DNA of 64,000 bases from Macrostomum lignano (lineage: Eukaryota), in contig NIVC01000124.1 in assembly GCA_002269645.1 (NCBI GenBank), positions 62,001-126,000 of the forward strand, given 5' to 3'. Shown in pieces: positions 1 to 64,000 of this stretch. Each line of letters starts with the position of its first letter. The stretch's first letter is position 1. Position numbers and translations under genes: made by a program. Below the pieces are notes generated by a model. It was not told the origin of the DNA. It worked only from the letters and a program-made list of their open reading frames with translations, and did not search any database.

Positions 1-330
1 TCCCTCCAAATCTTAAGATCCCGAACTACCTTTAAATCCCAAGATCCCAAACTACCTTTAAATCCCAAGATCCCAAACTACCTTTAAATCCCAAGATCCC
101 AAACTACCTTTAAATCCCAAGATCCCAAACTGCCTCTAAATTCCAAGATCCCAAACTGCCTCTAAATTCCAAGATCCCAAACTCCCTGCAGAATTCCCCT
201 CCCCGATCGAGAACTTCTAAGATCCAAATTCCTTCCAGAATTCCCCGATGGAGAATTCTCAGGATCCCAGACTTCCTCCAGAATTCCTCGATAGAGAATT
301 CTCAAGATCCCAAACTCCATCCAGAATTCC
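1..330. repeat. Intronic minisatellite, 26-bp unit (aatcccaagatcccaaactaccttta), degenerating 3'-ward
   Basis: Direct tandem copies at 26-bp spacing (e.g. aatccc at 61 and 87), upstream of the DOCK exon acceptor. Confidence 0.85.
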
Positions 331-469
331 CCGTTGGTCTACTTGGGATTTCCTTAATTACTAGATCTAAGAGTAATTCTCTTAGTAATTCCCCAGTTCT
401 CTGTATTATTAACAATCGAATTCCCCAGCTCCGCAGTTCATAATCTCTAATTAACTACCCTGGCCGCAG

Positions 470-1192
470 GTGGAGCGCGAACGGCTGGACCAGAACAAGG
501 CCTACATCCAGATCACCTATGTCGAGCCCTACCTGGAACCCTACGAGCTGCGCGAGCGTCAGTCGCAATTCGAGCGCAACAACGGCATAGCAACGTTTGT
601 CTACTCGACTCCGTACACTCAGAGCGGCCGGGCGCACGGCGATCTGCAAGATCAGTGCAAGCGCAAAACCGTGCTTACAACCAGTCACAGCTTCCCCTAC
701 ATCAAGACACGGCTACAGGTGATCCACACGAAATCCTTCAACTTGACTCCAATCGAAGTAGCAATTGAAGATTTGGAGAAGAAAAACGCTGAATTGACCC
801 GAGCTTTGGAGTTGAATCCGCCGGATTTGAAAATTCTACAAATGGTTTTGCAAGGCTCAATTGGTGCCACGGTTAATCAGGGCCCGGTCGAGATGGCCTC
901 GGTGTTCCTCGCCTCCGTGGCGGAGGGCACCCAGCCCGCCGCACCAGCGCATCACAAACTTCGTCTGGCCTTCAAGGAGTTCCTGTTGAAGTCGCACGAT
1001 GCCCTGGCTAAGAATCGCGACCTGATCATGTCGGATCAGGTGGATTATCAGACTGAGATGGAGAAGAATTATCAATTGATTAAAGACCAGCTGCTGCCGC
1101 TGACCAGCTGGGGCAATCCGAGCTTTGATCGTGAGCAGAGAAATGTTGTAGCCGCTAGGAGGAAGAGCAACTCTTCAATGTCCAGCTGCTGA
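470..1192 (+). CDS. Terminal coding exon of a DOCK-C family (DOCK6/7/8-like) Rho GEF, DHR-2 domain C-terminal part; gene is 5'-incomplete
   Basis: Acceptor ccgcAG at 468-469. Translation NKAYIQITYVEPY...GRAHG...KRKTVLTTSHSFPYIKTR...LTPIEVAIED...LQMVLQGSIGATVNQGP...HHKLRL matches my recall of the DOCK6/7/8 DHR-2 lobes. Stop TGA at 1190-1192. Confidence 0.93.
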   Translation: MERERLDQNKAYIQITYVEPYLEPYELRERQSQFERNNGIATFVYSTPYTQSGRAHGDLQDQCKRKTVLTTSHSFPYIKTRLQVIHTKSFNLTPIEVAIEDLEKKNAELTRALELNPPDLKILQMVLQGSIGATVNQGPVEMASVFLASVAEGTQPAAPAHHKLRLAFKEFLLKSHDALAKNRDLIMSDQVDYQTEMEKNYQLIKDQLLPLTSWGNPSFDREQRNVVAARRKSNSSMSSC

Positions 1193-1193
1193 C

Positions 1194-2227
1194 TTGGTGA
1201 CACTTGCGGCTGGATTGGTGACACTTGCAGCTGAATTGGTGACACTTGCGGCTGAATTGGTGACACTTGTAACTGAATTGGTGACACTTGCGGCTGGATT
1301 GGTGACACTTGCAGCTGAATTGGTGACACTTGCAGCTGAATTGGTGACACTTGTAGCTGAATTGGTGACACTTGCAGCTGAATTGGTGACACTTGTAGCT
1401 GAATTGGTGACACTTGCGGCTGAATTGGTGACACTTGTAACTGAATTGGTGACACTTGCGGCTGAATTGGTGACACTTGCAGCTGAATTGGTGACACTTG
1501 CAGCTGAATTGGTGACACTTGTAGCTGAATTGGTGACACTTGCAGCTGAATTGGTGACACTTGCAGCTGAATTGGTGACACTTGCGGCTGAATTGGTGAC
1601 ACTTGTAGCTGAATTGGTGACACTTGCAGCTGAATTGGTGACACTTGTAGCTGAATTGGTGACACTTGCAGCTGAATTGGTGACACTTGTAGCTGAATTG
1701 GTGACACTTGTAGCTGAATTGGTGACACTTGCAGCTGAATTGGTGACACTTGTAGCTGAATTGGTGACACTTGTAGCTGAATTGGTGACACTTGTAGCTG
1801 AATTGGTGACACTTGCAGCTGAATTGGTGACACTTGCAGCTGAATTGGTGACACTTGTAGCTGAATTGGTGACACTTGTAGCTGAATTGGTGACACTTGT
1901 AGCTGAATTGGTGACACTTGTAGCTGAATTGGTGACACTTGCGGCTGGATTGGTGACACTTGCAGCTGAATTGGTGACACTTGTAGCTGAATTGGTGACA
2001 CTTGTAGCTGAATTGGTGACACTTGTAGCTGAATTGGTGACACTTGTAGCTGAATTGGTGACACTTGTAGCTGAATTGGTGACACTTGCAGCTGAATTGT
2101 TGACACTTGTAGCTGAATTGGTGACACTTGCAGCTGAATTGGTGACACTTGTAGCTGAATTGGTGACACTTGTAGCTGAATTGGTGACACTTGTAGCTGA
2201 ATTGGTGACACTTGTAGCTGAATTGGT
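1194..2227. repeat. 21-bp minisatellite (ttggtgacacttgyagctgaa) starting immediately after the DOCK stop codon
   Basis: About 49 near-identical tandem units. It generates the spurious ORFs 1072-2211, 1155-2282 and 1194-2288. Confidence 0.97.
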
Positions 2228-2727
2228 GAAAATGTTTCAATTTTCTATCAGTGCTAAGCTGCTTAAAATTCGCAAATATCACCTTTAATATTTCAGTTTG
2301 AATTGACGACTTTATTCCAATAACTGCGTTTCTTATTCAGCTTAGTTTATTCCAAGGATGTCTGTCAATTTTGCTATATTTTCAGCGTTCACACACTATC
2401 CGCTTTTGCAATAGAAATCAGCATATTTTAATAAATAGTTTTTTTTAAATAGATCGTAAATAATTTTAGTTGAATCGCAAATTTCTCTTTAGACGCGTTA
2501 CAGACTACTGCTGCGAAACTATGAGGCTTTTTGCTATCTTTTTCCGGAAATTTTTTCTAAAGTTTCTGACTTTCTGCGAAATGCACTTTTATGCTCAAAA
2601 CTCAACTGTTTCCTTTCTTTCTGTTCTATCGATGCTGTTCACAGCTTTCTATTATTCGAGTCACTGCTGTGTTGTGAATATGCAGATATTTTCTCATAAA
2701 CTGGGTCTTCTGCCAACTGCTGACAGC

Positions 2728-4170
2728 CTTCCCTGAAGCCCCACTGCTCTTCCTGAGGCCTCACCGCCTTCCCTGAAGCCCCACTGCTTTCCCTAAAGCC
2801 TCACCGCCTTCACTGAAGCCCCACCGCCTCTTCACTGCTTTCCCTGAAGCCACACTGCCTTTCCTGAAGCTCGACTGCTTTTCCTGAAGCCTCACTGCCT
2901 TCCCTGAAACCCCATCGCCTTTCCTGAAGCCTTCCCTGAAGCTTCACTGCTTTCCCTGAAGCCTCACTACCTTCCCTGAAGCCTCACTACCTTCCCTGAA
3001 GCCTCACTGCCTTCCCTGAAGCCACACCGCCTTCCTTGAAGCCAAACTGCCTTCTCTGAAGCCACACTGCCTTCCCTAAAGCCTCACCGCCTTCACTGAA
3101 GCCCCACCGCCTCTTCACTGCTTTTCCTGAAGCCTCACTGCCTTCCCTGAAACCCCATCGCCTTTCCTGAAGCCTCACTGCCTTCCCTGAAACCCCATCG
3201 CCTTTTCTGAAGCCTCACTGCCTTCCCTGAAGCTTCACTGCTTTCCCTGAAGCCTCACTACCTTCCCTGAAGCCTCACTACCTTCCTTGAAGCCACACTG
3301 CCTTCCCTGAAACCTCACCGCCTCCCTTGAAGCCACACTGCCTTCCCTGAAACCTCACCGCCTCCCTTGAAGCCACACTGCCTTCCCTGAAACCTCACCG
3401 CCTTCCTTGAAGCCACACTGCCTTCCCTGAAACCTCACCGCCTCCCTTGAAGCCACACTGCCTTCCCTGAAACCTCACCGCCTCCCTTGAAGCCACACTG
3501 CCTTCCCTGAAACCTCACCGCCTCCCTTGAAGCCACACTGCCTTCCCTGAAACCTCACCGCCTTCCTTGAAGCCACACTGCCTTCCCTGAAACCTCACCG
3601 CCTCCCTTGAAGCCACACTGCCTTCTCTGAAACCTCACCGCCTTCCTTGAAGCCACACTGCCTTCCCTGAAACCTCACCGCCTCCCTTGAAGCCACACTG
3701 CCTTCCCTGAAACCTCACCGCCTTCCTTGAAGCCACACTGCCTTCCCTGAAACCTCACCGCCTCCCTTGAAGCCACACTGCCTTCCCTGAAACCTCACCG
3801 CCTTCCTTGAAGCCACACTGCCTTCCCTGAAACCTCACTGCCTCCCTTGAAGCCTCACTGCCTTCCCTGAAACCTCACCGCCTCCCTTGAAGCCACACTG
3901 CCTTCCCTGAAACCTCACCGCCTCCCTTGAAGCCTCACTGCCTTCCCTGAAACCTCACCGCCTCCCTTGAAGCCTCACTGCCTTCCCTGAAACCTCACCG
4001 CCTCCCTTGAAGCCACACTGCCTTCCCTGAAACCTCACCGCCTCCCTTGAAGCCACACTGCCTTCCCTGAAACCTCACCGCCTCCCTTGAAGCCACACTG
4101 CCTTCCCTGAAACCTCACCGCCTCCCTTGAAGCCTCACTGCCTTCCCTGAAGCCTCACCGCCTTCTCTAA
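2728..4170. repeat. ~20-bp minisatellite (ctgccttccctgaagcctca) with a 40-bp dimeric higher-order unit in its 3' half
   Basis: Exact 40-bp unit ccttccctgaaacctcaccgcctcccttgaagccacactg repeated from about 3300 to 4140. Confidence 0.95.
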
Positions 4171-4879
4171 AGTGAATTGCCGTTGCTCAACCAGCAGCTT
4201 GTACCAAGTAAATCAATAAATTTTTTTAACCTGAGATTTACATTATCCAGTTTTTTTTCTTCAAAAACCTGCAGCTTAAACCCTTGGCGTATCCGTGATT
4301 ACTAATGCAGCATCCAAGGTAAATTGTTTTTCTCATGTATAGTATAAGCCCGCTCTTTTCAATAATTTTGATTAAATTGTTAAACAAAAAGCGACTTGCT
4401 AAATAATTATGTACTTTCTGTGACTGCCAGCTCTGTTTGTTTTTTCAGAATGTTGAATAAATCCTGTTTGTTATATTCCTGCTCACACTGCCTTTCTAGT
4501 TCTCACTATTCTCACCAGCATATTTGTTATTATTGTTATTATATTTCATCATAAAATTCGGTGACTTACTACTTTTCTCTATCCATTTCCAGTAGTATAA
4601 TCGGGAAATTTTATAATTAGAAGTTAATTTAACGAATCTGCACTCTCAAGAGCCCGTGTGCGACTGAATAGAATTTTTATACTGCCATATTATGTGTGCA
4701 TAATAATAATAATATACATATATATACCGAAATATTACCTATATATTGCTTGTCAATACAGCCAGGCGATCAAAAACAAATTTTAAAGGGTTTTTTGTTA
4801 ATTTTTTATGATGAAAATTATCTTTTATTTATCGTCAACGTACACTGGATTGATTACACTTTACATGGTTACTTGGTGT

Positions 4880-5625
4880 TAGACACTTAGCTGGGTGTTT
4901 TGCAGGCTGGCACTGATATTGGTGTTACTAAAATGGGGTGTTACAGACACATAATGGGTGTTACACAGACTAAAATGAGGTGTTACAGACACTTTAATGG
5001 GACACTTGAATGTTGCAGACACTAAAGGAGTGTTACAGACACTTTAATGGGACACTTGAATGTTGCAGACACTAAAGGGGTGTTACAGACACTTTAATGG
5101 GACACTTTAATGGGTGTTGCAGACACTATCGTGGGTTACAGATTCTTAACTGGGTGTTAAAGACACTGATATTGGTGTTACATATTCTTAACTGAGTGTT
5201 AAAGACACTGATATTGGTGTTACAGATTATTAACTGGGTGTTAGACACAAAAGCGAGTGTTACATTTTATTAACTGGGTGTTAAAGACACTGATATTGGT
5301 GTTACAGATTCTTAACTGGGTGTTAGACACAAAAGCGAGTGTTACATTTTATTAACTGGGTGTTAAAGACACTGATATTGGTGTTACAGATTCTTAACTG
5401 GGTGTTAGACACAAAAGCGAGTGTTACATTTTATTAACTGGGTGTTAAAGACACTGATATTGGTGTTACAGATTATTAACTGGGTGTTAGACACAAAAGC
5501 GAGTGTTACATTTTATTAACTGGGTGTTAAAGACACTGATATTGGTGTTACAGATTCTTAACTGGGTGTTAGACACAAAAGCGAGTGTTACATTTTCTTA
5601 ACTGGGTGTTAAAGACACTATGGGT
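4880..5625. repeat. Tandem repeat with ~82-bp unit (42+40-bp related halves)
   Basis: taactgggtgttaaagacactgatattggtgttacagattct alternates with taactgggtgttagacacaaaagcgagtgttacattttat. Confidence 0.85.
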
Positions 5626-6934
5626 TTTTGCAGACAGTCTGTGTTGACTAAAGATGCAAGTATGCAGTAGGAGCTGTAGTAAATTAGCTCGTACATGTAC
5701 GATGTATTTACTGCATGTATTTTACAAATTCTCAAAATCATGTCTGCAGTGAAATCAAACTTTTCTGCCACACTGCATGCACTTCATATTTCCGATGTCT
5801 ATGGAACTGCGCAATGCTGATAAATATTATACCAAAAGCAGAATGTGCAATCGAATGCACTGCAATAATTACGTATATGATAATAGCCATTTAATAAGCA
5901 TTCTATGGTCAGAATGTCCGAGGCTGCATTTAATGGTCTCGAGGCGAGCGAAGCGACGTTCTGACCATAGACAGCTTAATTTAATGGCTATTATTTTATA
6001 TGAAATCAGATTGCTTATTTTGAGGATATTGCATCTGCAGGTCGACCGTGGTTGCGGGCGGGGGTGCGGGGGCAGAGCCCCCCGCTGGGGGTGTGAAGGC
6101 GAATAATTTTTCAAAACATCGTAGAATTCTCATACAGTCTTAAATCTTTCTCGCGGGCCATAGACAATGTTTAGAATGAATTATCTTAAGACAGTCAGCA
6201 AGTTAAAGAAATTCCAAAGAGAAGAGAAGCGAGTGCGACAAAATCAGTCTAACTGCTTTACCGAGGATTCGTGCTGTCCAATTTGCTATGACTGGCGCTG
6301 AGGAAGACGTCGACTTCTCTGATTTCTTCCACTCATTTGAGAATCCGCCTGCAGCTGATGCGGTGCGTCAATCTTTACCTTCGACAAGCCGTGTGTGAGA
6401 GTTGCTTGATACGACCGACTTGGAGCGCTAGGATGTCTGAGAATCATCGATCCCTCTGCCAAGGTGGCTAGGATTGCGTCCAGTGCTTTACAAGGCATCC
6501 CTGTTCCAAAAGCAAACCTGAGCAACGGTCCCACCGGTGAGCTTGTCGCTTCTGATGAGTCTTGTGAGTCCTCTAATGCACACGGAGTGAAGTCTATCGT
6601 CATTGACGGTCCTATAAAATTGAAATCCTGTTGAGTGCCTGCAGACTTTTTGAAGCTAGCATAGAAAACAATTGAGAAGAAGCATGAGTTATGCGTTATT
6701 CGTATTCTGTCTGTCTCATTTTCTATTTGCGACATCAGATATACACTAATTGTTTATTACTCTATGGTACACCTGGTCTTTCCCGAGACCATTAAATGAT
6801 TTATTGGTCCCGGTATGAAAGTACTTGTACCATAGACTACATGTATTGATTCCTTGCTGCGAAGGCGCCCATTAAACGTCAATTAAATAAGCAATCGGAT
6901 TTTATATGTATATGACTCGAAGAAGTACATCGCC

Positions 6935-7276
6935 ATGACTGCAGACGACCATCGGGAATTGACCGACGAAATCTTACTAAGCTCAGCGGTTGCCATAGCA
7001 ACTATTGCTGTCCTATTCATAGCTTACAATTTTTTCTATCTACCATTGCAAACTATTGTGCATGAGCGAAACGAACTTGTTGCCAGCGACCGTGACACCG
7101 ACTTCTACCTCAGCCACTACACATTCGCAGACGAAGTGATGAAGTTGCACTATTGTCGCAGTGTCGAGCAGCTGGAAAATCTGCATCGTTTGAAGCGATC
7201 GGGCGAGTACCGAGAACAGACGAAGCGGCCTTCAGATTCTGAACAGTACTTTGCCAACAACGCGCCCGCTGATTAG
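6935..7276 (+). CDS. Possible small single-pass membrane protein (113 aa), no recognised family
   Basis: ATG in good context (gccATG). One hydrophobic stretch (ILLSSAVAIATIAVLFIAYNFFYL) followed by a charged tail. Non-repetitive sequence. No homology recognised. Confidence 0.35.
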   Translation: MTADDHRELTDEILLSSAVAIATIAVLFIAYNFFYLPLQTIVHERNELVASDRDTDFYLSHYTFADEVMKLHYCRSVEQLENLHRLKRSGEYREQTKRPSDSEQYFANNAPAD

Positions 7277-7643
7277 GGAGACCTGTGAACTTTTGGACGA
7301 TGGGGCTGCTATGATGGGGCATTCTACAGGCTTGACCAATTTTACCAAAGACAACAGACAGAGCAGTCAGTGACTGTAAAAATTTCAAGCTGATAAGTTC
7401 ACCCATTAAGAAGCATGAAAGTTTCAAACACACTTTGATTGTTCTCATACTGTTTTCAACTGCATGATGTACATGCATGCTACTGTTGACTCTGTGTTTT
7501 GTTCCTGCTACAACACTCATGTTTTGGAAACGAACCATGATAATATTAAACTCAGACAGCTTGCAAAATCAGACGTACGTATTTTTGAAATAGTTCAGTT
7601 ATTTTTGTGCTTCGCAGAGCAAATTGCTGCATCTAGTTTGGGG

Positions 7644-9123
7644 CAGGCGCGTCGCCACCAGGGGGACCGGCTGGGGGAAGGACATGCCCCCCCCCCCAGT
7701 AAAAGCTATGCAGGGGGGACATGCCAATGCTTTGTCCCCCTCCCTCGACCCACCAATTGTGACACGTTGTATAGTAATCAATAATTTTTCTTCAGGGCGC
7801 CAAAATAAAGCGCCTGCGGCGTCAAAATGAGTGACGTGTCTGCTGCGCTAAAATGAGTGTCTGCTGCGCTAAAATGAATGCCTGCGGCGCTAAAATGAGT
7901 GCCTGCGGCTCCAAAATGAGTGCCTGTGGCGCCAAAATGAGTGGCTGTGGCGCCAAAATGAGTGCCTGTGGCTCCAAACTGAGTGCCTGTGGCTCCAAAA
8001 TGTGTGCCTGTGGCTCCAAAATGAGTGCCTGTGGCTCCAAAATGAGTGCCTGTGGCTCCAAAATGAGTGTCTGTGGCTCCAAAATGAGTGTCTGCGGCGC
8101 TAAAATGAGTGCCTGTGGCTCCAAAATGAGTGCCTGTGGCTCCAAAATGAGTGCCTGCGGCGCTAAAATGAGTGCCTGTGGCTCCAAAATGAGTGCCTGC
8201 GGCGCTAAAATGAGTGCCTGTGGCTCCAAAATGAGTGTCTGCGGCGCTAAAATGAGTGCCTGCGGCGCCAAAATGAGTGCCTGTGGCGCCAAAATGAGTG
8301 CCTGCGGCGCCAAAATGAGTGTCTGCGGCGCTAAAATGAGTGCCTGCGGCTCCAAAATGAGTGTCTGCGGCGCCAAAATGAGTGCCTGCGGCGCTAAAAT
8401 GAGTGCCTGCGGCGCTAAAATGAGTGCCTGCGGCTCCAAAATGAGTGTCTGCGGCGCCAAAATGAGTGCCTGTGGCGCCAAAATGAGTGCCTGCGGCTCC
8501 AAAATGAGTGTCTGCGGCTCCAAAATGAGTGCCTGTGGCTCCAAAATGTGTGCCTGTGGCTCCAAAATGAGTGCCTGTGGCTCCAAAATGAGTGTCTGTG
8601 GCTCCAAAATGAGTGTCTGCGGCGCTAAAATGAGTGCCTGTGGCTCCAAAATGAGTGCCTGCGGCGCTAAAATGAGTGCCTGTGGCTCCAAAATGAGTGT
8701 CTGCGGCGCTAAAATGAGTGCCTGCGGCGCCAAAATGAGTGCCTGTGGCGCCAAAATGAGTGCCTGCGGCGCCAAAATGAGTGTCTGCGGCGCTAAAATG
8801 AGTACCTGCGGCGCCAAAATGAGTGCCTGCGGCGCTAAAATGAGTGCCTGCGGCGCTAAAATGAGTGGCTGCGGCGCCAAAATGAGTGCCTGCGGCGCTA
8901 AAATGAGTGGCTGCGGCGCCAAAATGAGTGGCTGCGGCGCCAAAATGAGTGCCTGCGGCGCCAAAATGAGTGCCTGCGGCGCCAAAATGAGTGCCTGCGG
9001 CGCCAAAAATCGCTGACAACACGATTCTCAAACTAATCGAAATGTAGGAATTTTTAATCATGTACATACGTTTTGAATTCTTAGTTTTGTCCCCCCACCA
9101 TAAAACCCATGGCGACGCCCCTG
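7644..9123. mobile_element. hAT-like MITE carrying an internal 21-bp GGCGCC minisatellite (copy 1)
   Basis: Ends caggcgcgtcgcca (7644) and tggcgacgcccctg (9123) are imperfect TIRs. Flanks gtttgggg / gttgtggg match 6/8 as a TSD. The gcctgcggcgccaaaatgagt array fills about 7810-9008. Confidence 0.75.
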
Positions 9124-9647
9124 GTTGTGGGTTCCTGAATTTAAATAAAATAGCGATGACGCTTTGCTCTGGGGGACATTATTAGCTTCACAGGGATCAA
9201 ATATTAGCAGCAGAGACCCTGGCGTAACGCCTTCAGTGCTTTTTCGTCGGCTATAAGTCGCCTGCATTCTTAAATTTTTAGCGGGGTTATAATTATTTTT
9301 TTTACAATCAAAGCTTTAAGTCAAGCAGTTTCTTTTAGTCTAAAAATCTTTTGGTAAGTTTGTTAGCTTATTTGTGCTAATTAAAAGGTGCAAAACGTAT
9401 AGCAAAATAGAATTTTCACAAGTTTTCTAGAACTTATTGTTGTCAATATGCACTCAATCACATGACATCCTTAATTGTACTTAATTGTGACTTCATTGTA
9501 CCTTTTTTTCTAGTGGCAAATTTTATTAAACATAAGCGCATATCAGGTTTTGAGGTGGATTTGTTTCAATAATAACTAAACAAAACGACCCCAGACAAGC
9601 GACGGGCAAAAGTATATAGAGTGCAAGTATATATAAGCCGGTCTTCA

Positions 9648-10535
9648 TCACTGAATGTACTGGTAGAAACCGTATGCCTCGAGCTCGCACATGTTTAGGT
9701 AATCGTTGACATGACTCAGTACGCGAACTCTGCTTCCAGTCATGCCGCAGGTCACGTTCCTCACCTCGAAATGCTGCGTCACCTTCACGCTGCCGCAGGT
9801 AACGTCGTCCACAAGTATTTCAAAGTCGTTCAACCGCTGCGGAGCCTGATCCAGCCTGTTGTACACGGTGACGTAAGCCACGACAGCTGTCTGGACTAGG
9901 CTGCCCTCCCACCATTGGTCAGATAATCCGTTGGTGTGAATGCAGTAACCATTAAAGAAATTCGAATCCGTGTTGCCGTCAATGTTTCGAGTGCACACGC
10001 CGCTGTAGGCTACCGAATGTTGGCTGCAGTTGAAGAATTGTGGCTTCTGAGGAGCTGAAAGAGATGTTGGACAAATACAGATTAATTAAATGATGCTGAT
10101 CGATAGTAATGGGATCATTTTGTTCAGATTTTCAAACCCCTGGAGTTATTGCTTGGACAACACCAAGCAAAATATAATAATTCGTACAAAGAAAAATCAC
10201 CAGCATTCTTAACGAAGAAGTCGCACGGCTGGTCCACAGCAGTCCACCACGAGGTTCGCCAGTAGAACGCGGAAGTGTTGAACAGCTGGCACACCATGTG
10301 ACTGTCAGTCCAATAGTAAAAGCCGTGACAGTTCGGTCTCTCAAAGCAGCGCATGGAGCACTGGATTGAGCCGCTGCCATCGACTGCCGCGAAAGCCGGA
10401 GGCAAAGTGCTGTTGCTGGGGCTGTCCGAGCTGCAGAAATAAGGTTGACCCGCTGCTTGAGGAGTCAGAGGCCGACACCCAATGATGGCACATCAACAAG
10501 ACAAAAGCAAATTGGAGCAGAAACGGGGCCATCAT
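9648..10535 (-). CDS. Secreted PAN/apple-like + F-type lectin (fucolectin) domain protein; exons 10535-10201 and 10054-9648; apparent +1 frameshift near 10493
   Basis: Exon 2 carries an exact H-x26-R-x-D-x4-R fucose-recognition motif (HT...YNRLDQAPQR) and a C-terminal LNMCELEAYG. Exon 1 has SIQCSMRC...CHGFYY...CQL (PAN-like). The GT-AG intron 10200-10055 is phase-consistent. The signal peptide frame is 1 nt off the downstream frame. Confidence 0.8.
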
Positions 10536-11738
10536 CCTCATTGCTTGAAGAAAGTAGATCTGCATGTAATTGCTACTCTTATGACCGATTCGAAAGTGAA
10601 ATTCTCATTGGGTGTGTTAGCTAGTGATCGTCTAAAGTCTTCATATATATTTCGTGTCTTAATAGCATCAAACCGATGTCAGTAGCTACTGAAAAAGAAA
10701 ACCCTTCCCAGCTCATCTTAACTGTTATTCCTAGGATTCTTGATGAGAAAAACGAGTTTTATGAGTAGCTGTCAAAGTATAAAAAGTGTCAATCAGCTGG
10801 GCTCTTAACACAATAAAAAGCTGGAGCCATCATCTTCATGCAGATACTCAGCTAGAGTACCATTGATTGTTGAATGTCAGGTATGTTTTTGGCATATCTC
10901 CACTATGGTGGTGCACAAACTTGCACCACCTGGATACACAGAGAGAAACAATCATCGAGTTTAAATTGAGTATATACTCCATTTGCATTACTGTACGTGT
11001 AGTGTACTCGTACACATTGAGCTGAAGTATAGTACTTATTTAGCCGGCAAGCAAGAATTCCATCGCCAGCTAAGCATGCAATGAGTGGCACTACAATTAA
11101 TAATCAATATTAGCCTTGATTCTTACAGTTATATTTATGTCCTCTGCAACTCCCAACCAAAAAGCCGCGCTAAGACCACGGATCAGCTCTCCTTTTCTTT
11201 CTTTAAGACTCGCTATGCTATGCTTATATATTATAAATGCTTAATTATGTTCAATAATAAAATACATTTTTAACAGCAACATTCAATTTACAACACACAC
11301 ATTTTTGCGCTGCAGGCACTTATCTTGCATTGAGCACCACCACCTAGGCACTTATTTTAATTTGGCGCAGCGCAGGCCCTAATTTTGTGCTGCAAGCTCC
11401 CGGATTATAATTGCCACTGCACCTAAGAAATTCAGAATTAAGCATTTTATAAATTATTTATGAAAGAAGATTGCTAAATTGAATTGTTCCTAATTTTACT
11501 TTAACTTTGTTAAAACAGGAAAACGAGTGTGCACGTTTCGAACTCGACACCAACACATTACACCCGCCCGCTCATCAGTTATAGTGCCTGCATTCAGTTC
11601 AGTGCCTGCCAGACTCGCAAAGATTCCTGTGCTATGCAGCATACTATGCTAACTACCAATAGTGAATAATAATCCCTTACTCGGGTTCACTGATACCCCC
11701 TAAAATTTCACATTTCTATTTTTTGGCATACTTATTTG

Positions 11739-12912
11739 CAGTGTTGGGCACTTCCGTTACCGAGTAACTTGTAAATGGTAACGCAAGTTACTTTTTCGTA
11801 AAGCGTTCCTTACGCAAGTTACTTTCCTATTTTGGTAACGGAGTAACGGTAAGTTACTCAAATTTCGGAAGTCCGTTACAGTTACTTTGCAACAATCGCA
11901 ATATTTAAATTTAAAACTGATATGCTTAGCTATTACGCCAGTTGTCACATTTTTAGCATTTTTCATTCTTAAATTCAAAACTAAGTGAATAATATCATAC
12001 AGTATTACGCTGTAATTAATAAAGAAATACTTGAAACATGTTTTTACTTTGTTATTTTCGGTAAAATATTTTTGCTTTTCGTTTTTAAGTTAATAAAAAT
12101 ATTTTGTTTAGTTCTTAGAAACAAACAACCAAAGAAAGAAATTCATCTGTAGTCTCCACAAATCCACTCAGTGATCGACGTAGCCAGGAATTTTAATTGG
12201 GGGGGGGGGGTTGGCCTGGCTGGCCATGCCTCATGCACCCGCCACGCCCAACCCCACCCCCCCCCCTGGTGGGGTGTCTTGCAGGTGGGGTGAAGTTGCC
12301 GCCCCAACGATTGTTAAGGCGGCCTCCCTGGCTACACCACTAAAGTCCACTGGCACTGCACTGCACTGCACAATAATTTAATATTAATGAATTGAAAAAT
12401 AATTGAAAAAATTGAAAAAAATTTCAAATAATTGAAAATAAAAAGACTAGTAAAGCAGACTGTAGAGTGGAGTAAAGCCAGGTACTTATTACGAGCGATG
12501 TATTATCAAGGACAACTGAAGTTACGTTAAGTTGTCCTTGTGTATTATAACTTATAATGTTATTAAAAATTAAATTGCGTTTTGCCTTTAACGTTTCTGA
12601 CCTTCAGCTTCTCTTCTTTTTACGGAAAGGGCCTAAAGTGATTAAAATTTAATACAGTTACTGAAATTAATTTTGTTGTATTTTTCCTTCTGGCTTTCGC
12701 GATCATTTGTGCTGTTCCAGCACATTTGCAATGTTAAAAAAGCAGAAAATTTTGTTTATAACATAGGTAACGGAAGTAAGTAACGGAAGTAACTTAAAAG
12801 TTACCGGGTTTTTGTTCAAAGTTACTAGGCTAACGTAAGTTACTTTTTAAAAAGTGGTAACTTAAGTTACAGTAACGCAAGTTACTTTTTTTGAGTAACT
12901 TGCCCAACACTG
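11739..12912. mobile_element. Non-autonomous hAT-type element with subterminal GTAAC/GTTAC motifs
   Basis: TIR cagtgttgggca...tgcccaacactg. Perfect 8-bp TSD CTTATTTG at 11731-11738 and 12913-12920. Confidence 0.92.
12169..12342. mobile_element. Short G/C-tract MITE nested in the hAT element
   Basis: Ends cagtg..cgtagccagg and cctggctacaccacta. Flanks aatccact / aagtccact form a near-TSD. Confidence 0.6.
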
Positions 12913-14329
12913 CTTATTTGGCATATAAATAGGAATCATACTAGGCCTAGCGCCTAGACTTGCCCAAAACTGGGATCCCAGTATTCATTACTGGAATTTT
13001 GCCAATACTGGTTTTGAATACCAGTATTCATTAGTTTTTTCATAGTGTGGCTTCCAAATTTGAAGAAAGTCAAATTTTATTGCATTTTTCCTATTATTTT
13101 TATATTGCCTATCTTTTGAAAGCATTAGGCCTATAAATCATTTATTAAATCATCTTGACTTTTAAATCCAATCAATTTTTAGTCATAGTAATTATTTGTA
13201 TAGTAGTTATCATTTTGGTAGCATTTTTTCTAGCCTTACCTTATTGATTGCTTGCCTTATCATATTTGCCTTAATATAGGCCTAGCTATATTTGTTAAAT
13301 TAGATTTGTTAGATTACAAAAAAGTATGTATCTTCTACTTATAGTTATAGTTTCAATTTTATTTTCCTTATTAAGTGGTTAAATATATTGCCTTGCTTTA
13401 TTATGCTTACTATATGTGTACTATTGCTTAAATTTTGTTAATAATTGTCTGCCATATTTAGTAAAATTACTATAAATATAAACAAATATATAAATTTTAG
13501 AAAAATTTTGAAAGTGTGCCGGACACTGTCTGCAGTTTTACAACTTTTTCCTATACAGCTAGGCCCTAATGGTTAATAGTAGGCTACTGGGCCTAGGCCT
13601 ATTAATATTGCAATTTCAAAGAAAAGAAATAGCTTGATTGCCTTGAATTAAATAGTGAAATAAATTCTTATTTTTTCTTTTTAACCATTGAGCTAGACCA
13701 ATAAGTTCTTGAATCATCTATTTTAGTGTTATTGAAATAATTAAATACAATATAAACTAGGCCTATGGATTGCTTAACTCTAGCCTGCTATGTGGCCTAC
13801 AAAACATCTCTGCCTCTCAGTTCCTTTAAAACTTCACAATAATAACTTCAATAGAAACTTTTAAGGTTGGATCTTTTTCAGATCTTTTTCTCTTCTTTCC
13901 CTTCTCATCTTCTCTTTTATTGTCTATCTTTTAATCCCATCTCCAACATCCTATCTTCTCTTGCTTTCTATTTTTTCTGTTTTCCACTCCCAACTGACCT
14001 GCAGCCATGAGCTAGATTCTTTATCTAGCCCTAGAAGTAAAAATCTTTTTAACCCCTGATCTAAAGATAGGTAGTGCAAGTGATATAATTCACTAGGCCT
14101 AGCTCATTGCTAATTTATTTATTAGTTAATTAGTTGCCATTCAAACTAAGAGAAGGCAAAAATTAATAAGTTCTAAATACTTGGCTAGCCAATAAGCTTG
14201 CAAAAAAATGGATAGGAAATTTAGTAATTTTTGCTTGACAAGATTTACTTCAACTGTTTCTACTTTGAGTAGTCTACAAAGTAAATAAATCACCTTACCA
14301 CAATTTAAATTACTCTATTACAGTTAGTC

Positions 14330-15127
14330 ATGCCTCTAGCCAGAGATCTGTTGCACCCATCTCTCAGTCAGGAGAAGCGAAAGCACAAGAAAAAGCGTCT
14401 GGTTCAGTCACCAAATTCCTGTTTTATGGATGTGAAGTGTGCAGGTAAAAATATTCAAATTGTTTAGTGTAATATAGCTATAATTTCAGTGTGTCTAAAT
14501 TTGAAACGCCATTGATAATTAACCAGATCTTCTGGCTGGCTAAGACTGTCTAATATCGCCTCAGACAGATGTTCAGACTGTCTAAAAATCACCTCGGACA
14601 GATCTTCAGGCTGGCTAAAAATCACCTCAGACAGATCTTCAGGCTGGCTAAAAATCACCTCGGACAGATCTTCACTGTCTAAAAATCACCTCCGACAGAT
14701 CTTCAGGCTGGCTAAAAATCACCTCAGACAGATCCTCACTGTCTAAAAATCACCTCCGACAGATCTTCAGGCTGGCTAAAAATCACCTCAGACAGATCTT
14801 CAGGCTGGCTAAAAATCACCTCAGACAGATCTTCAGACTGTCTAAAAATCACCTCAGACAGATCTTCAGGCTGGCTAAAAATCACCTCAGACAGATCCTC
14901 AGACTGGCTAAAAATCACCTCAGACAGATCTTTAGACTAAAATTTAACAATGCAAAATGTTCCCTAATCTGATCCTATAACCCTCAGGCTGCCTGAAGAT
15001 CACCACCGTGTTCTCGCACGCACAGACTGTTGTGGTGTGTGCCGGATGCAGCACCATCCTCAGCCAGCCTACTGGTGGCAAAGCTCGCCTCACCGAGGGC
15101 TGCTCGTTTCGTAATAAAAGCTACTGA
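14330..15127 (+). CDS. RPS27: 40S ribosomal protein S27 (eS27); exons 14330-14444 and 14988-15127; 84 aa
   Basis: Spliced translation [88 protein letters not shown] intron. All four Zn-finger cysteines are retained. Missed by the ORF track. Confidence 0.97.
14555..14937. repeat. 33-bp minisatellite inside the RPS27 intron
   Basis: ctaaaaatcacctcagacagatcttcaggctgg tandem copies. Confidence 0.92.
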
Positions 15128-15147
15128 ATTGCTGAATTTAACCTTGC

Positions 15148-18100
15148 CACTCTTCCCCTGAAGTAGGATATTGGTCCATGAAATATACCAAGAAAGCGGT
15201 TTGTTTCCCATAGATCTGTGTCCTTATAGTAGCCTAAAACAATGTTCACTGAAATCCTATTGCATTGTCTGTACACCGTACAGGTATATTAATTAGTCCA
15301 GTACTAGCTGGCTGTTATAGTTAGTATTTACTTCACACTAGGGCCTCTGAATTGAATATTTATAGTAAAATTCAGACATGGATATGCAGTTAAATACTTC
15401 AATAGATTCAATCCATTCGCACCTGCATATATCAACATTTGCACCTGTGTAATAACTACCTTTATATGCACCTTGACACCTGTAATTTTTTTACCGTAAG
15501 TGCGAAACTGCCGTAACTGCGAAAAAATCCATATAATAGATGGGCAAGGGGTAAAAACTATATATTCTACAGCTGTCACTTCAAAAAGCTAAAAGCACAA
15601 CAGACTTTGTTTGTCAATCAAGATTTTCAAGCCTTGTCAGTGGTAGGCTTATGAGAAGGAAAATTTTAAATCGATCTCTTCCATAGACATTTGATTTTGT
15701 TTCACAAGTTTTTGTTGGTATGTACACTGGTGTTGAGGGTTTGGCCATAGACAAAAGTCTTGAGGAGATGAGCTGACTGTCAGTGTGAAATTTATGCCTT
15801 TATATTTTTTGGCTTTCATTGCTTCTCAAAATGCCTAACAGTAGGCGAACACACGAAGAAAGTCGAAACAGTGTGTGCATTTTATGCTTTCGCAAGGGTG
15901 ACCGACAATTGACTGTAAGTCTGGAAGCCTTAATCGAGTGCTATGTCCTGCCTGGATTTGCTCAACACCGAGCATTTCTGCCGTCAGGTATCTGCAACTC
16001 CTGCCGGATCAAGTTGTCATCGCAGAACAGTGCAGCACCAGCACCTCTTCCGCCTCGCTTGCCATACGAAAAAGTAATAGATGATCTGCGCTACCTTCCA
16101 CCACTCACTCGTGAACGTCCTGAGTGTAGCTGCTGGATCTGCAATGTCGCCTCCAGCAGGGCTAACAAGAACGTGAATGTAGCGCACCCCTACATGTCAG
16201 ATGAGTTCAATTCAGGGGTAGCAACTCCACTTGGCCGTCCTCTGAACTGTGCACCTGGATCCGTGAAAGACAGCGTCAAACATTGCGGCACATGCTCGTC
16301 ACCAGTGGCGCGGGGAGTGCGACATGAATGTGGACAAGCCGCAAAGCTGCGCTACCTCAGCACCTTGAGTCCAAGTTCAATGGAGCATGTAGCCTGCAGT
16401 TTTCTCCGCAAAAAACTAAACGCAGCAGACGTGTCTTCTTCCGGAGATGCTGCAACAGCTAGTCTGTCTTCTGGTTTCGGTGGGCATCCAATCCAAGTCC
16501 AAGCTGTTGACACATCAACCAGCCATGTCCCACAAATGTTGCACAGCACAATGAGGGCCATGAAAACTGCCTTGAACCTAAGCACCAACCAGACCATTCA
16601 AGCTGCGCAAGTGATAAGAGAGGCGTCTGGCAACAGAAAAGCAATTCAACCTGGATTGAAGGAGTTCCTGTTTTCTGAAGGCCAGAGTGTCGCTCATTTC
16701 TTTGCTGTGGAGCAGCTCCAGTTCATCTGCAAGCAACCATCTGGGCAAGTAATTTCAATTGATCGTTCAGCTGTGTTCTGTTGCAATGTGAGTGAGTTCT
16801 TGGCTTATGTTTGCAGTTTGAGAGGCATGGCTGAGATGGAACATCGTCTCAAGCTTGGAATTGATGGTGGAGGGAATTCATTGAAGATTTGCATCAGCGT
16901 TACTGATAGTGATGGGCTCCTGGCACAAGCTTCAATGCCTGGGCCATCCAATAGATTTCTCAACTCGGGGGTTAAAAAGCTTTTCGTCCTGGCCATCGTA
17001 GAGGATGTCAAAGAGTGTTACGAGAATGTCAAAACTCTATTATCCACCATGGACATCAGTTCCTTCCTATTCACTTTGGCCTGTGACTTCAAGCTAGCCA
17101 ACATCATCTGTGGCATTCAAAGCCATGCTTCGACGCATCCTTGCCTTTACTGCGAGGGCAAGTCTCCATGGACCACTCCAGCACCAAGCAGAACACTTGG
17201 CTCAGTGAGGCGGCTGGCAAACGAGTTTCAGTTGGCCGGCGGACATCAGCCTGCTGCCAAACACTTTGCCAACTGTGTTCAGTCTCCACTGCTGCCTGGA
17301 CTGGATTCCACTGAACTGATTGAGTTGGTGCCACCACCTGAGCTGCACATTATGCTTGGCATTGTGAACCGTTTGCTGGATGAGCTCAACAACCGATGGG
17401 GCAATGATATGGCCTACAAGTGGGCCCATGGAGCAGGGATCTGTCGTCAGCAGTATCATGGAGGTTGCTTGGAAGGTCCAGCATGCAAGAAGCTGCTTCT
17501 AAAGGCTGGCGAGCTATGGAACATTTTACCTGCGCACCTGAAAATGTTTGCCGTTGCACTTCAGGATTTCAATGCAATTCGGCTAGCCTGCTTTGGCCAA
17601 ACTCTTGCCAATGACTTTGCTTTGCATATTGCTCGATTTCAGACGACATGCCAGTTCCTCCAGCTAAATGTGACACCCAAGATGCATGCACTATTCCACC
17701 ATGTGCCAACATTCTGTTCAAAGTCTGGCAAGGCATTGGGGAGCTTTAGTGAGCAGACAGTGGAGTCAGCTCACAGTGATTTCGAGGCCACCTGGCAAAG
17801 ATATCGGCGCCCTTTCAATCATCCACAGTACGCCGCAAACCTTCTTCAGGCTGTTGTGAACTATAATTCGTTTCATATTTGAACTTCTAACGTTATGGTT
17901 TGATCAACTGGACATAAACTGACTGACCTTGCCTGATTTATTTGTTTCTTCAATAGTGAGTTGCTAGTCTGTTTTAGTTGTATTGTATGGTTCTTTGTAT
18001 TGTATTGTCTTTTGTATGGTTCTATTTCTGGTTTCTATTTCTAAACAATGTTCTATTCAGCAACATCTTTCGTATACATTCAGAATACAAGCAACTTTTT

Positions 18101-18504
18101 AGACTTACTTATTATATCACTTTCAATCACTGTGAATTTTTTCGCAGTACTTACGGTAGAAAAAAATTGAAGGTGTCAAGGTGCATATAAAGGTAGTTAT
18201 TACACAGGTGCAAATGTTGATGTATGCAGGTGCGAATGGATTGAATCTATTGAAGTGTTTAACTGCATATCCATGTCTGAATTTTACTATAAATGTTCAA
18301 TTCAGAGGCCCTAGTGTGAAGTGAATACTAACTATAACAGCCAGCTAGTACTGGACTAATTGATATGCCTGTACGGTGTACAGACAGTGCGATAGGATTT
18401 CAGTGAACATTGTTTTGGGCTACTATAAGGACACAGATCCATGGGAAACAAACCGCTTTCTTGGTGTATTTCATGGACCGGTATCCTACTTCAGGGGAAG
18501 AGTG
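15148..18504 (+). mobile_element. Complete autonomous DNA transposon, Chapaev-like (CMC / Transib-RAG1-related), 3,357 bp
   Basis: Ends 5'-CACTCTTCCCCTGAAGTAGG...CCTACTTCAGGGGAAGAGTG-3'. 4-bp TSD TTGC at 15144-15147 and 18505-18508. TIRs of ~370 bp (about 15148-15530 and 18135-18504), 96% identical over the first 333 bp. One intact internal ORF. Confidence 0.9.
15831..17882 (+). CDS. Chapaev/RAG1-core-like DDE transposase, 683 aa from first ATG
   Basis: N-terminal H-x7-C-x2-C...C-x2-C...CxCxxC zinc-binding region (Chapa-like). Putative catalytic D (KLGIDGGG), D (LACDFK) and E (SEQTVESAH). CxxC (HPCLYC) plus H-x4-H (KMHALFHH) resemble the RAG1/Transib ZnB site. No stops or frameshifts. Confidence 0.88.
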   Translation: MPNSRRTHEESRNSVCILCFRKGDRQLTVSLEALIECYVLPGFAQHRAFLPSGICNSCRIKLSSQNSAAPAPLPPRLPYEKVIDDLRYLPPLTRERPECSCWICNVASSRANKNVNVAHPYMSDEFNSGVATPLGRPLNCAPGSVKDSVKHCGTCSSPVARGVRHECGQAAKLRYLSTLSPSSMEHVACSFLRKKLNAADVSSSGDAATASLSSGFGGHPIQVQAVDTSTSHVPQMLHSTMRAMKTALNLSTNQTIQAAQVIREASGNRKAIQPGLKEFLFSEGQSVAHFFAVEQLQFICKQPSGQVISIDRSAVFCCNVSEFLAYVCSLRGMAEMEHRLKLGIDGGGNSLKICISVTDSDGLLAQASMPGPSNRFLNSGVKKLFVLAIVEDVKECYENVKTLLSTMDISSFLFTLACDFKLANIICGIQSHASTHPCLYCEGKSPWTTPAPSRTLGSVRRLANEFQLAGGHQPAAKHFANCVQSPLLPGLDSTELIELVPPPELHIMLGIVNRLLDELNNRWGNDMAYKWAHGAGICRQQYHGGCLEGPACKKLLLKAGELWNILPAHLKMFAVALQDFNAIRLACFGQTLANDFALHIARFQTTCQFLQLNVTPKMHALFHHVPTFCSKSGKALGSFSEQTVESAHSDFEATWQRYRRPFNHPQYAANLLQAVVNYNSFHI

Positions 18505-18541
18505 TTGCCTGAGTCCTGTAGCTGGTCTGTTTTTGTGATTA

Positions 18542-18548
18542 AATAAAA
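18542..18548 (+). promoter_or_regulatory. AATAAA poly(A) signal, probably the original RPS27 signal displaced by the transposon
   Basis: AATAAA about 35 bp after the right TSD. Removing the element puts it about 60 bp downstream of the RPS27 stop. Confidence 0.55.
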
Positions 18549-18717
18549 TATTTAAACAATTTGTGGAAAGAAAAGGCAAATAATGAGCTCGTGATAATTC
18601 TTTTGATGATCTTTTTTATTTTTCTTTATAATATCTTTATAATTTCTTTATAATATATTATCTTGTACTGGTTCATAAAATTTCCTATGTACGCGTAGTG
18701 TAATCGTTACAAGTGAA

Positions 18718-20096
18718 GTGATTTCCGGATCTTGTACAAACTGCTGAGATTACTGGATCTTGTACAAACTGCTGAGATTTCTGGATCTTGTACAAACTGC
18801 TGAGATTTCCGGATATTGTACAAACTGCTGAGATTTCCGGATATTGTACAAACTGCTGAGATTACTGGATCTTGTACAAACTGCTGAGATTACTGGATCT
18901 TGTACAAACTGCTGAGATTTCCGGATATTGTACAAACTGCTGAGATTTCCGGATATTGTACAAACTGCTGAGATTACTGGATCTTGTACAAACTGCTGAG
19001 ATTACTGGATCTTGTACAAACTGCTGAGATTTCTGGATCTTGTACAAACTGCTGAGATTTCCGGATATTGTACAAACTGCTGAGATTTCTGGATCTTGTA
19101 CAAACTGCTGAGATTTCCGGATATTGTACAAACTGCTGAGATTACTGGATCTTGTACAAACTGCTGAGATTACTGGATCTTGTACAAACTGCTGAGATTA
19201 CTGGATCTTGTACAAACTGCTGAGATTACTGGATCTTGTACAAACTGCTGAGATTACTGGATCTTGTACAAACTGCTGAGATTACTGGATCTTGTACAAA
19301 CTGCTGAGATTACTGGATCTTGTACAAACTGCTGAGATTACTGGATCTTGTACAAACTGCTGAGATTACTGGATCTTGTACAAACTGCTGAGATTACTGG
19401 ATCTTGTACAAACTGCTGAGAATACTGGATCTTGTACAAACTGCTGAGATTACTGGATCTTGTACAAACTGCTGAGATTACTGGATCTTGTACAAACTGC
19501 TGAGATTACTGGATCTTGTACAAACTGCTGAGATTTCTGGATCTTGTACAAACTGCTGAGATTACTGGATCTTGTACAAACTGCTGAGATTTCTGGATCT
19601 TGTGCAAACTGCTGAGATTTCTGGATCTTGTACAAACTGCTGAGATTTCTGGATCTTGTACAAACTGCTGAGATTTCTGGATCTTGTACAAACTTCTGAG
19701 ATTACTGGATCTTGTACAAACTGCTGAGATTTCTGGATCTTGTGCAAACTGCTGAGATTTCTGGATCTTGTACAAACTGCTGAGATTTCTGGATCTTGTA
19801 CAAACTGCTGAGATTTCTGGATCTTGTACAAACTGCTGAGATTTCTGGATCTTGTACAAACTGCTGAGATTTCTGGATCTTGTGCAAACTGCTGAGATTT
19901 CTGGATCTTGTACAAACTGCTGAGATTACTGGATCTTGTACAAACTGCTGAGATTACTGGATCTTGTACAAACTTCTGAGATTTCTGGATCTTGTACAAA
20001 CTTCTGAGATTACTGGATCTTGCACAAACTGCTGAGATTACTGGATCTTGCACAAACTTCTGAGATTACTGGATCTTGTACAAACTGCTGAGATTT
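18718..20096. repeat. 28-bp minisatellite (ggatcttgtacaaactgctgagattact)
   Basis: About 49 tandem units at 28-bp spacing. Confidence 0.97.
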
Positions 20097-20774
20097 AAAT
20101 ATCCTTTTTGTTGGACGAACTTTTTTGGCAGTCCAGATTATATAGGGATCTTGTACGTTACATGTACACCGCTGAGATTTCGGGATGTTTGTACTGCTAA
20201 GCCAAGATCTTTGGGGAACCTCGCATTCCTACAACACAAACTCGTACGTTGTTACTTATTCAGAGATTATTATTATGATGCAAGATACACTAGACTAGAG
20301 TATTGGATATTTTTCCTAAGAGTATCGAACTGTTGAGCTACAATAGTAAGTTTATTTAATAATAATAAACTAATTATAGTAGTATCTGTTGCATGCACTC
20401 AGATCAGCTAGGTAAATCGCCGGCCATCATATACACTTGAAATATCTATGATCGTTTACTTGTGCTTACTTTTTCCAATTTGCCTCCGGTATAGCTAGTG
20501 AATTCGTACAGACTAAAGTTAGTATATCAGTTTACTGTTTACTGATACTGCATGTATACAGTAGCCACAGGGAAAATGTTCAAATATTTGCATTACTGTA
20601 TATACCGTGACCTGTCGGCTCAGGTCGTGGTAGATGAGAGAGTGATTTGGATTAGGGTCAGGTGTACTTTGAATATAAAGATTCAGATTGTTTCTAGATA
20701 TATCATTTTGCATAGTTGGCATTTCTGCAGGCTATTGCAGACACTGTGGTCTCTAATGAGTCATATAATGGCGC

Positions 20775-20970
20775 GAGAGTGACTTTAAATGAGCTAAAAT
20801 GAGGATCATATTCGCGCTGAATTGCTTTGAGTCAGCCAAACTGAATCATAATGGCGTTGAATATGACTTTGAATGAGCCAAACTGAATCATAATGGCGTT
20901 GAATGACTTTGAATGAGCCAAAATGGGTCATAATGGCGTTGAATGACTTTGAGTCAGCCAAACTGAACCA
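20775..20970. repeat. Short ~41-bp tandem repeat (actgaatcataatggcgttgaatgactttgaatgagccaaa)
   Basis: 3-4 imperfect copies. Confidence 0.7.
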
Positions 20971-21352
20971 TATTAACCAAGCTTGCATAAGGCGTTTAGA
21001 GTGTGGTGCACTGGTAGCTTGTACATGTATTATAACCGGTTGCGGTAACAAGGAATTATATTTTTTTAAGAAAGCTCGATTGAATTTTACGCACCTGCAT
21101 CATGATATTGCGACTCTAAGTAATATACATGTAAGTAAAACATTCGTATGAAGCTCATATCCCTAAAATCTCAGTTAGACATCCAATTGGTTGCAAATGA
21201 AACAATGCTGATTGGCCAGTGCGTAGAAATGCATGCAAATATTTTTTCAGTATAGTGTCTTTATGTTTGGATCGAATCTGTCTTTTCTACTGCACACTGC
21301 TATATCTAAACTGTACATCTGCCACTATGTTCCTGTGCCGATTGTGCTCCAG

Positions 21353-32220
<10,868 letters not shown>

Positions 32221-32389
32221 AGGACGGAATTGATGGACAGTCTTTAACAGAATATTGACTTATGTTGTGATGCCGCTTGCTATGGAAAATTATGTTTCAG
32301 CTTTGGCTCTCCAATTTTGTAAACAAATCTTTTACATGAAGCTTTTAGAAATCGTGCAGGTAAGAGGCGAGTCAAGGGGAAGGCAGACG

Positions 32390-32892
32390 AGGGTTAGGGT
32401 GAGGGAGAGACAGAGGGGAAGGCAGAGGAGAGGGAGAGACAGAGGGGAAGGCAGAGGAGAGGGAGAGACAGAGGGGAAGGCAGAGGAGAGGGAGAGACAG
32501 AGGGAAAAACAGAGGAGAGGGAGAGACAGAGGGGAAGGCAGAGGAGAGGGAGAGACAGAGGGGAAGGCAGAGGAGAGGGAGAGACAGAGGGAAAAACAGA
32601 GGAGAGGGAGAGACAGAGGGGAAGGCAGAGGAGAGGGAAAGACAGAGGGGAAGGCAGAGGAGAGGGAGAGACAGAAGGGAAGGCAGAGGAGAGGGAGAGA
32701 CAGAAGGGAAGGCAGAGGAGAGGGAGAGACAGAGGGGAAGGCAGGGGAGAGGGTGAGACAGAGGGTGAAGGCAGGGGAGAGGATGAGACAGAGGGGGAAG
32801 GCAGGGGAGAGGGTGAGACAGAGGGTGAAGGCAGGGGAGAGGATGAGACAGAGGGGGAAGGCAGGGGAGAGGGTAAGACAGAGGGAAAGCAG
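32390..32892. repeat. 29-bp GA-rich minisatellite
   Basis: gggagagacagaggggaaggcagaggaga tandem copies. Confidence 0.93.
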
Positions 32893-33724
32893 AAAAGAAT
32901 GAAGCAGTAAATCAACCTATTTTGCTACACAATATTAATTTAATTAGCACGTAGTTACAACAGCCCAATTCTTGTCATATAAAATGTAACAACTCCTTCA
33001 AATTTGCTTTCTAATTGCTATTTGCCCTACTATCCTACTATCAATAGCAAAGAAGAGCTTTATATTAAAAACAATTTAAAACACATTAAATGCATACTGC
33101 TTCCGTTATGAAAATTTCGATCGATTTTCCTAGAAAAAGAAACTAAATTGAGGCAAGCATTAAAACAAATAAAATTGCAACAAACTTCACAATTGTTATT
33201 TCATCACTTGATATTACTCATTAAAAACCTTGTATTTTACACACATTTGTACAATAATTTCGATAACATTATATAATGTGCCAATTAATTAATATTAGTG
33301 ATCACAAACTGGAATATTATATGTATATACTACTTATATTCAAATGGAAGGCGTTCATAGAGCAGCATCAGACACACGGCATATTTATAATAATTGCAAA
33401 TATGTACACAGGTACATGGCCATAGCCTATTCGTAATGGAATGCCATTCAAACAGAAGGAAAAATTTGAGACATATTTTTGCACCTAAAATTCTTAACAA
33501 TGCGAAGAAGTCAAACATTTATAAGTGACGTTCAATAGGTAGACTAGCGCAGTCAGTTGCAAGCACAAATTATTTATTTAACTTGTTTTATACGTTTTTT
33601 ACCAATTCTAATTTTCAATTGCATTAATTCTGTCTAATGATTGTATTAACCATTTGAAGTAAAAAAACCTTACTATTGGTACCGAGTGGGTATTATAATT
33701 TACTTAAGAGAAAGACTTCAATGC

Positions 33725-34530
33725 TAGAGATAGATAATGAGAATTAGGGTGAGATAACCGGTGAGATAGATGGTGAGATAGATGGTGAGAATTAGGGTGA
33801 GATAACCGGTGAGATAGATGGTGAGATAGACGGTAAGAATTAGGGTGAGATAACCGATGAGATAGATGGTGAGATAGACGGTGAGAATTAGGGTGAGATA
33901 ACCGATGAGATAGATGGTGAGATAGACGGTAAGAATTAGGGTGAGATAACCGATGAGATAGATGGTGAGATAGACGGTGAGAATTAGGGTGAGATAACCG
34001 ATGAGATAGATGGTGAGATAGACGGTGAGAATTAGGGTGAGATAGATAGTGAGATGGACGGTGAGATAGACGGTGAGAATTAGGGTGAAATAGATAGTGA
34101 GATGGACGGTGAGATAGACGGTAAGAATTAGGGTGAGATAGATAGTGAGATGGACGGTGAGATAGACGGTGAGAATTAGGGGAGATTAGGGTGAGATAGA
34201 CGGTGAGAATTAATGTGAGATAGATAGTGAGATTAGGGTGAGATAGACGGTGAGAATTAGGGTGAGATAACCGGTGAGATAGATGGTGAGATAGACGGTG
34301 AGAATTAGGGTGAGATAGATAGTGAGATTAGGGTGAGATAGACGGTGAGAATTAGGGTGAGATAACCGGTGAGATAGATGGTGAGATAGACGGTGAGAAT
34401 TAGGGTGAGATAGATAGTGAGATTAGGGTGAGATAGACGGTGAGAATTAGGGTGAGATAACCGGTGAGATAGATGGTGAGAATTAGAGTGAGATAGACGG
34501 TGAGAATTAGGGTGAGACAGACGGTGAGAA
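33725..34530. repeat. Composite G-rich minisatellite (gagatagacggt / gagaattagggt subunits)
   Basis: Direct observation. Confidence 0.9.
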
Positions 34531-34849
34531 TAGCTTAGAACTTCATTAAACGTTGCAAGAAAAAGTAAAAATCAATCAGAGTTAAATCGCATTTTCAGTT
34601 CAAAACATTATCCTCAGAGGGTTACAAACTTTCAGCAACAGCTTTGCAAACTAAGAATTGCTTCGAGAGAGTTATGATCGCTTCGAAAGAATAAAAAACA
34701 GTTTAGTCATCCGAAAAAAAATATTTCGACAGGGAAACACGATTTCAATTAAAATCATAAAATTTCATGTCAATTTTTGCAGTTAATTTGTTAAAAATCA
34801 TGATTTATAGACGTGGTGTCAAAATTGAGTACCCAAGGACAATTTTTGG

Positions 34850-35145
34850 TTGATTATTTGAAGGCCGATTTGAAAGCTGATTATTTAAAAGCCGAATAGA
34901 AAGTTGATTATTTGAAGGCCGATTCGAAAGCTGATTATTTGAAGGCCGATTCGACATTTGATTTTTAGAAGGCCGAATAGAAAATTGATTATTTGAATCT
35001 GATTCGACTTTTGATTTTATAAGGCCGATTTGAAAGCTGATTATTTGAAGGCCGATTTGAAAGCTGATTATTTGAAGATTGATTTGAAAGCTCATTATTT
35101 GAAGATTGATTTGAAAGTTGATAATTTGAAAGCTGATTTGAAAAC
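34850..35145. repeat. Degenerate ~27-bp repeat (ttatttgaaggccgattcgaaagctga)
   Basis: Related to the 28-bp array at 37950-38830. Confidence 0.75.
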
Positions 35146-35281
35146 TTCGTTTTAACCTTGATTCTCCGAAGGCTAGTTTAAAGAAATTTTCGCAAACAAT
35201 ATTTAAAACTCTTGGAACTCAGTGACTACTTACAGTAGCTAAAATTAGATATTTATATACGAATTTAAAGCGGCATTAAAA

Positions 35282-37869
35282 TCATGAATAACGAGGCTGA
35301 CTATAGCCCCAGGCTCCTTGGTGGCCGGGATGCTGAAACCCGCCATGGAAATGCTGATTATGATGATGAGGCTGCTGCTGAGGCGGCATCGGCGGCTGCT
35401 GCTGAACATACTGAGGGTGGTGACCGTAAGGCTGGGGCTGCCGATGATAAGAAGCTGCGGGATGATGATAAAAATTCATTGATTGCTGGTGCATCTGCGG
35501 CGGAGGCGGCGGCTGGTGCTGAGGCTGGTGCTGGTGCTGGTAGTGCCCGGCTTGTGGCGCCCGCACCTTCTTCTCGTTCTGATCGGCGTAGCGAACCTGG
35601 GGAGATAATTAGATGTGTGTGAATTATTACACATATTGAAGGCCTGGCGGCAGAGTACAGATAGGGAAAGCTAATAGAACAGTCTAGGACTATCTAGAAC
35701 AGACAGCAGGATAATCACAAGGAAATATGACAGGCCAGGAAAGGAAGACGAAGAAGAGGCGAGACAGACAATACAGACAGGGAAGGAGAGGCAAGACAGT
35801 CAGGGAAAGACAGACAAGACAGACGAAAGGATAGACAAGACAGACAGGGAAAAACAGACAAGACAGACGAAAGGATAGACAAGACAGACAGGGAAGGACA
35901 GACAGGACAGACAGGGAAGGACAGACAAGACAGACAGGGAAAAACAGACAAGACAGACAGGGAAGGACAGACAAGACAGACAGGGAAAAACAGACAAGAC
36001 AGACAGGGAAGGATAGACAAGACAGACAGGGAAGGACAGACAAGACAGACAGGGAAAAACAGACAGGACAGACAGGGAAGGACAGACAAGACAGACAGAG
36101 AAGGACAGGCAAGACAGACAGGGAAGGACAGACAATACAGACAGGGAAGGACAGACAAGACAGACAGGGAAGGACAGACAAGACAGACAGGGAAGGACAG
36201 ACAAGACAGACAGGGAAGGACAGACAGGGAAAACAGACAAGACAGACAGGGAAGGACAGACAAGACAGACAGGGAAGGACAGACAAGACAGACAGAGAAG
36301 GACAGGCAAGACAGACAGGGAAAACAGACAAGACAGACAGGGAAGGACAGACAAGACAGACAGAGAAGGACAGGCAAGACAGACAGGGAAAACAGACAAG
36401 ACAGACAGGGAAGGATAGACAAGACAGACAGGGAAAATAGACAATACAGACAGGGAAGGATAGACAATACAGACAGGGAAGGATAGACAAGCCAGACAGG
36501 GAGGGATAGACAAGACAGACAGGGAAGGACAGACAAGACAGACAGGGAAGGATAGACAAGACAGACAGGGAAGGACAGACAAGACAGACAGGGAAAAACA
36601 GACAAGACAGACAGGGAAAAACAGACAATACAGACAGGGAAAAACAGACAAGACAGACAGGGAAGGACAGGCAAGACAGACAGGGAAAACAGACAAGACA
36701 GACAGGGAAGGATAGACAAGACAGACAGGGAAAATAGACAATACAGACAGGGAAGGACAGACAATACAGACAGGGAAGGATAGACAATACAGACAGGGAA
36801 GGATAGACAATACAGACAGGGAAGGATAGACAAGCCAGACAGGGAGGGATAGACAAGACAGACAGGGAAGGACAGACAAGACAGACAGGGAAAAACAGAC
36901 AAGACAGACAGGGAAAAACAGACAAGACAGACAGGGAAAAACAGACAATACAGACAGGGAAGGACAGACAATACAGACAGGGAAGGACAGACAAGACAGA
37001 CAGGGAAAAACAGACAAGACAGACAGGGAAAAACAGACAATACAGACAGGGAAGGATAGACAAGACAGACAGGGAAGGACAGACAAGACAGACAGGGAAA
37101 AACAGACAAGACAGACAGGGAAAAACAGACAAGACAGACAGGGAAAAACAGACAATACAGACAGGGAAGGACAGACAAGACAGACAGGGAAAAACAGACA
37201 AGACAGACAGGGAAAAACAGACAATACAGATAGGGAAGGACAGAAAAACTCAGAAATAGACCTCTCCCTAATGGAAAGATGCATATTTAAAAGAGCAACC
37301 AGAATCATATTTTCTATGTTTCCGCAGAAAAAAAACGGCTATTAATAAATATTGAACTAGTGTCACCTGTATTGGCAAAGAGTCCGAGTTAGGCCAGGGT
37401 TTCCCATTCATCGAATTCATAGCCTGCTCGGCAGACGACCTGGTCTCGTACAGACAGAATCCCACACCCCGACAAGCTCCATTGGGATCTAGCAGCGCTT
37501 TGCAATTAATAACCGATCCGTATTGATCCAGCACGGATTGCAGCGCTTCCTGAGTCAGCCAAGACGGCAGATTCGATAAGCGCAGCTTACAATTTCTAGT
37601 TTGATCGCTGCGCAATCGAGCAAATGCCACTTAAGCGTTTTATTGCCAACTTGTCGGCGATTGACAGCCGCAATGGCCTGGTTAGCCAGCTCTTGAGTGT
37701 CGTATTCGCAAAATCCGTAACCGTAGCTATAGCCTGTGGCGTTGTTGCGACAGATTTTTACAGATTTAACTCCGGGTACTTCGCTATCGAATATCTGTCT
37801 TAATTGTTCGTCCGTCATGTCTTGGGGTAGATAGTTGACAATTAAGTTTGTGTCGGAGTATTGAGCCAT
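35282..37869 (-). CDS. Sex-lethal/ELAV-family RNA-binding protein with two RRMs and a Q/H/P-rich tail; exons 37869-37367 and 35596-35282; apparent 1-nt deletion at about 37631
   Basis: RRM1 TNLIVNYLPQDMTD...TGYSYGYGF is Sxl-like. RRM2 LSNLP...RGVGF...LPIQ|VRYAD joins across a phase-0 GT-AG intron. 'aagtggca' lacks one G needed for K-V-A-F-A-R. A possible extra 5' exon lies at 42044-42011. Confidence 0.85.
35690..37252. repeat. 23-bp GACA-based minisatellite in the Sxl-like intron
   Basis: gacagacagggaaggacagacaa tandem copies. Confidence 0.96.
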
Positions 37870-37944
37870 GCTTAACTTTTTGAACACTGTTGTCTTGTTT
37901 TTAAGCTATTGCACTGGTATTTGTTGAATCAGAAATGTTTGAGG

Positions 37945-38830
37945 GCCGATGGTTAAGCCCGATTATTTGAAGGCCGATTGTTCAGCCTGTTATTTTTAGG
38001 CCGAGTGTTCAGCCTGTTTATTTGAAGGCCGATTGTTCAGCCTGTTATTTTAAGGCCGAGTGTTCAGCCTGTTTATTTTAAGGCCGAGTGTTCAGCCTGT
38101 TTATTTGAAGGCCGATTGTTAAGCCTGTTTATTTGAGGGCCGATTGTTCAGCCTGTTTATTTGAGGGCCGATTGTTCAGCCTGTTTATTTGAAGGCCGAT
38201 TGTTCAGCCTGTTTTTTGAAGGCCGATTGTTGAGCCCATTCATTTGAGGACTGATTGTACGGCCTGTTTATTTTAAGGCCGAGTGTTCAGCCTGTTTATT
38301 TTAAGGCCGAGTGTTCAGCCTGTTTATTTGAAGGCCGATTGTTAAGCCTGTTTATTTGAGGGCCGATTGTTAAGCCTGATTATGCGAGGGCCGATTGTTC
38401 AGTCTGTTTATTTGAAGGCCGATTGTTAAGCCTGTTTATTTGAAGGCCGATTGTTAAGCCTGTTTATTTGAAGGCCGATTGTTAAGCCTGTTTATTTGAG
38501 GGCCGATTGTTCAGCCTGTTTATTTGAGGGCCGATTGTTCAGCCTGTTTATTTGAAGGCCGATTGTTAAGCCTGTTTATTTGAAGGCCGATTGTTCAGTT
38601 CGTTTATTTGAAGGCCGATTGTTAAGCTTTTTTATTTGAAGGCAGATTGTTCAGCCTGTTTATTTGAAGGCCGAGTGTTCAACCTGTTTATTTGAAGGCC
38701 GATTGTTCAGCCTGTTTATTTGAAGGCTGAGTGTTCAGCCTGTTTATTTGAGGGCCGATTGTTAGGCCTGATTATTTGAGGGCAAATCGTTCAGCCCATT
38801 GATTTGAGGGCTGATTGCTAAGCCTGTTTA
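37945..38830. repeat. 28-bp minisatellite (ttatttgaaggccgattgttcagcctgt)
   Basis: About 31 copies. Confidence 0.94.
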
Positions 38831-41067
38831 TTTAAGGGCTGATTGTTTTTTAGTATATTAAAAAATATTTTAAAAATATCTATATATTTCAGCATATTTC
38901 AGAGTCTGCTATGTATAGAGCTAAAGCACAAATTTGTGCACCAAGTCCTACATTTTGTTTATTGAAATATTAGCATATAAATATAATAGAGCACTAGTAC
39001 ACAGTAATACTAAGAAATCTAGTAAAATTCAGATTAAATGAAAAATTAAAACAATGAATCAATTTTTGTTGCTTTTTAGACCTTTTTAAATTTAAAAATC
39101 CATTTTATTTTAGTTCACATTGCAAATTATCAAAAATATAGGCTAAAACTTTGCAATAAAGTGCTATTTTAAATTTCAGCTATTTGTTTACTTTACTAAG
39201 ACAAAATTATCTAATTGACATACATTAATCAATTAGCCTATGCCTTGAAAAAATTGTCTAAAACATATTTCATGTAGGGTATATGTAAATTATACATTTT
39301 AGGTAACCTGTTATAAGCTAAATCTTTTTGATCAGCTTTTGCTATGCACTAAATCAAAAAGTTGAGCACATTTTTTATTTATATGCACTAGAATTATCTG
39401 TCATAATGTATACCTTCTTGAATATGACAGTGGGTTAAGGACTTGCTGATTCCCACAGCTCTTGCTGCTATCTAAACTCGCCCCAATGCAACCATGCCTT
39501 TTCCTTCCATTTCTTACTCTTTGGCAAAGAAGTTGTATTCCATACTCTAGATTAGTAGTTCTCAACCTGAGGGTTGCATGACCATTTTCTGTGGGTTGCA
39601 ACACTAAGAAATATGAGTATATCATACTTAATGATGCATTTTATTGATTATAAAAGGGGTTGTAAACATTAAAAATTAGGGTTGCCTGAAAAAGGTTGAG
39701 AACTACTGCTCTACATTATGTAGTACATGCCCAAAAATGGGTATGCATTGGCCTTGCATGCCAAAAGTTAAGCATGCACAATTGACATGCATGACTCAAA
39801 AGAAAATAGTGTGCACGCATTCCTGGCATGTACTTGATAGAATCAGGGAGAAAAGTTAGTGTTAAATAGAAAAATAAGATTAAAAGGTCATTTTCAAGCA
39901 TTAATTTCAAGCTCTCCAATTTTGAGCTCATAATAAAGTATTTAAATAGTTTTTTGAGTATAGCTATTCCCCATATAATTATAAATAGTAATAAGCAAGA
40001 AATATAATATAATAAGCAAGAAAGAAAAATGATCAACCAAATTATCTGTTAAAAGGGTCTTTTATACAATGCAAAAAAGGTCATTAACATTCAAAAAGCA
40101 AAAATGTCATTTATTCTTGCAATACTAGTCTAGATTTGAGAGTATGGGTATGCATTTAAACTTTTTTAGCATCTATTTATTACTATTCAATTTTGTTCAA
40201 GTGTGCACCTAGCATGATCTAGACTATAAGTTATATTGCCCTTAGACATACAAATCCTAAGTATAATAGAACATGCAAACTATGCCACCTATAGACCTAT
40301 CACCAAGTATATTGAATGACTAGACAAAGACAATAAATATAAGTATTAACCTTTAAAAAGAAAAACATTTTTCCAATTTTTCTTTTTTGAAAAAGCTTTA
40401 CTTGCTTTCAATAGAAAACTATCTTAGTATTAAAATATTTGGTATTGCTATATCTAGCATTGGAGTGTCTTGCTTTTGACCTAATTAAGTTATTAAGGTT
40501 TTCAAATTCAAAGCAAATTAAGATTCTTATAGTCTATTTATTTATGTAAGCTCACTTAGTTTATCTATGTTACGGGGCCTATCTAGGCCTACTAATTAGA
40601 AATATCAAACTAGGCCTAAGTATCAAAGAAGGAAAGCCTAGGCCTAGTCTAGTCCTAGCTTACTTAATATATAAAATAATACATATCCATTACATATAGG
40701 CCTAACATACCTTCATTAAAGATTGAAAGATTGAAATGAAACATTTGAATGCCTAGCCTCTCTCCTACTATTTCTTTTAAAAAACATTATTACAAAGGCT
40801 TAGCTAGATTGGCACATGACTAAGACTAAAACAACCATATACCAAGAACACCATAGCTATTACTGGCTACTGGTATTGAGGGGGAGCTACTAATCTTCTA
40901 GCACTGCTATTCCTTTCATAGGTTCCTTTCTCATAGCCTTGTCTTGCTACTTGCTAGTTCTCCTATCCCCTCATCTTCTCTCTAGCACTAGGCCTATCTA
41001 GGCCTAATAACACATTGAGCCAAATTTCTCCCCTAGTTCTCCTAAATGTGGTGGTCTTGGTGTGTGG

Positions 41068-41649
41068 ACCTTTTAAACTTTGTCCAACTTGGAATATTCC
41101 AACCATTATTTTAACTTGTGATATGGTTAAATTATGAGTCAGAATAAGGGGAATAATGGTCGGAATATTATGACTCTTAGGCCTAATTCCAACTAATTAT
41201 TTAATATATTGCAATTAGAGTTTAAACATCATTCTGGCTTTTATTTTGACTGATTATTTAATACATTGCAAGAGTCTGAATATTATTCCAACTCTTAATT
41301 CTTGCTGATTGTTAAATATATTGCTAGAGTCAAAATATCATTCTGACTCTTATTTTGACTAATTAAATTTATTCATTTAATAGCCTATACTGCAATTATA
41401 ATTGACTATAAGTATCATTTAATCATTGCAATATATTTAATAATCAGTTGGAATAAGTCAATAAGATTCATAATGATACTCTTGCAACATATTAAATTAT
41501 AAATTAAATTAAATAAAATTATTAAATTAAATCTTTACATAGGCCTACTTGGAATATTCCAACCGTTATTCTGACTTGTAACCACATTATAAGTTGGAAT
41601 AATGGTTGGAACTTGGAATATTCTGAGTTGGACAAAGTTTAAAAGGTTT
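41068..41649. mobile_element. AT-rich MITE with 22-bp TIRs
   Basis: accttttaaactttgtccaact (41068) and agttggacaaagtttaaaaggt (41626-41647). GTGTGTGG occurs on both sides as a probable 8-bp TSD. Internal inverted ggaata/tattcc modules. Confidence 0.75.
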
Positions 41650-42309
41650 GTGTGTGGTGGTCATGGTCTACACCACTGATTTTTAGGCATATATTTTTAT
41701 TCCTAGGCCTATTAATGAGGTATTTTCAGTTTCCAAATAAAATACAATGTTTTGAAGGTTATTATTTACTAATAAAAATGCTTCAAAGATCAAGTATGCC
41801 CAATATTCAATACCTGATGCTATGCTATGCTATGACTATGAGTAGGCCTAAGGCAAGCCTAAGTAAGTCTAACTGACTGCTGACTCTAACAGTATGATTT
41901 TGAAAATTGGTAAAAAGTTTTACTTAATGTTTTTGAAATGTGGTTGCGAGAAGCAGGCCGGTAGGCCTGGATTGATTATTATTTTAATATACATGGTAGT
42001 CCCTAATTACCACCACGATTGTCGACCGACTCGTCAGTCGTCATGATGTCTCGACTGGGATCGGGATCGTCCATCGTCCATCAGACAATTTCTATCCTCT
42101 TTCTAGCAATGACAACTAACTATTTGTTTACTTACAATATATTTTAAAATAATACTGAGTTGTAGTCTAATAAAGCAAAAAGAATGGTAATGTCTTTCTA
42201 AACCAAGTTAAAATCAAGTTACTTTGTTTATTCCCATACAGTTATTTTGCACAAGTAAAAAAGGCTGACTAATTTCAATTTTTACCAAAACCAAAATAAA
42301 TTAACTTGG

Positions 42310-42570
42310 AGCCTCTTCACGGCAATCGATTCCAGAACCAGAATCGGTTCGGATTTCCAAGAAAAAAAGCAGTATAACTATTTAACTTTGTTGAATGTTC
42401 GAGTGCCCTAACAGCATCACTTTGCACAATTTTTCACTTTCTTCTTGGCTATTGCCATTCAATAATCAAAGTATTAAAGCACTAATATCCCTCTAGTTAT
42501 GGAGACAAAAAGTTAAACTTTACAAATTGGTTCTGGTTCTAGAACCAGAACAAGCAATATGAAGAGCCTC
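42310..42570. mobile_element. Possible short MITE with imperfect TIRs
   Basis: gagcctcttcac ... atgaagagcctc (10/12 inverted match), with subterminal agaaccagaa motifs. Confidence 0.4.
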
Positions 42571-43151
42571 TTGGTGTAAATTATATATTGATAGTTAGCT
42601 CTAAAGACGTTTGACTGACTTTGTTGCATTATTTTAAATTGAGTTAGCATCGAGTTAGTATTCACAATTAATACTAATTAATATATTAAAATTCTATAAT
42701 ACTATTAATAATAATTGTAAAGTCTATTTTGATTGATAACCAAATTTACCTGATTAAGATTTAAATTATAATTTATCTAAAGACAGCGCGAGCGTAAATT
42801 ATATGAGATATGCCTGATTTTACATGTTGTTCTTGCGATCTCGAATTTCCATATTCATCATTTGGAAAGCAGGCTAGATTTTTAAAGGCATCAATGGAGT
42901 AAGTGCTACTACATTTAGTTATAGTATGCTCTATCAGAACTGAATGAATCGAATTGAATGACTTTATGACAGCATTATTTAGCAGCACTTTGTTTTAGCC
43001 TAATATATCCGCACATACAACTAGAAGCAAAAACAAAACTACAATATATGCCCCATGGCATGGATGGACATTTTATTTATCGCATTGTGTAAAATTTGGG
43101 TCTCTTTGGTGAATGGTTCTTTTTTTAACCGTTAGCCTTGCTAATCGATTG

Positions 43152-43587
43152 CATAGGCGTCGGAACGGGTGGCCAGTGGGGCCATGCCCCCTCACTTTTT
43201 AAAATGGGGGGGGGGGCAGTAATGGTATCTGGCCCCCCACATTTTAAATGTATAATGTAGACTCCTTGCTGCTTTGCATGAATGCATTTTGCTGCAGGGC
43301 GACAAAACATAGCGCCTGCAGCGCCAAAATGAGTGCCTGTAGCGCCAAGATGAGTGCCTGCAGCGCTAAAATGTGGGTCTGCGGCGCTAAAATGAGTGCC
43401 TGCGGCGCTTTATAAAATGAGTGCTGATCGACAAGACGGATTCTGAAAATAATCGGTACATGATAATGTGCATTTTCCATCTAAAAAAATCTAACTCGAC
43501 GGGGGCGTGCACCCTGTGCGCCCCCCCCCTAAATCCCCCACTGAACCTGCCCCCCACCCCACTTTTTGAAACGTTCCTACGCCTATG
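43152..43587. mobile_element. hAT-type MITE containing a short GGCGC-type array
   Basis: TIR cataggcgtcggaacg...cgttcctacgcctatg. Perfect 8-bp TSD ATCGATTG at 43144-43151 and 43588-43595. Confidence 0.9.
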
Positions 43588-43830
43588 ATCGATTGCTTGG
43601 AGCTGTTTTCATGCTTAAGTTTGACTTCTATGCATCATCGAATGGGGATTTTACATGCCTAGCCACAGTTTTTGTTTCCTCATATCTACTTGGTACTCCA
43701 TCGAAGTATGCAGGTACATGTATTTCTTCTACATGTATCATATAATAATATAGCTGAGATAGTTGGTAAATTTTACTTTTGTTCTTTACATTACGATTCA
43801 TTTTAAAGTCAGACTCGTAGCATGCAGATG

Positions 43831-43967
43831 CAGTGGCGTGGCGCAGTAAGTGGGCCCGCGGTGAGACAACCCCCCCCCCGAAATTCCGAAGAAACCCCTC
43901 TCATTACACCCCTCCTCCAGGTGCTGATCATGCCCCCCAGCGAAAAAAATTCCTGGCTGCGCCACTG
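43831..43967. mobile_element. Short MITE-like element (cagtggcg...cgccactg)
   Basis: 8-bp terminal inverted match and a C-tract interior. No TSD found. Confidence 0.45.
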
Positions 43968-44110
43968 GTGGTAGCATACTGCTACTATTAGTAGAACTAA
44001 CAAGAATAATTTGTGGTGTTTTTAGCAGAAACCAGAAAAAGATTTGCAGAATTATATCCTTCAAATTAAAATGTTATAGCGTTTGATCGAAGTGCTCACT
44101 TTTATTTTAG

Positions 44111-44550
44111 ACTTCTGGAGGATTGCTATCTTCTCAAGGATCCTGAAACTTCTGAAGGTAGCAGCTGTATCATGGTCGGTGCAAACTGCTCTGTTTGTAA
44201 TAGAAGCGTTTGTATGCAAAGTGTAAGGCATAATAAATATACCAATCATTGTGCAATAAAAGTTCTCAATGTTGATATTGACTGCTTTTATGATTATTTA
44301 TGTATTTATTTATGCATATAATGTATGAAATTCTCATTTCATCTACATTTAGGGTTGCTCCATTTTTTATGTTCGACGTTTCTGCCTCAGGTGCTTTGAA
44401 GATCGCATTGACGACTTCCCTGCTGAAGTTAAACAGGTACGTGTTTATTATCTGATATTATTTGCTCAGGTTTTCCCTTTATGACTCGTATTCCACTGGA
44501 ACATTTCACTTAAAACATTGCAGGACTTCAGGAAACGAAAAGACAATTAA
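44111..44550 (+). CDS. CDPF1: Cysteine-rich DPF motif protein (CDPF1-like); exons 44111-44222, 44353-44436, 44524-44550; first exon not identified
   Basis: LLEDCYLLKDPE...VGANCSVCNRSVC|GCSIFYVRRFCLRCFEDRIDDFPAEVKQ|DFRKRKDN* matches recalled CDPF1 (LLEESYVMKDPF...CSLFYSKRFCLPC...FPQEIRQDL). GT-AG sites and phases are consistent. Confidence 0.8.
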
Positions 44551-45019
44551 TAAACACAGGATCTCATGCAGAATGTACTGTAAGCAATTATGTATTAACG
44601 TGGATGTGTAACCACATGATATTACACGTTATTATAGGTAGTCATTTTGCAACGCGATTGTAATTTACTCGTATATGAACAATTTGGAAATGTATCATCA
44701 TAAATTAAAACTTTCTTTAACATAAAAATACATTTTTTACAATTGCAGTGCATCTGATTAATTCACTAACTTCTTCCATTATTTATTAAAATTGAATTTT
44801 AAATTGTTGTTTTAAACAATAAATTTACTTTGATGAACGTCACATCAAAATGAAAACGTGCTGGTACCCAATTGGCATCACGGAAAATCTGCTAACATAA
44901 TCTAAGAGTGTTTAAATAACACAGATCCATCAAGATTACAACTTTTTAGACAGCTAGATAGAGTGCTGAAGAGGCCTCATTGACAGTAATATTTTATTTC
45001 TTCCCTATAGTGTACACAT

Positions 45020-45992
45020 CAAAATGAACCCGAGGGCCGAGAGTTTCTGCGCGCCTCTGGTGTATCGCTGGTCAGGTTCAGCGCCGTCTTCTTCTTGCGG
45101 CCAGTCAGGGCGTTGATTGTGGGCCAGACGTGCCGATTCCGTTGGTCGAGCCCCGCAGAGGTGACGCTTCGAATGGCATCGTCAACAGCGGCTTCCTGCC
45201 GTTTGGTGCAGGCGTCCGCCAGGGTTTCTCGGCCTCGGCCGACGGTCGCCTGGTCCGTAGCAGCCTCTCGACTGTCCGCCTCGCCTCCTGAACCTCCTTG
45301 TCATTCGCCCAGACCGGGATCGAGACTATACGGGCTGCAGGTTTCATCAGAGGCAGCGTCTTGCTAGCTGCCGTCGCCACTGCCGCGCTTATTTCGGAAT
45401 ATACATGAAGTTGCCAGTGCTCGCGGACTCGGCGGCGAAGATAGGTGAACCAGCCGCGGGTGCTGGAGCCTGTAGAGCGTGTACCGGGTGCGAAGGTTGC
45501 AGAAAAGCGGGCAGTGGTCCGGATCGGAAGGACAGCGGGGCCATCGTGTCGCAGGCTGTCACCCGTCTGATTTCGCGGTAGAGAAATAGAATGTGGTCGA
45601 GCTGGGCCCGGCAAATCGTCGCGTTTCAACGTGCGTTCCCCTTCCTTCGCTTACAGCCGGCAAAGGTTGCCAATCTAAAAGCTGGCGTTACGGCCTCGCA
45701 GCCTCACATCCACACACAGCAGCCGACGTGACACAGCGACACACCAGACACTCCGCTGCAACCGTGTCCGGCTAGAGCGCCGACTGCTCCACCTCCTCGA
45801 ATATCCGCAGAGGTGAAAAACAGGATCCAGCCGGCGCCGAGATCCTCACGTTAGAAGCCGTCTTGCGTCAGAACTGACACCTCTAGCATTACAATGTCCA
45901 GCTGCAGATCCGATGCCAGCTGCGCCAGCATTCTCCTCCTCCAAGCAGATTTAAGAGTGCGACAGTTGATCGAGGTGGCAATTCTAAACACG
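45020..45992 (-). pseudogene. Decayed non-LTR retrotransposon (LINE) fragment: APE-like endonuclease and linker, truncated before RT
   Basis: FRIATSINCRTLK...LQLDIVMLE...GGGAVG...SRRLLCVDV (APE endonuclease) and VWPTINALTGRK (EN-RT linker), with stops and frameshifts. Confidence 0.72.
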
Positions 45993-46769
45993 CTCCCTGG
46001 TACAGCTACATCAATCACAATCCCTAGCCTGACTTTGTCTTCATCATTCCCTGGGACAATTACATAAATTGTCTTGCTCTTTTCTTGCTGACTTTCATGC
46101 CAAACTTTCTTGAAATTCTGTCCCGTTTCGTTGTCAGTTCCAGGAACTATTCTTCATCTTTACCAAATGCGTATACATGTATAGCTATGGCAATTTGAAC
46201 TTAAGAAAATTGTTGCTTTTTCCCTCCAGGAGCTGTTTCAGTTAAAATACAGTAGTTTTATAGCAAACCAGCACGAAACCAAAAAAAACAGCAGCTCCAG
46301 ACGACGAATCGAAAGAGAGTTTACGCATTTGTGCACGTTTCGCGCGACACTGCATGCAGTCTGATCATATCTCCAGCTCGAGCTGTCAGTCAAAGATAGG
46401 CAAACTGGCAAAATTCAGAGTTCTGTGCTCTTGTTGCTTTGCAGACAGTTGCTTTTTTAAGCATTATATTTATGTATTACTGGGCCTTGGTGGCGATAAA
46501 GACCAGTTCATACTGCAGCTACAGAACAAAATGGTGCAGTTGGGGACCCCCAGAATTGCACGGCTGATAAGGAACTAGCTACTTCATGATAGGCTTCATG
46601 CATGGCAACTATTATTGAGGACAGCTCAACACAACAGTAGCTTCTGTGTGTGTGTGTCCAAGCAATGTTTTATAGGCTTTAGCTAATGCAGTCTATTTGC
46701 TTTTATATAGACTGCATTTATATAGTAGCTATAAAATAATAGTAAAAATAAAAATAATTGATTACACCT

Positions 46770-47059
46770 TTAGGGCAGGTTGTGCAACCGACAGCTCAGC
46801 CGCAGCTATTGCGCAGCGCATCTGAAGGCTGCGTACGGCTGTTCAGTCCAAGGACTGCTGGGGGGTCGCCACACATCCTCAATTACCCCAGCTAATGCTG
46901 GCACCCATTTTACAGCTGGGTGAACTGAAGCAATGCAGAGTTAAGTGTGTCTTGCTCAAGGACACAAATTGTTCCGATCCGAATGGGGTCGGGAATCGAA
47001 CCCCCGATCTCCGAGTCGTGAATCCGACAAGGCTCTTAACCAACTAGGCTACTACCCCC
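46770..47059 (-). mobile_element. tRNA-derived SINE with a CORE-like domain
   Basis: Minus strand: A-box TAGCCTAGTTGG, B-box GGTTCGATTCC, then gtgtccttgagcaagacacacttaactc...ctgtaaaatggg resembling the CORE consensus (gtgaccttgggcaagtcacttaac...ctgtaaaatggg). Confidence 0.75.
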
Positions 47060-47450
47060 AACCGGTATAAAAGTATATAAAATAGCTAATTTGATTATAT
47101 AGTGTCAGTATAGTAGTGAATTATTTTCAGTTTGCAGTATATAGCAAGATAATACCGGCTGGATCAATGAAATCAATTGATTTACACCAGCAAAAAATCA
47201 ACGACTTTATTGGCCTAATTAATGTTTCAAAGGATATACAAGTATATAAATAAAAGTTTGGCATGACTTATTTAATCGCTTATAAAAAAAGCGACCTAGA
47301 CATGCAGGACAAGAAACAAGTGTTATACTGACTTAGAACAAATCAACAATAAGCTTTTTTCAACGGCGGTTATTAAAACAAACAGAGATGATTCTATTTT
47401 GAAATTTTGTTGACTGCAACTCCGCATATACTGTCTAAATGATATGCAAT

Positions 47451-48423
47451 CGTGGGGCGTCGCCACCGGGGGGGCATGTCCGTCCCCCCCCCCCCTCAGT
47501 AAAAGCTATGGGGGGCATGCCAATGCTCTGTCCCCCCCACCCCCACTTTGTGGGAATCAATAGTTAGTATTGCTTCAAGGCGCCAAAATGAGTGCCTGCG
47601 GTGCCGAAATGAGTGTCTGCCTGCGGCGCCAAAATGAGTGCCTACGGCGCCAAAATGAGTGCCTGCCTGCGGCGCCGAAATGAGTGCCTGCCTGCGGCGC
47701 TAAAATGAGTGCCTGCGGCGCCAAAATGAGAGCCTGCCTGTGGCGCCAAAATGAGTGCCTGCCTGCGGCGCCAAAATGAGTGCCTGCCTGCGGCGCCGAA
47801 ATGAGTGCCTGCCTGCGGCGCTAAAATGAGTGCCTGCGGCGCCAAAATGAGTGCCTGCCTGTGGCGCCAAAATGAGTGCCTGCCTGCGGCGCCAAAATGA
47901 GTGCCTGCAGCGCCAAAATGAGTACCTGCGGCGCCAAAATGAGTGCCCGCGGCGCCAAAATTAGTGTCTGCGGCGCCAAAATGAGTGCCTGCGGCGCCAA
48001 AATGAGTGCCTGCGGCGCCAAAATGAGTGCCTGCCTGCGGCGCCAAAATTAGTGTCTGCCTGCGGCGCCAAAATTAGTGTCTGCGGCGCCAAAATGAGTG
48101 CCTGCGGCGCCAAAATGAGTGCCTTCGGCGCCAAAATTAGTGTCTGCGGCGCCAAAATGAGTGCCTGCGGCGCCAAAATGAGTGCCTGCGGCGCCAAAAT
48201 GAGTGCCTGCGGCGCCAAAATGAGTGTCTGTCTGTGGCGCCAAAATGAGTGCCTGCGGCGCTAAAATGAGTGCCAGCGGCGCCAAAATGAGTGCCTGCGG
48301 CGCTAAAATGAGCGCTAACAACACCGATTCTCAAAATAATGTACATGTAGGAATTTAGCCCTGTACATTAAGAGATTCGTTGGCTTTTCGACCCCCACCA
48401 TAAAATCCATGGCGACGCCCCTG
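47451..48423. mobile_element. hAT-like MITE carrying the GGCGCC minisatellite (copy 2 of the 7644-9123 family)
   Basis: Same 5' module (ggggcgtcgccacc...agtaaaagctatg...catgccaatgct) and same 3' end (cccccaccataaaa.ccatggcgacgcccctg). 21- and 25-bp units. Flanks tatgcaat / gatgcact match 6/8. Confidence 0.8.
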
Positions 48424-49120
48424 GATGCACTTATATCCAAAAGTAAATTTAATTCACTGTTCTCTTGAATAGCTACGTTGTTTTAGTTACAAAAATCAGT
48501 CACGCAGTTCCAAGGCTCGACTTTCTGGCAGTAAACTAAATCGACCTGAAAAGGATTAAGGGTTTGATTTTCATATTTTTGTTAAATACATTAATTTAGC
48601 ATCTAAATACATTGTAGCCGTAAACAGCATTTTAATGGCTATTAAAATTATCAAGTAGCTTAAAATAGTTTCGGCAACGCGTACATCGCTCTAAAAAGGT
48701 TCTTAACTTAACTCAAAGTTGGCCTGGCGCAAATTGCAATTGTATGCTTAATGTCCATAAACCGTATACAAGCATTAAATAATTTCTGTAATTTATTGAC
48801 ATGAAACCTCGATCTAAATAGCTTCAATTTCGGTTGCAAATAAGTGCTAATATTATCGCAGCATTCGATCGTCTATTTAATTCAATACAGCAACTTACAC
48901 CGCCGTCTGCTGTTGCTAACCTTAGTGTGGTTAAAATTCTCTTTTTAGCAACGTTTTGGCTATATTCGACCATCAGACTGACCGTGAATGAAATCAGAAT
49001 TGTGATTGCATCTCCATTCTAAAGTAGTACGCAGTAGGTACTTTAGTGGCCTCCATTGCCTGCTACCTAATATAGCGCTGCCACCTGCCCTGGTTTAGAA
49101 TATTTACAGTTGCCACAAGT

Positions 49121-50070
49121 GAGCGGAGAGGCAGATTCTCACTGACTGAGTGAGCGGAGAGGCAGATTCTCAGTGACTGAGTGAGCGGAGAGGCAGATTC
49201 TCAATGACTGAGTGAGCAGAGAGGCAGATTCTCAATGACTGAGTGATCGGAGAAGCAGATTCTCAATGACTGAGTGATCGGAGAGGCAGATTCTCAGTGA
49301 CTGAGTGAGCGGAGAGGCAGATTTTCAATGACTGAGTTGAGCGGAGAGGCAGATTCTCAATGACTGAGTGAGCGGAGAGGCAGATTCTCACTGACTGAGT
49401 GAGCGGAGAGGCAGATTCTCAATGACTGAGTTGAGCGGAGAGGCAGATTCTCAATGACTGAGTGAGCGGAGAGGCAGATTCTCAATGACTGAGTGAGCGG
49501 AGAGACAGATTCTCAATGACTGAGTTGAGCGGAGAGGCAGATTCTCAATGACTGAGTGAGCGGAGAGGCAGATTCTCAATGACTGAGTTGAGCGGAGAGG
49601 CAGATTCTCACTGACTGAGTGAGCGGAGAGGCAGATTCTCACTGACTGAGTGAGCGGAGAGGCAGATTCTCAATGACTGAGTTGAGCGGAGAGGCAGATT
49701 CTCACTGACTGAGTGAGCGGAGAGGCAGATTCTCACTGACTGAGTGAGCGGAGAGGCAGATTCTCACTGACTGAGTGAGCGGAGAGGCAGATTCTCACTG
49801 ACTGAGTGAGCGGAGAGGCAGATTCTCACTGACTGAGTGAGCGGAGAGGCAGATTCTCACTGACTGAGTGAGCGGAGAAGCAGATTCTCACTGACTGAGT
49901 TGAGCGGAGAGGCAGATTCTCACTGACTGAGTGAGCGGAGAGGCAGATTCTCACTGACTGAGTGAGCGGAGAGGCAGATTCTCAATGACTGAGTTGAGCG
50001 GAGAGGCAGATTCTCACTGACTGAGTGAGCGGAGAGGCAGATTCTCACTGACTGAGTGAGCGGAGAGGCA
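49121..50070. repeat. 31-bp minisatellite (gagtgagcggagaggcagattctcactgact)
   Basis: About 30 copies. Confidence 0.96.
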
Positions 50071-50160
50071 GTGTTTAAAAGATTTTAGAAAGTTGCGTCA
50101 AATGTACATGTAAGATTGGGAAACCAATAATTACACAATAGGGCTCAAATTCTGACAAAC

Positions 50161-52305
50161 TCACCCACTAGATAACGACGCCCCCGCCGCAGCGCAACAG
50201 ACCGCTGTGTGCACCTTCTGCGTCCTCGACTGGCAGAAGCCTTTGCCGCAGACGGGACAAACGTACGGTTTGTTCTTGCTGTGCACGTAGCTGTGATCGC
50301 GCAGATGGTCGCGACGACGGAACGCTTTGCCGCACACGTCGCAAGGAAATGGCCGTTCGTCTGTGTGAGTGCGCTCGTGGATGAGCTGGTTGTAGGACTT
50401 CGTGAACCGGCGGCTGCAGTGACGGCACACGTATTCTTTGCGGCTTCTGGGAATGGGAATTGACGCATTTATCAGGTTTGATCATTGGTTTTGGGTTTGG
50501 TGTTAGTAGCAATTGTTAACTGCCAAGTTTAAAGATGCAAACCAACCACTAGGCTACGATTCCACAGAAGTCAGCACAAAACCCTACATTAGTGCCCATC
50601 AGAAATCAGTGAATGACTTCTAAATCTTCAGAACTCATTGGATGATCTCCGATACATCAGAAGTCAATGGATGATCTCCGTTTCTTTAGAGGCCATTGGA
50701 TGATCTCCGGTTCTTCAGAACTCATTGGATGACCTCCGGCTCCTCAGAAGTCATTGGATGACCACCGATTCTTCAGAAGTCAACGAATGACCTCCGGCTC
50801 CTCAGAAGTCATTGGATGATCTCCGTTTCTTTAGAGGCCATTGGATGATCTCCGGTTCTTCAGAACTCATTGGATGACCTCCGGCTCCTCAGAAGTCATT
50901 GGATGACCACCGATTCTTCAGAAGTCAACGAATGACCTCCGGCTCCTCAGAAGTCATTGGATGATCTCCAATTCTTTAGAAGTCATTGGATGACCTCCGA
51001 TTCTTCAGAACTCATTGGATGACCTCCGGCTCCTCAGAAGTCATTGGATGACCACCGATTCTTCAGAAGTCAACGAATGACCTCCGGCTCCTCAGAAGTC
51101 ATTGGATGATCTCCGTTTCTTTAGAGGCCATTGGATGATCTCCGGTTCTTCAGAACTCATTGGATGACCTCCGGCTCCTCAGAAGTCATTGGATGACCAC
51201 CGATTCTTCAGAAGTCAACGAATGACCTCCGGCTCCTCAGAAGTCATTGGATGATCTCCAATTCTTTAGAAGTCATTGGATGACCTCCGATTCTTCAGAA
51301 CTCATTGGATGACCTCCGGCTCCTCAGAAGTCATTGGATGACCACCGATTCTTCAGAAGTCAACGAATGACCTCCGGCTCCTCAGAAGTCATTGGATGAT
51401 CTCCGTTTCTTTAGAGGCCATTGGATGATCTCCGGTTCTTCAGAACTCATTGGATGACCTCCGGCTCCTCAGAAGTCATTGGATGACCACCGATTCTTCA
51501 GAAGTCAACGAATGACCTCCGGCTCCTCAGAAGTCATTGGATGATCTCCAATTCTTTAGAAGTCATTGGATGATCTCCGGTTCTTCAGAACTCATTGGAT
51601 GACCTCCGGCTCCTCAGAAGTCATTGGATGACCACCGATTCTTCAGAAGTCAACGAATGACCTCCGGCTCCTCAGAAGTCATTGGATGATCTCCAATTCT
51701 TCAGAAGTCATTGGATGACCACCGATTCTTCAGAACTCATTGGATGACCCCAGATTCTTCAGAACTCATTGGATGACCCCAGATTCTTCAGAACTCATTG
51801 GATGATCTCTGGTTCTTCGGAAGTCATTGGATGACCTCCAGTTCTTCGGAAGTCATTGGATGACCTCAGATTCTTCAAAAGTCATTGGATGACCTCCAAA
51901 TCTTCCAGGGTGGTTTGCTTCTATTTAGGTCCTCAGCATATTCACGGTTCCCCTCTTACTTGATCTTCCAAACCCTTCCCACTTGATCCCAGATTTCCCA
52001 GACTCAATTTACCTTCCGCGAGGTTTTTTAACCAAACCGGTGTCCAACAACGGTTGTTGCGGCCGCGGCAGCTGAGCTGATGACGATGTTGAAGACGATG
52101 AGCTAGACGTATCGACGCTTTTTACAGACTCGCTGCAAGACTGAGCCAGCCGACTAAAATCAAATCGTTTTGAAGGCTGTTGATGCCACTGATGCTGCCG
52201 CAATTCTGGCTGCATCAACTGATGAAGCTGGGGCATCTGCGCATTGGAACTCATCAGAGGTAAATACTGCTGCCAAAATCTCAGGTAGGTTGACAACAGC
52301 TGCAT
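50161..52305 (-). CDS. Odd-skipped family C2H2 zinc-finger transcription factor (Osr/odd-like); exons 52305(ATG; or acceptor at 52358)-52013 and 50446-50161
   Basis: [74 protein letters not shown] is the odd-skipped finger array. KRFDFSRLA resembles the Osr 'RFDFANLA' motif. The phase-2 GT-AG intron joins PRGR|SRKEY. Confidence 0.9.
50620..51905. repeat. 29-bp minisatellite with 145/290-bp higher-order repeats in the odd-skipped intron
   Basis: The variant 'gaggccattgg' recurs at about 50691, 50836, 51126 and 51416 (spacings 145, 290, 290). Confidence 0.93.
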
Positions 52306-52797
52306 GTCAGTCGACGAGATCAGTGGCGGTGGAGTCGGGAGCGCTTTTGGATGTTTATCTGCAGAAATTTTATTATAGAATTTTTTTAACTTCAGCAAGT
52401 TTAATTTTACTACATCCTTCTCTTGTATCCTTCAGCTACGGCTACCGCCCCCAGCTCTCGCGCTATCTGTCTGACTAATACTCGAAAAATGTTTCTGTTT
52501 TTAATCTTGAAGCAATAAAACAACTGGACAGTATAGTGAGCACAGGAGTGTAATACGGACGAAAATTGTATACAGCGGAATTTTTGCGTCATGAGTCATT
52601 GTGGGGGACCACTGGTGTTCATTTCTAATACGTCGTAATAAGGACAGCATTTAGCTAATTCGTTTTGACAACTCAGTATCAAATATTTGAACTGTTTACA
52701 GGTGCCCAGCGCTTGCTTGTAAAAATTGATGAGAAGATTGTTTATTAAATTAATGTTTTTTACAGTGGCATATGAAGGATAGTAAAGGGCAAGGACG

Positions 52798-54250
52798 GAG
52801 TGAGTTTATGAGTGAGTTTATGTGTGAGTTCATGAATGAGTTCATGGATAAGTCCATGAGCAAGTTCATAAATGAGTCCATGAGCAAGTTCATGAATGAG
52901 TCCATGAGCAAGTTCATAAATGAGTCCATGAGCAAGTTCATGAATGAGTCCATGAGCAAGTTCATGAATGAGTCCATGTGCAGGTTCATGAATGAGTCCA
53001 TGAGCAGGTTCATGAATGAGTCCATGTGCAGGTTCATGAATCAGTCCATGAGCAGGTTCATGAATGAGTCCATGAGCAAGTTCATAAATGAGTCCATGAG
53101 CAAGTTCATGAATGAGTCCATGAGCAGGTTCATGAATGAGTCCATGAGCAAGTTCATAAATGAGTCCATGAGCAAGTTCATGAATGAGTCCATGAGCAAG
53201 TTCATGAATGAGTCCATGAGCAAGTTCATGAATGAGTCCATGAGCAGGTTCATGAATAAGTCCATGAGCAAGTTCATGAATGAGTCCATGAGCAGGTTCA
53301 TGAATGAGTCCATGAGCAGGTTCATGAATGAGTCCATGAGCAAGTTCATGAATGAGTCCATGAGCAAGTTCATGAATGAGTCCATGAGCAGGTTCATGAA
53401 TGAGTCCATGAGCGAGTTCATGAATGAGTCCATGAGCAGGTTCATGAATGAGTCCATGAGCAAGTTCATGAATGAGTGAGTTAGTTCACGAGTGACTTTA
53501 TGAGTGAGTTTATGTGTGAGTTTATGTGTGAGTTCATGAATGAGTTCATTGATAAGTCCATGAGCAAGTTCATGAATGAGTCCATGAGAAAGTTCATGAA
53601 TGAGTGAGTTAGTTCACGAGTGACTTTATGAGTGAGTTTATGAGTGAGTTCATGAATGAGTTTATGAGTGAGTTCATGAGTGAGTTTACAATTGAGTTCA
53701 TGAGTGAGTTCATGAGTGTGTTCATGAGTGAGTTCATAAGTGAGTTCATGAGTGAGTTCATGAGTGATTTCATGAGTTAGTTCATGAGTGAGTTCATGAG
53801 TGAGTTCATGAGTGAGTTCATGAGTGAGTTCATGAGTGAGTTCATGAGTGAGTTCATGAGTGAGTTCATGAGTGAGTTCATGAGTGATTCCATGAGTGAG
53901 TTCATGAGTGAGTTCATGAGTGAGTTCATGAGTGTGTTCATGAGTGAGTTCATAAGTGAGTTCATGAGTGAGTTCATGAGTGAGTTCATGAGTGAGTTCA
54001 TGAGTGAGTTCATGAGTGAGTTCATGAGTGAGTTCATGAGTGAGTTCATGAGTGAGTTCATGAGTGAGTTCATGAGTAAGTTCATGAGTGAGTTCATGAT
54101 TGAGTTCATGAGTGAGTTCATGAGTGAGTTCATGAGTGAGTTCATGAGTGAGTTCATGAGTGAGTTCATGAGTGAGTTCATGAGTGAGTTCATGAGTGAG
54201 TTCATGAGTGAGTTCATGAGTGAGTTCATGAGTGAGTTCATGAGTGAGTC
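52798..54250. repeat. 12/24-bp TCATGA minisatellite (catgaatgagtccatgagcaagtt, then catgagtgagtt)
   Basis: Direct observation. Confidence 0.96.
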
Positions 54251-54767
54251 CATTCAAACATATTTTTAATAAGATTCTCTTACCAGCCAATTGATCGACT
54301 TCATCGCTAAGATTTTTCCCTCGTTCGGGAGCCATTTTTTGTTTATTTATAATCAAATTAGCTTATAATGATTCCTCTCTGGAGGATAACTTGCTAACTT
54401 CTCTGCTCCCTTCTCTACAATATAAAATCTTACAAAGTTTTCCTGAAATGTTCTCTCTTAAACACTTTGGGGGCAAAGTTAATTTAGCAATTCGAGAATA
54501 GTTTGTCTAACCGTATCTGAGTGGTCACCAGCTCCTCGAGCCCAAACAACTTCTAGCCAATGAGAATTACGGGTTAATGTTTGGCAATTTTATTCACAAC
54601 TCCGGGCGTTTTCTAACTGAAGTATTTGTTCAACCATGAAGGAAAGGGTCCAATTTAGTTAAACCAAGGACCTCTTTCGTTAATTTTTTATTCTGCTAAA
54701 TATCTCTTTGAAAAAAAACATTTGTTTTTAATCAAATTATTGACAAGTCACACACTTAAAATTTTGG

Positions 54768-55520
54768 GTGACACAATTCGGATTCAGAGTGACACAATTG
54801 AGATTCAGAGTGACACAATTGAGATTCAGAGTGACACAATTGAGATTCAGAGTGACACAATTGAGATTCAGAGTGACACAATTGAGATTCAGAGTGACAC
54901 AATTGAGATTCAGAGTAACACAATGGAGATTCAGCTACAGTGACACAATTTAGATATAAAGTGACACAATTCGGAGTCAGAGTGACACAATTCAGATTCA
55001 GAGGGACACAATTTAGATTGAGAGTGACACATTTCGGATTAAAAGTGACGCAATTCAGATTCAGAGTGACACAATTCAGATTGAGAGTGACACATTTCGG
55101 ATTCAAAGTGACACAATTCAGATTCAGAGTGACGCACTTCAAATTTAGAGTGAAACGATTCGGATTCAGAGTGACACGATTCGGATTCAGAGTAATACTT
55201 TTCGGATTCAAAGTGACACAATTCAGATTCAGAGTGACGCAATTCAGATTCAGAATGACACAATTCAGATTCAGAGTGACACTTTTCGGATTCAAAGTGA
55301 CACATTTCGGAGTCAGAGTGACAAAATTCAGATTCAGAGTGACACAATTCAAATTCAGAGTGACCCAATTCAGATTCAGAGTGACACATTTCGGAGTCAG
55401 AGTGACAAAATTCAGATTCAGAGCGACACAATTCAGATTCAGAGTGACACATTTCGGAGTCAGAGTGACAAAATTCAGATTCAGAGCGACACAATTCAGA
55501 TTCAGAGTGACACATATCAG
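54768..55520. repeat. 21-bp minisatellite (gtgacacaattcagattcaga)
   Basis: Direct observation. Confidence 0.93.
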
Positions 55521-56257
55521 ATTTGGAGTGAAATTTATCTGCTCCGATGGCAGTTATCCCTCAGATTGATCTTTAAAATTTTGTTTGAATTTGGCGATTT
55601 AAAAACAACTGGGGGGGGGGAATTTTGCAACTCGGCTGCTGTAAATACATTTATTATACAGGTTACTGAAAGTAGCACCATTTGATTTCTACGTGTAAAA
55701 ACTGTTGCTGGTCAGCGAAAAGGGCTTTTCAGAAGTTCAGAAGTTGGTGTAAGTCACCTGAGCTCACTTTTAAGCAGAAGAGAGACTCAAAGTTTTCAAT
55801 AGGACCTGAGCGTACTGCCTTCTCCTTTTTCTTGGCCTAATTCTGTTAAGCAGGAATTCTTGTTGATAAAATGGTCTCAAACGCGTTCTCGCCGCACGCG
55901 CAACGTTGGCAGTTCTCTCCATCAATCAAAATCGCTTGAGTTGGGAATTGGGATGCTGGGTCTCCTCTCGTCTCCTTTTCTCTCTTCTCTACTCCAATCC
56001 TATTCTCTGGCCTAGCTCAGAATCGGCTGCATGAGTGCATGTGCTCATGATGGTCTTTGATAAACCACAGTTAGTGGGCTGGACTGACTTCTTGGGGTGT
56101 GTGCATGTGTGTGTGCGTGTGTTTACAACATTACACTTGATTTAACATGTAGTTTTAGAAAGTGAGAAATAAACTAAGAAGTGTAAATGTAGAAAATGTG
56201 GATGGCTTAGGTCGTCATAGATGACGTCATGGACAGTTCTAGGTCATCACAGTTCAA

Positions 56258-57420
56258 GGACAGATTTGTTCATGAGGCAGTTTTGGGTCATAGACAGATG
56301 TGTTCATGAGGCAGTTTTGGGTCATAGACAGATTTGTTCATGAGGCAGTTTTGGATCATAGACAGATTTGTTCATGAGGCAGTTTTGGGTCATAGACAGA
56401 TTTGTTCATGAGGCAGTTTTGGGTCATAGACAGATTTGTTCATGAGGCAGTTTTGGGTCATAGACAGATATGTTCATGAGGCAGTTTTGGGTCATAGACA
56501 GATTTGTTCATGAGGCAGTTTTGGGTCATAGACAGATATGTTCATGTGGCAGTTTTGGGTCATAGACAGATTTGTTCATGAGGCAGTTTTGGGTCATAGA
56601 CAGATTTGTTCATGAGGCAGTTTTGGGTCATAGACAGATATGTTCATGAGGCAGTTTTGGGTCATAGACAGATTTGTTCATGAGGCAGTTTTGGGTCATA
56701 GACAGATTTGTTCATGAGGCAGTTTTGGATCATAGACAGATTTGTTCATGAGGCAGTTTTGGGTCATAGACAGATTTGTTCATCAGGCAGTTTTGGGTCA
56801 TAGACAGATGTGTTCATGAGGCAGTTTTGGGTCATAGACAGATTTGTTCATGAGGCAGTTTTGGATCATAGACAGATTTGTTCATGAGGCAGTTTTGGGT
56901 CATAGACAGATTTGTTCATGAGGCAGTTTTGGGTCATAGACAGATTTGTTCATGAGGCAGTTTTGGGTCATAGACAGATATGTTCATGAGGCAGTTTTGG
57001 GTCATAGACAGATTTGTTCATGAGGCAGTTTTGGGTCATAGACAGATATGTTCATGTGGCAGTTTTGGGTCATAGACAGATTTGTTCATGAGGCAGTTTT
57101 GGGTCATAGACAGATTTGTTCATGAGGCAGTTTTGGGTCATAGACAGATTTGTTCATGAGGCAGTTTTGGGTCATAGACGGATATGTTCATGAGGCAGTT
57201 TTGGGTCATAGACAGATTTGTTCATCAGGCAGTTTTGGGTCATAGACAGATTTGTTCATGAGGCAGTTTTGGGTCATAGACAGATTTGTTCATGAGGCAG
57301 TTTTGGGTCATAGACAGATTTGTTCATGAGGCAGTTTTGGGTCATAGACAGATTTGTTCATGAGGCAGTTTTGGGTCATAGACAGAGTTGTTCATGAGGC
57401 AGTTTTGGGTCATTGACAGA
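56258..57420. repeat. 34-bp minisatellite (gacagatttgttcatgaggcagttttgggtcata)
   Basis: About 34 copies. The variant 'tatgttcatgtggc' recurs 510 bp (15 units) apart. Confidence 0.96.
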
Positions 57421-58284
57421 TAGAGAATAGTATTCATCAAAATAAGCCAAGGTCCATGGGGTCATAATCCTACTATATCCTACTATATACATAAATAATA
57501 ACAGTAAAATGCTGTTGTTATTTTAAAAATTACATCGGGCCACTTTTGCGGGCCTGGCTGAATAATAAGGTCATAAATCTTGAACGATACTAGTATAGGT
57601 ACTGCCTGAGTACAGCTCTACCCTGCGCACTACGTTAACACAGACAGGAGTGTTCGCCCAGAGCTATACATACTGTCAGGTTTTTGTCTTTCCGTCCCTC
57701 TTGTCGAGTTTTTGAGTTCAGCACTATACTATAAGCTGCTAGTGCAGTCCCCCCCCTAACCCTTGTAACTAGCCAATGGTTAGGCTGCACACTAAGCAAG
57801 ATTGTTAGCCATGTGAGATCGAAATTATTTGTACATTTTCAGCCTAACCCACCCCCGCCCCCTCGGCCGGCAGTGAAAAACTACAGCGACTAGGCGAATA
57901 GCTGCGGGCTAAATAGCAATATCCAGCACAGAAGCGAAGGCTACAGAGAGAAGAAAAGGAAAGAGAGGCTTCCAAATTGGTTCATAATCACAGCCACCGC
58001 TTTGAAGAGAAAACAGCATAGGCCATACTACTAATCTCATTTCGACAAGCAGCTAGTCCTGCTTATTGAACGATTCTAAATAATATTAGTTTCATTGGCA
58101 ATCCATCTAATTAATCAATCTGTTATACCAGCTAATTTTTTTTGTTATTCTGGCTGACTGTTGCAGTGGAATTTAGGCTAAGCACATTGTGCACTTCGGA
58201 ATTCGTTAAGCGGGCAAAGCTTACAACAGGTAAGTGTTGTTTCCAGTTGATTTGCGGAAGTGCTCAGTCACTTGCGTTAACATT

Positions 58285-59762
58285 CATCAACTCACTCATG
58301 AACTCACTCATGAACTCACTCATAAACTCAGTTATGAATTCACACATGAACTCACTCATGAATTCACTCATGAACTCACTCATGAACTCACTCATAAACT
58401 CAGTTATGAATTCACACATGAACTCACTCATGAACTCACTCATGAACTCACTCATGAACTCACTCTAAACTCACTCATGAACTCACTTTAAACTCACTTA
58501 CGAGCATGAACTCACTCATGGACTCACTCATGAACTCAGTTATGAATTCACACATGAACTCACTCATGAATTCACTCATGAACTCAATCATGAACTCACT
58601 CATGAACTCACTCATGAACTTACTCATGAACTCACTCATGAACTCACTCATGAACTCACTCATGAACTCACTCATAAACTCAGTCATGAACTCACTCATG
58701 AACTCACTCACGAACTCACTCATGAACTCACTCATGAACTCACTCATAAACTCAGTTATGAACTCACACATGAACTCACTCATGAACTCACTCATGAACT
58801 CAATCATGAACTCACTCATGAGCTCACTCATGAAGTCACTCATGAACTCACTCATGAACTCACTCATGAACTCAGTCATGAACTCACTCGTGAACTCACT
58901 CATGAACTCACTCATGAACTCACTCATGAACTCACTCATGAACTCACTTTAAACTCACTCATGAACTCACTTTAAACTCACTTACGAGCATGAACTCACT
59001 CATGGACTCACTCATGAACTCAGTTATGAATTCACACATGAACTCACTCATGAATTCACTCATGAACTCAATCATGAACTCACTCATGAACTCACTCATG
59101 AACTTACTCATGAACTCACTCATGAACTCACTCATGAACTCACTTTAAACTCACTCATGAACTCACTTTAAACTCACTTACGAGCATGAACTCACTCATG
59201 GACTCACTCATGAACTCAGTTATGAATTCACACATGAACTCACTCATGAATTCACTCATGAACTCAATCATGAACTCACTCATGAACTCACTCATGAACT
59301 TACTCATGAACTCACTCATGAACTCACTCATGAACTTACTCATGAACTCACTCATGAACTCACTCATGAACTCACTCATAAACTCAGTCATGAACTCACT
59401 CATGAACTCACTCACGAACTCACTCATGAACTCACTCATGAACTCACTCATGAACTCACTCATGAACTCACTCGTGAACTCACTCATGAACTCACTCATG
59501 AACTCACTCATGAACTCACTCGTGAACTCACTCATGAACTCACTCATGAACTCACTCATGAACTCACTCGTGAACTCACTCATGAACTCACTCACGAACT
59601 CACTCATGAACTCACTCATGAACTCACTCATGAACTCACTCATGAACTCACTCGTGAACTCACTCATGAACTCACTCATGAACTCACTCATGAACTCACC
59701 CATGAACTCACTCATAAACTCAGTTATGAATTCACTCATAAACTCACTCATGAACTCACCCA
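58285..59762. repeat. 12-bp minisatellite (catgaactcact), reverse complement of the 53700-54250 unit
   Basis: Direct observation, with internal block duplications (e.g. 'ttacgagcatg' three times). Confidence 0.96.
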
Positions 59763-60147
59763 TCAACAGTGCTCATATTGTATTGCCCTTACAAGATTAG
59801 TTGATTTAATTGAAAAAATTGCCACCAAAGGGTCGCAAGAACTGTACTCTCACCAACCGGCATAGCTGCAGTGTGCGCATCAACCACTGGCTGAGCGGCG
59901 CTCCACCACACAGCATCCTCATCCTCTTTATTTGCTGATGAGGCGCGTACAGATGAGAAACAGACAGAAATAAACAGAGATCCCTGAGACGTACTTCACT
60001 CCCTATATATATACATAATCCCTCAACTCAGCCAGGCACATTACGGACAATAGCCGTGCAACTGAATTAAGATAATGAAGATACTCACCTGCCTCCTTCA
60101 TCACCATTGAACTAATAATTATAATTATACAGAGCGAAGCCGAACTC

Positions 60148-61323
60148 ATGGAGGTGCTACTCGCACTGCTGCCGGCTCCCGTGTACTACGCCGTGATTGC
60201 CGGGTTTCTGCTCACCTGCCTGCAGCTCTTCGGTCCGGACATCTGCTGGGCGCTGAGCTGCCTGTGGGAGCGGAGCGAGAGGCTTGGCATTCGACATCGT
60301 GTGCACACTGGGACAGGTGCGAATGACGAATGGGAGATTAGGGATGACTGGCGGTGCTGATTAAGGGTAAACATGGGTGATAACAGGGATTACAGGGGAT
60401 TTTAACCTTGAATGATAAGGGCTGCAAACTTGGGATGGCAGCGACAACATGAAGAAGGATTTCAACTGAAGTGCTGACATGGCTTCTAACAGGGGTGCTA
60501 ACAGGGGATTCTAACAGTGGATTCTAACAAGGGTGCTAACAGGGGATTCTAACAGGGGTGCTAACAGGGGATTCTAACAGGGGTGCTAACAGGGGATTCT
60601 AACAGTGGATTCTAACAGGGGTGATAACAGGGGATTCTAACAGTGGATTCTAACAGGGGTGCTAACAGGGGATTCTAACAGTGGATTCTAACAGGGGTGC
60701 TAACAGGGGATTCTAACAGTGGATTCTAACAGGGGTGCTAACAGGGGATTCTAACAGTGGATTCTAACAGGGGTGCTAACAGGGGATTCTAACAGTGGAT
60801 TCTAACAAGGATGCTAACAGGGGATTCAAACAGGGGATTCTAACAGGGGTGCTAACAGTGAATTCTAACAGTGAATTCTAACAGTGAATTCTAACAGGGT
60901 ATTCTAACAGGGGTGGTAACAACATAATCCCAAAATTAATCCTAGTACCCTGAAATTCAAAAATAATTGTATTAGTTACCAGAATATAAGTAGAATATCT
61001 AGCAACTATATACAATTTTTAACAACCCGATCAAGCATCAGCAGATCCGTCACCTCTTATCTCCTCACTGACCGCTGGTGTTCCCCCCAGAACAGACAAA
61101 CATAGCGCTAAAAATTTCAATTTATCTTCTTACGAGCTAAATTCCTAATCTTGGTTTTGCAGCCTTTGTAGCGAGGGTCGGAAGGCTAATTATAGGTCAA
61201 GTGGGCAACCTCTGAGCATAAAGTGCGCACATAAAGAGACGAGAGAGTTTGTCAGTGGGTTGAGCTCGAGCCTAACGCTGCCGCAACAGCAGCAATCGCA
61301 GAGCAATTTCGGACACTGCAGAA

Positions 61324-61395
<72 letters not shown>

Positions 61396-63983
61396 AACTG
61401 GCCAAACTTTCGGCACCAAAAGATAAAAACTGCCCCCCACCCCACTGCAGATAGAAAAGTGCAGTTCAGACTGAGTAGGAACTTGGCGCTGGGGAACACA
61501 TCGAGCTACCATCGGATTTTGGGGTGCCCCATGCGCAACTGTGTGAGGCTCTCTCTGGTGTGCTGTTGGGAATAACATAACTGCATGTGCTTGAGAGGGG
61601 TGGCGGCTGATCTTCATATTGGGACATTGGGAATTGGGATTTGGATTTAGCGAATCGGGTCTGGGAATCTGGGGGAGGAAGTTGAAATGGAGGATTTGGG
61701 AAATGGGGAATTCGGATTGGGGAATTCGGATTGGGGAATTCGGATAGGGGAATTCGGATTGGGGAATTCGGATTGGGGAATTCGGATTGGGGAATTCGGA
61801 TTGGGGAATTCGGATTGGGGAACTCGGATTGGGGAATTCGGATTGGGGAATTCGGATTGGGGAATTCGGATTGGAGAATTCGGATTGGGGAATTCGGATT
61901 GGAGAACTCGGATTGGGGAATTCGGATTAGGGAACTCGGATTGGGGAACTCGGATTGGGGAATTCGGATTGGGGAATTCGGATTGGAGAATTCGGATTGG
62001 GGAACTCGGATTGGGGAACTCGGATTGGGGAATTCGGATTGGGGAATTCGGATTGGGGAATTCGGATTGGGGAATTCGGATTGGGGAATTCGGATTGGGG
62101 AATTTGGATTGGGGAATTCGGATTGGGGAATTCGGATTGGGGATCAATTCGGATTGGGGATCAATTCGGATTGGGGAATTCGGATTGGGGAATTCGGATT
62201 GGGGAATTCGGATTGGGGAATTCGGTATTGGGGGATTCGGATTTGGAAATTTGGATTGGGAATCGGGAAATGTTGAATCGGGAAATGGGGAATCGTGAAA
62301 TGTGGAATCTGGAAATAGGGTATCGGGCAATTGGTAATTTTGACATATTTAAAATCCCGATATTTTAGCATCTGATTGAGACAATATAGACGAAGACCTG
62401 CCTTGATCACAACGATCCTCAAGTGTCTATGGTCAAAGTCTCTATTTCAAGCATCAATTACTTAATAAAACCTAAATAAGTATATTTTAAGAATTATAGT
62501 TTCCTATATATATTCCAATAACCGTTATACTGCTGCTAAGTGTCCAACCCATAAACTGATCCTTTCACTCTGATGCCCAACAGGACTCGCTGCTCTGACC
62601 CATGCTTTCACCATCTCGACGGAGCCGTCCCTGGTGCCGCTAACCCTGCCGCTTCTATTCGAGATTGGCGAGGACGAGGATGACAGGAAATTTGCTTATC
62701 TTGGCAAGCGAGGCGGCTGGAAACCGGCTTGGATTGAGTTTGAGCAGCACAACAAATCTCTAGTGCTCAGAAAGCTGAGGCCGTCTGCGGCTTCCATTGC
62801 AAAGAATAAAACCCGGAAAATTGGTGAGTTCGAGGATTTTTCGGTCAGCAATTTGGGGCCACTAAAATTTATTTTCGGCGCCTATATTTAGCGCCAATCC
62901 TCAAGGGCTCATTTAAAATAGCAAAATAATTTGGCGCCAAAGTGGCGCCGATTCAAAATTTCCGTGTGAAAAGTTTCTCATTTAAACTAATTTAGGTGCC
63001 AATTAAGTACCGCTTTTGATACGATCTGTAGCAATCAAATTTGCGCAAATGTTGCAAAATTATGACTAATAATTACAAATTACACGGTTTGGAGTAACTT
63101 TCGAAATCCTAACTTCGCCCATTTGATAGTTGCACTCGAGTCGCTGCAACGAATCTCAGCGGAAGCGGCCGATAACGACGCCGAATACTCGCCGGTGAGC
63201 TGGGGTTACAAAATTACAAAAAAATCTTTAAAACGTATTTTTCAGTTTTAAGAGTCTCTTGTATCTTTAAGTTCCAACTTTAGAAATTTTAAAACAGAAT
63301 TCTTTGAAAGGCAAATTTGAAATGCGGAAATTCGAAATCGGGAAATAAGAAGCCAATGTTCAAAATTTTAAATCGAAAAATTATAAATCCTAACCTAAGC
63401 AAGAAATTCAATCAATCTGATGAATAGGAATCCAGACATAAAAAATCGAAATTAAAAGAAGTCTAAACATAAAGCAAATTGATTTAAAATTTAAAATTTG
63501 TTGATTAGCTAACAAAAACTTTAGTTTTGATGATTAGCTATAAATCTAATAGCTACGAGTAATTCAAAGTATTGAAAATCAGAAACCTATATATTGAAAT
63601 ATATAATATATATACTGAAATAATATATCTGTAAAAATTAAAAAAACAATCACGAAGTAACAAACTAGAAAACTTGTATCTGACAAAACTGAAGCAAAAA
63701 ATAAGGAATCCTGGAGTTCTAGAAATTAAAATTCTAAAGTAAAAACTCGAACATTTTAGTCTAGTTTAAATAAAAGTTGAAAAAGTCTAGAAACCCAAAA
63801 ATTAAAAACAAATTTTGAAATTAGAAATTCAACCATAAAAATCTGGTAAGTAAGGAATGAAAAAATTGGAATTCAAAAGGAAGAAAATTTATTTTTTCAA
63901 TCCTGAAATTTAAACCCGGAAAATCAGCCAGCTGGATGAATTCAGAAACCACCCCACCGAAATGACAGGACTCCCCCATCGCG
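60148..63983 (+). CDS. Probable multi-exon gene of unknown family, 3'-incomplete; candidate exons 60148-60316, 62584-62823, 63130-63194, 63932-63983
   Basis: GC-rich, coding-like segments with AG/GT ends that chain in phase. N-terminal hydrophobic segment. AYLGKRGGWKPAWIEF is weakly PH-like. No firm homology recognised. Confidence 0.45.
60485..60920. repeat. 12/13-bp composite minisatellite (aacaggggattct / aacaggggtgct)
   Basis: Direct observation. Confidence 0.9.
61327..61395. repeat. (CT)n microsatellite
   Basis: Direct observation. Confidence 0.97.
61700..62270. repeat. 15-bp minisatellite (ggggaattcggattg)
   Basis: Direct observation. Confidence 0.95.
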
Positions 63984-64000
63984 GTGAGTTTGCATCGCTC

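What the first reader, a model, noticed from the sequence alone, without database searches (positions are those of the whole stretch)
15148..18504. Fully polarised, CpA-biased C/T differences between the two TIRs of the transposon (RIP-like or ADAR-like signature)
Seen: aligning left TIR 15148-15480 by hand with the reverse complement of the right TIR gives 13 substitutions in 333 bp, all transitions. In all 13 the left arm holds the A/T state. Twelve are T vs C (15171, 15172, 15186, 15235, 15261, 15265, 15285, 15290, 15329, 15357, 15395, 15430) and one is A vs G (15212). Nine of 13 are in CpA context and two in CpG. Established: fungal RIP produces CpA>TpA changes in repeats, and ADAR produces A>G with a 5'-U preference in dsRNA. 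Inference: three readings are possible. (a) A repeat- or ssDNA-directed, strand-biased cytosine deamination hit the left arm, which would be unusual in an animal. (b) UA>UG changes accumulated in the right arm. (c) Selection favoured a foldback RNA, since 12 of 13 mismatches become U.G wobble pairs in a + strand read-through transcript.
Basis: partly seen in the sequence, partly recalled or inferred. Interest (0 to 1): 0.8.

Follow-up and report, generated by a model that had tools for sequence, protein, structure and literature searches.

The report
ADAR-like A-to-G cluster in transposon arm
One terminal repeat of a flatworm DNA transposon carries 12 same-strand A-to-G changes that look like ADAR RNA editing rather than fungal-type RIP, and they probably entered this reference genome because the assembly was polished with RNA-seq reads.

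Summary
The two 345-nt inverted repeats (15148-15492 and 18160-18504) differ at exactly the 13 listed transitions, plus two more at the inner end.

The RIP reading has the polarity backwards. Six other copies of the element in the same Macrostomum lignano assembly, and a related outgroup family, show the T/A state is ancestral. The right arm of this copy gained 12 A>G changes on the + strand (18169-18481). Only 15212 and 15261 are derived in the left arm.

- The cluster stays within the duplex-forming repeat.
- It hits 12 of 119 A and 0 of 102 T.
- It favours 5'-U (9 of 12) and never has a 5'-G.
- It runs opposite to the background spectrum of these copies, which is G:C>A:T and rich in CpG sites.

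This is the ADAR hyper-editing signature. The copy lies in sense orientation in the 3'UTR of an RPS27 gene. The assembly (Mlig_3_7) was polished with Pilon using RNA-seq reads.

The most likely explanation (about 0.55) is real RNA editing of the repeat foldback, written into the consensus as an artefact. A true germline A>G hypermutation (about 0.25-0.3) would be remarkable. Mapping genomic DNA reads would settle it.

The parts
14988..15127 (+). Last exon of a ribosomal protein S27 (eS27) paralogue, with stop codon TGA at 15125-15127. The transposon starts 20 nt after the stop.
   Evidence: Translation. It is 100% identical to M. lignano P0027. Locus L009 is the window's own locus.
15144..15147 (.). 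Left copy of the 4-bp target-site duplication TTGC.
   Evidence: The empty paralogous sites L007 and L008 carry a single ATGC.
15148..15492 (+). Left terminal inverted repeat (345 nt, terminus CACTCTTCC). It holds the ancestral T/A state at the 12 cluster sites. Its own derived changes are 15212 G>A, 15261 C>T at a CpG, and 15482 T>G.
15831..17882 (+). Intact 683-aa transposase ORF with a RAG1/Transib-like fold. It is 99% identical to M. lignano hypothetical proteins.
18160..18504 (+). Right terminal inverted repeat (345 nt), the derived arm.
18169..18481 (+). Cluster of 12 A>G changes on the + strand, at 18169, 18222, 18257, 18295, 18323, 18362, 18367, 18387, 18417, 18466, 18480 and 18481. 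The 5' neighbours are U x9, A x2, C x1, G x0.
18505..18508 (.). Right copy of the target-site duplication TTGC.
18538..18547 (+). ATTAAA and AATAAA poly(A) signals of the RPS27 3'UTR, conserved in the empty paralogues. They place the whole transposon inside the 3'UTR, with the right repeat close to the likely RNA 3' end.
   Evidence: Actual use of these signals is inferred.

Best explanation
The differences are 12 A>G changes on the sense (+) strand of the right terminal repeat. They carry the signature of ADAR hyper-editing of the ~343-bp double-stranded RNA formed when the two repeats of a read-through transcript fold back.

This copy sits in sense orientation inside the 3'UTR of a ribosomal-protein gene, so its RNA is likely abundant. 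The Mlig_3_7 assembly was polished with Pilon using RNA-seq reads together with genomic reads. The strongly edited adenosines were therefore most likely written into the consensus as G.

On this reading the feature reports real RNA editing but is not a DNA mutation.

Shown: the polarity, the strand, confinement to the repeat, the neighbour preference, the genomic context and the polishing procedure. Inferred: that this RNA is edited, that RNA reads outvoted DNA reads here, and that 3'-biased coverage explains why only the right arm was changed.
For: - Polarity. Six other copies at different loci carry the A/T state in both arms at all 12 sites. The outgroup family has T at 15171, 15172, 15186, 15265, 15285 and 15290.
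- Signature. 12 of 119 A and 0 of 102 T are changed. 9 of 39 UA against 3 of 80 other A are changed (Fisher p=0.002). No changed site has a 5'-G. This matches the pan-metazoan ADAR preference (PMC9989829) and the T enrichment seen in planarians (PMC8797187).
- Confinement. No window-G/others-A difference lies between 16846 and 18169. The cluster lies 10 nt and 23 nt inside the ends of the repeat.
- Background. Substitutions among copies are mostly G:C>A:T, many at CpG sites.
- Context. The copy lies 20 nt after the RPS27 stop codon, in sense orientation and upstream of the poly(A) signals. The paralogous sites are empty.
- Provenance. The window is NIVC01000124.1 of Mlig_3_7. [quoted passage not shown]
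- Recurrence. L014 has 7 A>G changes within 23 bp of a repeat of the sister family.
Against: - No reads or independent assembly could be examined, so a DNA/RNA difference is not demonstrated.
- A foldback should be edited on both arms, yet the left arm has no A>G change (12 vs 0). The 3'-coverage explanation for this is ad hoc.
- More than half of the weighted read evidence would have to be edited at 12 sites at once.
- An ADAR gene in M. lignano was not verified here.
- The L014 cluster lies on the strand antisense to its host gene.
Confidence: 0.55

Rival explanations
1. The 12 A>G changes are really in germline DNA. ADAR-type deamination reached the DNA of this copy in one of two ways. An edited transcript was reverse-transcribed or used as a repair template and converted the 3'-most repeat (cDNA or RNA-templated gene conversion). 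Alternatively, ADAR acted on the DNA strand of an RNA:DNA hybrid.
For: The signature evidence is the same as for the best explanation. Change in one arm only, close to the 3' end of the transcription unit, fits a short 3' conversion tract. The cluster sits in the one copy embedded in a probably highly transcribed gene. Small clusters in other copies could be the same process.
Against: It needs a rare or undemonstrated RNA-to-DNA step in a cut-and-paste element. No second copy carrying the same mutated arm was found among 7 copies. The documented RNA-seq polishing gives a simpler route to the same sequence.
Confidence: 0.25
2. Error-prone DNA synthesis (Pol eta or Pol iota type, WA>WG) during repair or gap filling of the repeat produced the cluster.
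For: 11 of 12 sites lie in a WA motif and all are on one strand.
Against: All 12 are transitions. By established knowledge, Pol eta tracts also give A>T and A>C changes. Synthesis primed from the adjacent right flank would place A>G on the - strand, not the + strand (inference). Nothing in this model explains the exact coincidence with the repeat.
Confidence: 0.05
3. RIP-like or APOBEC-like cytosine deamination (CpA>TpA) hit the left arm.
For: Seen without an outgroup, 9 of 13 differences look like CpA/TpA.
Against: The T state is present in 13 of 14 arms of the family and in the outgroup. Only 15261 (a CpG) and 15212 are derived in the left arm. RIP indices are unremarkable. The host is an animal.
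Confidence: 0.02
4. The right arm was acquired by recombination or gene conversion from a diverged subfamily, or the asymmetry is ancestral.
For: Concerted change of both arms at 15217/18435 shows that the arms can be homogenised. The three T>C sites in the L003 left arm coincide with outgroup-family states.
Against: Ordinary divergence would include G:C>A:T changes, transversions and indels, whereas here 12 of 12 are A>G. The other six copies lack the asymmetry. This model only moves the hypermutation event to another copy.
Confidence: 0.05
5. Selection favoured G.U wobble pairs in a foldback RNA.
For: 12 mismatches are G.U in the + strand RNA.
Against: The fold energy is unchanged (-624.2 vs -625.4 kcal/mol). 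Six sister copies, three of them with intact ORFs, lack the changes. Any A>G at an A-U pair gives a G.U pair.
Confidence: 0.02

Closest known systems
ADAR A-to-I hyper-editing of dsRNA formed by inverted repeats of transposable elements (metazoa-wide)
   Same: Only A>G changes, strand-coordinated, clustered, and restricted to a long perfect duplex. 5'-U/A is favoured and 5'-G is absent. The substrate is an inverted-repeat transposon inside a 3'UTR.
   Different: Here the G bases are in a genome assembly, not in RNA reads. Only one arm of the duplex is affected. The host ADAR and the editing itself were not observed directly.
Fungal repeat-induced point mutation (RIP)
   Same: Transition-only, strand-polarised differences between two copies of a repeat, involving CpA/TpA dinucleotides.
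   Different: The direction is the reverse: TpA>TpG on the + strand of the right arm (TpA>CpA when read in left-arm orientation), not CpA>TpA. Only one copy is changed. The host is a flatworm.
Genomic footprints of edited retrotransposons (APOBEC G>A, ADAR A>G fixed through reverse transcription; own knowledge)
   Same: An RNA or ssDNA deaminase signature visible between copies of a repeat family.
   Different: Those elements replicate through RNA. This is a cut-and-paste transposon with a target-site duplication and terminal repeats, so it has no obligatory RNA intermediate.
Consensus errors introduced by polishing a genome with RNA-seq reads
   Same: Mlig_3_7 was polished with Pilon using RNA-seq reads (PMC5730564). 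RNA-only variants can replace genomic bases where RNA coverage dominates.
   Different: This is not demonstrated for this locus. I found no published report of the effect in this assembly.
Transib superfamily transposons (Transib, TransibSU, Chapaev, Chapaev3) and the RAG1 core
   Same: The predicted fold matches the RAG1 core and HzTransib. There is a D-D-E arrangement with CxxC and HxxxxH zinc motifs at RAG1-like spacing, and the termini start with CAC.
   Different: The target-site duplication is 4 bp rather than the 5 bp of Transib and RAG. The terminal repeats are 322-345 nt long. There is no sequence-level Pfam or PDB match.

Membership tests
Fungal RIP | Mutations are C:G>T:A in the affected copy | tested here: not met
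   The derived changes are A>G on the + strand of the right arm. T/A is ancestral in 13 of 14 arms and in the outgroup.
Fungal RIP | CpA>TpA preference and raised RIP indices | tested here: not met
   TpA is the ancestral dinucleotide. TpA/ApT is 1.05 in the left arm and 0.94 in the right. (CpA+TpG)/(ApC+GpT) is 1.14 and 1.19.
Fungal RIP | Both copies of the repeat are mutated | tested here: not met
   12 changes of this type in the right arm and none in the left.
Fungal RIP | Fungal host with the RID-type machinery | tested here: not met
   The host is the flatworm Macrostomum lignano.
ADAR hyper-editing | Exclusively A>G, all on one strand, clustered | tested here: met
   12 of 12 are A>G on the + strand within 313 nt. 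0 of 102 T, 0 of 53 C and 0 of 71 G are changed.
ADAR hyper-editing | Confined to a long dsRNA-forming region | tested here: met
   All 12 lie inside the 345-nt repeat and none lies in the 1.3 kb upstream of it. A 343-bp foldback is predicted.
ADAR hyper-editing | 5' neighbour U/A favoured, G disfavoured | tested here: met
   U 9, A 2, C 1, G 0. UA sites 9 of 39 against other A 3 of 80, p=0.002. The preference is as described in PMC9989829.
ADAR hyper-editing | G in RNA but A in genomic DNA | not testable with these tools
   No reads and no second assembly of M. lignano are reachable. L009 is the window itself.
ADAR hyper-editing | Both strands of the duplex are edited | tested here: not met
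   No A>G change in the left arm. This could reflect coverage bias during polishing (inference).
ADAR hyper-editing | Host encodes an ADAR | not tested
   Planarian flatworms have two ADARs (PMC8797187). Nothing was found for Macrostomum.
Pol eta-type WA>WG mutagenesis | Targets A in WA motifs | tested here: met
   11 of 12 sites.
Pol eta-type WA>WG mutagenesis | Mixed spectrum at A:T pairs, including transversions | tested here: not met
   12 of 12 are transitions.
Transib superfamily (Chapaev-like) transposon | RAG1/Transib-like DDE transposase | tested here: met
   Foldseek matches: RAG1 E=3e-13 over about 560-650 columns, HzTransib E=2e-8. D345, D419, C438/C441, H619/H624 and E641/E645 are invariant.
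Transib superfamily (Chapaev-like) transposon | Sequence-profile membership | tested here: not met
   No Pfam family and no PDB sequence hit.
Transib superfamily (Chapaev-like) transposon | Target-site duplication length (5 bp in Transib and RAG; 4 bp in Chapaev, from own knowledge) and CAC termini | tested here: inconclusive
   The duplication is 4 bp in 13 of 13 copies and is confirmed by the empty sites. Termini are CACTCTTCC and CACGCCTCC. This fits Chapaev, not Transib proper.

The most novel reading that the evidence does not exclude
The 12 A>G changes are truly present in germline DNA. An ADAR-type, dsRNA-guided deamination pattern would then have been transferred into the DNA of a cut-and-paste transposon. 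The route would be cDNA or RNA-templated conversion of the 3' repeat, or ADAR acting on an RNA:DNA hybrid. This would give animals a repeat-directed hypermutation that is functionally analogous to fungal RIP but works on adenines.
Probability: 0.25. Interest if true: 0.85.

Novelty: new member of a known kind. Interest (0 to 1): 0.35.

Why it matters
If the leading explanation holds, the practical lesson is that the widely used Mlig_3_7 reference contains RNA-editing events written into its DNA consensus. Such sites would mimic mutations, hide true editing sites from RNA/DNA comparisons, and distort transposon age estimates. The same sites would also be a ready-made map of ADAR substrates in a flatworm where editing has not been described.

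If the changes are really in DNA, this would be a rare case of RNA-editing information becoming heritable in a DNA transposon, and an animal counterpart of repeat-induced mutation.

Separately, the element is a young, apparently active RAG1/Transib-like transposon with 4-bp target duplications in a transgenesis-capable model animal.

Tried and rejected
- Looked for the window's transposase in the assembly collection: not on record.
- The RPS27 route gave L009, which is the window itself and therefore not an independent confirmation. L007 and L008 are empty paralogous sites.
- No Logan, ENA or other M. lignano data exist in the protein collection. All close hits come from GCA_002269645.1, so no read-level or second-assembly check was possible.
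- Pfam and PDB sequence searches of the transposase gave nothing.
- The bacterial-type promoter and terminator scan is irrelevant for this host.
- A self-BLAST of the window found no other non-tandem inverted repeat to compare.
- A literature search for ADAR in Macrostomum found nothing useful.
- The small T>C cluster in the L003 left arm was first counted as a second editing cluster. Its three sites coincide with the outgroup family's states, so it may be a conversion and is left ambiguous.
- The small inverted repeat in L004 has 7 G/A mismatches but cannot be polarised.

Rejected readings:
- RIP or APOBEC: wrong polarity, and no C or G is changed in the derived arm.
- Spontaneous deamination of ssDNA: this would give mainly C>T.
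- Selection for G.U pairs: no energy change.
- General transcription-associated mutation: the changes do not extend outside the repeat.
Full report
**Observation.** The inverted repeats are 345 nt long (15148-15492 and 18160-18504, 96% complementary). It adds two at the inner end: 15482 G/T and 15483 T/C. The stated contexts are also right: 9 CpA or TpG, 2 CpG, 1 CpC and 1 CpT.

**What the element is.**
- The 683-aa ORF (15831-17882) matches only hypothetical proteins of the flatworm Macrostomum lignano (99% and 71% identity).
- The window is contig NIVC01000124.1 of assembly GCA_002269645.1 (Mlig_3_7). Locus L009 is identical to it, and window coordinate + 62000 gives the contig coordinate.
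- Six further copies of the element (L001-L006) lie at six other loci. Each has a different 4-bp target-site duplication and identical termini, CACTCTTCC...GGAAGAGTG.
- The window copy lies 20 nt after the stop codon of an RPS27 paralogue, in the same orientation. Two paralogous RPS27 loci (L007, L008) are empty sites with a single ATGC where the window has TTGC-element-TTGC. Their ATTAAA/AATAAA signals lie just beyond the insertion point. The element is therefore a genuine insertion inside a 3'UTR.
- The protein has no Pfam or PDB sequence match. Its AlphaFold model (pLDDT 75) matches the RAG1 core (E=3e-13) and HzTransib (E=2e-8).
- The invariant residues D345, D419, C438/C441, H619/H624 and E641/E645 parallel the RAG1 catalytic and zinc residues (own knowledge).
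- With 4-bp duplications and CAC termini, the element is best called a Chapaev-like member of the Transib superfamily (PMC4411706).

**Polarity.**
- At 12 sites only the window's right arm carries G on the + strand: 18169, 18222, 18257, 18295, 18323, 18362, 18367, 18387, 18417, 18466, 18480 and 18481. The window's left arm and both arms of all six other copies carry the A/T state.
- The six copies form one young clade, so a second family (71% protein identity; copies L010-L015, 322-nt repeats, 4-bp duplications) was used as an outgroup. Its repeats align over the first ~150 nt.
- The outgroup has T at 15171, 15172, 15186, 15265, 15285 and 15290, and C only at 15235. It has G at 15212 and C at 15261.
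15212 (G>A) and 15261 (C>T at a CpG) are ordinary changes in the left arm.
- The RIP reading is refuted. The UA>UG reading is supported.

**Signature.**
- In the right arm, 12 of 119 A and 0 of 102 T are changed, and no C or G is changed.
- 9 of 39 A preceded by T are hit, against 3 of 80 others (Fisher p=0.002). The 5' neighbours are U 9, A 2, C 1, G 0.
- No window-G/others-A difference lies between 16846 and 18169. The cluster starts 10 nt inside the inner boundary of the repeat and ends 23 nt from the outer one.
- The + strand RNA of the two arms folds into a 343-bp duplex. The changes convert 12 A-U pairs to G.U with no change in energy.
- Background substitutions among the 13 copies are mostly G:C>A:T, many of them at CpG sites, with about 16% A>G plus T>C and a fair share of transversions. 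The cluster therefore runs against the neutral spectrum.
- This combination is the known hallmark of ADAR hyper-editing: 5' U/A favoured and G disfavoured in all metazoans (PMC9989829), and T enrichment upstream of edited sites in planarians, which have two ADARs (PMC8797187).

**Recurrence.**
- In the sister family, copy L014 has 7 A>G changes within 23 bp of its left repeat, all on one strand.
- L003 has three T>C changes and one A>G within 52 bp of its left repeat. The three T>C sites coincide with the outgroup family's bases, so conversion cannot be excluded there.
- A small unrelated inverted repeat in L004 has 7 G/A mismatches, mostly TG against TA, but it cannot be polarised.

**How an RNA signature gets into a DNA sequence.** The Methods of the assembly paper state that the Canu assembly 'was polished with Pilon v. 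[quoted passage not shown] - In a multi-copy repeat, genomic short reads map ambiguously. RNA read pairs anchored in the unique, highly expressed RPS27 3'UTR map uniquely (inference).
- Strongly edited adenosines would then be called G.
- This explains the sense strand, the restriction to the duplex, the very clean UA preference (only the best sites exceed the calling threshold), and why the affected copy is the one embedded in a ribosomal-protein transcript.
- It does not by itself explain why the left arm is untouched. 3'-biased coverage near the poly(A) site is a possible reason, but this was not tested.

**Rivals.**
- *True germline change (about 0.25).* This needs an RNA-to-DNA step (cDNA or RNA-templated conversion of the 3' arm) or ADAR action on an RNA:DNA hybrid. 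It fits the one-arm pattern but has no direct support here.
- *Pol eta-type WA>WG synthesis.* It fits the motif. However, it predicts transversions at A:T pairs and, for synthesis primed from the adjacent flank, the opposite strand.
- *Conversion from a diverged subfamily.* This only relocates the event.
- *Selection for G.U pairs.* This is unnecessary.

**Verdict.** The likeliest account is real RNA editing imprinted into the reference by RNA-seq polishing. Mapping genomic reads at twelve named positions decides the matter.

Noticed in passing
window 15831-17882; L001-L006, L010-L015: The transposase has no Pfam or PDB sequence match, but its predicted fold matches the RAG1 core and HzTransib. 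Invariant D, D, CxxC, HxxxxH and E residues sit at RAG1-like spacing. There are two young families (7 and 6 copies sampled, several with intact ORFs), with 4-bp target duplications and 322-345-nt repeats starting with CAC. This is a Chapaev-like, apparently active Transib-superfamily transposon in M. lignano.
   Followed up: partly
window 15125-15147 and 18505-18547; L007:12539, L008:11995: The transposon is inserted 20 nt after the RPS27 stop codon, upstream of the poly(A) signals that the two empty paralogues retain. This paralogue's 3'UTR therefore carries a 3.36-kb insertion in sense orientation.
   Followed up: partly
all 13 copies (alignments); window 15148-18504: Background substitutions between copies are dominated by G:C>A:T, many at CpG sites. 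CpG observed/expected is 0.50 in the element and 0.65 in the window. This hints at germline cytosine methylation of these elements in a flatworm.
   Followed up: no
window 15217 and 18435: Mirror positions changed together. The window copy and the outgroup have T in both arms, while the six-copy clade has A in both arms. This suggests arm-to-arm homogenisation, or selection on a transposase-binding site.
   Followed up: no
L014:3338-3360 (alignment columns 228-250 of family 2): Seven A>G changes within 23 bp on the + strand of the left repeat of one copy. That copy lies inside a gene annotated on the opposite strand.
   Followed up: partly
L003:3367-3419 (window-equivalent 15183-15235): Three T>C changes and one A>G in the left repeat of one copy. 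The three T>C sites coincide with the bases of the outgroup family. 15235 mirrors the window's edited site 18417.
   Followed up: partly
L004:2526-2950: A small unrelated inverted repeat (about 154-nt arms, 88% identical) in which 7 of 15 mismatches are G against A, mostly TG against TA. Polarity is unknown.
   Followed up: no
window 15502-15515: A 14-bp insertion (GCGAAACTGCCGTA), apparently a local duplication, just inside the left repeat. It is present only in the window copy.
   Followed up: no
window 1000-2300, 2800-4000, 7700-9100, 18570-20000, 25900-27800, 50500-51900, 52700-54250, 58200-59800: The window is packed with long minisatellite arrays of 12-29-bp units. One lies in the RPS27 intron and one starts 70 nt downstream of the transposon.
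   Followed up: no
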